NCBI GenBank assembly: GCA_036785375.1
Contig: JAWMAR010001442.1
Coordinates: 186,001 to 250,000, forward strand
Direction: 5' to 3'
Length of the DNA: 64,000 nt
Source: Leucoraja ocellata
Taxonomy: Eukaryota
Shown here: positions 1 to 64,000 of the stretch, one piece after another
Numbering within the stretch: position 1 is the first letter of the stretch
How the letters are laid out: each line of letters begins with the position of its first letter
Program-made: the position numbers and the translations under genes
Notes under the pieces: generated by a model
The model's input: only the letters and a program-made list of their open reading frames with translations
Told to the model about the DNA's origin: nothing
Databases searched by the model: none

Positions 1-835
1 GGCACCTCTACCCATTTAGGGTGAAGTTTGGCACTTGCTCCCTTATGGGAGATGCTGGTGCCGACATTCATTGCTGCCTGCTGCTGGTCAGTAAACGGCA
101 GCGATATCTGTGTGGCGGCGACTTCAGTTCTGTACTGACATCCGTAGCTGGCTGCCTGCTGTTCAGAACACAGCAGCAACGACTGTGGCTCTGCCCTGAC
201 GTCCATAGCTGGCTGCCTGCTTCTCTTCAGAATACGGCAGCGACGTCTGTAAAGAAACAAAGGTAAGGAAAAATTGTTCTTACCTGTGCTAGTTCTCAGC
301 CTGCCGTTTGGGAGGAACGTCCTTCCTCCCACAGCCCCACGGACCCCGTAGCGTAGGTCCTTGGGCTGCTGTCCGAGATGTCGGCTGACGGCTACGGAGT
401 ACTCACGGTACTGGCCGCTCGTCCCTGTCCTTCAGCCGCTTCAATCGGCTCCAATGCCACTAGCGACTGTATTGAACCCGGGACTTGTTGCTTCGCTTCC
501 CGCCCGGCAGCAGTGAATCTTGCCGGTGCGGGGAGCGACGTCGGGCACAGCTGTTTCCTCTCCCGAGGATTCGCGTGCCGTCGGCTGCTGCTGGCTGCTG
601 GCTGCCCGCTGTCTCCACGGTTCTCCCCTCCAGCTTTCCCGCAGCTTCTTGCATTTCCTACCTGCAAGGTAAGTGGGAAAAATTTTGCAGTCTGTTACCT
701 GCTTCTTTCCACTTACCTCTAGGGAGACGTCGTCTCCCACGTCTGACTCGTTCAATGCGTGTATGCGATATGGCACGCATGCGTCGTAGCGGGCTTCTTT
801 CACGTAGTCACTCACGTGACTCCGAAGTAAAATTG
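1..835 (-). mobile_element. DIRS1-type tyrosine-recombinase retrotransposon, 5' terminus (runs off window start)
   Basis: The end at ~797-835 (ttcacgtagtcactcacgtgactccgaagtaaaat) is the same terminal motif found in the DIRS elements at 44680-44715, 47584-47620 and 54275-54308. A GC-rich leader/gag-like region follows on the minus strand. Confidence 0.7.
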
Positions 836-1488
836 AAACTTTCAATGAGCCTGGAGATCAAAGCCTTCAGCTGCGTAGAAAGCAGAGTCTGTCTGACAGG
901 AGACATAACATTTGTCAATGTAAGATGTTGTCTATTTCACAACCCCTCCTTCTTTAAGCAAAATGGTGAGCAAATTCCTTTCAAAAATAGTTATGTGCAT
1001 GGTATTAGTGTGGATGACAGTTGTTGCAGTGTCATCAGAAATTTATAAGCCTAGTTTAACAGTGTGCAATGTTTTTGCTCTGTGAATCTTGTTTTAATCA
1101 GCAATGTGATATTGTTAAACATGTGTGTTTGCAAGATGCTCAATCCCGTCCCTTATCAGTGACAGTCGTGTAGTTCCAGCATCGCGGTGTCGGGGGGAAA
1201 CCGCCTCCTATGAAACCTGGCAGAGTATGGATACACTCCATCCTGTCAAATGCTGGTATCTTCCACAAGAGGCATTTTGTCTTGCTCATCCTTAGATGAT
1301 TATAACCAAACACGTCCATTCCTTGCAACATTCCTTGCATTCCCTGAGTTTCTCCTTTGGACTGAGGTTTGTGTCCGGGAGGTGGGTTAATAAATCTATG
1401 GCAATTTGTGCTAACTACAGTTTTCACCCAAAGCCAGTATAGGACAGGAGACCGGTTAGAGCCCTGGATCTTGCCTCACCAGTTTGCA

Positions 1489-1494
1489 TTTATT
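1489..1494 (-). terminator. candidate polyadenylation signal (AATAAA) for the secreted IgW transcript
   Basis: tttatt on plus, ~320 nt downstream of the tail stop codon. A second AATAAA overlaps the last codons of the tail. Confidence 0.35.
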
Positions 1495-1815
1495 ATAGGG
1501 TCACGCTATTTTTTACTGAGCCACTTTGCATTTCATACCGTTTACCTTAAACATCTCCTGCCTTTCAATCTCTGGGTGGTCCTTGTTGACTAGAGTCTGA
1601 GCATGAATAAATCTGGCCAGTGGCACTGGGATGTGAAGCAACAATGTTTGCAAATGAATGAATATACAGGCAACTAGTGGAAGGGAGAGGGAGACAGCTT
1701 GAATTGGATATTTTCCCCACTCTGGTACACTTTGATCCCAGTAGATACCAGGGGTTGGATTTGAATCTTATAAATGGGTAGTAATAATAGAATGACAAAT
1801 TCCATACGCAGCCAA

Positions 1816-1943
1816 TTACTTTATTTCACACTTTCCTGCCCAACAATGATACTGCTGGGTAGAACCATCTGAGAATGACACATTGAGATTACTCTGGTAG
1901 ATGAACTTCGGCAGACACTTCGAACAGCCGGGACATTTTCCAC
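1816..1943 (-). CDS. IgW: IgW/IgX short-form Cys-rich secretory tail exon (GGKCPGCSKCLPKFIYQSNLNVSFSDGSTQQYHCWAGKCEIK*)
   Basis: Polypyrimidine acceptor cttccatttccag at 1944-1956, phase 1, then a 42-aa open frame with 5 Cys and an NVS sequon, ending TAA at 1816-1818. Matches the Cys-rich C-terminal segment I recall for skate IgX. Confidence 0.9.
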
Positions 1944-2180
1944 CTGGAAATGGAAGATTAATTGATTTAAATGTTAAGAGATTTTTACCTCCCGTGTTGA
2001 GGAAAGAGGAGATTCACATATTCCCAGTCTGTGTCCTCAGTATTTATCAGCATAAGATTATGCCGACCACGATAAACTGCTTCACTTTGTCCAGGATCAG
2101 ACAATACTTTAAAGAGTGTGGAGATGAGTTCAAAAATAATCCAGGCACTGACATTTCAATGAAAGGGAAAGGGCAATCTA

Positions 2181-2690
2181 CAGGTGAGTTGGACAGTTTG
2201 GGTGAGTGGGCAGATGCATGGCAGATACAGTTTAATGTGGATAAATGTGAGGTAGCAAAAATAGGAAGGCAGATTACTATCTTAATTGGGTCAAGTTGGG
2301 AAATGGGGAAGTACAATGGGATCTCGGGGTCCTTGTTCATCAGTCAATGAAAATAAGCATGCAGGTACTGCAGGGAGTGAAGAAAGCGAATGGCATGTTG
2401 GCCTTTATAACAAGAGGAGTTGAGTATAGGAGCAAAGAAGTCCTTCTGCAGCTGTACAGGGCCCTAGTAGAGACCACACCTGGAGTATTGTGTGCAGTTT
2501 TGGCCCCCTAATGCGTGGAAGGACATTCTTGCTATTGAGGGAGTGCAGCGTAGGTTCATCAGGTTAATTCCCTGATTGGCGGGACTGTCATGTGCTGAGA
2601 GAATGGAGCGGCTGGGCGTGTATACCCTGGAGTTTAGAAGGATGAGAGGATATCTTATTGAAACATATAAGATTATTAAGGGTTTGGACA
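2181..2690 (+). mobile_element. CR1 LINE ORF2 fragment, truncated at both ends, inside the CH1-tail intron
   Basis: LGEWADAWQIQFNVDKCEV, KKANGMLAFITRGVEYRSKEVLLQLYRALV and GYLIETYKIIKGLD motifs. It stops abruptly at ~2690 with no CR1 3' UTR or tail. Confidence 0.9.
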
Positions 2691-2739
2691 CTTTAGTTCT
2701 ATCATCAGCTTTAAATGGACAACAAAATCTCACACTAAC

Positions 2740-3045
2740 CTTGAGGCTTCGGGAACGCCGTTATTACCATGTTGTCTGGCTTGGATCCTGCCATGCAGTA
2801 GTAGGCATTCCTGTTCCAATCTGCTACAGAGACTCGCAGCAAGCTGCTCATTGTGTACTTGTTGTTTTGTCCCAACACTGGTGGGTACTTTGTGATTCCA
2901 TTGTTGATGACCCCACTGCTGGTGGACCATGTCTGACTGATGATCTCAGGCAGGTAGTCCTTGACCAGACAGAGGATGCTGATCTCTTGGCCAGATTCTG
3001 TGTTGCAGGAAGAGGTGATGTGGACTGAAGGCAAAACCACATCCT
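2740..3045 (-). CDS. IgW: IgW/IgX heavy-chain constant domain CH1 exon
   Basis: Acceptor atttccatttcag at 3046 and donor GTTAGT at 2739, phase 1-1, 306 nt. Encodes EDVVLPSVHITSSCNTESGQEISILCLVKDYLPEIISQTW...YTMSSLLRVSVADWNRNAYYC..., a C1-set domain with C-W-C and an extra N-terminal Cys (likely light-chain bond). Confidence 0.93.
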
Positions 3046-3524
3046 CTGAAATGGAAATAAATTAACAGTTGGTTCTATAGTAAATGGATTATTACCAGCG
3101 CATGCAACAGGTTCATGCTGATTGCTGAGTGAATGCAGGTGATTCAGGCTGAGAGAAGGCCAGGCAGAGCAGACAAATAGTTCCTTTCCCAGTCCCTTTC
3201 ACACCGTGCATGACCAAGCAGTGAAATGCTGATCTCACACTGGCGAAGCAACATCTGCCAACCAGAGGGACAAACCGGCCTGTGCTCTGGGTGATGTGTC
3301 CCAGGTCAGGAACCACATGGTATGGTGCCAGATGGACCATATCTATAACCACCGGGCCAAACGGTGCTGGATCTGGCCTGTTGTGGAACTCCTTCAATGC
3401 TGGGCCTCGGGGAGTGTTGTACAACTAAGGGATCTTGGAGAACAGCTACACAGATCCCAGGAAGCGTTGTCACAGGTAAATAGGTTGGTAAACAAAGCTA
3501 TTCATGAATCAGGGAATTGATATA

Positions 3525-4092
3525 CAGTAACCCCTCGTTTTAACGGACCACTTTATAACAGATTTTGGATGTAGCGGACGGACCTGCCGACAACACCCTT
3601 GCACGCATGGTCCTTGGAGTCACCAACATACTGCACCTTGGAAGCAGCAGCTGGTGAGAGGAGAGGGTGCCCCATGGTGAGCATGCACCTTGTCAGTGGC
3701 CTGAAGAAAACACTGCCAGTCAGAAGCTACATTGTGAGCCACAACCACAGCCGTGTCACCGGACCGTGCAGTGGATGAAGAAGGACTCGCTGGTGCAGAG
3801 CAGAGACAATGGCGCCTGGTTTTAAGTTGAAATAACACAAAGTACTTCAGTAACCCAGCAGACTGAATCAGTCTGAAGAAGATTCCCCACCTCACCTATT
3901 GATGTTCTCCAGAGATGCTCCCTGACCAGTTGAATTACTCCAGCACTTTGTGTCTTTTTGTGTATTAACCAGCATCTGCATTCTTTGTTTCAACTACATA
4001 CACGGGTAATACCTTTCTTGTTTAAAGCTACATTCGGCAATAATGGATACTATCCCCCCCACACCATGGTCCGTTATAATGAGGGTTTACTG
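3525..4092. mobile_element. Tc1/pogo-type MITE with ~25-bp TIRs, inserted in an old CR1
   Basis: Left end ta|cagtaacccctcgttttaacggacc; reverse complement of right end cagtaaaccctcattataacggacc. Confidence 0.7.
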
Positions 4093-4094
4093 TT

Positions 4095-4680
4095 CAGAAG
4101 TTGGATGTTATACTAGAATGTTACAAGAAATCGGTGAGGCTGAATTTGGAATACAATGTTGAGTTTTCATCAAGCTACTTTCGGAAAGATATCATTAGGC
4201 TAGAAGAGTGCTGAGAAGTTTCACAAGTATGTTGCCAGGACTCAAGGGCCTGAGCTGGAGGGAAATGTAGGGCAGGCTCGGACTTTACTCCTTTATACCT
4301 CTAGAAGGCAGAAGCGTGATCCTATAAAGGTGAATAAAATCATGAGCGGAATAGATAGGGTGAATGCACAGTCTATTACACAGGATAGGGGAATCAAGAT
4401 ATAGGTGTAAGATGAGAGGAACAAGATTTAATGGGAATGTGTGGGGAACTGTCACATACACAGGGTGGTGGATATATGGAACAGGCTGCCAGAGGAAACA
4501 GTTGAGGCAGGTACGATAACAGCATTTAAAAGACACTTGGACAGATACATGGATAGGAAAGAATTAGAGGACATGAGGTAAACATGGGCAAGTGGGACTA
4601 GCATACATGGAACATCAGGCTGCCTTGCACAAGCTGAGCTGAAGGGCTTGTTTCCGTGCTGTATGACTCTATGTCTCTGA
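4095..4680 (+). mobile_element. degenerate CR1 LINE 3' portion
   Basis: CR1 ORF2 C-terminal remnants and a 3' UTR ending gaagggcttgtttccgtgctgtatgactctatg. Confidence 0.75.
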
Positions 4681-5030
4681 GTTATTCATGGGCTGGGAAA
4701 TGCTTTGAGATGTCCTGGGGTTGTGGAAACCTTCAACAAAATGAAAAAACGTCAAATAAATGTGGAAATAGCGGTTGTCAGATACTGTACTGAAAGAGTT
4801 TGATGATAGAGCACTGAAGTGAAAGGGTGATTCTGCTTCTCTCCCCACAGATGCTGCCTGAGCTGTCGAGTGTTTTGTGCAGGAGGATCAATGATGTCAG
4901 GCGGCGAGACTTGTAGCTCACAGTGTTTTCCATCCCGGGATCAGCAGGTGGTGAGTGCAGTTTAATTTGGATCAATGTTCCTAATGTGGTCAGGAGGTGG
5001 GTCAGAGACAGGAAAACACATCATACTAGC

Positions 5031-5500
5031 AGCTGGGGTGAGGAGCTGGGTGTTGCAGTGAGGAGCTGGGTGCTGGGGGGAGGAGCTGGGTGCTGGGGGG
5101 AGGAGCTGGGTGCTGGGGGGAGGAGCTGGGTGCTGGGGGGAGGAGCTGGGGGGAGGAGCTGGGTGCTGGGGGGAGGAGCTGGGTGCTGGGGGGAGGAGCT
5201 GGGTGCTGGGGGGAGGAGCTGGGTGCTGGGGGGAGGAGCTGGGTGCTGGGGGGAGGAGCTGGGTGCTGGGGGGAGGAGCTGGGTGCTGGGGGGAGGAGCT
5301 GGGTGCTGGGGGGAGGAGCTGGGTGCTGGGGGGAGGAGCTGGGTGCTGGGGGGAGGAGCTGGGTGCTGGGGGGAGGAGCTGGGTGCTGGGGGGAGGAGCT
5401 GGGTGCTGGGGAGAGGAGCTGGGTGCTGGGGGGAGGAGCTGGGTGCTGGGGGGAGGAGCTGGGTGCTGGGGGGAGGGGCTGGGTGCTGGGGGGAGGAGCT
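5031..5500. repeat. 20-bp G-rich minisatellite (AGGAGCTGGGTGCTGGGGGG)x~23 in the JH-CH1 intron
   Basis: Directly visible near-perfect tandem array with one shortened unit at 5141-5153. Confidence 0.97.
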
Positions 5501-6329
5501 GCAATAAACTGCCCGTCTGGGTCGCCATCCTGGGGGCATTTAGTGCCAATTGCATTGCTGGGTCAGGGGTCAGAAATAGGCTCGACTGGATAAGGACAAT
5601 AGATCTCCTCTGAGGGACAGCAGGGAAATTGAGAGGTCATCATTACTATGGATTTGTGCACAAAATCCAGGTTACTAACAAAAGAAAATCTGACCCTGGT
5701 CCAATCTGTCCCAGATTACGAACAAAGTTTAAATTCCACAGTTGTTACGGACAACATTTTCCCCTCACCAGCGGTATGCCGATTCTGCTGTGTGCAGAGT
5801 GGATCCACAGTCCCTCCTTTACAACACGGCTCTATTGTGAACATGCCTCGCTGCCTGTGAAGTGCTCGGGAACACCATGAAAGGTGCTCTGTCAATCACT
5901 GAGATTCACTGAGACACCAGCAGCCCTGGTTAATGGAACAAAGCACGTGTTGGACAAACCCAGTCTGTCGGCTGGCGGAGGAGGGCAGCAAATTAGAGCC
6001 GTGCCTCCATCTGTGAACTGGGAAAAAGCAGCTCTTTTGTGCAGCAAAACCCACGTCAAAAACACCAAGCAACTTGACTCAGAATCTAAACTATGCGCAT
6101 CAGTGAATTCACAATGAAGAATAAAAGGTATTGACTTACTAAGGATCTCTAAATGTTGAAATTCAATACAAGACGCAACGAAAACCTGGTGTACTAAACC
6201 CCACATCTACAGTAGAACCATGTACAACATTCTCTCATTACTTTCAAATCATTCATTATTGTGAACCTTTGTTTTTGAACCAGCATCAATGTGATTTACA
6301 ATCTAGAGAATGTTCTGTGTTCTGAAGCA

Positions 6330-6650
6330 TTTACACAAGGAGTGTTTGACAGAGCAATGTAGAGGGAGCTCGACTCTGTATCAAACACACTGTCCCTGCA
6401 CTGGGAGAGAGTGTAGAGGCAACTTCACTCAGTGACTAACCCGTACCCTGGGTGTGTGTGGAGACAGGTTGGATGGAGCCTCACTCCTTGTCTAACCTGT
6501 GCTGCCCCTTCCCTGGGAGTGTTGGGACAGGGAGATGGAACTTTGTATCTAATCTGTAGCTGACAGCACAGTGACACGGGGAGATTTATTCTGCATTTGA
6601 CTCATGCTCTGTCTGACCTGGATGTGTTTGATGGGATCGCTTTGCGGGAG
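6330..6650. repeat. degenerate ~60-65-bp satellite-like tandem repeat
   Basis: Recurring motif gggagtgtttga...gtgtagagggagct..actctgtatctaacc in about 5 diverged copies. Confidence 0.55.
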
Positions 6651-6719
6651 CAGGTACTGGAGTCATAGCGTCATAGATTAATAGTGTGGAAACAGGCAGA
6701 TTAATCTCCAAAAGACTGG

Positions 6720-7990
6720 AGGGTGGCTGATACTGACGCGTAATTGAAGAAGGACATTAGGGCCAAGCCAGGGATCTACACCAGTGAGCCTGATGTCATT
6801 GGTGGGAATGTCCTTAGGGATAGGAACTACCCATATTTGGATAGACACGGACTGATTTGGGATAGTCCTAAATTTACAAGATCTAGATCATTTGGGAGGG
6901 TGGGCCAAGGATTAGGGACAGCATGGCTTGTGTTGGGGGAATTGTGCCTCGTGGACCTGATAAGGTTCAACAAGGTCTGGCATGGTGGGCTGGCGTGGAA
7001 GGTTAGATCACATGAAACCCAACATGAACTAAATTAGCTTGGAGGAAGTGGACTACTGCAGGGGTCAGTGCAGAGACCACTGTTGTTGGTTATCTACATT
7101 AACAGTTTGCCATACAATATAGTGGACATTGATAGTAAGTTTGCAGATGACACCAAAGTCAGAGCATGAGTGGACAGTGAGAGGGATAAGTTTACAATAA
7201 GATCAAGATCAGTTGGGAAAGGGAGCCAAGGAATGCCAAATGGAATTTAACTCTGACAAGTGAGGGAGTGTTGAACTTTGGTAGATCAAACCAGGGCTGG
7301 ACTTACACAGTAAATGGTAGCGCCTGAAGAGTGTTGTAGAACAGACAGATGTGGAAATGCAGGGGCATGGTTCGCTGAGAGTGGCGAGTTAGGTGGACGG
7401 GGAGCTGAGGTGGCTTTTGTCAGACTGCCTTCAATGGGAAGGGTACTGCGTATAAAAGTTGGGACATGATGATGCAGCTGTATAAGTCATTGGTGAGACC
7501 ACGCTTGGAGTAAGTACTGTGTGTAGTTCTGGTCACACAGCTACAGGATGTCATTATATTGGAAAGGACTTGGAAAAGATTCACCAAGATATTGTCTGGA
7601 CATGTGAGGTTCTGTTTTAGGGAGAGGGAGGATAAGATGGGTTTTTTCCCCTTTGGGGCAAAGAACACTGGGCAGTAACGTTATTGAGGTGAACAAGATC
7701 ATGAGGGGCATGGATAAGGTGCACGCTCACAGGCTTTGTACCAGGATAGAGGTTTCTAAAACAAGAGGGCACAGGCGTAAGGTGAGTGGGGAGAGATTAA
7801 AAAGGGGACTTCAAGGGCATTTTTATTCACAAAGGGTAGGCAGTATCTGGAATGAGTTGCCAGAGAAAACTATAAAAGCAGATAGAATTACGAAAAATCC
7901 GGTATATGGATGAGAAGGATATGTGGCCAATGGGCCGAGCCCAGAAAGCCAGCTTGATCGGCATGCACAAGATGGACTGAAGGCAGATGA
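6720..7990 (+). mobile_element. old, degenerate CR1 LINE
   Basis: Remnant SKFADDTK (agtaagtttgcagatgacaccaaa, 7135-7158) and C-terminal ORF2 motifs with many stops. Confidence 0.8.
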
Positions 7991-8203
7991 TGGCGAGACT
8001 CAGGGAAAGAACAGCCTGTGGGGCAGTTCAACGTGGTGGGAAATGTACTGTTGCTGGGTAGATTCTAACTCTGGAGAAACCCGCCTGTGTCCGGGAAATC
8101 CGTTCCAAATATCACACCGAGTTCAGGTCAATTACAGAATTGGCAAAGACCATACATTAATAAAACACAACTGGGTAAAATGGAATTGAGGAATTGGTCT
8201 TAC

Positions 8204-8251
8204 CTGAAGTCACTGTCAGCGAGGTTCCTGCACCCCAGTAGTAAAGATAGT
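8204..8251 (-). CDS. IGHJ: JH segment (YLYYWGAGTSLTVTS)
   Basis: WGxG motif, GTAAGA donor at 8203-8198 (phase 1), and an upstream 23-bp RSS. Confidence 0.93.
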
Positions 8252-8290
8252 CACACTGATTCATTTTCCCACTCAGTCAGTACAATAACT
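8252..8290 (+). other. JH recombination signal: heptamer CACACTG, 23-bp spacer, nonamer ACAATAACT
   Basis: Heptamer 8252-8258, spacer 8259-8281, nonamer 8282-8290. Confidence 0.88.
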
Positions 8291-8616
8291 CCACTCGCCC
8301 TCCACATCCAATAATCCCAGCAAAGTGTCAACGTGAACTCTGCCCGGACCAGGAGCAGCCGCTTCCTGCATTTCCATCCCAATCTCCGTCCTTGTTCAAC
8401 CTCTGGTGTGAATAAAAGAGGCATTTTTGCCGTCTGCTGCCACCGGCTCTGGCCGTCTCTCACAAACACAATCGCCTCCTTTCGGGCTTTTAACCGGCCA
8501 GAAATGGACATTTCTTCCCTGCAGTGCGAGCCAGGCTTCAGGGATTGGACTTTGGCAAGCAGCAATGCTCAATGGATGGAGACAGACTGCGCTGCGGACG
8601 CTCATTTGTCGGGGGC

Positions 8617-8682
8617 AGTTTTTGTTCAGCTCTCCACCGCCGTGGGCCAGTATACACGGTGATTCACCGCCGCTCACAAACT
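8617..8682 (-). other. IGHD: DH segment TATACTGGCC (8645-8654) flanked by two 12-bp-spacer RSSs
   Basis: J-facing RSS: CACGGCG (8644-8638), 12 bp, ACAAAAACT (8625-8617). V-facing RSS: CACGGTG (8655-8661), 12 bp, TCACAAACT (8674-8682). Confidence 0.9.
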
Positions 8683-9009
8683 GCGCTACCACATCCAGTC
8701 CGAAATCCAACACTGGCCAGAGTGGACAACGGTTTAATTAAAGCCCCGTCCATGTGTGTCCATGTGTCCCACACAGCAGTGTCCAGTCTCGGCCATTGCA
8801 GCCCTGTAGTGAACAGGAGATAACCCACCGCGACTGTCACCGTGCCTCGACCCACAGCGGCTCCTCGCTGTTTGTGTTCCCACATCTCCAGTGGAACTTG
8901 TTCCCTGTGCCAGATGATGCACTCTGGATCTGGTTTATATCCACGGGTCCCGAGGAAAGGCGGCGGCGGCAGCGCCCAGAGACGTGATTTAAAGCGTTTG
9001 GCTGCGGCA

Positions 9010-9047
9010 GGTTTTTGTATTGATGAAGTCCCATCTCTCACACTGTG
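9010..9047 (-). other. RSS 3' of the V(D1) exon: CACAGTG, 22-bp spacer, ACAAAAACC
   Basis: Consensus heptamer at 9047-9041 and consensus nonamer at 9018-9010. Confidence 0.95.
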
Positions 9048-9357
9048 CCACCCGTATAGTCTCTCGCACAGTAATAGGTGGCCGTGTCGGCCAGACTCAG
9101 GCGGGTCATTTGGAGATAGACGTTGCTGCTGTCCGAGGAAACCTCGAATCGGCCGCTGAAGGCTGGCGCGTACAGTTTGCTGCTACCCCTCACTCTACCC
9201 ACCCACTCCAGCCCTTTCCCGGGGACTTGTTTCACCCAATGCACGGAGTAGTCGCTGAGGGTGAACCCGCTGGTTGCACAGGTCAGTTTGAGGGACTCTC
9301 CAGACTTTGCCACCTCGGTCGGTTTCTGATTCAGCACTGATTCAGCGGATCGAACGC
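9048..9357 (-). CDS. IGHV: VH exon of IgW/IgX family, probably germline-joined to D1
   Basis: Acceptor ttttattgacag at 9358. Open frame GVRSAESVLNQKPTEVAKSGESLKLTCATSGFTLSDYSVHWVKQVPGKGLEWVG...DTATYYCARDYTG with canonical Cys/Trp/Cys. Confidence 0.96.
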
Positions 9358-9475
9358 CTGTCAATAAAAGAGAAACACAGTTGAATAAACAGTTGAAGAG
9401 GCAGAGGGTCAAAGAGTGTCCGAGAAGCAGCCCGGCCCCGAGTGGGGGTGACGCCCGCCGCGGGGGGACACCCAC

Positions 9476-9521
9476 CTGGCAGACAGGACAGAAGGAGACA
9501 GAGATAAGCAGCGACCCCCAT
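9476..9521 (-). CDS. IGHV: VH leader (signal peptide) exon MGVAAYLCLLLSCLP(G)
   Basis: ATG at 9521, hydrophobic 15 aa, phase-1 GTGGGT donor at 9475, 118-nt intron to the V exon. Confidence 0.92.
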
Positions 9522-9610
9522 CACTCTGAGCACTGACACACACTTGGACACTCCAGGAATGGGCGGCTTCAGCTCAAGGCCGGCTTTGTCGGGAGCAGCA
9601 GTCAGCGCTG

Positions 9611-9762
9611 TTTAAATAGGAAAGTGAGCTGTGAGTGAGAGACAGAGAGAGGTAGCCGCGGTTTCCCCACCCACTGAAACCAGAGGCGCGGCTTCCTGTC
9701 CCTGTCCCTGCCCCCAGCACCCAGTTCAATTCCCCAAAAGGTGTTTCTCTCCACAACAGGTG
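9611..9762 (-). promoter_or_regulatory. VH promoter: TATA-like TATTTAAA plus ETS and E-box motifs, no octamer
   Basis: TATTTAAA at 9618-9611 (~90 nt upstream of ATG), ACAGGAAG at 9699-9692, CAGGTG at 9757-9762, GGAAAGTGA at 9619-9627. Confidence 0.6.
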
Positions 9763-9884
9763 GAGGGGCAATGATGAGATCCGGATTAAAGATTGATCCC
9801 ACTCTGCTCCATCCACTCATTACAATGATGAACACTTTGTGGAGCAAGAGGTCACTCAGATCCCCAGTGAGGGGCTGAGTTAAA

Positions 9885-10260
9885 AGTCGGTGTACAGATA
9901 TCCCCCTGAGAGAGAGGGACATCTGTCAATGTAGATATCCCCTGCCTTGGGAGAGAGGGGCTAAATTTCACCGGTCAGTGTACAGATATCGTGGTGAGAG
10001 AGAGGGACTGAGAGAGACCGGTCAGTGTACAGATATCGTGGTGAGAGAGAGGACTGAGAGACCGGTCAGTGTACAGATATCGTGGTGAGAGAGAGGGACT
10101 GAGAGAGACCGGTCAGTGAACAGATATCCCCCTGAGCGAGTGGGACTGAGAGACCGGTCAGTGTACAGATATCGTGGTGAGAGAGAGACACGGACTGAGA
10201 GAGACCAGTTAGTGCAGATATCCACATTAATGAGAGGGACTGAGAGACACCAGTCAGTTT
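9885..10260. repeat. ~45-48-bp tandem repeat (ccggtcagtgtacagatatcgtggtgagagagagggactgagaga)
   Basis: About 7-8 visible copies directly upstream of the VH promoter. Confidence 0.88.
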
Positions 10261-10879
10261 GAGTTGAGTTTATTGTCACATGTACCGAGGTACAGTGAAA
10301 AGCTTTAGTTGCATGTTAACCAGACAACAGACGGACAATACATGATTACAATTGAGCACAGTGAGCTGAAACATGATGAAGGGAATAACATGAATAAAGT
10401 TCAGTGCAAGATAAAACCAGTAAATTCTGATCAAAGATAGTGCGAGGATCTCCAATGAGGTAGATAGAGCACAGAAGTCAAGCTACAACAGCCAGTCGTG
10501 ATGCTATGAATGAAGTCCATCTACGCCTATATCAGCGACAATCTACAACAATGTATGACCATACCGGCGACATGCTACGACCATACTAATGACATGCTAC
10601 GATCATACCGGTGACATGCTACGACAGCTGGCGACCATCGGCAACAGTTGACGTGACTAGCTACACCAGGCTACAACAGTGGCTCCTCCATGAGTCTCCT
10701 TTTCTCCAGGAGACGGCCCACCCAGTGTCTTCGGCTCCTGAAACAGCTCAGGGGGAAGCCTGGTGAAGTGTCTGAAGGCAGCCTCATCTTCTTGCTGGAG
10801 CTCAGTCATCAGGTTGTCATATTGGCCCAACCTGGGTCTCTACAGGGACAAGGGCTTCAACCACACACACATCTCTTCT

Positions 10880-11493
10880 TGGACTTCCTCTTTACTTGGG
10901 GGACCTCGGGTGGAGAGTGCTGCACAGAGCGGTGGCGTGTAACAAACTTTTGAGTCGGTTCACGGACTCGTCCGCTGCCTGTATTTTTTGTGGCGAGGAA
11001 GAGACCGTGTTCCACATTTATATGGAGTGTGAGAGGCTACTGCCCCTGTATCAATATCTGAAGGGGTTGTTCCTAAAGTTCTGGTTACATTTTAGTCCTA
11101 CGATTCTTGTGTTTGGACACAAGGCAGGGTGTGGGGAGAGCCAAGTGGGAGGGTGGGACCTACCTGTCGGTCTACTCCTGGGCCTGGCCAAGATGGCCAT
11201 ACGCGGGTCTAGGCAGCAGCAGATGGATGGTCAGGCAAGAGTCGGCTGCTTGCCCCTCTTTCGGGCCTACGTCCGTGCACGTGTGTCCCTGGAGAGGGAA
11301 CATGGGGTGTTCACGGGGACTTTGGAGGTATTCCGTGGGTGCTGGTCACCGCGTGGGGTTGAGAGTATTGTGAATAATGATTGTAATGTTGTACTATAAT
11401 GACACGATATAATGTAAGTTTGTTTTGTGTATGACTTGATCTGTTGTATTATTTGATGTGTTGAATAAAGTCTTTGAAAAAGGAAAAAAAAAG
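10880..11493 (+). mobile_element. Tx1/L1-clade LINE 3' end
   Basis: ORF 10896-11399 has a CIFCGEEETVFHIYMEC zinc knuckle, followed by AATAAA and an A-rich tail at 11464-11493. Confidence 0.85.
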
Positions 11494-13019
11494 AGAGACA
11501 GAAAGCTGCAGAGAAACTGTAAGCAGTGTGAAGTTAGCCCCCTGAGAGAGATTGACAGGGAGAACCCATGCAGTGAGAGAAAGGGACTGAATTGATAAAA
11601 CTTATTAGCAGAATCTTCTGCCTCCACTAACCTTGGAAGAATCAATGTGAACCAGAATATCTTGGGTGGAAGGAGGATTAAGAACAGAAGTGCAACACTA
11701 AGAGAAGCAGTCGCACTGAGAAACAGGAGGCTGCCCAGTCAAGAGAGCAGCCAAGTGCTCAATGGCAGGAAATCCCAGGGAGAGACGTTCTGTGGAGCAT
11801 CTGTTCCTACTTCAGAATGGTCTCACAACAGTTCTAAATCATGCACCTCCAACAGACATAGAGCAACAAACACAGCTCAATCCAACTCCCATGGCAGCTA
11901 AACAGATGTCCTGTTACCCTTTCAACCTCACTTTTACCATTGCCATTTGTCCTTTTACAGGAACTTGGGACAGTTAATGGAGATGTCTTGAGGACAGTGC
12001 GTATTATGGGCATGGCGGTGGTTGATGTCCTCAGGCATATGACAGTAGATATGAAGATTGTACAAAACATTGACGTTTGGAATGCATTAGCAGGGGACGT
12101 TGTGGAAGCAGATACGACAGCAATGATTAAAAGGCATTTAGAGATAGATTAGACATTCAGTATTTTCTTTCTCTCGGTGGACCATAGTAAGGCATTTGAA
12201 AAAGTTCTCCATGGTTGGTTGTCCAAGAAGGTCAAAATGCACGGCCTTCAGAGAGATTTTGTCATCTGGGTCAATACCTGTTTACTGATAGAAGACAGAG
12301 GGTTGTGGTGAAGGTCGTTATTCAGAGTGGAAGTCTGTGACCAGCTGAGCTCTGCAGGGATCTGCGGACAGTGAGCAAGGATGTTAAAGTATAGATCTGC
12401 GAGGAGGATGCTATGAGGCTGCAGGGTGACTTGGATTGGTTGGGTGAGTGGGCAGATGCACTCTACAGTATAGTCGATATATATCAGCTCAGAAATGGGC
12501 AAAGAAATGGAAAATTAGGTTTAATCTGACTAAATGCTGAGTTGTTTTTCTAAAAATGACCGATATTCTCCACACTTGCATGAAGCATATCTCTGTCTTC
12601 AGACTCAGTCCTATTGGTCAGTTATCTTTTCAGTAATGTAAGAATTGTTTATAGGTGTTGGTATTTAAGTCAGGGACATATTTCCATATGTCAAGCAGCC
12701 TGCTTGTTCTTTTTAGCAAGTCTGTTCCCTGTGGGATTCCCCCTGTTCAGATTAAGACAAGCTGCCATCTCCAACAGGAAATCTGAGGTGAAGGAAATAG
12801 TGCCCACATCACTGTCCAGTTTCACACACCCGTCAACAGTCAAAATATGAAACATGTTTCTGGTAAATCAACAGCTGCATGCAGAGATTGTGTTCAAATT
12901 TGTCCCATGCATAGAGGATCATTAAAAAGGTTCTTCACCCCTACAGCCCATCCCCACTCTCTGCTGATCTGTGTTTGAACTCCATTTATCCACCTTGGAT
13001 AAATGGAGTCCTTTAATCA

Positions 13020-15115
13020 CCAAAGAAGGTGGCTCAACTGTGGCTAACAAGGAAAATGAGGGATAGTGTTAAATCCAAGGAAGCGGCATATAAATTGGCT
13101 GGAGGAAGCAGCAAACCACAGGATTGGGGGAAATTTAGAATTCAGCAGAGGAGGACAAAAGGGATTAATAAAGAGGGGAAAAATAGTATGAAAGTTTGCG
13201 GGGAATATCAAAACTGACCGTTAAAACATTTTTTGGTACTGTACTGTATGTGAAGAGGAAAAGATTAGTGACGACAAATGTAGGTTCCTCAAAGTCAGAA
13301 ACAGATGAATTTATAATGGGAAACAAGGAAATGGTAGACCAGTTAAACAAGTACTTTGGTTCTGTCTTCACTAAGGAAGACACAAACAATATCCCAGAAA
13401 TACTAGGGGACTGAGGATCTGGCGTGATGGAGGAACTGAAGGAAATTGACATTAGTCATGAAATGGTGTTGGGTAAACAGTTGGGACTGAAGGCCGATAA
13501 ATCCACAGGGCCTGATGGTCTGCATCCCAGAGTACTCAAGGAGGTGGCCATAGAAATTGTGAATGCATTTGTGATCATTTTCCAATGTTCTATAGGCTCT
13601 GGATCAGTTCCTGAGGACTGGAGGGTAGCTAATGTAACCCCACTTTTTAAGAAAGGAGGGAGAGAGAAAACAGGGAATTATAGACCAGTTAGCCTTCCAT
13701 TGATAGTGGGGAAGATGCTTGAGTTGATTATTAAATATGTAATAGCAGCGCATTTTGCAGGCTCGAAGGGCCGAATGGCCTACCCCTGCACCTAATTTCT
13801 ATGTTTCTATGTTTCTATGTTTCTATTTGGAAAGCAGTGACAGGATCGGTCAAAGTCAGCATGGATTTATGAAGGGGAAATCATGCTTGAATAATCTTCT
13901 GGAAATTTTTGAGGATGTAACAACTAGAATGGATAAGGGAGAGCCAATGGATGTTGTGTATCTGGACATTCAAAAAGCCTTTGACAAGGCCCACACAAGA
14001 GATTTGTGTGCAAAATGAGAGCACACAGTATTGGGGGTAGGGTACTGACATGGATAGAGAACTGGTTGGCAGACAGGAAGCAAAGAGTAGGAATTAACAT
14101 ATCCTTTGGCAGGCAATGACAAGTGGGGTGTCGCAAGGCTTGGTACTGGGACCCCAATTATTTACAATATAGATTAACAATTTAGACAAGGGAATCAAAT
14201 GTAACATCTCCACGTTTGCAGATGATACAAAGCTGGGTGGCAGTGTGAGCTGAGGAGGATGCTAAGAGGCTGCAGGATGACTTGGATAGGTTGGGTCAGT
14301 GGGCAGTTGCATGTGGATACATGTGAGGTTATCTACTTTGGTGGTAAGAACAGGAAGGTGGATTATTATCTGAATGGTGTCAGATGAGGAAAAGAGGAAG
14401 TGCAGCGAGACCTGGGTTTCCCTGTACATTAATCACTGACAGTAAGCATGCAGGAACAGCAGGCAGTGAAGAAAGCTAATGGCCTTCATACCGAGATGAT
14501 TTGTGTAAATGAGCAAAGTCCTACTGCAGTTGTGCAGGGCCCTGGTGAGACCGCACCTGGAGTATTATTGTGTGCAGTTTTGGTCTTCTAATTTGTAGAA
14601 GGACATTCTTGCTATTGAGGGAGTGCAGAGTAGGTTCACCAGGTTAATTCCCAGGATGGCGCGACTGACATATGATGAAAGAATGTGTCGACTGGGCTTG
14701 TATTCACTGGAATTTAGAAAGATGAGAGGGGATCTTATAGAAACATATAAAATTCTTCAGGGATTGGATAGGCTAGATGCAGGAAAAATGCTCCCGATGT
14801 TGGGGGAGTCCAGAACCAGAGTTTCAGAAAAAGGGGTAGGCCATTTAGGACTGAGATGAGGAAAAACTTTTTCACCCATCAAGTTGTGAATCTGTGGAAT
14901 TCTCTGCCACAGAAGGCAATGGAGCCCAAATCGCTAGATGTTTTCAAGAGAGTTAGATATAGCTCTTTGGGCTAACGGAATCAAGGGCTATGGGGAAAAA
15001 CAGGAACAGGTTACTGATTTTGGATGATCAGCCATGATCATATTGAATGGTAGTACTGGCACAAAGGGCTGAATGGCCTACTCCTGCACCTGTTTTCTAT
15101 GTTTCTATGTTTCTA
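13020..15115 (+). mobile_element. CR1 LINE, ORF2 decayed, with 3' tail
   Basis: GPDGLHPRVLKE, NYRPVSL, QHGFMKGKSCL and FADDTK motifs; (tttctatg)n tail at ~15095-15113. A short CR1 3' end is nested at ~13757-13825. Confidence 0.92.
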
Positions 15116-15419
15116 ACATTCTGTCCATATGGAAACTTTCAACTGAACCCCAGTCTTGACAGCTTCCAGGGGCAGTTCTGGGTTACCAATATCCTGGATG
15201 CCATGTTTATGTTTTTGTCCTTGTTTGGATCCACGGCAGAGGAAGCAGATTCTTCGTCTGCTCCAGTGCATCCAGTGATTATTTTAATCTCCCCAATTAC
15301 ACCTTCAATTCTCCTCACCTCAGGGAGCATAGAACCAGACCTGATATTCCAACCACTTCTCTCCCACTGCCACTGTCCCTGGAGGGGATGCACCCGCTGC
15401 ACCACCTCCAATACACACA

Positions 15420-15730
15420 TCCGTCTTCACTAAGGAGGACACAAACAATCTTCCTGATGTACTAGTGGCCAGAGGATCTGGGGTGACGGAGGAACAGAAG
15501 GAAATCCACATTAGGCTGTAAATGGTGTTGGGTAGACTGCTAGGACTGAAGGTTGATAAATCCCCAGGGCCTGATGGTCTGCATCCCAGGGCACTTAAGG
15601 AAGTGGCTCTAGAAATCATGGACGCATTGGTGTTCATTTTCCAATGTTCTATAGATTCAGGATCAGTTCCTGTGGATTGGAGGGTAGCTAATGTTATTCC
15701 ACTTTTTAAGAAAGGCGGGAGAGAGAAAAA
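15420..15730 (+). mobile_element. CR1 ORF2 internal fragment
   Basis: KSPGPDGLHPRALKEVA...PLFKKGGRE. Confidence 0.85.
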
Positions 15731-15994
15731 TTGAGTTTAGTTTCTCCCGTGCAGATGAGGTGAGACACGGCAGTGGTCCCAGCACCAACCCCCCTCCCTT
15801 TTCTCCCCCAAGGCACGGCACATACATCCCACCCTCACCACCAGCGGCTCTATGTCCGTCGGCCGTTCTGTCCACACCCCATGGAGTTTTAACCCTGGCC
15901 CGTAGCCAGGAACTGACCGGGTGAGTGGGGGCGTCGGTGCCTCATCCGGAGCCGCGGGGATGAATCTCGGGCTAAGGGTCCGCTTTGATGCCCG

Positions 15995-16127
15995 ACACCC
16001 GGGTCACTGACCCTCACCTCCCCCGGACCCCCGGGTCACTGACCCTCACCTCCCCCGGACCCTCGGGTCACTGACTCTCACCTCCCCTGGACCCTCGGGT
16101 CACTGACCCTCACCTCCCCTGGACCCC
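15995..16127. repeat. ~32-bp tandem repeat (gggtcactgaccctcacctcccccggacc..) x4
   Basis: Visible tandem copies. Confidence 0.85.
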
Positions 16128-17519
16128 AGCTGGACAAGGAGCACCTGGGCCAGCCCGCATTCCCGAGAGGGAAATGCTCCCCGGGCATCGCCAAGTCTCC
16201 GCTCACTCCGGATGTTTTCGCTGCTTCACTGACACACACTCTCACACACACACACACTGGCACACACAAGGTTTAAAGGGATGTAGGCCAAATGCGGATA
16301 AATGGGACTAGTTTAGATGGGGCATCTTGATCTGCATGAAGAAGTTGGGATGAAGGGCCTGTTTCCATGCTGTAAGAGTATGACACATTGTAGAAAGGGT
16401 GTAATTGCTCTGGAGAATATCCAGGGGTGATTTATGAAGATGTTGGCAGGGCTGGAATTTTTTTTTCATTTTGAAGAAATATTTGATAACTGTGATTGTA
16501 TTCTCTGCAGTAACGGAGATGAAGGAAAAACTTAGTTGAGGTGAAAAATATTATGAGAATCGGAACTATTTTGCTTAACAAACAGTGTAGGAAGGAACTG
16601 CAGATGCTGGTTTAAACTGAAGATAGACACTAAAAACTAGTAAAACTCAGCAGGACAGGCAGCATCTCTGGAGCGAAAGAATGGGTGATGTTTTGGGTCG
16701 AGACCTTCAGACTGAAGAGGTTGAAACGCAATGATTTGAGATGTGTGTTATCCAGCTAAGGGCAGAAATCAGAATCACATGTTCATCTTTATTGACGTGA
16801 CACGATAATAAATATATTACAGAAAAAATAATTTAATGGTGGCTCAGCAGTAGAGTTGCTGCCTTACTATTACATGGGTTTTCTCTGGATATTCCAGTTT
16901 CTCCCATATCTGAAAGAACTGCTGGTTTGTAGGTTAATTGGCTTCTGTAAATTGTCCCTGGCGTGATGGACGTAACTGGTATATGATAGATTGCTGGTCA
17001 GTGTGGCTTTGGTGGGCTGAAGTGCCTGTTTCCATTTATATTTTTTACATATATATCTTAATTTTATTGAGCCATATATGATTGAATATGCGGCATTATT
17101 TTCAACTTGTTTCTAAATTCAAAAGGTAAGGTTGATTGATTTATTTGTACAGACAGTGGTGGAAGTCCGACTCTTGCCTTAGTTCTCTGTGTTTTTCTCT
17201 CTATATATATATGCATAACAGAATGAATATAATCTGATTTCCATACATGAATATAGTCATTCATGTGCTGCACCAAGTGCTGTTGATCAGAGCCTGGCTC
17301 TATTGTGGAATGTAATCAGGAATGCAATTCAGCCTAACCTTATTCATACCTAATCCAATTTAAAGCATAAATGTTGCATTCAAGTGTTAGTTAAAAGATT
17401 CACTACAGTATGCACCAGATTGCACAATTTAAAGCTGAAAAATGCGAAAGCTCCCTACCGTGGGAGGGTGGGGGGATAATTTCTCACTCTCAACTCTCAC
17501 CCAATGTTGGCAGCCCTAT

Positions 17520-18320
17520 TAAATGTGAGGTTATCCACCATGGTGGCAAAAACAGAAAGGCAGAGTATTATTTGAATGGTGTCAAATTGGGAAAATGGAA
17601 AGTACAATGGGATCTGGGGGTCCTTGTACAGCAGTCAATGAAAGTAAGCATTCAGGTACAGCAGGCAGTGAAGAAAGCGAATGGCATGTTGACCTTCATA
17701 ACCAGAGGAAGTGAGTATTGGAGCAAAGAGGTCCTTCTACAGTTGTACAGGGCCCGAGTGAGACCACACCTGGGGTATTTTGTGCAGTTTTGGTCCCCTA
17801 AATTGAGGAAGGACATTCTTGCTATTAAGCGAGTGCAGCGTAGGTTCACAAGGTTAATTCCCAGGATGGTGGGACTGTCATATACTGAGAGAATGGAGCG
17901 GCTTGGCTTGTATAATCTGGAATTTAGAAGGATGAGAAAGGATCTTATTGAAACATACAAGATTATTAAGGGTTTGGACAAGCTAGAGGCAGGATATATG
18001 AACCTGATGTTGGAGTAGTCCAGAACCAGGGGCCACAGTTTAAGAATAAGGGTAAGGGATTTAGAATGGGATGAGGGAACACTTTTTAACCCAGAGAGTT
18101 TGAGTCTGGGGAATTCTCTGCCTCAGAGGGCGATGGAGGCCGGTTCTCTGGATACTTTCAAGAGAGAGCTAGATAGGGCTCTTAAAGATAATGGAGTCAG
18201 GGGATATGGGGAGAAGGCAGGAACGGGGTACTGATTGTGGATGATCAGCCATGATCGCAGCGAATGGCGGTGCTGGCTCAAAGGGCCGAATGGCCTACTC
18301 CTGCACCTATTGTCTATTCT
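17520..18320 (+). mobile_element. CR1 LINE 3' portion
   Basis: Most of ORF 17410-18018 is CR1 ORF2 C-terminus; the 3' UTR ends gaatggcctactcctgcacctattgtctatt. Confidence 0.9.
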
Positions 18321-19249
18321 TCCTGAGCGGTGCTGCCCGGAATCACACCCAGAGCTCCAGATGTGGTCTAATTCTATTAAACAGCTGTTTAAACCCCACC
18401 CCCTTTGTATCCCAGTGATTCCCATCAACTGAGGCACGTTAAGAGCGTTAGTTTAAATTCAAGCTCAGGATTAAACCAAACCTAGCAATGGTCTCTCAAC
18501 ACAAAGCAAACCTTCCTGCTTTGTTCTTGTGCCCAATGCAATTGGTCATTTTGTTATGGAATCACAGTCAGCTGGGGTGCATATTTCCGAAGATCTTTCC
18601 TGGTCCCAGCACACTGATGCAATCATAACGAAGGCACATCAGCTGAGAAGATTACGGAGAGTCGGTTTGTCAAGGGGGACTCTCTCAAACTTCCACAGGT
18701 GCACAGTAGAGAGCATACTGACTGGTCATAGAACGGGATGAGGGAACACTTTTTCACCCAGAAAGTTGTGAGTCTGTGGAATTCTCTGCCTCAGATGGCG
18801 GTGGAGGCCGGTTCTCTGGATACTTTCAAGAGAGAGCTAGATAGGGCTCTAAAAGATAATGGAGTCAGGGAATATGGGGTGAAGGCAGAAATGGGGTACT
18901 GATTGTGGATGATCAGCCATGATCACAGCGAATGGCGTTGCTGACTCGAAGGGCCGAATGGCCTACTCCTGCACCGATTGTCTATTGTCTATCCTTCCAG
19001 ATTGGTGCTGCCCGGAATCACACCCAGAGCACCAGATGTGGTCTAACCAGAGCTCTATTAAACAGGAGCATAAAGCCCACCCCCTTTGTATCCCAGCGTT
19101 TCCCATCAACTGAGGCACGTTAAGAGCATTGATTTAAATTCAAGCTCAGGATTAATCCAAACCTAGCAATGGTCCCTCAACACAAAGCAAACCTTCCTGC
19201 TTTGCTCTTGTGCCCAATGCAATTGGTCATTTCCTTATGGAATCACTGT

Positions 19250-19926
19250 CTGTCAGCTGGCGTGCATATTTCCGAAGGTCTTTCCTGGTCCCAGCACACT
19301 GATGCAATCATAACGAAGGCACATCAGTGCCTCTACTTCCTGAGAAGATTACGGAGAGTCGGTATGTCAAGGAGGACTCTCTCGCACTTCTACAGGTGCA
19401 CAGTAGAGAGCATACTGACCGGTTGCATCGTGGCTTGGTTCGTTAACTTGAACGTCCAGGAGCGGAAAAGAATGCAGAAAGTTGTGACCACTGCCCAGTT
19501 CATCATCGGCTCTGACCTCCCCACCATCGAAGGGACCTATCGCAGTCGCTGGCTCAAAACGTCTGCCAACATCATCAAGGACCCACACCATCCTGGCCAC
19601 ACACTCATCTCACCGTTGCCATCGGGAAGAAGGTACAGGAGCTTGAAAACTGGAACATCCAGGTTCAGGAACAGCAACTTCCCCACAGCCATCAGGCTAT
19701 TAAAAATGCCATCAAACAAACTCTGAACAATAGCAGCCTATTGCAACATATCCGGTTATTTATTGTGTATATATATGGTCTATGGTCTACAGACACACTG
19801 AACTTTTATCTCCTTTTCTGTACTATGTTTACATATTCTGTTGTGCTGCAGCAAGCAAGAATGTCATTGCCCTATCTGGGACACATGACAATAAAACTCT
19901 CTTGACTTGACTGGACTTGACTTGAG
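19250..19926 (+). mobile_element. Rex1/Babar-type LINE 3' end
   Basis: [33 protein letters not shown]...HHPGHTLISPLPSGRRYRS, then AATAAA and a (cttga)n tail. Confidence 0.85.
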
Positions 19927-20939
19927 TGACTACTGCATCTGCCACGCATCTGCCCACTCACTCAACCTGTCCAGGTCACCCTGCAACCTCCCAACATCCT
20001 CTTCACAGTTCACACTGCCAGCCAGCTTTGTGTCATCCGCAAATTTGCCAGTGTTGCTCCTAATTCCCTCTTCCAAATCATTAATATATATGGTAAACAG
20101 TTGCGGCCCCAAAACCGAGCCTTGCGGCACTCCACTCGCCACTGCCTGCCATTCTGAAAAGGACCTATAATTGCATCAGTGTGCTGGGACCAGGAAAGAT
20201 CTTGTTGTAATATGGCAGAAACTCTCCTCTGTACTGATCTGTGCTGCATCTGCTATGGAGTGCTGATGGGAAAGTGTTCAGGACCCATTACAAATAATCT
20301 GCTCCAATGTGATAATTGTGTTCTGAAGAAGCTTCATGTTGTACAAAATCACTTTGTAAAGACAATGATACCAATGGGGGAAAGGAGGCTTCGGGGCTAA
20401 AGTGTTTCAGATTCGCAATAAGAAAGTTACTTTTCCCACAGGATTTAAAAAATAAAGGTATTCTACCTATATATTACCTATAATATCTTTCTTTTGTTAC
20501 CTCAAACTAAAAATACTAAAGGCAGCGCTACAAAATAACGTGCTGGAGTAACAATGGGTCAGGCAGCATCTCTGGAGAACATGGTTGTCATGTTTCAGGT
20601 TGGGATTCTTCTTCATTGATTGAGGTGGTGGGGTGTGTGTGGGGGGGTGCGGTGTGGGGTGTGGGGGGGGGGGGGGGGGGGGGGTGGGGTGCGGGGTAGG
20701 ACAAAACCTGGCAAGTGATAGGTGGATAGAGGTGAGGGAGATTATCGATAGGAATTGCAGATGCTAGTTTACACTGAAATAGGCCCAAAATGCTGGAGTA
20801 ACACAGCGGGTCAGATAGCATCTCTGGAGAAATTTCGGGTCAAGACCGTTCTTCAGACTGAGTCAGGGGAAAGGGAAACTAGAGATATGAAAAGGTACAA
20901 AATAAATGAGAGCCATCATCGATGACTCAGGAAAGGTAG

Positions 20940-21520
20940 AGCCCACAATGGTCTATTGTTGGCTGTGGATGAAGTGATAATAAAGGGATACGAACCATGA
21001 AACTAGCAAGTTGTCTCGGGTGGTGGAGGGAGGGAGAGATAGGGATTGCAAGGGACCCCGACAGTCCTCTTAGGTGAGGCAGAGGTTCACGCACCTCATC
21101 CAACCTCCAATGTATCGGCGAGACTAAGCACAGACTGGGCGATCATTTTGCTGACACACCTAGGCTCAGTCCACCTTGGCCTACGAGACCTACCAGTTGC
21201 CAAAGATGTTAACTCCTCTTCCCATTCCCACATTGACCTTTCCGTCCTGTGCCTCCTCCACTGTCAGACTGAGGCCACATGCAAATTGCAGAACTAGCAC
21301 CTCATATTATGCTTGGGCAGCTTACAACCCAGCGGTATGAATATTGATTTCTCCAACTTCAAGTAACCCTTGCAATCCCTCTCTCGCTTCTCTCCTCAGA
21401 CTGAAGAAGGGTCCCAAGCTGACACTTCCCCTACCCATTTTCTCCAGAGATGCTGCCTGACCTGTTGAGCTACTCCAGCATTTTGTGTCGATCTTTGGTA
21501 CAAACCAGCATCTGCAGATC
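20940..21520 (+). mobile_element. Penelope-like element fragment
   Basis: Inverse-orientation relative of the GIY-YIG region at 24194-24520. Confidence 0.7.
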
Positions 21521-22457
21521 ATTTTATTATATTCTGTAATACAATATCATGACTGCTAATGGCAGACAAATTGAACCTGCAGAAATTAAATAAACCCATT
21601 GAACAAATCAACACCTCACAATACCATCCATGGGCCACAGACTGCCACATGTTTATCTGGCTTTAAGAGGAGGGAGATCCACTTCATTAAATTTCATTAC
21701 ATTATCATTTGCATTAACGTGGATGAAAACTTCATGAGGTATCAAAGACAGCCATTGATTTACTTGAATCGCAGCAACCATTTGTTATTAATAACTGCCA
21801 GATGTCTGAAACTCTGATAACATTTCGACCCAGTCCTTCTCCTTACACTTCCTCATAGGTTGCACGGGCAGGTTTAATTTGAGCAGGGGGCCCTCCCAGC
21901 AGAGCTGTTACTACAAAGAATAAGCATACTGCTTTACATATGAAAAAAATAATTCTGATGCTGTGTTTTGCACTAACAGGTTCATGTTTACCCCACGAAA
22001 TGGGGCTGAAAGAATTAAAACCAATGGGCAATGACGACCCTCTCCGCATTTCAGTAAATTTGCCACGTTTAGAAATGGGCTCAAAGTGATGGTGAATTTC
22101 ATTGATCATGATTACACTGATTAATGGGAACAAGCTGTCCAGATGTACGTACACCTGCATTTTAGGTTCTGTTGGAGCTGAGAGACTCCCACCAGCAACT
22201 TATTCTGTGTTTACTCGAGCTGATCATAGAGATCTACCCTGATGACTGTAGTTAAAGTGATCGGGTAGATGGGAATTGGCAGCATCAAAGCAATAAACTA
22301 AGGACAAACTAAAAAGTTGTGACAAGCTGCCTTTACAGCATTACAAAATGCCGTGGGCAGAATCCCTGCAGAATGTGTTTGACCTGATGTTTGCTGATGA
22401 GAACCAAGGCTGCTCAGTGAATCAGGTTTAAGACTGAAGCAGCAGCCAGGGCCACAA

Positions 22458-22910
22458 TCAATAGACAATAGACATTGACAATAGACAATAGATGCAGGAG
22501 TAGGCCATTCGGCCCTTCGAGTCAGCACCACCATTCAATGTGATCATGGCTGATCATCCCAAATCAGTACCCCAGTCCTGCCTTCTCCCCATATCCCCTG
22601 ACTCCACTATCTTTAAGAGCCCTATCTTGCTCTCTCTTGAAAGTATACAGAGAACCGGCCTCCACCGCCCACTGGCAGAGAATTCCACACTCACAACTAT
22701 CTGTGTGATAAAGTGTTTCATCATCTCCGTTCTAAATATCTTACCCCTTATTCTTAAACTGTTGCCCCTAGTTCTGGCCCCAACATTGGGAACATGTTTC
22801 CTGCCTCTATCGTGTCCAAACCCTTAATAATCTTATATGTTTCAATAAGACCCCCTCTCATCCATCTGAACTCCGGAGTATACAAGCCCAGCCTCTCCAT
22901 TCTCTCAGCG
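22458..22910 (-). mobile_element. CR1 LINE 3' end
   Basis: (caatagac)n tail on plus and ERMERLGLYTPEFR on minus. Confidence 0.85.
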
Positions 22911-23854
22911 GAGGTGCTGGGGGAGAACATGAAGTAGTGAGTGGGGGCGGGAGAGGGAGAGGGGGAGGGTCGGAGCCGCGTCTGGGTTGTCAATGTGATC
23001 GGGACAGAAAGGTCAGTGTGGGAATGGGAGGGGTAGTTAAAGCGTTTTGCAACCAGGAGGGTCTGATACAGTGCTGCATCTATAAACTAAACTAAAAAAG
23101 GTTTTGACTGTCTGGTTAAGAGATGAGCCCATGGGCTCACTGGTCTGAGGGCTATAGAAAGAATCTTGCACTTTGCTGACTTTCACAAGCAATGTTAAAC
23201 TGAGACCAACGAGGTAACGACAATAGTTTGTTTTAGAGAGATGGCATGAAAACAGGCCCTTCTGCCCACCGAGTCCACACCAACCAACGATCACCCATAC
23301 ACTAGTCCTATATCCTTATAGGGCAGTGGAGGCCAAATTACTGGATGGATTTAAGACACAGTTAGATAGAGCTCTAGGGACTAGTGGAATCAAGGGTTAT
23401 GGGGAGAAGGCAGGCACAGATATTTGGCTTAAAACCAGAGATGGGATGAGGCTGGAAATGTTCGTGAGCAGGTGGGGCAATTTACAGCAAAAATCTTTCC
23501 TGATACCTGATGTTGCTCAATGTACTGCGGGATTCTTATTTTAGTTCCTGATCTAACGAGGAGCAATAAAGTGAAGTCTGGTCCTAGTCTCTTCCACTAG
23601 TGGAAAAATCCTCTCCACATCCACTCTATCCAGGACTTTCACTATTCGGTTTCTCAAGTTTCTATGAGGAGCCCCCGTCATTCCTCGAGGCAAGCAAGGT
23701 CCTTTACGGTCTGAGGTCCTTTACAGTTTGTAGAAAGGGAACATAAGTCCTATTTTCCCATATAGTGTCTTAAACTGATCATTGCCTGCTGCCTCTGCAA
23801 ATGGTATGTGCTTATTAGTATCATGAGGGAATGTGGTTCACATACATTGACAGT

Positions 23855-24600
23855 TGTGAAGGAAGGAACAGCAGATGCTGGTTTACACCGAAGATAGACA
23901 CAAAATGCTAGAGTAACTCCGCAGGTAAGGCAGCAACTCTCGAGAGAAGGAATGGGTGATGTTTTGGGGTGAGACCTTTCTTCAGACTGGGAGGGGGTGT
24001 AGAGATATGGAGGGGAAAGGTGTGAAAAGGATAGATCAAAGCAGATCGTGATAAGGAAATGTAGAAAGGTTCATCGTTAGCTATGGGGAAGGTGACAACG
24101 AGGCACACAATCAGTAATATTTAATCAGGAGGACAGTGAAACTAGTCAGAGAACTAGGGTGGGGGAGGGACGGAGAGAGAGGGAAAGCAAGGGTTACTTG
24201 AAGTTAGAGAAGTCAATAGTGATACCGCTGGGGTGTAAGCTGCCCAAGCAAAATATGAGATGCTGTTCCTCCAATTTGCGCTGGGCCTCACTCTGACAGT
24301 GGAGGAGGCCCAGGGCAGACAGGTCAGTGTGGGAATGGGAGGGGTAGTTAAAGCGTTTAGCAACCAGGAGATCGTGCAGGCTCAGGCGGACTGGGCGGTG
24401 GTGTTCAGCGGAGCGATCATCAAGCCTGTGCTTGGTCTCGCTGATATAAAGGAGTTCAAACCTGGAACAGCGGTTACAGTAGATGAGGTTGGAGGAGATG
24501 CAAATGAACCTCTGCCTCACCTGAAAGGACTGGCCTGGTCCTTGGACGGAGTCGAGGGAGGAGGTGTAGGGACAGGTGTTGCATCTCTTTTGGTTGTAGG
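23855..24600 (-). mobile_element. Penelope-like retroelement fragment with GIY-YIG endonuclease
   Basis: ORF 24194-24520: NLIYCNRCSRFELLYISETKHRL...EEQHLIFCLGSLHPSGITIDFSNF. Confidence 0.85.
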
Positions 24601-25169
24601 GGAAATTGTGTGATGTGCTTGCTTAGATCCAAGAGTTATGCTCAAGCCAAGGGTCTTGTGCTGTGAACCAAGGTTCAGTGAAAATCCCCAAGTAGTTACA
24701 CTCAAAGTTTCTGTGTAAGTGACAGATGTTTTTAAGAAGACAAAACTCCCAAGTGTAGTATGCAGCCATTAGTGAATAATACAGGATTAATCCTAGTTCA
24801 GATTTATAGTTTTCCACTTAAACCACCCACATTGAAGAATGCAGGCTTATTTTAAAATCTAGCTGGGTGAGACATTTAGACAAGTAAAATACCTTCTGGT
24901 TTTTGCTTTGTAGGTTAATTGGCTTGGTATAAATGTAAATTGTCCCTAGTGTGTGCAGGGTAGTTAATGTGTGGGTATCGCTGGTTGACGTGGACTCAGT
25001 GGGCTGAAGGGCCTGATACAGTGCTGTATCTATAAACTAAACTAAAAAAGGTTTTGACTGTCTGGTTAAGAGATGAGCCCATGGGCTCACTGGTCTGAGG
25101 GCTATTGAAAGAATCTTGCACTTTGCTGACTTTCACAAGCAATGTTAAACTGAGACCAACGAGGTGAAG

Positions 25170-25467
25170 GCAATAGTTTGTTTTAGAGAGATGGCATGAA
25201 AACAAGCCCTTCCGCCACCGTGTCCACGCTAACCAACGATCACCTGTACACTAGTCATATATCCTACACAATAGGGGAAATTTACAGAAGTCAATTTACC
25301 TACAAACCGGCATATCTCTGGAATGTGGGCGGAAACCAGAGCATCCAAATTAAATCCATGAAGGACACAGGGAGAACATACAAACTCCGTCCAGATAGCA
25401 GGCATAGTCAGGATCGAACCCGGGTCTCTGGCACTGTAAGGCAGCAACTCTACCACAGTGCCACCGT
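25170..25467 (-). mobile_element. tRNA-derived SINE (HE1/V-SINE-like)
   Basis: Minus-strand head gtggtagagttgctgccttacagtgccagagacccgggttcgatcc with Pol III A/B boxes and a (taaac)n tail. Confidence 0.8.
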
Positions 25468-25902
25468 GCTGATCAATTCACTTGATGCTAAGGGAGTTGT
25501 ATGTTAGCCCTCTGCAAACTTTGAAACCCAATGATTGTTCCTTCTCCTTTTGGCACATCAAGTCCTCTCCGTCATTCAATCATATCTGGATTGGCATGGC
25601 TTAGAACATCAGAACAACCTTCTGCCACTGCCACTGATTTCTCAGGGACTACAAATGGAAAATGCACTCCAGTAATCCCTCTGTGTGCTTTATATCTGTC
25701 TGTTACCGTGTTCAGATTTGTCAAATATTGAATTGCATTCCAACAGTGGAGTCTTTAGGTTTAAAGAGTTAAGCGTGAAACTGTTAAAGCGGAAGTATTT
25801 TCGAGCCAGGAACTAGCTACACATGCTTTGACTGTAGAAAACTCTCATTTGGTAAATGTCAAAAATATTCTGCTGGTTTTTAAGTATTTTGCCCCAACAA
25901 GG

Positions 25903-26165
25903 TAGGGTGGTGCAGCGGTATAGTTGCTGCCTCACAGCGTCGGGTGCTGTCTGTACAGAGTTTGTACGTTCTCCCCGTAACCCGCGTGGGCTTTCTCCCG
26001 GTGCTCTGGTTTCCTCCTACACTCCAAAGACGTACAGGATTTTAGGTTAATTGGCTTTGGTAAAAAGCGCCCAGTGTATAGGATAGTGCTGGCATACAAG
26101 TGAATGCTGGTCGGCATGGACACGGTGCCCAAAGGGCCCGTTGCCCCACTGTATGTCAAAATGAA
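25903..26165 (+). mobile_element. tRNA-derived SINE (HE1/V-SINE-like)
   Basis: ggtggtgcagcggtatagttgctgcctcacagc...gagtttgtacgttctccccgt. Confidence 0.8.
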
Positions 26166-26657
26166 AATACTTGAGATTGAATAGTGTTTCACGTTTATTC
26201 CTTGACAGATCAAAGTATGATTAAGCCAACCCCTTATCCCTTGTGTTGATCAAATGAAGGGGTGCCTAAGACCCTCCCCCACCTGCCCTTCACTTCTGGA
26301 GTAATAGAATCAAGCTCATAACTTTTGGAAACATCGCTCTTTAGTTCAGTTTCTACATGTGGGGTTTAATTCAATGCAGTTTTAACTTTCTCCTGTGAAG
26401 CATTATCTTGTCCATCACTCGGGTTTCATCAACGTATTTCATTTATTGAACTGTCAACAGTTTCATGTTGACAGCAAAGTTGGAGCTTGTGCGCGTTGGC
26501 AATGTAGCTCTTTCATATAAGCAAGACACCAGCCAGACCATGAAAGAACAGAGTGCTGGAGTAACTCAGCGGGTCAAGCAGCATCTCTGGAGAACATGGG
26601 TGGGTGACATTTTGGTCTTCAGGACCAGACATCAACGAGTGCTGGACTCACCACGAT

Positions 26658-27185
26658 GTAGAAACATAGAAAATAGAAATAGATGCAGGAGTTGGCCATA
26701 CACCCTTCGGGCCAGCACCGCCTTTCAATATGATCATGGCTGATCATCCAAAATCAATACCCCATTCCTGCTATCTCACCATATCCCTTGATTACGTTTA
26801 TCCATAAAAGCCACATTTAACTCTCTCTTGAAAACATCCAGTGAATTGGCTTCCACTGCCTTCTGTGGCAGAGAATTCCACAGAAGGTTTTGTAAAGGTT
26901 TTTGCCTCACCTCAGTCCTAAATGGCCTAACCCTTATTCTTAAACTGTGACCCCTGGTTCTGGACTCCCCCAACATTGGGAACATTGTTCCTGCATCTAG
27001 ACTGTTCAATCCTTTAAGAATTTTATGTGTTTCTATAAGATTACCTCTCATCCTTCTCAATTCCAGTGAATACAAGCCCAGTCGACCCATTCTTTCATCA
27101 TATGTCATTCCCGCCATCCCGGGAATTAACCTGGTGAATTTACGCTGCAATCCCTCAATAGCAAAAATGTCCTTCCTCAAATTAT
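26658..27185 (-). mobile_element. CR1 LINE 3' portion
   Basis: ORF 26776-27180 is CR1 ORF2 C-terminus; tagaaacatagaaa tail on plus. Confidence 0.88.
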
Positions 27186-29464
27186 GAAAGGTGCAGAAGT
27201 TTGAAAACGCACACCTCCAGATTCAGGGACAGTTTCTTCCCAGCTGTTATCAGGCAAATCAATCATCCTACCACAACCAGAGAGCAGTGCTGAACTACTA
27301 TTGACTTCATTGGTGACCCTAAGACTATCCTTGATCGGACTTTGCTGGCTTTATCTTGCACTAAATGTTATTCCCTTACCATGTATCTATACACTGTAAA
27401 TGGCTTGATTGTAATCATGTATTGTCTTTCTGCTGACTGGTTTTAGCATGTGATAAAAAGCTTTTCTCTGTACTCGTGACAATAATCTTAACTGAACTGA
27501 GTTCCTTGTATCTAACACTTGAGTCCAGTTGCTCATATGGTGAAGTGGTTTATTCCCTTCTGGGCCTGCCTTCCATTCGTAAGATTGCACGTTTGTAAAC
27601 CATCATATTCAGAGGTGACCTCATAATGTGCCTGGCCGGTGACCTCACAGTGAACTGCATCCGTAACCATGAGAGACGGGCTCCATTTCATCTGTCAACT
27701 TGGCAAACTGGCTCCATTTCGTCAGTCAACTTGAAGTGGGTACGCAATAACCCTATTGCCAGGCATAGAAACAACCGGCAGCTACTAGAGGTGGAAACTC
27801 TAACCTTCGCGGAGTTGATCAAGGAGTTTCAAGAATGCCGGAGACAAAGGACAGAGCCACGCAGACTTACAAGAGGAGATCTAAGGTAGATCTGAATCTG
27901 TTAATAGACCTAGATAAAAGGTGGAGTGACTCAGCGGGTCTTATTCTTAAACTGTGACCCCTGGTTCTGGAATCCCCCTACATCCGGAACATAGGGACGA
28001 AGGGGTCTTCTGCCACCTCGGAATTTTTCTTTATGGGAGAGAATCCTATCCATCCAGTGACAACCCTGTCTCCGGTCTCAAACATTCCCCCACCTCTTCC
28101 CACCCCTCCCCCCATGTCCCCGTACGGAGCTTTTCAAAAAGGGGGGTGGCATGACAGGATTACAAAAAATTTAATGTAAAATAATGTGTGCACTGCGCAC
28201 ATCATGAGCGCGAAGCGTGAAGTCACTCGATGCTAGGGTCCAGGGCCCGCTTAAGGGCCCTGGAAGATCAGGGGTTTTAGATGCTCTCTGATGCATTCTG
28301 AGCCTTATTTTGGAGCATTTTTGCACCAAATTTATGACCAATATTTCAGAAATTAACAGGAATCTGAGGTAGATTTTTCACACAAAGGGTTCTGGGTGTA
28401 TGTAACGAGCTGCCAGAGTAGGTAGTTAAGGCTGGGACTATCCTAATGTTTAAGAGACATTTGGACACGTACATGGATAGGACAGATTTAGATGGATATA
28501 TGGGCCAAACGCGTGTGAGTGGGACTAGTTTAGATGGGACATGTCGGTCGGTGTGGGCAAGTTGGGCTGAAGGGCCTGTTTCCACACTGCATCATTCTAT
28601 GACTAAAAAGTGAAGAAGAAAAATGCATGTAGATAAGTAGAGCAGATTTGAAAGAGGAGTGAAATGTCCTGGCAACATCCTCATAAATCTTCACTGTACC
28701 CTTTCCAGTTTGATGATATCTTCCCTATAACATGGTGCCCAGAACTGAACACAATACTCTGAATGCGGCCTCACCAACTTCTTATGCAACTGCAACATGA
28801 CCTCCCAACTTCTATACTCAGCCTGACCCGCTGAGTTACTCCAGCACTCTGAAACGTCACAGAACAGGGCAAGATTAGCAAGTTTGCTGATGATACAGAA
28901 GTGAGTGGTTTTGCAGCTAGTGAAGATGGTTGTGAATGATTACAGCAGGATCTGGATCAATTAGCCAGGTGGGCAGAGGAATGGTTGATGGTTGCATGGT
29001 TCCTTGAAGGTCATGTCGCAGGTATATCAGGTGGTCAAAAAATATTTTGGCACTTTGGCCCTCATCAGTCAGAGTTAGGACCGAGATGAAGAAAACTTTT
29101 TTCACACAGAGAGTGGTGAATCTCTGGAATTCTCTGCCGCAGAAGGTAGTTGAGGCAAGTTAATTGGCTATATTTAAGAGGGAGTTAGATGTGGCCCTTG
29201 TGGCTAAAGGGATCAGGGGGTATGGAGAGAAGGCAGGAACAGGATACTGAGTTGGATGATCAGCCATGATCATATTGAATGGCGGTGCAGGCTCGAAGGG
29301 CCGAATGGCCTACTCCTGCACATATTTTCTATGTTTCTATTGTATAGAAGTTGGGAGGTCATGTTGCAGTTGTATAAGACGTTGGTGAGACCGCATTTAG
29401 AATATTATGTTCAGCTCTGGGCACCATGTTATAGGAAAGATGTCAAACTGAAAAGAGTACAGAG

Positions 29465-29985
29465 ATCCCCATCCTGGATCAGTCCAATCATGGTTGTGTC
29501 ATCCGCAAACTTGAGAAGCTTGACAGAGGTGGCTGTGGAGGTGCAGTCATTGGGTGTGAAGTGGTGATTGGGGTGGGGTAGGTGTAGAAGGGCCCAGTCT
29601 TTGCAGACTGAGGTCAGGCTTTGAGTGGGTGTGAAGTGTTGGTTGGGGTGGGAAAGGGTCCACTCTTTTCATACTGGAGTCTTCCCTTAAGTAGGTGTGA
29701 AGTGGTGAATGGGAAGGAGAAGGTGCAGGGTCCATTCTTTGCAGACTGGGGTCTGGCTGTGTTTGTGGGGGAAGGGGTACCAAGGTTACGTTTCTGATTT
29801 TCAAACCTGCAGTAAAACTCATTCATGTCGTTCGTCAGCTGACGTTTGTCCAAAGAGCTGGTGATTTCTTGCATGCCCTTCCAAACTGAAGAAGAGTCAT
29901 TAGCTGAGAACTTGCTCCTCAACTTCTCAGAGTATCTTTCCTTGGCAGTTCCGATTCCTCTTCTCAGCTCTTTATCGATTAGGCT
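29465..29985 (-). mobile_element. Rex1-type LINE internal fragment
   Basis: LRRGIGTAKERYSEKLRSKFSANDSSSVWKG; the same family recurs at 51720-52180. Confidence 0.7.
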
Positions 29986-30374
29986 ATCTTTTAACTCTTT
30001 AATGATTAGGCTATCGGCAACGCATATTTTCCCCGAGCCCCCAGCCCTCCCCACCCCCCCCTCCCTCCGATCTCAGAATGGAAATGTTGCATCTGTATAT
30101 AATGATCCCATTAAAATGTGTATTTATGTCACAAACTATGGAATTCATATTTTTCAGTATTGTTATCAAGGAAAAGAAAGCAGTTCCAATTGTTTGATAT
30201 AATTTGATATTGTTTAATATTATTCATATGGAGGAGAAACTATAATAGATATAAACCTACCTTAATTTTGAAATCTCACTCAATCCCCCTTTCCTTCTCC
30301 CCTCCCCCTTCTCCTCTCTCCCTTCCCCACTCTCTCTCCCCCTTCCCCCTCTCACACACCCCCCTCTTTCTCAG

Positions 30375-30587
30375 CAGGGGTGGAGTGGGCCCAGCAGGGG
30401 TGGCGTGGGCCCAGCGGGGGTGGCGTGGGCCCGGCGGGGGTGGCGTGGGCCCAGCGGGGGTGGTGTGGGCCCAGCGGGGTTGGCATGAGCCCAGCGGGGG
30501 TGGCGTGGGCCCAGCGGGGGTGGCGTGGGCCCAGTGGGGGTGGTGTGGGCCCAGCGGGGGTGGCATGGGCCCAGCGGGGGTGGCGTG
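30375..30587. repeat. 20-bp GC-rich minisatellite (GGGCCCAGCGGGGGTGGCGT)x~10
   Basis: Visible tandem array. Confidence 0.93.
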
Positions 30588-31864
30588 AGGGGAAGATGGC
30601 TTGGGCCCCGGCGGCAGGGGGAGGCGAGGGGAGCGGGCTCCGCCGCAGCGGCGTCTGGTGTTGGGGTTACAGCCGTTGGGTTCAGATTCAGCCACTCACG
30701 TCCGGGGACGGGAGAACAGAGAACTGGCCGTTTCCAAAGTGGAAACGTTTTTTTCCGATTTTTTTTCTTCTTTTTTTCCGGTTTTTTTTTGGTGACTTTT
30801 TTCGTAGGTGATTGAAAAGTGGGGTGCGGTCGCATCCAACGCACTCCCCTCCCCCCTCCCCCCTCCCCCCCTTCGGACGGCCATGCATCATCCTTGACCC
30901 AGCCTTCTACCCTCTCTGGAGGTTATTTATATCCACTGTGGGTGCAACAGCTGTCTTGGCTTCACTACTCCACTGGCCCACTCAAACCGGAAGGGTCCCG
31001 ACATGAAACGACAAATGTCAAGGAGCATCTCTGGAGAACATACGTGACGTTTCACAAAGTGCTGGAGTAACTCAGTGGGTCAGGCAGCATCTCTGTCGAA
31101 CTTGGATAGGTGACGTTTCACAGGACAATGAAGCTAGTTGTAGAACTAGGGTGTTGGAGGGATGGAGAGAGAGGGAAAGCAAGGGTTACTTGAAGTTGGA
31201 GAAATCAATATTCATATTGCTGAGTTGTAATCTGCCTGTTCCACTGAGTTTCTCCAGCATTTTGTGTCTATCTTCAGTGTAAACCAACATCTGCTGTTCC
31301 TGCACATTTTGGCTTGCCCACATTTACAAGATGCTCCATCTACACCAGTCCCACCTGCCTGCATTTGCTCCATATCTATTCATATCTATCCTATCCATGT
31401 CAAGAGTCAAGAGTGTTTTATTGTCATACTAGACTAAGTGGAACCTGTTGAGTCCCAGTCACACGGGACGCCGGAGGGAGTGTAAGGGAGGGGGGATGTA
31501 GTGCAGTGGGCAGAAGGAAGGGGGGCTTGGGGAGTGTAGGGGAGGGAGGGGAGGGAGGGTTGTGGGGATAGGGGTAGGGGAGGGGGTGTATGCGGGAGGG
31601 GGTGCTGTGGGCCCCCATTCGCAGAACACAGCCCCCGCTCGCAGAACAGAACACAGACCCCACTTGCAGAACACAGACCCCTCTGGAACTTTGCTCACTA
31701 CGCTCCTTTAGCTTATTCTCGCGGCCGGTGATTGACAGCGGGTGCCGGAAGATATAGAATTGTCCCAAAATGGACAATTCTGACTGACGATACGAGAGAA
31801 CTTTATCGATCCCAGGAGGGAAATTGATCTGCCAACAATGATAAAACACAAGATAAATGCATTC

Positions 31865-32195
31865 ATGGTGGCGGTGCAGTAGAGTTACTGCCTTGCATCG
31901 AATGCAGCGCTGGAGACCCGGGTCCGATTACGGGTGCTGTCTGTATGGAGTTTGTATGTTCTCCCCGTGACCTGAGTCGATTTTCTCCAAGAACTTCGGT
32001 TTCCTCCCACACTCCAAAGACATTCAGGTTTGTCGGTTAATTGGCTTTGGTAACATTGTAATTGTCCCTAGTGTGTGGAGTGGTGCTAGTGTACGGGATG
32101 ATCGCTGGTTAATGTTAATGTGCAGAATCGCTGGTCGATGCGGACCCAGTGGGCTGAAGGGACTGTTTCTATGCTGTATCTCTAAACTAAACGAA
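31865..32195 (+). mobile_element. tRNA-derived SINE (HE1/V-SINE-like)
   Basis: A/B-box head and tail gtatctctaaactaaac. Confidence 0.8.
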
Positions 32196-32579
32196 ACAAG
32201 TTCATTTTGGTCGTGCTTTAGGAATGTTGGATTCAGAACAGCGTACAGCCGAGTCTTAAACAATGCCTCTGGAGAATAATCTATTCAGTTTAGGACTAAT
32301 CATGCTTTTTTTGTTGATGGGTTGAGAAAAAGTAAATCTTTGAGGCTGGGCAAATATCCATGGGTCAGGCAAACTCGTTTAAATTGGACAAATTGCATCT
32401 TCACTTCAAATGAAATAAATTGGCTTGTTGAACCGTTGCTTAATCTTCCACATGAACTAGTTTACAGCATCTGCACACTCCTTTTAATTAAAATGTATTT
32501 TTAAAAAGGGTTCGACTTTGTCAAAGTTTCACTTGTAAACCCAACATTTTGCATCTTTAAACCATGAATTGGAGACCCA

Positions 32580-34125
32580 AAAATCTCTGTCGAATTGGTT
32601 ATCAAAATTACCAAGTGCTTGAGGAATGTCATTAGAAACGGGAATAGTCCCCGAGGATTGGCGTACTGCGCATGTTGTTCCATTGTTTAAAAAGGGTTCT
32701 AAGAGTAAACCTAGCAATTATAGACCTGTTAGTTTGACTTCAGTGGTGGGCTAATTAATGGAAAAGATACTTAGAGATAATATATATAAGCATCTAGATA
32801 AACAGGGTCTGATTAGAAACAGTCAACATGGATTTGTGCCTGGAAGGTCATGTTTGACTAATCTTCTTGAATTTTTTGAAGAGGCTACTAGGGAAATTGA
32901 CGAGGGTAAAGCAGTGGATGTTGTCTATATGGACTTTAGTAAGGCCTTTGACAAGGTTCCTCATGGAAGGTTGGTTAAGAAGGTTCAACTGCTGGGTATA
33001 AATGCAGGAATAGCAAGATGGATTCAACAGTGGCTGAATGGGAGAAGCCAGAGGGTAATGGTGGATGGCTGTTTATCGGGTTGGAGGCAGGTGACTAGTG
33101 GGGTGCCTCAGGGATCTGTGTTGGGTCCTTTGTTGTTTGTCATGTACATCAATGATCTGGATGAAGGTGTGGCAAATTGGATTAGTAAGTATGCAGATGA
33201 TACCAAGATAGGGGGTGTTGTGGATAATGAAGAGGATTTCCAAAGTCTACAGAGTGATTTAGGCCATTTGGAAAAATGGGCTGAAAGATGGCAGATGGAG
33301 TTTAATGCTGATAAATGTGAGGTGCTACACCTTGGCAGGACAAATCAAAATAGGACGTACATGGTAAATGGTAGGGAATTGAAGAATACAGTTGAACAGA
33401 GGGATCTGGGTATAACCGTGCATAGTTCCTTGAAGGTGGAATCTCATATAGATAGGGTGGTAAAGAAAGCTTTTGGTATGCTAGCCTTTATAAATCAGAG
33501 CATTGAGTATAGAAGCTGGGATGTAATGTTAAAATTGTACAAGGCATTGGTGAGACCAAATCTGGAGTATGGTGTACAATTTTGGTCGCCCAATTATAGG
33601 AAGGATGTCAACAAAATAGAGAGAGTACAGAGGAGATTTACTAGAATGTTGCCTGGGTTTCAACAACTAAGTTACAGAGATAGGTTGAATAAGTTAGGTC
33701 TTTATTCTCTGGAGCGCAGAAGGTTAAGGGGGGACCTGATAGAGGTCTTTAAAATGATGAGAGGGATAGACAGAGTTGATGTGGACAAGCTTTTCCCTTT
33801 GAGAATAGGGAAGATTCAAACAAGAGGACATGACTTCAGAATTAAGGGACAGAAGTTTAGGGGTAATATGAGGGGGAACTTCTTTACGCAGAGAGTGGTG
33901 GCGGTGTGGAATGAGCTCCCAGTGGAAGTGGTGGAGGCAGGTTCATTGCTATCATTTAAAAATAAATTGGATAGGCATATGGATGAGAAGGGAATGGAGG
34001 GTTATGGTATGAGTGCAGGCAGGTGGGACTAAGGGGAAAAAAAAAATTTGTTCGGCATGGACTTGTAGGGCCGAGATGGCCTTTTTCCGTGCTGTAATTG
34101 CTATATGGTTATATGGTTATATGGA
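32580..34125 (+). mobile_element. young 5'-truncated CR1 with a 424-aa open RT/C-terminal ORF2 segment (32758-34032)
   Basis: QHGF...[36 protein letters not shown] and YADDTK motifs; (atatggtt)n tail. Confidence 0.95.
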
Positions 34126-34319
34126 ATGATGCTGGCTCTTGGGGACATTTTCATTATAATTCTTCACTTTTCCTTCAAATTTGATTTTTTTTTAAAAAAA
34201 GGTTCAGCTTGTGAACATGAAACAGCCTTTTTATTTTAAATATCCTTCGCAGACTTTGTGGGCTGAAGGGCCTGTTTCTGCGCTGCATCTCTAAAACAAA
34301 AATTAAACTCACACGAGGG

Positions 34320-36615
34320 CCAGGAATGGGAACTGAATATTCAAGGGTATACCTCCTATTGAAAAGACAGATAGTGGGCAGAGGGGGTGGGGTAGCTGTT
34401 TTGGTGAGGAATCAAATTCAGTCCCTTGCAGGTGACATTGAAACAGGAGATGTGGAGTCAGTATGGATAGAGCTAAGGAATTGTAAAGGTAAAAAGACCC
34501 TAATGGGACTTAACTACAAGCCCCCAAACAGTAGCCTGGATCTAGGGTGCAAGTTGAATCAGGAGTTAAAATTGGCATGTAGTAAAGGTAATACTATGGT
34601 TGTTATGGGAGATTACAACATGCAGGTAGACTGGGAAAATCAGGTTGGTACTGGACCCCAGAAAGAGAGTTTGTGGAGTGCCTCCTTGATGGATTCTTAG
34701 AGCAACTTGTATTGGAGCCTACCAGGGAGAAGGCAAGTGTTATGTAATGAACCGGATTTGCTAAAGGAACTTGAGGTTAAGGAGCCATTAGGAGGTAGTG
34801 ACCATAATATGGTCAAGTTTAATCTCCAATTGGAGAGGGAGAAGAGTAAATTGGAGGTGTCAGTGAATAAATGGGACTATGGAGCCATGAGGGAGGAGCT
34901 GGCCAAAGTTGACTGGAAAGATACCCTAGCAGGGATGACAGTGGAACAACAATGGCAGTTATTTCTGGGAATAATACAGAAGGTGCAGGATCAGTTAATT
35001 CCATAGAGGAAGAAAGATTCCAAGGGTAGTAAGGGGTTACCGTGGCTGACGAGGGACAGTTTAAAAATAAAGGAGAAGTACAACGTAGCAAAGATGAGCG
35101 GGAAGCAAGAGGATTGGGTAATGTTTAAGGAGCAATAGAAGATAACTGAAAAGGCAATACGGGGAGAAAAGATGTGGTACAAAGGTAAAACAGCCAAGAA
35201 TATAACGGAGGATAATAAAAGCTTCTTTAGTTATCTGAAGAGAAAAAAAACTAGTTAAGACCAAAGTTGGACCCTTGAAGAATGAAATGGGTGAATTTAT
35301 TATGAGGAATAAGGAAATGGTAGATGAGTTGAATAGGTACTTTGGATCTGTCTTCACTAAGGAGGATCCAAGTAATCTTCCTGATATAGTAGCGGCCAGA
35401 GGATCTGGGGTGATGGAGGAACTGAAGGAAATCCACATTGGGCAGGAAATGGTGTTGTGTGGACTGATGGGACTGAAGGCTGATAAATCCCCAAATGGAC
35501 AAGGGAGAGACAGTGGATGTAGTGTACCTGGACTTTCAGAAAGCATTTGATAAGGTCCCACATAGGAGATTAGTTGGCAGAATTAGGGCACATGGTATCG
35601 GGGGTAGAGTGCTGACATGGATAGAAAATTGGTTGGCAGATAGGAAACAAAGAATAGGGATTAACGGGTCCCTTTCAGAATGGCAGGCAGTGACTAGTGG
35701 GGCACCACAAGACTCGGTGCTGGGACTGCAGCAATTTACAAAATACAGTAATGATTTAGATGAAGGGATTCAAAGTAACATGAGCAAATTTGCAGAAGTC
35801 ACAAAGCTGGGTGACAGTGTGAACTGTGAGGAGGATGCTATGAGAATGCAGGGTGACTTGGACAGGTTGGGTGAGTGGGCAGATGCATGGCACATGCAGT
35901 TGAATGTGGATAAATGTGTGGTTATCCACTTTGGTTGCAAAAACAGGGAGGCAGATTATTATTGACTAAATGGTGTCGTTGGGAAAAGAGGAAGTACAAC
36001 GGGATCGTGGGTCCTTGTTCATCAATCAATGAAAGTAAGCATGCAAGTACAGCAGGCAGTGAAGAAAGCAAATGGCATGTTGGCCTTCACAACAAGAGGA
36101 GTTGAGTATAGGAACAAATAGATCCTTCTGCAGTTGTACAGATCCTGAGTGAGACCACACCTGGAGTATTGTGTATAGTTTTGGTCCCCTAATTTGAGGA
36201 AGGACATTCTGGCTATTGAGGGAGTGCAGCATAGGTTTACAAGTTTAATTCCCGGGAAGGCGGGACTGTCATATGCTGAGAGAATGGAGTGGCTGGGCTT
36301 GTATACTGGAGTTAAGAAGGATGAGAGGATATTCTTGAAACATATAGATTATTAAGGGTTTGGACATGCTAGAGGCAGGAAACAAGTTCCCGATGTTGGG
36401 AGGAGTCCAAAATCAGAGGCCACAGTTTAAGAATAAGGGGTAATCATTTAGAACGGAGACGAAGAAACACTTCTTCACACAAAGAGTTGTGAGTCTGTGG
36501 AATTCTCTGCCTTAGAGGGCAGTGGAGGTCGGTTCTCTGGATACTTTCAAGAGAGGGCTAGATAGGGCTCTTAAAGATAGCGGAGCCAGGGGATATGGGG
36601 AGAAGGCAGGAACGG
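34320..36615 (+). mobile_element. decayed CR1 LINE with endonuclease and RT remnants
   Basis: GRGGGVAVLV, VMGDYN and GGSDHNMV (APE endonuclease), followed by RT motifs with stops and an internal deletion at ~35495. Confidence 0.9.
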
Positions 36616-37564
36616 GACCCGGACATGGCGTCGAAGGACAAGAAGCTGAAGCAAAGAAGTGTAACCTAAATTACCGAACGGAAACAAAGCTGAAACGCCA
36701 ACTAACCGTAAGGGTGGGACGCCTAAAAGCAAACTAACCGAACGGACATGATGCTGCCGGGGGGGGGGGGCGGAACGGGACTGTACAACTTGGAGCTCGG
36801 GATCAGAGTGCCCAGTCACCTATGGCTTGTGTGGGAACATGATCCCCACCCTCCCGTCTCCATCGGCCAGTGATATGATGGACACGTGGGTCTGGACCAA
36901 TTGCTGATATATCCCGCCCCCGGCCGTTATTTGACTTTTTGGCAAAGCAGCCATTCGGTGAGTTGGCATTTCGGCAGAGCGACCTTTCGGTGAGTTTGCT
37001 TTTAGGCATCCTACCCTTTCGGTTAGTTGGCATTTTGGCTTTGTACCCTTTTGGTTCTTTGGTGTTTTGGCTTTGTTTCCATTCGGTTATTTGGCTTCCA
37101 CTTCTTTGCTTCAGCTTCTCGTCCTTCGATGCCACGTCCACACACAGGCAGGAACGGGGTACTGGTAAGGGATGATCAGCCATGATCACATTGAATGGCG
37201 GTGCTGGGTCGAAGGGTCAAAAGACCTACTCCTGCACCTATTGTCTATTGTCTATTGGCTCATCCCTGGATTGTGAATGGGGTCTCTTCCCGGGAGCTCT
37301 TTGTAACCCGAACGGTTTGCAAATGAGAAATGCAGGTACGGGTCGTTTTCCCACTTGGTAAAAGATGCCTTCAGTCCCATAGCAATCGCCAAGTCCACCC
37401 GCTGGTGTCCCAAATACTCTACTGGATGGATGGGCTGTAAGTAAAGAGGGTGACTGTGCAGTGGGGAGTATCTGCATCTAAATATAGTGCAGACAAAATG
37501 TAAAGTAAGAAACTGCAGATGCTGATTTACACCAAAGATAAACACAAAACGCTAGAGTAACTTA

Positions 37565-37915
37565 AGGGCCTGTCCTACTTTCCCAAATTATTCACAAATT
37601 TTCCTGAATTATTCACGATTTCTCCCGAGTTTTCAAACTCGCAGAATGTCCGTAGCGAGTCCGTTGGAGGCCGTAGGAGTCTGTGGATATATTGTAGCGG
37701 CTCGGTATGCCAGCCGTAGGTATTCGGGACAACATGTAAGTTTTTTCAGCATGATGAAAAATGTTCACGAGTGAGAAGTTAGCCCCGAGTACCTATGGCT
37801 GGTATAACGAGCCACTACGATATATCATGGCCTCCTACGGACTTGTTACGAATATTCTGAGAGTTTGAAAAGTTGGGAGAATTTGTGAATAGCTTGGGAA
37901 AGTGGAACAGGCCCT
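37565..37915. mobile_element. PIF/Harbinger-type MITE
   Basis: TIRs agggcctgtcctactttcccaa and (reverse complement) agggcctgttccactttcccaa with TWA-like flanks. Confidence 0.7.
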
Positions 37916-40007
37916 ATAGTGGGACAGGCGGCATCTTTGAATGAAGGAATGGGTGACGTTTCGGGTCTGTCTTTGGTGTAAACCAGCATCTGCAGTTCTT
38001 ATATCACCCTCTCTATTTCTCGTTTGCCTCACCCCAGACTCTCAGTCTGAAGAAAGGCCTTGACCCAAAACGTCACCTACTCCAGCATTTTGTGACTATC
38101 TTAAATGTAGAACAAGATGGGGGCAAATAGGCTGGAAGAGGGACCAGAATAAGACGCAATATATCAAATTCCCATCTACAGTGGATCAGTTCTTCTCATT
38201 ATGGTGGTGCTTAGTTTGTACACAGTCTGTATTGGAGAACTTTATGCTTAGGCTTATTATTATCATGTGTACTGAGATACAGTGAAAAGCTTTGTTTTCA
38301 GAGACTTTTATTGTCTTTTATTGTCACCTGTACCAATTAAGGTACAGTGATATTCGAATTACCAATCCGCCGTACTAAAAAAGAAACAAGACACACAACT
38401 ACATGAAAGTTAACATAAACATCCACCACAGCAGATTCCCCACATTCCTCACTGTGATGGAAGGCAAAAGAGTCTAACCTTCTTCCCTGCAGTCGGAGGA
38501 GTTGAACCATCTGTCGGGGGCAATCGGAGCTCCCGCAGCCAGCGGTCGAAGTCCCTACGTCAGGACAATCAAAGCTCCCATGTTGGGCCGATCCACGCTC
38601 CTGTGGCTTGGAGTTCCCGATGTCTGTCTCTGACCAGAGACTGCGGGCTCCGCGATGTTAAGCCCCGCAGGCTGCTGTGGTGAAGCCGCCCTATCACAAG
38701 CCATGTTCTCTTGCCAGAGAAATAAATACCTCCCGGCCAAATGATCTTTGGTGCAAGCATTGAATTTTGCAGAATAACTGCATTAATTTGTCCAACTTGT
38801 GTTTGTTTGTTTGCCACTCTGTAGCAACAACGTGCCGATACAAGTCGCACATCCTCAATTCCCAGGAAGAGCATGGTAAAGTGACATTTTGACAGGTTTG
38901 GAAGTAGGACAGGTTGAGAGGGATATGGGCCAAGTGCAGGCAGGTGGGATTAGAGTTTGTACGTTCTCTCTGTGACTGCGTGGGTTTTCTCCGGGTGCTC
39001 CGATTTCCTCCCACATTCCAAAGACGTGCAGGTGTGTAGGTTAATTCTGAAGATTGCCCCCAGTGAGCAGGGTAGACCTAGTGTACAGGTGATCGCTGGT
39101 CAGCATGTACTTAGTGGGTGGAACGGCCTGTTTCCATGTTGTATCTCTAAAGGAAGCTTCTATGGAATGACAGTGTATCATTTCACCATGTTGAGCAATA
39201 CTCTCTGTATCCTGGACATCACCACAATCCCATTTACTTGTCCATCATATGTTAACACCTCAGTTAACATTGAACCCTCACTCTTAAATTACAGGAGCAG
39301 AAGTAGACCATTCGGCCCATCAGGTTTACTCCACCATTCAATTAAGGCTGATCTATCTTTCATTCTCAACCCCATTCTCTCCTGCCTTCTCCCTATAACC
39401 CCTGACACTCGTTCTAATCAAGAATCTATCTATCTCCGCCTAAAAATTATCCAATGAGTTGGCCTCCACAGCTGCCTGTGGCAATGAATTCCACAGATTC
39501 ACCTTCTGGCTAAGGACATTCTTCCTGGTCTCCTTCTTAAAGGAATGTCATTTAATTCTGAGGCTCTGGTCCTTGACTAGGGGTTGCCAACCTTTTTCAT
39601 CCCTTTTACCCCAGGCAACTTTAATAACACTTATTTAATTTCACTTATTTATGAACAACTAATGATGAACAGATACCAGTATACCAGAACCAAACACGTT
39701 AGTCAATTAAAAAAAATATGTACAAATCCAGAATCAACAAATTTACCCCTGGGTAGGAGAAATTTACCCCTGGGGGTAAATTTCCCCAGGTTGTGAAACT
39801 TGTCTGAGACTCTCCCATGAGTGTAAACATCCTCTCCACGTCCACGCTGTCTAAACCTTGTACTCTTTGGTGCATTTCAATGAACTCCAGCGAATACAGA
39901 CCCACTGCCATCATAAACGCTCATCATAGGTTAACCCACTCATTCCTGGGATCATTCTCGTCAACCTCCTCTGGACCCTCTCCAGAGCTCGCACATCCTT
40001 CCTCAGA

Positions 40008-41950
40008 TATAGAAACATAGAAACATAGAAATTAGGTGCAGGAGTAGGCCATTCGGCCCTTCGAGCCTGCACCGCCATTCAATATGATCATGGCTGATCA
40101 TCCAACTCAGTATCCCGTACCTGCCTTCTCTCCATACCCCCTGATCCCCTTAGCCACAAGGGCCACATCTAACTCCCTCTTAAATATAGCCAATGAACTG
40201 GCCTCAACTACCCTCTGTGGCAGAGAGTTCCAGAGATTCACCACTCTCTGTGTGAAAAAAGTTCTTCTCATCTCGGTTTTAAAGGATTTCCCCCTTATCC
40301 TTAAGCTGTGACCCCTTGTCCTGGACTTCCCTAACATCGGGAACAATCTTCCTGCATCTAGCCTGTCCAACCCCTTAAGAATTTTGTAAGTTTCTATAAG
40401 ATCCCCTCTCAATCTCCTAAATTCTAGAGAGTATAAACCAAGTCTATCCAGTCTTTCTTCATAAGACAGTCCTGACATCCCAGGAATCAGTCTGGTGAAC
40501 CGTCTCTGTACTCCCTCTATGGCAATAATGTCCTTCCTCAGATTTGGAGACCAAAACTGTACGCAATACTCCAGGTGTGGTCTCACCAAGACCCTGTACA
40601 ACTGCAGTAGAACCTCCCTGCTCCTATACTCAAATCCTTTTGCAATGAAAGCTAACATACCATTGGCTTTCTTTACTGCCTGCTGCACCTGCATGCCTAC
40701 CTTCAATGACTGGTGTACCATGACACCCAGGTCTCGCTGCATCTCCCCCTTTCCCAATCGGCCACCAGATAATAGTTTGCTTTCCCGTTTTTGCCACCAA
40801 AATGGATAACCTCACATTTATCCACATTACACTGCATCTGCCAAACATTTGCCCACTCACCCAGCCTATCCAAGTCACCTTGCAGTCTCCTAGCATCCTC
40901 CTCACAGCTAACACTGCCCCCCAGCTTAGTGTCATCCGCAAACTTGGAGATATTGCCTTCAATTCCCTCATCCAGATCATTAATATAAATTGTAAATAGC
41001 TGGGGTCCCAGCACTGAGCCTTGCGGTACCCCACTAGTCACTGCCTGCCATTGTGAAAAGGACCCGTTTACTCCTACTCTTTGCTTCCTGTTTGCCAGCC
41101 AGTTCTCTATCCACATCAATACTGAACCCCCAATGCCTTGTGCTTTAAGTTTGTATACTAAACTCTTATGTGGGACCTTGTCGAAAGCCTTCTGGAAGTC
41201 CAGATACACCACATCCACTGGTTCTCCCCTATCCACGCTACTAGTTACATCCTCGAAAAATTCTATAAGATTCGTCAGACATGATTTACCTTTCGTAAAT
41301 CCATGCTGACTTTGTCCAATGATTTCACCACTTTCCAAATGTGCTGCTATCCCATCTTTAATAACTGACTCTAGCAGTTTCCCCACTACCGACGTTAGAC
41401 TAACTGGTCTGTAATTCCCCATTTTCTCTCTCCCTCCCTTCTTAAAAAGTGGGGTTACGTTTGCTACCCGCCAATCTTCAGGAACTACTCCAGAATTTAA
41501 AGAGTTTTGAAAGATTATTACTAATGCATCCACTATTTCTGGAGCTACTTCCTTAAGTAATCTGGGATGCAGCCTATCTGGCCCTGGGGATTTATCGGCC
41601 TTTAATCCATTCAATTTACCCAACACCACTTCCCGGCTAACCTGGATTTCACTCAATTCCTCCAACAATTCCTCCCCTGCTATGTCCGGCAAATTATTTA
41701 TGTCTTCCTTAATGAAGACATATGGTGTACAAAATTGCTCACAATACTCCAAATGTGACCTGACCAGCACCTTATAGAGCCTCAGCATTACATCCCTGTT
41801 TTTGTATACTAGCCCTCTTGAAATAAATGCTAGCATTGCGTTTGCCTTCTTTATTACCGATTTGTCTTGCCGATTATCTTTTTGGGAATCCTGCACCAGC
41901 ACTCCCAAGTCTCTTTGCACCTCCGATTTCTTGATTCTCGCCTCATTTAG
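40008..41950 (-). mobile_element. young CR1 LINE (RT to 3' tail) abutting a second CR1 fragment at ~41720
   Basis: ORFs 40703-41920 and 40107-40757 are CR1 ORF2 with one frameshift; (tagaaaca)n tail at 40008-40031. Confidence 0.95.
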
Positions 41951-42947
41951 AAATGAGTATGCTTTTTTTCCCCATTCATCTTTCCCTCAAACTCTGTTTC
42001 ATACTATCCCTTGAACTCCAGTTTTTAAACATCTGTTCATTATTCACTCGGCCATAATTTGTTTCTATCAACCTCATCCATCTCAATTCGCTCCCATCCC
42101 CACATACGCTGAATCCTCCTTAGTTTAGTTTTAGAGATACATTGTGGAAGCAGGACCATTGGTACACCGAGTCCACGCTGACCAACGATCACCCACACGC
42201 TAGTTCTATGTTATTCTACACACTCGGGGACAATTCAAAGAAGCCAATTAGCATCAGAGCTGCTGCCTCACAGTGCCAGAGATCCGGGTCAGTTTAGTTT
42301 ATTGTCACATGTACCAAGATACAGTGAAAAGCTTTTTATTGTGTGCTATCCAGTCAGCGGAAAGACAATACATGATTATAATCGAACCATTTACCGTGTA
42401 CAGATGTATGATAAGGGAATAATGTTTAGTGCAAGATAAACCCAGTAAAGTCCAATCACGGATAGATCAAGGATCATCAATGAGGTAGATAGTAGTTCAG
42501 CACTGCTCTCTGGTTGGGGTAGGATAGTACAGTTGCCAGTTGCCTAACAATAGCTGGAAAGAAACTGCCTGAATCTGTGCGTTTTCACACTTCTATACAT
42601 TTTGCCTGATGGGAGAGGGCAAACGAGGGAGTGGCCAGGGAGTGGCTTGTTATGCTGCTGGCCTTGCCGACGCTGGGAATGTGTTTGATGCTGACCTCGA
42701 GTGCTGCCTGTGTGTGTGGAGTTTGCACGTTCTCCCTGTGACCACGTGGCTTCTCCTCCGGTTGTGTGTGTTGACGGATTGTGCTCCCTACTCGCAGGGT
42801 ATTTCAAGGGTTGGAGGTGAAGAAGAACAGCTCCCCCACGAAGAGCTGCGAACAACCAAAGTCCCCGCCTAGAGGCAGCTCTGGGGAGACCATGGACTCC
42901 GTAGGCATTTCATCATCAGACTACAACTGGAAAATCCAAGAGACCTG

Positions 42948-43838
42948 CACACCCACCAACACGCCCAACGACACACCCGCTGACATGCCCACCAACATGC
43001 CCACCGACATGCCCACCGACATGCCCACCAACACGCCCACCGACACACCTGCTGACATGCCCACCGACATGCCCACCAACATGCCCACCGACATGCCCGC
43101 CGACACACCCGCTGACACACCCACTGACATGCCCACTGACATGCCACTGACATGCCCACCGACATGCCCACCGACATGCCCACCGACATGCCACTGACAT
43201 GCCCACCGACATGCCCACCGACATGCCCACCGACATGCCCACTGACATGCCCACCGACATGCCCACCGACATGCCCACCGGCACGCCCACCAACTAGGTG
43301 TGTTACAATACTTACCTTCAGCGGCACTGTAATTCTGCCACTGGCCGTGTGCGCGATTTCGGCGCGTTTGAGGGGGGGCGGGGTTAAAACGGGTTTTTTT
43401 CCCAACCTGGTCCTGAATTATCTATAATAATTGAACATTTCTTTCAGTTCTCTTAAATTTTAAGAAACTTATCGGCTTTTAAATGTTCTCAAACACAGCT
43501 TTTGTGTTAAGTCAATGAAAAAGCAATAGGGAACAAGATGCCAATTTCCAAATATGAAAATGGACAAAAAAAATTAATACTGAAGATATGAAAGTGGATT
43601 AGGTGTCAAATTAAACTTCTTTTTATGCTTTATCTCATGGGATAAATTAAAGACTTGATTTTTTAAATCTCAAAATGTTGTAACATTGTTACATCAACAT
43701 GCCCACCGACACGCCCACCAACATGCCCACCGACACGCCCACTGTCATGCCCACCCACATGCCCACCTACATGCCCACTGACATGCCCACTGACATGCCC
43801 ACCGACACGCCCACCGACACGCCCACCGACATGCCCAC
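42948..43838. repeat. 12-bp minisatellite (ACATGCCCACCG)n interrupted by a DNA-transposon insertion
   Basis: Arrays at 42948-43294 and 43692-43838. Confidence 0.92.
43295..43691 (-). mobile_element. non-autonomous TIR DNA transposon (short copy), 7-bp TSD
   Basis: Ends taggtgtgttacaa...ttgtaacattgtta; flanks caccaac/catcaac; homologous (inverted) to 58829-59848. Confidence 0.75.
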
Positions 43839-44539
43839 AATTGCATACAACTGGTCAAATAATGGGGTAGCAATTTTATAAGATACACACAAAATACTGG
43901 AGTAACTCAGCGGGTCAGGCAGCATCTGTGGAGAGGAATGGGTGACGATTGAGGTCGAGGCCCTTCTTCAAACTGAAAGGCAGGCGAGAGGGAGTCTGAA
44001 GATATGGAAGATTAAGGTGTGAAAATGATAGATCAAAGCAGATGATGCAAGCCAAAGCGGAGCATTTTTCTAACACTTGCTTGTTTTCTGGTAACAGGTA
44101 AGCCTTATTAAATCCCTTTCAGAAGATCCTCAGTGCCCCCCTCCCGCTCAATACACCTAGCGTCAGAAGTAAAGACTTTTTCCCTTCCTCTCCAGGCGAC
44201 CAACCAAGACAGGTCCCCGTTCATAATCCAGAAAGCCATGATAATGCACAAACTGGAAGGAGATTGGAAGGACTATCAGCTGGTCCTGATCCTCTCACAA
44301 GACAGAAGTGAGGAATAAAACATAGGTTCCTTGATGCTGGAAGATGTACAGTCTTCTGCCTAAACTCAATGTGTTGGATTAGCTCAGCAGATCAAGGTGG
44401 TGTAGTGGTAGAGTTGCTGCCTTACAGTGTTAGAGACCCTGGTACCATCCTGTCTCCAGCAAAGACCCTATAGCGATCAAGATAGATCACTCGATGAAAA
44501 AGACGTAGTACTGTGATGGGCAGATTCATTGGTAATTAT

Positions 44540-47500
44540 AGGCCTCATTTCCGTAACCGACTTCCTTGTTGGCCTTTATGATAGAGGGTGGGCGTGGCGG
44601 GCACGTAAATCCCTCGACGTAACTCCTCATAAAATAAAGATCAAACTTCAAACTGGTAAGTTCTCGTTTAATCTTACTATTTTACTTCGGAGTCACGTGA
44701 GTGACTACGTGAAGATTTTAAAGATCTGTGATTTCATGCCATGGAACGAGTCCATGCTTCACTCACTGCCGTAGTCGTCCACGGGAGGAAATATGTTATC
44801 GTATTCAGACATAAATCAAATTCAAACAATAACAATTTATTTTAACAAAAAATAATGATCCCTTGGAATAAATTACATTACAGAATTCAAAATTGTTTCT
44901 GCAAAGAGCGCAGGTTTGGTGATCGGTTTATTATAAAAGAGTTGGAAGGTCTCTCTAGACCATCCTGCTGTACCCAGGATATGGTCCAAAGGCACTTCCA
45001 TGTATCTAGCTGCCGGTGTTGCTGCTGACCTGGTGGAATGAGATTTTAAAATGTCAGTATCCACCCCAGCTGCTCCCAAAAAGCTGTCAGCCATCTAGAG
45101 ATGATCTTTACTGATACCCTGCTATGAGGCTGTTTATGGCTGATCCATAGCGCCAATTCACTACCTCTTAAGGTTTTAGTAGACTTAAGATATAGCCGAA
45201 GGTGTGTCATAACATACAGTCGGGTATCTGATGGGTATGCCTGGAATTCCAAATTCAGTCCTGATGTTCCTGATCTGTTTTGTTTAACCAACTCCAAGAT
45301 CCGAAAGTTGATCTTATCTGTTGAAGCAATCGTGAGCATAACGTGAGCTTTTCCAGGGACAGGGACATTGCTGGTGACCAACCCCTGAGCAATGTTAATA
45401 CAACACTGACGTCTCATATCTGGGAGTACCTCGCTCTAGGAAGGTTTGTGTTATAAATACCCCTCATGAGTTTACCCACTAGAGGGTGGGATCCCATGGA
45501 ATGCTGTCCTGGTCCCTGCCACAAATATGCTGACAGGGCACACCTAGCACAATTGATAGCGCTGTAGCTCAGTCCTTCATCAAAATGAAGGCTGGGCAGG
45601 AATTCCAGGACATTGGTGACTGTAGCTGTGTTATACGCTACACCAGTTCTTGAGCAATACAACTCCCATTTTCTTATGCTCGAGAGGTACTGCTTCTTTG
45701 CTGACTCTCGATAGGCCGCCGTGATCATGTTTATGGTGCTGTTCCAGCCCCAGATCCAGCAATGGTCTCTTTAGATTCTGTAAATCAACAGATTGATCCT
45801 GTCATGGCATGGGTGACTCTCGCCCGTTACAGGATGGACCAAAATATCTGGTCGTTTAGCGATGGACATATATGATTCCGAGACCATGTCGAGGAGCACA
45901 GGCAACCATGGCTGTGTAGGCCAATCGGTTACAACCAAAATACCTGATGCTGAGTCCATTTGTATTTTGCGTAGTACCCGACTGATGAGGCAGAAGTGGG
46001 GGAAAAGCATAGAAAACCAATTTCCCCCAGTCCAGCGAGATATGTTGGTAACTGGTGATTGAGTCTAGATGCAAAGAGATCGATATCTGGTGTTCCATAT
46101 GGCATAATAATTTCAGCAAATACTTTGTGGTCCAACATCCATTCAGTGTTGTCATTAAATTTTTGTGACCTGGTGTCTGCCTCTGTATTAAGCTTACCTA
46201 GTAGGTAGGTTGCTGATGGCCATATATGTCTGTTGATACACCATTGCCAGATTGTATTGGCCAGATTGTCACACGATATCGATTTTATTCCACCCAGATG
46301 ATTAATATATGCCACCACTGTGGTATTATCAATTTGTAGGCGGACATGCCAATGGTGCATTGTTGAGCTATATGCTTTTAGCCCATAAAACGTACCCAAC
46401 GTCTCTAAATAATTTATACCCAGTGTTTGTAGTAACGATGATTCCTGTATGTTCCATCTACCACCAGTACAGGATATAGTGTTAGTAGCTCCCCAGCCGT
46501 GAGCCCTGGCATCAGTTTGTAATGTGAATGATGGGTAACTAATATGATGGGGCTGGAACTATGCCAAATATTTTGCTTCCACCATTGTAACTCCGAGATC
46601 GCTTTGGCTGGTAATTGCATAGGTCGATCAAAATTACCTGCATGTCGTTTTAGTGCTTGCACCATTGCCCTTTGTAAATTTTGATAATGCAAAGGTCCAA
46701 ACTGTGTAGCTGGAAATGATGCTACTAGTTTCCCAATTACTCTTGCCACCTGTGGAATGGATGGTTGACTCGTGACAACCAATTTGTTCCAGCCCCATCA
46801 AGTCTGCTGCTTTATTCTTTGGCAATGTTACAGACATGTGGATAGTGTCAATTGTGAATCCCAGATAGTCCATAGTTGTGGATGGCGTCAACTTAGATTT
46901 ATCTGGATGAATGATGAACCCCAGTTTTTCAAACAAATGTTTGGTAGCTAAGACTGCTGACTTAGCTAGTTCCAAGGTTTTCCCCACATTAATATATCAT
47001 CAAGATATGCCATGACAATATGTTTTGTTTCCTGAGTATTACCAAGACCGGTTTTAATATCTTGGTAAATAGTCTTGGGGATGATGTTTATAGTATATAA
47101 TTATCAGTAGCAATAGACCTCCATGCCTCCCAAAACAGGTGTAACCTTCGCCCTGTTAGTACAGAACCTACACCTTTTATGTTCTGGAAGGAGCCAGACC
47201 CACATACCTCCATGGTTACCGGTGGCACATTCACTTCTTCGGCTTCTGCCTCTTCTACGGATGAGGCGCCGGAGTGCGGGGTTGGCGCATTTTCCATGAG
47301 GGCACTCTGGGCCTTGGCCTAAAAAAGACCTCTGTGGTTGCTGCGCGGCCCTCATTCTTTCACCAGCATCCTGGTGTCGATGCCTGCTGGTGGATGCATA
47401 GGGGTGCTGCCGTCTAGGGTGTGTGGTCTTGCTCGTTCCTGGTGATGCCCTCATGAGCCCAACAGCTTTAGCCTCTTCATCGAGCTCTTTGACTTGCTTT

Positions 47501-47583
47501 GACAAATTTCCCCCAAATAGCAGTATTTGTGTTTTTGTTGCAGCTGTTTTACACAACCCTGCAAATTTGGGGTTTAGTGCAGG
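44540..47583 (-). mobile_element. DIRS1-type retrotransposon A (gag end, RT, RNase H, MT-like, tyrosine recombinase, ICR), 5'-truncated
   Basis: Minus ORFs: LFEKLGFIIHPDKS and DYLGF (RT); QIDNTTVVAYINHLGG (RNase H); DIDLFASRLN and WPTQPW (MT-like); GLSYSAINCARCALS and HSTRSAA...AGWS (YR). ICR motif at 44680-44715. Confidence 0.92.
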
Positions 47584-49169
47584 TTTTACTTTGGAGTCAC
47601 GTGAGTGACTACATGAAGAAGGCCGTCATCCCACTTGGCGCATCATTACGTTAACTCGCTTTGCGCAAATGAGCCGAGTGGCGGCAGCATTCGCGCTGTC
47701 CAGCGGTAAGTTTTAACCAACAAGGTAAGATTTTAAATTAATTTAAACATAACGAGCCAGAAGTACCTAGGCAAACCCAATTGGAGGGTTAGCCACTATA
47801 TTCTCTCTCTCTCTCTGAGGAAGGGAGCACAAGGAGAAAGCCCGCAAACAAGTCAGGCCAGGAGGATTCCCTCCTTCATGGGTAACGTGTTTAAACGTTC
47901 AAACCCACATGGAGCACCTGATGGAGAGGTGCTCCACAATGATATACTCCAAAGGAGGGAGTTATCAGCCCGAGTATTATGGAGAACCCGCAGGCAGCAG
48001 CATCTGTTTCAGGGCTACACAAATGTCGTCTGCACCAAGGAGAGGAGCATCCAGGGCTAGTTTCAGTCTGACCAAAAGCAAAGAACCTGACATAGGTCGG
48101 CTGGAGAGGCTATGTCAACGCAGGTATCCTCAGGGGCCTGCAGCAGCTCCTGTTTCAGGGCAGCCTACGAATTCACTCTCTGTGGAGGGGAGTGCGAGTG
48201 GTCAGTAGGTAACTGATCTCGAATTTAGAGTATGAACATACTGAAGCACATGCAAATGGCCTCAAGAGACTCACAAACAAAGGGTTTGCTACCGGAAGAG
48301 TTGGTCTCCAGCCGTTAGCAGATACTCAGAAGGGGCCAGAGTTCTCACGCTACAAGTGCCGGCAAAACGAACAGCGCTATCATGGTGACATTGGAGGGCG
48401 AAGTACAGGTAATGAAACCAGCCGCCGAATCCTCTCTTCAGGTAAGACCAGAAGAAGGAAGCTAAAGCTGTCGGACTGATCAAGGTAACAACAATGAGCA
48501 AAGCTTCATCAGTAAGCACCAACACACCCACACCTCCATAGGGGGTAAACGGTTTACTGAAGCCCGTGGTAGCTTGGAAGCTGGGCACGGGAATATGACC
48601 AAAGTCGTCTTTCAAGGCAGATTCAGAGTTATGGCCAGAATTGTCTTCAATGCAGGCTTAGTATGATGACGGTTCAGACCTAGACCCAAGCAGGGGTCAG
48701 GAGAAGATGGAATCCACCTACCAGTCCTTGTCCCTTATCAAGGAGAGAAAAGGAACCCGCATCAGCGGCCTTTGGGCTTACCACAAGACCACCGGTAGCC
48801 ATGGAGGTAGGTGGGTCTGGGTTTATTGAAACAAAGGATTGTGGACCAGTTACATGTTGGTAATCTTACTCTTGTGCTTTTGTTCAAAATGTCATGAAAA
48901 ACAACTTGAGTTTCAGATCTGGTTTAAAAAAAAAAACAGATAATAACATGTGATTACTTTTACTGCACACATACATAGGTTCCAAGCAGACTTGGAATTG
49001 GGACCGGAGTTGTCTTTGAGGCAGGCCTAGTATTATGGACAGGATTGCCTTTCAGGTTTGGTGACAGATGGAGGATGTCACTTCATCCAGGTTTAACTCT
49101 TATGTGCAGTACAGATTTTCAGAATAGTAAATTTTGTTATGGTCTAACAACTGTTTTATATGAGCTATA

Positions 49170-49990
49170 TGGCAAAGGTATCAAAGGGTATTTTATTGGT
49201 CACATTCACATACACCCAGGTGTAGTGAAGTGAAATGCTTCTTGCCATTTTGCCGCACATAAAGAAGGAATACAGACATAACATTAATAAGAGTTTTAAA
49301 CATAAAGAACATCCCCCCACAATGGTTCCCATTATGAGGGAAGGCACAAAGTCCAGTCCCCAACCCCAGTTCACACATAGTCGGGCCCATTGAGGCCTCC
49401 ACAGTTGCCTCCATGGAGGCCCGATGTTCCAGGCATTTCTCGCCAGGTGATGTTGCTCTGGCGTCGGGAGAGTCCTCTCAGCGGCTTGGGAACCCTGGAA
49501 CGGTCGCTTCCATACTGGAGGCCGCGGCTTCCAAAGCCAACAAGGCCGCTCCGGTTGGAGCTCCACAACTGGCGATCTCATCTAGAGATCCCAGGCTCCC
49601 GGTGTAAAGTCAGCACCGCCGCCCGCAGCTGGTCACTCCACAGTCCCGCAGCTCCGCGATGTTTTCCTCAGCGATCTTCAGCTCACCGGAGCTCCAGCGC
49701 GGCGACCCGGGCAAGGCATCGCCAGCTCCGCGATAGCGCTCCAGCCGAGGTTCTGGGCGGTCCCCAACAGGAAACGCCACTCCAGGCCTGCTGGTGGGCT
49801 GCGAGGACTGGTCGCAGCTGCAGCCCGGAAAAAAACTGCCTCTCTGATCAGGTAGGGACCTTGAAAGGTAGTTTCCCCCTTCCCCCCACATAAAAAACTG
49901 TAGACATCCAAACAAAACACTTAACTAACTAAAATAAAAAATAAAAAGATGAAAAGACAGACAGCTGCTAGCTGGGCAGCCATGCACAGA
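49170..49990 (-). mobile_element. non-LTR retroelement 3' fragment inserted in DIRS B
   Basis: ttttattggtcaca poly(A)-signal end on minus; similar in layout to the fragment at ~38300-38700. Confidence 0.5.
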
Positions 49991-50586
49991 CAGCGCCCCC
50001 TACTGTCCTCAATGCATCATGCATGCATCAATCTCAAAGATGCATGCTATGCAGTTTCCCATTCATTGGAATCACCAGAGATATTTGAAATTTACCTGGA
50101 TGGTGCAATAATAATAGTAAAAGCTTTGCAAAATAGGCTAACTCCAGTTCCCAGCTTTATTTACCAAATTTCCAAACGGAGCTTGGGCTGCTCAGAGCTC
50201 AAGAACATTAGTTATCATTTATCTGGAATGATGTTAAACGCTGGGTTTTGCTAAAAATTAATTGTTATAGGCCCAAACTATATTTGAAGAATCAGGGTCC
50301 CACCCATCCAGTTAAATTTAAGTTGATGCCAATCAGAGCTACTGATTATTGGGATCAGCATTTAACAATCAACTAACAAGTTGATGTTAAAGTCTTGGAG
50401 TAAGAGATGCAATTAACAGAAGCCTGTAACAACCTCGTTGGTTATTAAGCAGCTTTCTATTCATCAAGATGTAGTTGACAATATAGCAGCTGTGTATCAG
50501 CGGTACAAATTGGGCTTTGCATTACCTGAAGTTAAAACATGCAAATAATTAACCTCTCTAGTACCATATAGGTCATTACTAATAAA

Positions 50587-52339
50587 TAGAGCCAGGATGT
50601 TTAGGCGCTAAAAATCTCTAAAATAGGCAGGCAAAAAGGCATAATAAAATTACAAAAAGGCACGAAAAAGGCATTTATTGACAAAAAAGGCATAAAGACA
50701 CAATTATTTCCTTGACCAAAATATGGTTAAAAATGATAATGTAAAGGTATACTACATTAAATTACCAAAGTTGCCTGGTTGCACATAACTATGAGCATTT
50801 TTATCAAATTATCTGGTGTCAAACTATGCCGTCTGTCAGACAGAATATGCTTCAGTTGTGAAAAAATTCTTTCTACCCCAGCTAAGGTCACTGGTACATA
50901 CCTGAAACAAGCTACAAACTGTACATTCATGTTGATATCTTGTGCATTACAACTACCTTTGGGAACTTTAGCTATGTTTTATTTCTTCAAGATCTTTGTT
51001 AGCTAAAATCACTCTCTCACATTTTCCTTGTATGTCTTTCCCTACATCACCAGAAACTTTAAGTAAAAGGCACAGCAAGTGAAGATGTAAACAACTGAGC
51101 AATAGTTGTGCTCTTTGACTTCTACAATACTTCTGATGTCTAAGTAAAATGGTTGACCTGCCTCTAGTATACCGATGACCACATTGGCAACATTCCTCCC
51201 CACAGCAACAATTGTCTAGTCTATTGAGATCCATATTTTGTTGCGTGCAACTTCGTCTCTAATTTTCTGCACAACAATGTTGAAGTATCTGTCAACATAG
51301 TGTTTCTATAATGATGACTCGCTCGGTATATGTTCTTCTGTGTATTTCTCTAAAAAAAAACTCTGAGAGATTCGTTTTCCAATTTCCACTGTTTCCAATT
51401 TCCAATTTCCAATTCCAGCATCAATGAATGCTTTGCCCAGATCACTTGAAAACTCAGATTTGCGACTGGAGCCAGCAGTAAATGTTGTGGGGAGACAAGC
51501 TTGCGTATTTCCTACCTTCAGTTTCTCTGCCGCCGACTTGTGTTTAGCTGTCTGTACATGCTGGGGGACAAAATATTTCTTCTCATGATTCACTGCTTTC
51601 TCACATGCTTTGCAAAACAGCACACAGTTGTCTGTAGAAAATATATCATTCCCGTACACTCTCACCAAATCGTTGTTTTTTACAAGGCATTGACTCGACT
51701 TTAGACATTTTGACGCTTGCAGGGGTAGATCCTACAGGAGCAGGGATGCAGACCTCTATAGGCAGGCTAAGTATAAGCTGAGAAGAGGAATCAGAGCTGC
51801 CAAGGAAAGGTACTCTGAGAAGTTGAGGAGCAAGTTCTCAGCAAATGACTCTTCTTCAGTGTGGAATGACTTGCAAGAAATCACAAGCTGCAAGAGGAAA
51901 AACCCCCGCTCCTTGGACAATTGTCAGCTGACCAATGACCTGAACGAGTTCTACTGCAGGTGCGATAAACAGAAACTTAACCCTGATATCCCCCACAACA
52001 CATCCCCAACCAACACTGCACACCTATTCACAGCCTGACTCCAGTTTGAACAGACTAGATCCTTCCCCACCTACTCCTCCCCAATTACCACCTCACACCT
52101 ATTTAAAGCATGACTTCAGTCTGCAAAGACTGGACCCTTTCCCACGCACCCCTCTCCAATCACCACTTCACACACACTTACAGCCGGGTTTCGCCACGGT
52201 CGTGTAAATTTTCTTGTAGGTTATGTTAAAATAGCCAAAAAAGGGCTGATTTAGGCACATGAAAAATACTATCTTCCTGAAATCATCAAAAAAGGCATGA
52301 AAAGGTGCATATGGCATTTATGGCAAAATCCTGGCTCTA
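50587..52339 (-). mobile_element. hAT DNA transposon (CGGBP-like N-terminus), internally deleted, 8-bp TSD CTAATAAA
   Basis: TIR TAGAGCCAGGAT at both ends; TSD at 50579-50586 and 52340-52347. Minus-strand LFCKACEK...QHVQTAKH zinc finger and a C-terminal VERIFSQLKHILSDRRHSL hAT dimerisation motif (~50780-50900). Confidence 0.88.
51720..52180 (+). mobile_element. Rex1-type LINE fragment nested in the hAT element
   Basis: YRQAKYKLRRGIRAAKERYSEKLRSKFSANDSSSVW. Confidence 0.7.
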
Positions 52340-55227
52340 CTAATAAAACTGTGCTATTCTCAGCTGAAGCTACCGAAATCACGATGGTGGCAGTATTCAG
52401 CATTGCTCCAGTATTTTTGGTCAGGTATACTTAGTATTACAAATTGATGCTAGTGCTCAAAGATGAGAAGTATGGTATGCCATCTCCAGTTACGGAGGCG
52501 GATGCGGGTTGCATAAGTTACCAATTTTCAGTAATTGGTATCAACTACTTATAACTCAGTGCATTCTATATGTTAAAGGTTATTGTAAGAATGTGCGCAA
52601 TCTGCATGCTCAACTCCAAGTTGATACACTATGAGGGTGGCATGTGCTAGTCACATGGGTGCTATGAAAATAAATATCCTGTGATATTTACCTAATCTTA
52701 TTTTGAAACTACTGTGTCATGTGAAATCTATGAAACACAGGATGGATGTTGGACTACAAAGTATATAATGTCATTTTGGCTCGATGGAACATCGACTATC
52801 GATATATTTACATACAGGCTTATTTACCAGCTGCAAAACATGTGGCATACAGTGGCAAAAGATACATTATCGCCACTTGGTGGAGGAATTATTGCATGTG
52901 TGTTTTCTCCATTCTGCCTCATCAGTGGGGTTTTGCAATTTATCCAGCAAGACACCGCTTCAGGCCTCAATCTGCCTGACTGACATACGCAGCCATGGTT
53001 CCCGCTAATATAGGGAATTATATAGAACCTATATGGTTATTCAAAGCATAAAACTTGCTGGTACAGCCTGTGACTCGGGAGAGCAACGTCCGCATGATAC
53101 ATCAAGTCATTGACTTGAAGACTCCGAGACGATTTCTGCGCCTCGGGTTGTCAGACAAATCCGTGGAGTGCTCACTGCACAATGCAGGATAGCACAAAAA
53201 GAGGCAGGGCATCTCCACTTCAACAGATGGGAAACGGTTTTAGCAGAATACACATGTTACATGCTATACAGCATGAATAACTGATGTCCTAGAGTTCATT
53301 TTCATATGAGTCTTTGACAATTCTCAGTTACAGTGCCATTAAACGGTGCAAACGTGCTTCTCATCATATTTGCGGCAGCAAGTGAAACCCATTGTGTCGG
53401 GCCTCACCCTCTGATATCCAGAATTATATAGGATATCTTAACACAGGTTCTCCCAGGCCCAGTAACATGGGAGTATGGGACATGATGTAATGTTAACATT
53501 ACTTCAGCAGGGGGCTCCAGCCACATCTTTATCTCAAGCCGGCTCTCAAAAGGTAAGAATCCTCTTGGCACTGGCCTCAGTGCAACGGGTCCAGTCGCAA
53601 CATAAATTACGACTGGACAGGGTGGTTACATATGTTAATAACATAATATATTATGTTTTGATCTAATAAACCAGAGCTAACCAGGCGTGAGGTACATGCA
53701 GCTTCATGGCATACCCAATGGACCTTCTGGAATGTGAGGTTATACAGTCACAACAATATGTCTAGATCATTTAGAGCCTTAAGGCTCCAAATGAAACAAT
53801 GTTTTATGGAAGAAATATATATATATGAATTTGATAAGTTTTGTTCTACCATCTTCAGGTGGTAAAACGGGAGTTTGGCGAATGCCGGCGTCAATACTAA
53901 TATTTCAACACGCACTCCACCGGGGCAGCTACCACATCAGCTCATAGGATAATGTACGTTTCCTTTGGACCACATCCTAGCAGCTGCAGGATGGTCAAAC
54001 GTACATACTTTACCAACTTTTAATACAACCCGTTGCCAAATCGGGGGTATTTGCCAACTCCATTTTTTGACTCTGTTAATAGTTTCCTCTGGATGAAAGG
54101 AGTCGCTATTAATTTAATTGGATTCAGATTCAATTTTGTTGGATGATCAAGCATCAGCATAACAAACCAAGTCATGTCTGAATGCATGAATCTTTTTTCA
54201 CTCACCCATGGTCACTTCATGCAGTGTGTTAGGCATGGATTCAGTTCTGGCGTGAAATCACAGATCTTTGAAATTTCACGTAGTCACTCATGTGACTCCG
54301 AAGTAAAATAGTCAGATTAAACGAGAACTTACCAGTTTGAAGTTTGATCTTGATTTTATGAGGAGTTACGATGAATGATTACGTGCCCACCGCTCCCACC
54401 CTCATATTATCAAGGTCATACGGTAATTCCAGTTCTCAAAATCTTACTATGTTCATGGTCAACTACTTTCCGTGATTCCATACCGCTGCTTTGAAGTATG
54501 ACGCGCCAAGTGGGATGACGGGCCTTCTGCACGTAATCGCTCATCGTACTATCGGATTATACTCATCGGATTATACCCGAGATAAACGCAAAATGCTGGA
54601 GGAACTCAGCGGGATGGGCAGTATATCTGGAGAAAAAGGGATGGGTGACGTTTTGGAAACCTTCTTCAGTGTGATGAGGGGGAGAGAGAGGGAAAATTGC
54701 TTAATTGTCTGACTATGTTGCCTGTCGGACAGAGCATAAAACACAGAACAATGTTCGTCTCAGGAACGGGCCCTTTGACCCATGTCATAGGAGCAGGATT
54801 AGGTCATTCAGCCCATCGGGTCTGCTCTCCCATTCAGACCCAGCTGATCTAAATTATCTATTATCTAAATGGTGGCCGATTGGGAAAGGGGGAGATGCAG
54901 CGAGACCTGGGTGTCATGGTACACCAGTCATTGAAGGTAGGCATGCAGGTGCAGCAGACAGTAAAGAAAGCGAATGGTATGTTAGCTTTCATTGCAAAAG
55001 GATTTGAGTATAGGAGCAGGGAGGTTCTACTGCAGTTGTACAGGGTCTTGGTGAGACCACACCTGGAGTATTGCGTACAGTTTTGGTCTCCAAATCTGAG
55101 GAAGGACATTATTGCCATAGAGAGAGTGCAGAGACGGTTCACCAGACTGATTCCTGGGATGTCAGGACTGTCTTATGAAGAAAGACTGGATAGACTTGGC
55201 TTATACTCTCTAGAATTTAGGAGATTG

Positions 55228-55915
55228 TGAAAAAGCTACTTATCTTAACTACTAAACCAGGTTCGCTTCTTAATAAACAGACACCACACAAACTGTTTGG
55301 TAGACCAGTTCAAAACTTTACTTAACATCGGCCGATGGAAGGGAGGGAGAACTCCAGTCAAGTGCCAACACAGACACTTGACTATGCTCAGCCACCTTCT
55401 CTTAACAACAGAATTACATTGCCTTAAATAGGGTTTTTTTGTCCCCTTATCACATTCCACAGACATTAGTCATGGTCAGAGGTACTGGAAAAGGTTTCCA
55501 CAGAATGCATCACATCAAACCTTTTTTTTTTACATGGTACAAGATATACTAAAAACATTGGCCATTTGCCTTATCTCCAAATAGACCACCCTAGCTCGTT
55601 TCGCTGCTTCCTCTGTCATTTGGTCCCTCATAAACATAGGTCATTTGTTTACAAAGATGTGACTGGCTATTTCTCTCTTCCTTTGTTGCCTCCTCCCCAT
55701 AAACATTGGTCATTTGGTTTATGGCATCTTACTTCAAAGATATCTCTAGCTCCTTCTCTCTGCCTGTCACTTGAGAGACAATGTTATAGGATTTATTATC
55801 TCACGCACCCCGCAACCTGAGGAAAGCCTAATTTGACACTAAATATAAGCTATAAGCTAGCCCAGAAACCAATTTAATATCTTCTTATATTTTTAACTAA
55901 AATTCGGCTTCATCA
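55228..55915 (-). repeat. ERV 3' LTR (688 bp)
   Basis: Direct repeat of 60867-61529. Confidence 0.95.
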
Positions 55916-58828
55916 TTCCATCCTTTTATCAAAATTTTGATAACAACTACAGTCCTTGCTGAGTACATACGAAAGACCATAAGCATCTCATCAGACAAAT
56001 TAATAGTACACTAGTAGCACAATCAATTCATAGTGGACAATCGTTCCACAAGCCCCTCCAAACATTTTAAATGGCCACCAACCTCCCCCGGATGTGACAC
56101 TAAGATACTACCATAGGACAGGAAAAGGATCATAAAAAATGCTCAGCCTTTATTCGGCTTCATTTGGAATTCCCCGTGTGCTGGTGTAACTGGTTCATGC
56201 TTCTCTTGTGTGGCACTGCATTTGCAACATAACAATGCCCTGTCACAAATATACTGTTTCCTAAATATACACCAGTGCCTTGGTTGTGGCAAAAAACAGG
56301 TAGATTTAACTGGCCTTTGCAGACCTCTTACTGTCTGTAGTCAGGGTTTCTTTGCTGCGCTTGTCATGTTTGACTTCAATCTTGTTTAAAAGGAGGTGTG
56401 TACCATCCTTTAAATGTGGGTTAGTCCGCACGTTTGCCATTCTGAAGAAAGTTCAGTCCATGTGGGCTGGGCCATTACAGAATAAAGGAACATCAATAGC
56501 CCATCGTCCTTGTTTCCACAAAATGTTCATAGTCAATCAAATGTATCCAGCGATGATGATCTTTCATCTTCACAGCAGTTCATGTTGTTAGCAACACTTG
56601 GTTGTTTCTTTCAACAGTCTCAATTTCTTCTTATCCCAGCACCCCCATCGTATAGCCTTTATGGCCTTGGTCACTGGTTTCCAGCAAAAACTCCTCCAAC
56701 CTGGAATGTAGATCTGGCAAGACATGGGTTAATTGCCAACCATACATAATTAGTTAATTGCACAGGGCCTGCAGGTGGCTTCCCCCCACTCTCCAGGGGG
56801 TGGACACGGCAGCTTTTCCTGTATCAATAAAAAGTTGTGAATCTTGTTCACCAGCTGAGTTTCTCCAGCACTTTTGTCCCCCTTTGATCCTCCAGTATCT
56901 CCAGTCCCTTCTTAACACTTCCCTGTGAATTTATCCTTTAATCCGATTATATCCAAAGAGGCTCTCCCCTCCTAAATATTCAATTCTCCAAATATGTTCT
57001 CTTCCCCAATCTACTTTATCTTCTCACCTTTCATCCCTCATTGTGAGTTCCCTCAAACCTCCTTTTGTAAGTCATAAGACAATTTTTCATCTACCTTCAT
57101 TTCTCTCACACAGCACATGCTTCAACATCTTTTTGTTTGCTTCAAAACAGTAATCTTGCTTCATTTGCATTTTAAAAGGCAACCTCTGTTATCATATCAA
57201 AACAAACTTTCCCAAAAGAACTAATTCAGAATCAGTAATCAATAATACATTTTCTTTTCTCTGTAATTTTGACATTTCCAATCTCATTTAACACTTTAAT
57301 CGGGATGAGTCTTTTTTTTTTAACTTGGTTCAAAAGATTTATAATCAACCAGCACATTAGCACACCATAAACTTTGTCTATTTGCATTTTAAAGAACAAA
57401 CTATTTAAAGCGACACACAACTTTGCTCATTGCTTTGAATTTCACACATTCCACATACAAAAACATTGTTTTCCAAGCAGTACATATACAAAAACATTGT
57501 TTTACCAGCAGTATATAATATTTCATCTTCAAAGACGTCTCTTTGTAATTTACTTTCCCTTTTTCTGACAAGACTTCTGTTTACCAAAATCCTGGTTACC
57601 TAACCCTAATTGGACATTGATCCAGATCATGATTAGTCAGACTTCCTTGACTTTTCAGTCTCCCTATCCTATCCTCATTTCTCCATTGAATTTTTCTTCA
57701 TCCCCAATTTTTTATAACATAGTTGCTTGTCAGAACAAGGATTTACCTCCGGGGTAATTTTGTTTTGCAATCCCCATTGACTCTTTCCACCATCCCAGAT
57801 GCTTGTGGGTGGTGTGTACAGTGAATTGCTGTCAGATATTAAAATGTGCAAATTTTTCCTTATTATTGGTGGTTGGTAGAGCTTCACTCCACCTACTAAA
57901 TAAATCTAAAATCAATACGCAATGTTTATAACACTGGGCCCTTGGCATTTCAATAAAACCAATCTGTATGCATTCAAACGATCGTGATGGCATTGGCGTC
58001 ACCCCTGAGGGTATTTTAATTGGATTGCCTGGATTACTTCATTGGCAAATTTTACATTCAGAGGCCTGCTTCAGTGCCTCTTATCAAATTTTCGGGTGCC
58101 ACCACATTTCCTTTGTTATCCTATCATTCCCTCCTTACCAGCATGGGTAAGACGGGTAAAAATGTATCGTTATACACCAACTTGTCCAAGCGGGGTGTGC
58201 TGAATCAATGGCACAGCCCTCTTGTTTCCATAGTTATTATATACAAGAGGCGTCCCTCTGTAATATACATACCACCCTCATATCTGGCAGGACCGTTCCA
58301 TTTGCTAGCATCTGTTTAGCTGCTGTCACTATGCATTTGGATGTACAGGCTGCCTGTTTGGATACACTATCAGCAACCTATTGCCTTCTGCTATAGGGTC
58401 CCCAGCACCAGTGTGTGCAGTACATTTAATAATGATCAGCTGTTCTGGTAGCATCAATGCCTTAAACAAATTACACACAGAAAGGCATTCCCGTGCTCCC
58501 AATCCTGGAGAGCTTTGTAAGGTCAGAACTTCAAGTTATAGGGATGTTACTGACGGAACTGTCCCAGGTAAAGATGCCATTGCTACTGGTAGACATCTCT
58601 CAAGATTATCTAACGCCTCATCTTCATTACCAAATAGGGTCGTCGTGCCAGACATGAAGTCTCCTCCAGAGGATTTACCAGTACTGGGTTTATTTTTTAC
58701 GAACCATCACTTGTTTCTCACCTCCTGTCTGTCTTTTAATTCTATTCTCTTGTTCCTCTGCCCACTGGCATTCTAGTTGCAATAATTTCCATCCTTTCCT
58801 AGTGCTATCCTTGTTTCTTAACTCTATC

Positions 58829-59848
58829 TAGCAAAGTTACAAAATTGTGAGATTTAAAAAATCAAGTCTGCAATTTATCCCATCAGATACAGCATAACAA
58901 TAAGTTTAATTTGACACCTAATTCACTTTCATATCTCAAGTAATAAAAAATTATGGCCATTTTCATACTCGGAAATTAGCATCTTGTTCCCTATTGATTT
59001 TCTATGGACATAACAAAAAAGCTGTGATCATGGACAGTCAAAAGCCCATAACCTTCTTAAAAATTAAGAGAACTGAATGAAATTTTCAGTTATCATAGAT
59101 TGAAGCATTCTGAAACAAATATAAAATAATCTTGCTTGGATGACCTGAAATTAAAGCATATAATTAGTTAGTTACCCAATTGTAGCTAATTTCAAACTTC
59201 AATTACTAGATCTAAACATCTATCCATTTCTTAATAAATGATTAACATTTTTAAATAGCCTAAGTGTCCAAATAATATTCACAAATAATTCACAATAAAA
59301 CCTGATTTTTAAATCTCATTTACATCAATTTATGGGCCAAATGGAAGGAATTTAGTGTTCAATTGCTGTAAATTAAAGTCTATTTTAAATCGGCTTTCTA
59401 GGGGGTTCCTGTGAACATTGCGCTGGATTTGTGCCCTCAAATGCCCAGAAAAATACTGCGGGATATAAAAAGCCCAAAATGAGCTACTCGCTATAGAAAA
59501 CTTTGTATACAGGGTTCTTAAGAAGCCCCTTTTAATGTAAAAATAAGGTACATACCTTTAATTGTTTGCTTTATAAAACCCTGGGGCTGCGAGAGTTTGC
59601 GGATCTAGAGAGTGACCTCCAAACTACTACAACCACCATACAAGGCCATAAAAACCAATAACACCCTTTGCGACGGGGTCCCCCAGCGATTCTCCGTCAA
59701 TGATTTACTAGGCTGAACATTTTCGATTGCAACAGCCTAGTAAAAATCGCGTTTTAAACCTGCCCCCCTCTAAACAGCGCCAAAATCACGCACACGGCCT
59801 GGGGGCAGATTCTCATCGACGAATCAGGTAGGTTTTGTAACATACCTA
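58829..59848 (+). mobile_element. non-autonomous TIR DNA transposon inside ERV gag, 7-bp TSD CTCTATC
   Basis: Ends tagcaaagttacaaaa...ttttgtaacataccta with ctctatc on both sides; same family as 43295-43691. Confidence 0.8.
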
Positions 59849-60847
59849 CTCTATCCCCTTCTTACATGCAGTATCCATCCAACTTCGAACTCTACTCGCC
59901 TCATGCTTCTCCTCTGTTCCTGATTTCCATGTTGTAATTCCTTACTTCCATTTCTTTCCTGTCTTCCTCTCCCATATCAACACCTCTGCTTATTTAATTG
60001 TCTCAACATTCCATGTGCCCCCTACTGGCCAGGCTTCATCTCCTAACCATTTGGTCAACTTGTAACTTAACATTCTAAATTTCTTATTATACATAGGATT
60101 CAAATAACACATATATAGAACCGGTATCCAGAGCATTCCCCATAGATAGATAGAAAGAGAGAGAGAAAAAACAGACTTCGTAATTCCGAATCATTCCAAA
60201 TATATCAACCAGGCCGACCCACTAAATGAGACCCCAGTTTCTCAATTTGGCTGACTTTTTAACTCCTTAATATACGACCCAAATGTCTCAACGAGGCCGA
60301 CTCGCTAACCAAGACCCCAGTTTTTTTCAACTTGGCAGACTTCTTAATACTGAAATATACAACGTCACTTATTTCTCAACCCGACAACTCTTCGGATGTC
60401 TCAATAAGCCAGACACACACCTCACCCCCCGTATCTCAACGCGACAAATCACGGATATCTCAACAAGGCTGATGAGCCCTTAGTAGAGAGAGAAAAAGAG
60501 AAAACAAAGAGAGATAGACAGAGAGAGAGAGGAACCACTCACGTCCTTCTTAACAATATACATAAGACCTTTCTTAAAAATACATGCACAATTCTGTCTT
60601 AAAAATACATACACAATCCCTTCTTAAAAAAAAAACCATATAAAGCCCAACTGGTCTTACCTTCGTCTGTTTCTAAGAACCTCGGCAGGGAACCAATTCA
60701 ACCTCTGATGAAGGATCACAGACGTTCCCGGGAGTTTCTAGGGAGTCGGTCTTACAAGGGGGCCGATAGAGCTCAGTTATCTCCCTTCCAATCCCGGCAA
60801 CCTCCGCAACCTCTTGCACAGTCAGCCGTTGATGTGGTCCCAGCGAG

Positions 60848-60865
60848 GCCTGCATAACTACGCCA
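60848..60865 (-). promoter_or_regulatory. ERV primer-binding site, tRNA-Ser-like
   Basis: TGGCGTAGTTATGCAGGC versus the complement of the tRNA-Ser 3' end TGGCGTAGTCGGCAGGAT; the first 9 nt are identical. Confidence 0.65.
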
Positions 60866-60866
60866 A

Positions 60867-61529
60867 TGAAAAAGCTACTTATCTTAACTACTAAACCAGG
60901 TTCGCTTCTTAATAAACAGACACCACACAAACTGTTTGGTAGACCAGTTCAAAACTTTACTTAACATCGGCCGATGGAAGGGAGGGAGAACTCCAGTCAA
61001 GTGCCAACACAGACACTTGACTATGCTCAGCCACCTTCTCTTAACAACAGAATTACATTGCCTTAAATAGGGTTTTTTTGTCGCCTTATCACATTCCACA
61101 GACATTAGTCATGGTCAGAGGTACTGGAAAAGGTTTCCACAGAATGCATCACATCAAACCTTTTTTTTTTGCATGGTACAAGATATACTAAAAACATTGG
61201 CCATTTGCCTTATCTCCAAATAGACCACCCTAGCTCTTTTCGCTGCTTCCTCTGTCATTTGTTTACAAAGATGTGACTGGCTATTTCTCTCTTCCTTTAT
61301 TGCCTCCTCCCCATAAACATTGGTCATTTGGTTTATGGCATCTTACTTCAAAGATATCTCTAGCTCCTTCTCTCTGCCTGTCACTTGGGAAACAATGTTA
61401 TAGGATTTATTATCTCACGCACCCCGCAACCTGAGGAAAGCCTAATTTGACACTAAATATAAGCTGTAAGCTAGCCCAGAAACCAATTTAATATCTTCTT
61501 ATATTTTTAACTAAAATTCGGCTTCATCA
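60867..61529 (-). repeat. ERV 5' LTR (663 bp)
   Basis: Direct repeat of 55228-55915 lacking a 25-bp segment bounded by gtcatttg repeats. Confidence 0.95.
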
Positions 61530-62456
61530 ATTGAGAGGGGATCTTATAGAAACTTACAAAATTCTTAAGGGGTTGGACAGGCTAGATGCAGGAAGATTGT
61601 TCCCGATGTTAGGGAAGTCCAGGACAAGGGGTCACAGCTTAAGGATAAGGGGGAATTCCTTTAAAACCGAGATGAAAAGAACTTTTTTCACACAGAGTGG
61701 TGAATCTCTGGAACTCTCTGCCACAGAGGGTAGTTGAGGCCAGTTCATTGGCTATATTTAAGAGGGAGTTAGATGTGGCCCTTGTGGCTAAGGGGATCAG
61801 GGGGTATGGAGAGAAGGCAGGTACGGGATACTGAGTTGGATGATCAGCCATGATCATATTGAATGGCGGTGCAGGCTTGAAGGACCGAATGGCCTACTCC
61901 TGCACCTAATTTCTATGTTTCTATGTTTCTATCTATCTTTCCGTCTCAACCTCAATCTCCTGCCTTTTCCCCACAGTCAAGCTCTCAAGGTCAAGTATGT
62001 CTTATTGTGATATGTCCCGAAACGGAACAATGAAATACTTACTTGCAACAGTAAAACAGGTATGTAAACATAGTACCCTGTAAAATCCGTAACCAACAAC
62101 TAAATAAGCTCAGTATACAATGTATATGGATATAAAAATCTAGATGAACAATAATAGTGTAAAGTCAGAAACATTGTCCCCAAGTCTATGTAGTTCAGAG
62201 CTTATTTGGAGTTTGTAGTGTTTAATAGACTGATGGCTGTAGGGGAGAGGCTGCTTCTGAACCTGGACGTTACAATTATCAGGCTCAGCTGTTTTTCTAC
62301 ATTTAAATATACCCAATGACCTGGTCTCAGCCATCTGTCGATCGGAACGCCTGTTGATGTTTAGTAGAGAGTAGAGTATACACAGACAAACTGGGACATA
62401 TTCCAACACCAGGATCTGGAAACTCTCACAGAATCGGTGCTGGACTATATCAAGTT

Positions 62457-64000
62457 CTTTTTTTTTTTTTTTTTTTATTTTATTTTATTAGAAGTAAGCA
62501 CAGTCATATGGCACCAAAGTGCCTAATATATATTTTCATAATACATTTTATGTACAACTTCTTTTTTTTTTGTTACATTGAAAAAAGATGAGAATAAGAA
62601 AAAGAGGTTAGATAGTAAAGGATAGAAAAATGTGAAATATATAGTGTGTGAAGAAAGAAAACGAGTAAATGAAGAAAGTTGAGAGAGAAAATAGTGAAAA
62701 GAAAAGGAGATCATTATTTATAGTCTTGACCAACCCTTGTCCAGTCCTGAAACAGTTATTTTTTACAATTGTGTTGCACCATATGATTCCAAAAAAACGA
62801 CGAATGGAGACCAACTCGTTATGAATTGGTCTGATTTATCCATTAGGAGGAATCGCATTTCCTCAAGATGAGCGGTGTCCAACATACTTGCAATCCACAT
62901 TTTAAGCGTTGGTATTGATGTACCCTTCCAAAATTTAAGTATTAATTTTTTTGCTATTATTAAACCATAATTAAGGAATAGATTTTGAGATGTGTTCAAT
63001 TTATTCCCATCTTCCATTACACCAAATATAATCATTTCAGTATTAGGTTCCATTCTTGTCTTGAATAATTTTGTAAGTATTTCAAAAATATCATTCCAAA
63101 ATCTATAAAGTTTTATGCAGGAAACTAAGGAGTGTGTTATAGTTGCCTTTTGGGCTAGACATTTATCACAAGTGGCGGATATATTTGGATAAAATTTGTT
63201 CAATCTTGTTTTTGAATAATATAATCTATGTACAATTTTAAATTGTATTAGATTATGTCTTACATTAATTGAACATTTGTGAATATATATCAGGTATTTT
63301 TCCCATTTAACCTTCGTAATTTTTATCATTAATTCCCGTTCCCACTCTTCTCTAAGTACCTCTGTCGATGGTAGGTCTATATTTAGAATACTATTATATA
63401 AATAGGATATTAATTTTTGTGAGTCAGCTTCAATATTCATTGCTTCTTCCAATAAGTCAGGAGTTACTTTTTGATATCCTTGTATATATTTTTTCACAAA
63501 GTCGCAAATCTGAAGATATTTAAAATATTGGTTGTTTTTCAATTTAAATTTTAATTGTAGTTGTTGGAATGATAGTAAGTTTCCTGTTTCGTACATATCC
63601 CTGATCCTTCTAATTCCGAGACTTTCCCATTGGTTATATGTCTTATCAATAAGAGATGGTTTAAATAAAGGGTTATTCGCAATTGGCATTAACAGTGATA
63701 GATTTCTTAATTTTAAAGATAATTTTATTTGTTTCCAAATTCTTATTGTACCATATATAATTGGGTTCTTCTTATATATTGTATTATTCAGTTTTTTGGG
63801 GGAAAAGAGGATCGTTCCTATATTACAAGGATGACAATCCTCCTTCTCCATTTTTATCCATTCTGTCTGTTGTGTAGAACTATCCAACCAATAAATCATA
63901 TTCTTAATATGCACTGCCCAGTAATAATACATAAAATTCGGAAGTGAAAGTCCCCCGACCTCTTTTGGTTTACATAAGTGTTTTTTTGTGATTCTATGTG
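62457..64000 (-). mobile_element. L1-clade LINE, ORF2 C-terminal part with poly(A) tail (runs off window end)
   Basis: 389-aa open frame 62763-63932 (YYWA...QFKIVHR...CDKCLAQKATITHSLVSC) and a T-run at 62457-62476. Confidence 0.92.

What the first reader, a model, noticed from the sequence alone, without database searches (positions are those of the whole stretch)
5031..5500. Switch-region-like AID-hotspot array in the JH-CH1 intron
Seen: about 23 units of AGGAGCTGGGTGCTGGGGGG, each with two WGCW motifs (AGCT, TGCT), a GAGCT pentamer and G-runs capable of G-quadruplex folding, ~2 kb upstream of CH1. Known: tetrapod S-mu regions occupy this intron and are built from GAGCT/GGGGT pentamers, and WGCW is the overlapping AID hotspot. 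Cartilaginous fish are generally described as lacking canonical S regions, although switching between clusters has been reported. Inferred: this could be a proto-switch recombination target. Caveats: the G-rich strand is the template strand here (opposite to mammalian S regions), and an unrelated G-rich 20-bp minisatellite without WGCW lies at 30375.
Basis: partly seen in the sequence, partly recalled or inferred. Interest (0 to 1): 0.72.

Follow-up and report, generated by a model that had tools for sequence, protein, structure and literature searches.

The report
Skate IgW intron AID-motif minisatellite
A short repeat rich in the target motif of the antibody-mutating enzyme AID sits at the same spot in 8 of this skate's 10 IgW antibody genes and in none of 27 IgM genes checked; it is likely a passenger repeat copied along with the genes, not a true class-switch region, though it would be a plausible accidental break site.

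Summary
The array is real: 5032-5501, a 20-bp unit x23.9, 45 WGCW, in the J-CH1 intron of a skate IgW cluster, G-rich on the template strand. The unit is IgW-specific: all 135 genomic copies of a 22-bp unit pattern lie in 8 arrays (231-1040 bp) at one intron position in 8 of 10 IgW clusters. Runs of three related organisms show it too. But the 8 introns are about 98% identical, so they count as one origin. Two older IgW clusters with open frames lack it, and 0 of 27 IgM clusters have any AGCT-rich tract. It is short, inverted, and half as WGCW-dense as mouse S-mu. Its variants do not spare WGCW, and it shows no germline recombination peak. One of 88 blind 5-kb blocks holds an array as AGCT/WGCW-rich, and more S-mu-like arrays lie at non-Ig loci. 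Verdict: a lineage-restricted minisatellite carried along with IgW duplications, not a tetrapod-type switch region. It is plausibly an incidental AID break site, which 8 array-positive versus 2 array-negative clusters in one animal make testable.

The parts
5032..5501 (+). 20-bp G-rich minisatellite, 23.9 units, one 13-bp short unit (unit minus one heptamer); C-rich on the transcribed sense strand
4784..5748 (.). Intron segment (array plus about 250 bp of flank on each side) present in the 8 array-bearing IgW clusters and missing in the two C128 clusters; no donor copy elsewhere in the genome
4830..4880 (.). Short decayed piece of a dispersed repeat (77-93% alike to 32 other places; SINE-like by recall)
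3046..8203 (-). IgW J-CH1 intron, GT..AG, 5.16 kb
2740..3045 (-). IgW CH1 exon, open frame
8204..8251 (-). JH segment (WGAGT), recombination signal upstream
8645..8852 (-). D2 and D3 segments, each with signal sequences
9048..9357 (-). VH exon already joined to D1 in the germline, followed by the D1 3' signal
9476..9521 (-). Leader exon
9711..9724 (-). 14-bp copy of the array core in the VH promoter region, opposite orientation to the array

Best explanation
It is a 20-bp minisatellite shared by 8 of 10 IgW J-CH1 introns, which likely arose once and was copied as a passenger when those clusters duplicated, and which would at most be an incidental AID break site in B cells, not a selected switch region. 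Shown: one position, one unit, 231-1040 bp in length, flanks 98% alike, presence in related organisms, absence from IgM and from two older IgW clusters. Inferred origin: a WGCTGGG heptamer was doubled and joined to a G-run, then amplified by slippage or unequal exchange; loss of one heptamer gives the 13-bp variant. Inferred from mouse data: because it lies inside a transcribed Ig gene, AID could deaminate its paired hotspots on both strands and now and then break it. Such a break would most easily rejoin to the same array or to near-identical intron DNA of another IgW cluster, not to IgM.
For: One origin: introns 1.2-2.2% apart among the 8 clusters (less within two near-identical pairs) and 6-7.6% from the C128 pair. 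A WGCW-free 47-bp repeat upstream of V has the same 8-of-10 distribution. Dispensable: both C128 clusters have open V and five open C exons plus recognisable signals, and no array. No isotype partner: 27 of 27 IgM V-J-Cmu1 stretches hold at most 2-4 AGCT per 400 bp. No sparing of hotspots: 7 of 12 distinct substitutions fall in the 8 of 20 WGCW positions and 6 destroy the motif; 4.8 expected. No germline exchange peak: four-gamete incompatibility across the array is 0.30, range 0.24-0.42 over 55 cut points. Background: 1 of 88 blind 5-kb blocks has a 1263-bp array with AGCT 49/kb and WGCW 105/kb, against 49 and 96 here. Three arrays of 534-1262 bp with AGCT 80-101/kb lie beside a receptor-kinase-like exon with no Ig domain. 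A tandem GAGCTGGGG pattern has 1572 matches genome-wide. Incidental AID target: WGCW repeats of 400 bp or more made up 46% of reproducible off-target AID breaks in mouse B cells (PMC4532491), and inverted switch DNA is mutated as well as forward DNA though it switches poorly (PMC5485518).
Against: The coincidence is not trivial: only 1-2 of 88 intron-sized blocks carry such an array, and the one blind match lacks long G-runs. The array has been kept in organisms 3-6% diverged. Variant units seen there change AGCT to AGCA, which is still WGCW. 289 of 298 WGCW sites in parsed units are intact. Absence in C128 looks like a deletion, so the array may be older than that split. No B-cell data were examined.
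Confidence: 0.68

Rival explanations
1. A convergent, selected switch-like region: the array focuses AID breaks so that a rearranged VDJ moves between tandem IgW clusters.
For: Right intron. WGCW 8.8-10 per 100 bp in all 8 arrays. Same-orientation IgW pairs lie 238 kb (C481) and 160 kb (C1442) apart, like the >120 kb over which nurse sharks switch (PMC4279169). Kept across related organisms. CH1 differs 2-7% between clusters, more than the introns do, so swapping could matter. The AT-rich Xenopus S-mu works through AGCT without G-richness (PMC2442634).
Against: Short (231-1040 bp), inverted, half the WGCW density of mouse S-mu (19 per 100 bp). No IgM partner. Absent from open C128 clusters. 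Substitutions do not spare WGCW. Reviews report that sharks switch without S regions.
Confidence: 0.13
2. A homotypic cluster of transcription-factor sites, or a G-quadruplex pause element, that tunes IgW transcription or splicing.
For: A 14-bp copy of the core lies in the VH promoter region (13 or 14 bp in all 8 array-bearing clusters) and differs at two bases in C128. No 13-mer of the unit occurs in 720 kb of background and IgM DNA. The unit holds CACCC and CTCCTCCCC motifs (zinc-finger sites by recall).
Against: A post hoc match. Four-fold length variation among clusters. No expression or chromatin data.
Confidence: 0.08
3. A germline recombination hotspot that drives concerted evolution or reshuffling of IgW clusters.
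For: The clusters are mosaics of one another, and the C128 junction removes the array with both flanks.
Against: Incompatibility shows no peak at the array. The two close pairs (C1015a/b, C481b/C3005) stay paired on both sides of it.
Confidence: 0.04
4. A relic homologous to tetrapod S-mu, the ancestral proto-switch region.
For: Position in the J-CH1 intron and the GAGCT pentamer.
Against: A homogeneous unit among copies 2% apart, in IgW and not IgM, in opposite orientation. The same motif family arises at many non-Ig places.
Confidence: 0.02

Closest known systems
Mammalian S-mu/S-gamma switch regions (PMC2442634, PMC5485518, PMC4532491; passages read)
   Same: J-CH1 intron, tandem GAGCT/WGCW motifs, G-runs on one strand.
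   Different: 0.2-1.0 kb against 1-10 kb; G on the template strand; 9-10 against 19 WGCW per 100 bp; no partner before the other isotype; I promoter not shown.
Amphibian S regions (Xenopus S-mu, axolotl S-mu/S-chi/S-upsilon; PMC2442634, PMC9911811; passages read)
   Same: AGCT/WGCW density is the shared feature; G-richness is not required.
   Different: Axolotl regions span 12-15 kb intervals and stand before IgM, IgX and IgY in one locus; this is a short repeat in one isotype.
Off-target WGCW tandem repeats broken by AID in mouse B cells (PMC4532491; abstract and passages read)
   Same: A tandem WGCW repeat; four of the eight arrays exceed 400 bp; inside a transcribed gene; no selection needed.
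   Different: Here it lies inside an Ig gene with near-identical paralogues, so a break could yield a productive exchange; density is below that of the pentamer repeats.
Nurse shark inter-cluster switching without S regions (reviews PMC4279169, PMC4588147, PMC8201067; passages read; primary papers not held)
   Same: Same gene class and cluster layout; the process this array could bias.
   Different: Shark switching runs both ways between IgM and IgW with no S region reported; no switching data exist here for this skate.
G-rich vertebrate minisatellites (VNTRs; recalled)
   Same: 20-bp period, strand-biased G, variant units, 4.5-fold length spread.
   Different: Unusually WGCW-rich, and multiplied with an Ig cluster.

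Membership tests
Tetrapod Ig switch region | Lies in the intron upstream of CH1 | tested here: met
   2.0 kb upstream of CH1, 2.7 kb downstream of J
Tetrapod Ig switch region | Tandem repeats dense in AGCT/WGCW | tested here: met
   8.8-10 WGCW per 100 bp; mouse genome mean 2.0, S-mu 19
Tetrapod Ig switch region | Length 1-10 kb | tested here: not met
   231-530 bp in 7 of 8 arrays, 1040 bp in one; range from PMC2442634
Tetrapod Ig switch region | G-rich non-template strand (mammalian type, forms R-loops) | tested here: not met
   C-rich sense strand in 8 of 8
Tetrapod Ig switch region | Donor and acceptor regions before different isotypes | tested here: not met
   0 of 27 IgM clusters read, of 40 IgM-type V hits; IgNAR introns not read, though the unit pattern occurs only in IgW arrays
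Tetrapod Ig switch region | Intronic promoter and germline transcript through the region | not tested
   No RNA run was laid
Tetrapod Ig switch region | AID mutations and switch junctions inside it in B cells | not testable with these tools
   Needs B-cell DNA
Tetrapod Ig switch region | Conserved as a feature across the clade | tested here: inconclusive
Minisatellite (VNTR) | Head-to-tail units of 10-100 bp | tested here: met
   Period 20, 94% matches
Minisatellite (VNTR) | Copy number varies, with interspersed variant units | tested here: met
   12-53 units among paralogues, with 13-bp and point variants; allelic variation between animals not tested
Interior of a mobile element | Flanks dispersed in many genomic copies | tested here: not met
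   Full-length flank matches only at the 8 IgW clusters

The most novel reading that the evidence does not exclude
Skates have independently evolved a working switch-like region: an inverted WGCW/G4 minisatellite in the IgW J-CH1 intron that focuses AID breaks and moves a rearranged VDJ onto the constant exons of a neighbouring IgW cluster. It would be the first S-like element in a cartilaginous fish and a living model of how switch regions arise from ordinary minisatellites.
Probability: 0.13. Interest if true: 0.8.

Novelty: new member of a known kind. Interest (0 to 1): 0.33.

Why it matters
Reviews state that shark Ig loci lack switch regions although VDJ can move between clusters, and that how this is directed is unknown. 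As a passenger repeat the array changes nothing. Its value is as a natural experiment: one animal carries IgW clusters with arrays of 0, 0.23-0.5 and 1.0 kb in otherwise near-identical introns, so one can ask whether a chance WGCW repeat is enough to attract AID breaks and junctions. A yes would show a plausible first step in the origin of switch regions.

Tried and rejected
Mobile-element interior: rejected, the flanks are unique to IgW. Assembly artefact: rejected, eight arrays differ in length and variant order, and independent runs hold flank and units. Germline hotspot: no peak (7 clusters, C1015b left out as near-identical to C1015a, 113 sites). Hairpin: weak, MFE -7.5 kcal/mol for 100 nt with a nearly empty centroid; G4 is not modelled there. 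Coding role: the long open frames over the array are repeat read-through on the strand opposite the gene. Low array depth in organism G is not read as absence, because organism B, the closest label laid, was also low at the array edge. In one search one row (last unit position, 15 counts) was dropped as mostly a parsing effect of the 13-bp units, and two variants the parser missed were added by eye. Regions L022-L026 and L076 were fetched and not analysed; L077 showed no J or Cmu1 and is not counted as IgM. Primary papers not held: Zhu 2012, Zhang 2013, Zhu 2011, Zhang 2015, Zarrin 2005, Harding 1990. Nine paper searches listed no description of this repeat; this is listing-level only, and the unread papers or their supplements may describe intron repeats.

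Full report
Observation. The array is as described: 5032-5501, period 20, 23.9 copies, with 23 AGCT and 45 WGCW in 470 bp and strong G4 potential on the + strand. The host gene reads on the minus strand: leader, V already joined to D1, D2, D3, J, a 5.16-kb intron, CH1, and five further C exons beyond the window. CH1 is 93-96% identical to little-skate heavy chains, so this is skate IgW (the IgX/IgW label is partly recalled). The array lies 2.7 kb after J and 2.0 kb before CH1, and the transcript carries the C-rich strand.

Distribution in the genome. A two-unit pattern gave 96 matches in 8 arrays. A 22-bp one-unit pattern gave 135 matches, and all 135 are accounted for by the same 8 arrays. 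CH1 and V searches each found 10 IgW clusters. Eight carry the array at the same place and in the same orientation, 231-1040 bp long. The two clusters on C128 lack it along with about 250 bp of flank on each side. The flanks have no full-length copy outside the 8 clusters, so loss in C128 is more likely than insertion, and the array is not the interior of a mobile element. Both C128 clusters have open V and C exons. Of 40 IgM-type V hits I read 27 through Cmu1; none has a tandem array of this kind, and the maximum is 2-4 AGCT per 400 bp. IgM is inferred from the four-domain layout and tail, not from a database search.

One origin. The 8 introns are 1.2-2.2% apart, apart from two near-identical pairs (0-0.4%) that may be alleles or very recent copies, and 6-7.6% from C128. 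Presence in 8 clusters is therefore one event. A WGCW-free 47-bp repeat upstream of V has the same 8-of-10 pattern, which shows that ordinary repeats ride along with these duplications.

Other organisms. Contigs of four coded organisms cover the unique flank; pieces differ from the window by about 3% (C), 1-6% (D) and 4-9% (G). Depth over array units was 3451-5446 against 213 in the flank for C, 1207-1899 against 87-205 for D, and 3551-5940 against 195-754 for E. G showed no rise, but a contig runs from the flank into diverged units, as one does in D. Depth is summed over contigs and is not a copy number, and other loci may add to it. The array thus predates these splits. Some units there read AGCA for AGCT, which keeps WGCW; this is the one hint of constraint.

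Tests for function. Among the 8 arrays, 7 of 12 distinct substitutions hit the 8 WGCW positions of the unit and 6 destroy the motif, against 4.8 expected, so hotspots are not spared, though numbers are small. The clusters are mosaics, but incompatibility across the array (0.30) is mid-range for the region (0.24-0.42), so there is no sign of a germline hotspot.

Background. In 443 kb taken at round coordinates (30 regions from IgW-bearing contigs, 10 from others, and window 20-64 kb), 1 of 88 5-kb blocks has an array matching this one for AGCT and WGCW and 2.7 times longer; 2 of 88 reach its WGCW peak; 2 of 16 minisatellites have 95 or more WGCW per kb. No Ig domain was found in that sample. 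A period-20 GGAGCTGGG pattern gave 220 matches, 141 in IgW arrays and 79 elsewhere. Among them are three arrays on C162, 534-1262 bp with 80-101 AGCT per kb and G-runs, closer to mouse S-mu than ours, near a receptor-kinase-like exon; a 1.35-kb array on C416 has a unit 17 of 20 alike. A tandem GAGCTGGGG pattern has 1572 matches, the first 100 at 36 places. Such arrays are thus a regular product of this genome. Still, a 1-2% chance per intron is low enough to keep the functional reading alive.

Comparison with the literature (passages only). [quoted passage not shown] Mouse S-mu has 19 WGCW per 100 bp, and WGCW repeats of 400 bp or more are favoured off-target AID break sites (PMC4532491). Inverted S DNA is mutated equally but switches poorly (PMC5485518). 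Axolotl S regions are AGCT/WGCW-rich intervals of 12-15 kb (PMC9911811). Reviews say sharks switch between clusters in both directions without S regions (PMC4279169; PMC4588147; PMC8201067; PMC5192425). PMC12227049 added only that the IgH isotypes are linked. The primary shark papers were not held, so I could not check where their junctions fall. Nine searches listed no report of this repeat.

Verdict. It fails membership of the switch-region family on length, orientation and isotype pairing, and meets the definition of a minisatellite. It could still work like a weak switch substrate by accident, and if so mostly between IgW clusters. Passenger repeat 0.68, selected switch-like region 0.13, regulatory array 0.08, germline hotspot 0.04, ancestral relic 0.02. 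Interest 0.33, mainly for the within-animal test it offers.

Noticed in passing
window 9048-9357; C481, C2945, C3005 clusters: IgW clusters here are V-D1-D2-D3-J. The window's V is germline-joined to D1, as in C2945; C481b and C3005 carry a different V-D1 join; C2945 also has D3-J joined and a stop in CH1; C481a has a D-J join that removes the other D segments.
   Followed up: partly
window 2740-3045 and 9048-9357 against the other IgW clusters: CH1 (2.3-7.1%) and V (5-8%) differ more between most clusters than the introns do (1.2-2.2%), which hints at diversifying selection. The CH1 3' end of C481b/C3005 matches the C128 type, suggesting a conversion tract.
   Followed up: partly
window 9711-9724: A 14-bp copy of the array core in the VH promoter region, opposite orientation, 13-14 bp in all 8 array-bearing clusters and two bases different in C128; no 13-mer of the unit in 720 kb of other DNA.
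   Followed up: partly
G000:C162:2673725-2686050 (L066, L067): Three strongly S-mu-like arrays (GGAGCT/GGGGCT units, 80-101 AGCT per kb) a few kb from a receptor tyrosine kinase-like last exon; no Ig domain.
   Followed up: partly
first listed places on G000 C1-C10, also L072, L073: A dispersed family with an internal 19-bp GAGCTGGGG repeat, probably several hundred copies, likely inside a mobile element.
   Followed up: no
L108:1175-2437 (G000:C128 near 2.00 Mb): An 18-bp minisatellite with two WGCW per unit over 1263 bp, found in the blind sample.
   Followed up: no
G000:C1015 and G000:C128: Each holds an inverted pair of IgW clusters (0-0.1% and 0.7-1.6% apart outside V); recent duplication or an assembly effect.
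   Followed up: no
window 9970-10248, 10557-10625, 30372-30587, 42952-43838: Further minisatellites of 47, 22, 20 and 12 bp; the 12-bp unit recurs as long arrays elsewhere on C1442.
   Followed up: partly
L018 (G000:C1442, about 182-187 kb): The window's cluster and C2945 share a 4.8-kb stretch downstream of CH1 that the other clusters lack.
   Followed up: no
L080, L081: Two IgM clusters have a Cmu1 frame that breaks off early, probably pseudogenes.
   Followed up: no

Follow-up and report, generated by a model that had tools for sequence, protein, structure and literature searches.

The window, by which we mean the whole stretch of 64,000 nucleotides analysed here, carries on its minus strand a skate IgW V-D1-D2-J-C cluster in which V is already fused to D1 (Table 1). 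The V exon is identifiable as that of an immunoglobulin heavy chain, with GRVRGSSKLY as its CDR2, and its frame is open from 9355 to 9050, ending in ...YYCARDYTG. It is confirmed, as the preliminary description had reported, that the CAR codons are followed by 14 nt in frame (9061-9048) and then by a recombination signal with a 7/7 heptamer, a 22-nt spacer and a 9/9 nonamer; the chance expectation of a perfect signal with a 22-nt spacer is about 1e-4 per window. The positions of the signals also bear out that a single free D is left, flanked by 12/12 signals, that J carries a 23 signal, and that the nonamer-to-nonamer gaps on either side of the free D are 327 and 326 nt. The leader, V, J, CH1, short tail and CH3-CH6 are all open with normal splice sites, and the gene has the layout of a minicluster, that is, one V, D segments, one J and C exons. 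At the start of FR1 (9340-9352) there is a private gain of 3 nt that copies the neighbouring sequence, giving RSAESVL in place of RSAVVL.

Table 1. Features of the IgW cluster in the window, from the leader towards the constant region
Feature	Position	Strand	Remarks
Leader exon (MGVAAYLCLLLSCLP)	9476..9521	-	GT donor intact
IgW VH exon, open	9060..9357	-	germline V part stops at 9060; 76-83% identity to skate Ig heavy chains
D1 coding bases fused to V	9048..9059	-	12/13 nt of D1; A at 9060 common to V end; N bases absent
D1 3' recombination signal	9010..9047	-	22-nt spacer; consensus heptamer and nonamer; one private spacer change
D1-D2 interval	8683..9009	-	327 nt nonamer to nonamer; as in split paralogues
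D2 5' signal	8655..8682	-	12-nt spacer; weak nonamer, identical in split paralogues
D2 coding segment	8645..8654	-	10 nt
D2 3' signal	8617..8644	-	12-nt spacer
J signal	8252..8290	-	23-nt spacer
JH segment	8204..8251	-	WGAG motif; GT donor
IgW CH1 exon	2740..3045	-	open; splice sites intact
2.1-kb deletion removing CH2, approximate breakpoint	2688..2690	-	CH2 lost
IgW short-form secretory tail exon, cysteine-rich	1816..1943	-	41/41 aa identical to P0010 tail
4.8-kb insertion, outer end	1..830	no strand	runs past window start; common only to the C2945 sister; CH3-CH6 beyond

Ten IgW clusters were found in the assembly, the same set whether the DNA of the V-J region or the CH1 protein served as query; this count is a lower bound (at least 10) and may include alleles. 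Five of them are fully split V-D1-D2-J clusters (one on the window's own contig C1442, two on C1015 and two divergent ones on C128), and in a further one, on C481 at ~1.218 Mb, V is free and D1 is joined to J with one extra base, D2 being absent. The earlier alternative that all paralogous V genes would carry the long extension and a single D is thus contradicted by six of the ten clusters, both divergent C128 outgroups included, which keep V apart from D1 and retain the V 23-signal and the D1 5' 12-signal. V is fused to D1 in the other four: the window cluster and its sister on C2945 (~51.5-52.0 kb) have one joint, and the clusters on C3005 and on C481 at 1.456 Mb have a second joint that is 2 nt shorter. 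The C2945 sister carries, in addition to the joint found in the window, a D2-J joint trimmed by 6 and 3 nt, which makes it a VD-DJ cluster, and it has a stop in CH1. One 22/12 step would be left in this VD-DJ cluster. The D1-J joint of the C481 cluster at 1.218 Mb requires either a lost D2 or a 22/23 pairing. The V end of that same cluster lacks 4 nt and is changed immediately ahead of its own signal, possibly a scar of cutting and rejoining. Altogether some join is present in five of the ten IgW clusters; that half of the clusters carry joins, and that the window cluster is without CH2, goes beyond what was noted in the preliminary description.

With regard to isotype, sequence similarity places the window cluster in the IgW (IgX) class. 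Its CH1 has 93% identity to P0004 (a little skate gene model) and 90% to P0010 (a little skate cDNA record), its V 77-83% identity to IgW-family V, and its CH3-CH6 95-98% identity to skate IgW/IgX records. Protein identity also puts the source animal, a skate, near the little skate. The database labels of P0010 and P0004 are generic, and we take the two to be IgW/IgX in part from a passage of PMC5192425. A long cysteine-rich secretory tail is described there as a mark of short-form IgW (PMC5192425). The skate IgW/IgX heavy chain represented by P0010 and P0004 is like the window cluster in CH1, short tail and CH3-CH6, and differs in that CH2, part of the IgW norm of six to eight C exons, has been deleted from the window cluster and from five of the nine others. 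The window cluster does have CH1, CH3-CH6 and at least one additional pair of CH3/CH4-like exons. Among the 10 clusters, the six without CH2 (identical breakpoints in five, remaining exons open) are the window cluster, C2945 and four clusters with a free V, three of which are fully split; the two clusters on C1015 and the one on C481 at 1.22 Mb are among them. CH2 is retained in C3005 and in C481 at 1.456 Mb. The loss of CH2 is a derived state. Beyond the secretory CH6 exon there are additional CH3/CH4-like exons of greater divergence, on C1442 at ~169-170 kb and on C2945 at ~21-27 kb, and no transmembrane exon was picked up past CH6 by a simple motif scan. The 4.8-kb insertion in the tail-CH3 intron (C1442:182062-186830) has inverted ends, internal complements of both ends and no long ORF, and may be DIRS-like.

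The structure of the V-D1 joint becomes clear when it is set against the three close split clusters, in which V ends 2 nt past the CAR codons at a 23-spacer signal and a 13-nt D1 lies 275 nt downstream of the V end, flanked by a 12 signal on its 5' side and by the same 22-spacer signal on its 3' side. Since joined and split copies are ~98% alike, the window joint is readable base by base. Missing from the window are 276 nt (305 - 29 = 276, 1 nt beyond a flush join), comprising the V signal and the D1 5' signal, what lies between the two, and a single base; relative to the split paralogues, a 12/23 signal pair and the DNA between its members have been removed at the coding borders. The preliminary description took the 14 extra bases to be D1 joined to V, which is right for 12 of them (9059-9048, a 12/12 nt match to the D1 variants of the split paralogues), the other 2 being the normal V end. 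There are no added bases, and there is a one-base overlap in which the A at 9060 can be assigned to either side. The extension had also been likened to the free D, now identified as D2; its source is D1, and the 22-spacer signal behind it is D1's own. From the D1 3' signal through J the window matches the split clusters, with 4 differences in 393 nt across the D1-D2 stretch of the nearest ones, so that the comparison with unjoined IgW clusters that had been proposed finds D1 coding bases, 22-nt spacer and downstream interval all in agreement. In contrast, the near-equal gaps around the free D, to which the preliminary description drew attention, are no evidence of joining, because a split paralogue is spaced alike (heptamer-to-heptamer 393 and 393 nt).

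We conclude with high confidence that V and D1 have been fused in a skate IgW minicluster, most likely by RAG in an ancestral germ cell, and that the fusion has been inherited. This agrees with the main proposal of the preliminary description, that V was joined to D1 in the germline to leave a VD1-D2-J cluster, which gains support from the split paralogues and, as to its germline status, indirect support from the same joint in C2945 at 1.2% divergence. In the mechanism that we propose, RAG would have paired the V 23-signal with the D1 12-signal in a germ cell of an ancestor, and the coding ends would have been joined over the one-base overlap without TdT. The joined allele would then have been inherited and have duplicated or diverged into the two copies seen in the window and on C2945, the latter of which would later have taken a second germline join (D2-J) and the CH1 stop.

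The signals that remain in the window also obey the 12/23 rule, in that the D1 22-signal can be matched to one D2 12-signal and the J 23-signal to the other, and both pairs are intact. They are in keeping with the proposal of the preliminary description that the cluster may still recombine. Under this rule VD1 cannot join J directly. A B cell would need two steps only, VD1 to D2 and D2 to J, with one of the three junctions fixed and the frame set later; shark loci, according to a passage of PMC2435157, rearrange in any order. In the resulting chains CDR3 would open with CARD(Y)(T)(G), any trimming coming from the right, and the constant region would lack CH2, the products being CH1-tail or CH1-CH3 onward.

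It is somewhat more probable than not that the window cluster is used at all. The CARDYTG junction was found in 0/21 stored proteins other than the query, 11 of which have a readable junction. A search with the window V among proteins of near length left 0/11 candidates passing 1e-30, and among those of longer length 9/89 passed 1e-20, none with the CARDYTG junction. There is a substantial, if smaller, chance that the join is germline but the cluster silent or decaying, in which case the join would be a neutral accident. The deletion of CH2 and the 4.8-kb element in the tail-CH3 intron of the window cluster are consistent with decay, as are the CH1 stop in the C2945 copy and the statement in a passage of PMC2193156 that no expression was found of the joined heavy chains of the horn shark. 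On the other hand, the coding exons and splice sites of the window cluster are preserved, the loss of CH2 is common to three fully split clusters, and the promoter region hardly differs from that of the split clusters.

The attribution of the joint to RAG, as opposed to an ordinary deletion, depends on where its ends lie. We considered deletions of at least 200 nt within the V-J interval (446,040 placements) and compared their ends with the coding-side borders of the signals. Only 24/446,040 placements (5e-5) ended within 1 nt of two signal borders and 486/446,040 within 8 nt; the window joint falls in the first class, and the D2-J joint of C2945 and the D1-J joint of C481 in the second. Moreover, the V-D1 and D2-J joined pairs obey the 12/23 rule. 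The window joint alone also fits microhomology repair, because the three bases GAC are common to both breakpoints and P bases, which would attest a hairpin step, are absent; as these features leave the joint itself ambiguous, it is from position and recurrence that we infer RAG. An ordinary inherited deletion, repaired over the 3-base microhomology, could have taken the V-D1 interval without RAG, in keeping with the shared GAC, with the absence of both N and P bases and with the fact that other deletions, such as the loss of CH2, occur in IgW clusters. We consider this quite improbable in view of the deletion ends, both of which lie within 1 nt of signal borders, of the 12/23 pairing of V with D1, and of the other joins in the family, which end at signal borders too. 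Shark germline joints described in PMC2193156, as far as its passages cover them, have little TdT activity and cleanly removed signals.

The RAG-made joint that we favour is very likely inherited, since the C2945 sister has the identical joint and the private insertion yet has diverged by ~1.2%. The two V exons are the closest in the set (9/282 differences, versus 30-56 to the other 8 clusters), and the 4.8-kb insertion occupies the same site in these two only, the site being empty in 8/10 clusters; the two insertion copies differ at 59 of ~4,776 aligned positions (~1.2%). A joint without N bases can recur, and identity of the joint by itself is no proof of descent. That the assembly has captured a partial rearrangement (VD-D-J) made somatically in lymphocytes or thymocytes is very unlikely. 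It is true that VD-D-J, VD-DJ and V-DDJ products of IgM loci occur in such cells of the nurse shark (passages of PMC2435157), that the tissue of the assembly is not given, and that two of the joined contigs are shorter than 100 kb. However, the same joint occurs in two clusters with a private insertion and 1.2% divergence, the second joint type is likewise present twice, and 5/10 clusters would each require a lymphocyte clone that outvoted the germline reads. Neither do the promoter and introns of the window cluster carry an excess of private changes (3-10 differences in ~610 nt from the main-family paralogues).

Public sequencing runs bear on the same question. We compared 4 runs (of 24 listed) with a split cluster, over the stretch from past the V signal to beyond J. 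The window joint appears in 0/4 of them, which would agree with a somatic origin; this is a hole and not an absence, because the V end lies outside the compared stretch and run X1 is uncovered over most of the V-D1 interval, and the records may be filtered. In run X1, possibly the source sample, the D1-J joint of C481 occurs, extra base included, at a depth of 22.9 beside a split D1 contig at 24.1, contig depths that are not copy numbers. The C481 D1-J joint is not shown by run X3, which has the same organism label as X1; a different D2-J joint is present in run X4 (another organism, on L010:1885-3100), and run X12 (a third organism) shows no joint. Run X4 also has a V end that runs straight into the D1 3' signal, D1 and the first four heptamer bases being gone.

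A one-D cluster type with a V that naturally ends late at a 22-spacer signal, for which the open V frame through the extension might speak, is refuted by the split paralogues, in which V and D1 lie apart (6/10 clusters, both C128 outgroups included) and the extension and signal belong to D1, and we give it practically no credence.

It seems that V-D1 joining has occurred more than once in this family. The window and C2945 clusters form a clade in the trees of CH3-CH6 (100/99) and of the V exon (99/100); the J-CH1 tree leaves this grouping unsupported, C481 switches partner between regions, and the tree of the upstream region and J intron leaves the 8 main-family rows mostly without resolution. 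The IgW clusters are mosaics that exchange sequence, and the joint could also have spread by conversion, likewise in the germline. The simplest reading of these sequences is one join before the window and C2945 clusters parted, then a second join in C2945, and it holds whether the two are paralogues or alleles; the flanks of C2945 are not clearly closer to the window than are the flanks of other clusters. All four VD1-joined clusters as one clade are rejected in CH3-CH6 (AU p 7.9e-9) and not rejected in J-CH1 (p 0.081) or the V exon (p 0.155). Two separate V-D1 origins are likely on these comparisons, because the window and C2945 are without CH2, like four free-V clusters, while C3005 and C481 at 1.456 Mb keep it. 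The second V-D1 joint could nevertheless have arisen from the first through the loss of 2 nt and a single substitution.

That V(D)J segments can be joined in the germline of sharks and skates has been established for decades; the contribution of the window lies in the IgW class, in split paralogues of near identity and, probably, in serial joining. Passages of PMC2193156 describe heavy-chain clusters that are rearranged, partly rearranged or split, with VD and VDD joined genes in the shark germline; VD-J and VD-DJ germline clusters are reported in a passage of PMC5192425, and the VD-J, VD-DJ and VDJ forms are covered by passages of PMC5192425, PMC4279169 and PMC6795676, whereas passages of PMC12227049 contain nothing further on joins. 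The partly germline-joined IgH clusters of sharks and skates are like the window in being V-D1-D2-J-C miniclusters with fused segments and removed signals, and C2945 corresponds to their VD-DJ form. They differ in that those in the literature, in the parts covered by our search, are IgM or unspecified heavy chains, whereas the window cluster is IgW. In the titles, opening parts of abstracts and passages covered by our search we found no description of a joined IgW cluster, and an earlier case may well exist elsewhere in the literature. A second difference is that heavy-chain joints have been hard to dissect, joined and split genes being divergent (a passage of PMC2193156), in contrast to the ~98% likeness within the window family.

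A close parallel is offered by the germline-joined NS4 (kappa) light chains of the nurse shark (passages of PMC2193156). As in the window family, joined genes stand there beside split ones in a single young family, with repeated origins of joins, clean removal of the signals and little TdT activity. NS4 light chains finish in one step, whereas the window heavy-chain cluster keeps two, and one descendant has probably taken a second step in the germline. The somatic 1R VD-D-J products of nurse shark IgM loci (passages of PMC2435157) have the same configuration as the window and indicate that VD-D-J can be an intermediate. Those products are clonal, occur in lymphocytes and thymocytes and are absent from red cells, in contrast to the window joint, which is present in two diverged genomic copies.

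The use of partly joined heavy-chain clusters is left open in the passages of PMC2193156. In this respect the window gene has its value as a test case, with an exactly readable joint and a V that has a distinctive CDR2 and a fixed CDR3 start, and the IgW family appears to preserve the traces of two germline joins made one after the other in a single lineage. We put forward, as a speculation that we regard as rather doubtful in its entirety, that skate IgW clusters may have been consumed stepwise by germline RAG within the last few million years, one lineage passing from split to VD1-D2-J (the window) to VD1-D2J (its C2945 sister), with at least three other joints being separate, some of them perhaps segregating between individuals, and with the window copy giving rise to an IgW chain that lacks CH2 and whose CDR3 begins in a fixed way.

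Two further observations concern the paralogous clusters. The main-family V exons differ from one another at 30-45/282 nt, as against ~1-2% in their flanks, and the changes are concentrated in CDR1 and CDR2. Finally, C1015 carries two inverted IgW clusters (at 20 kb and 344 kb) that are 99.86% identical over 30.8 kb, and that represent either a duplication of very recent date or a pair of alleles placed by the assembly on the same contig.
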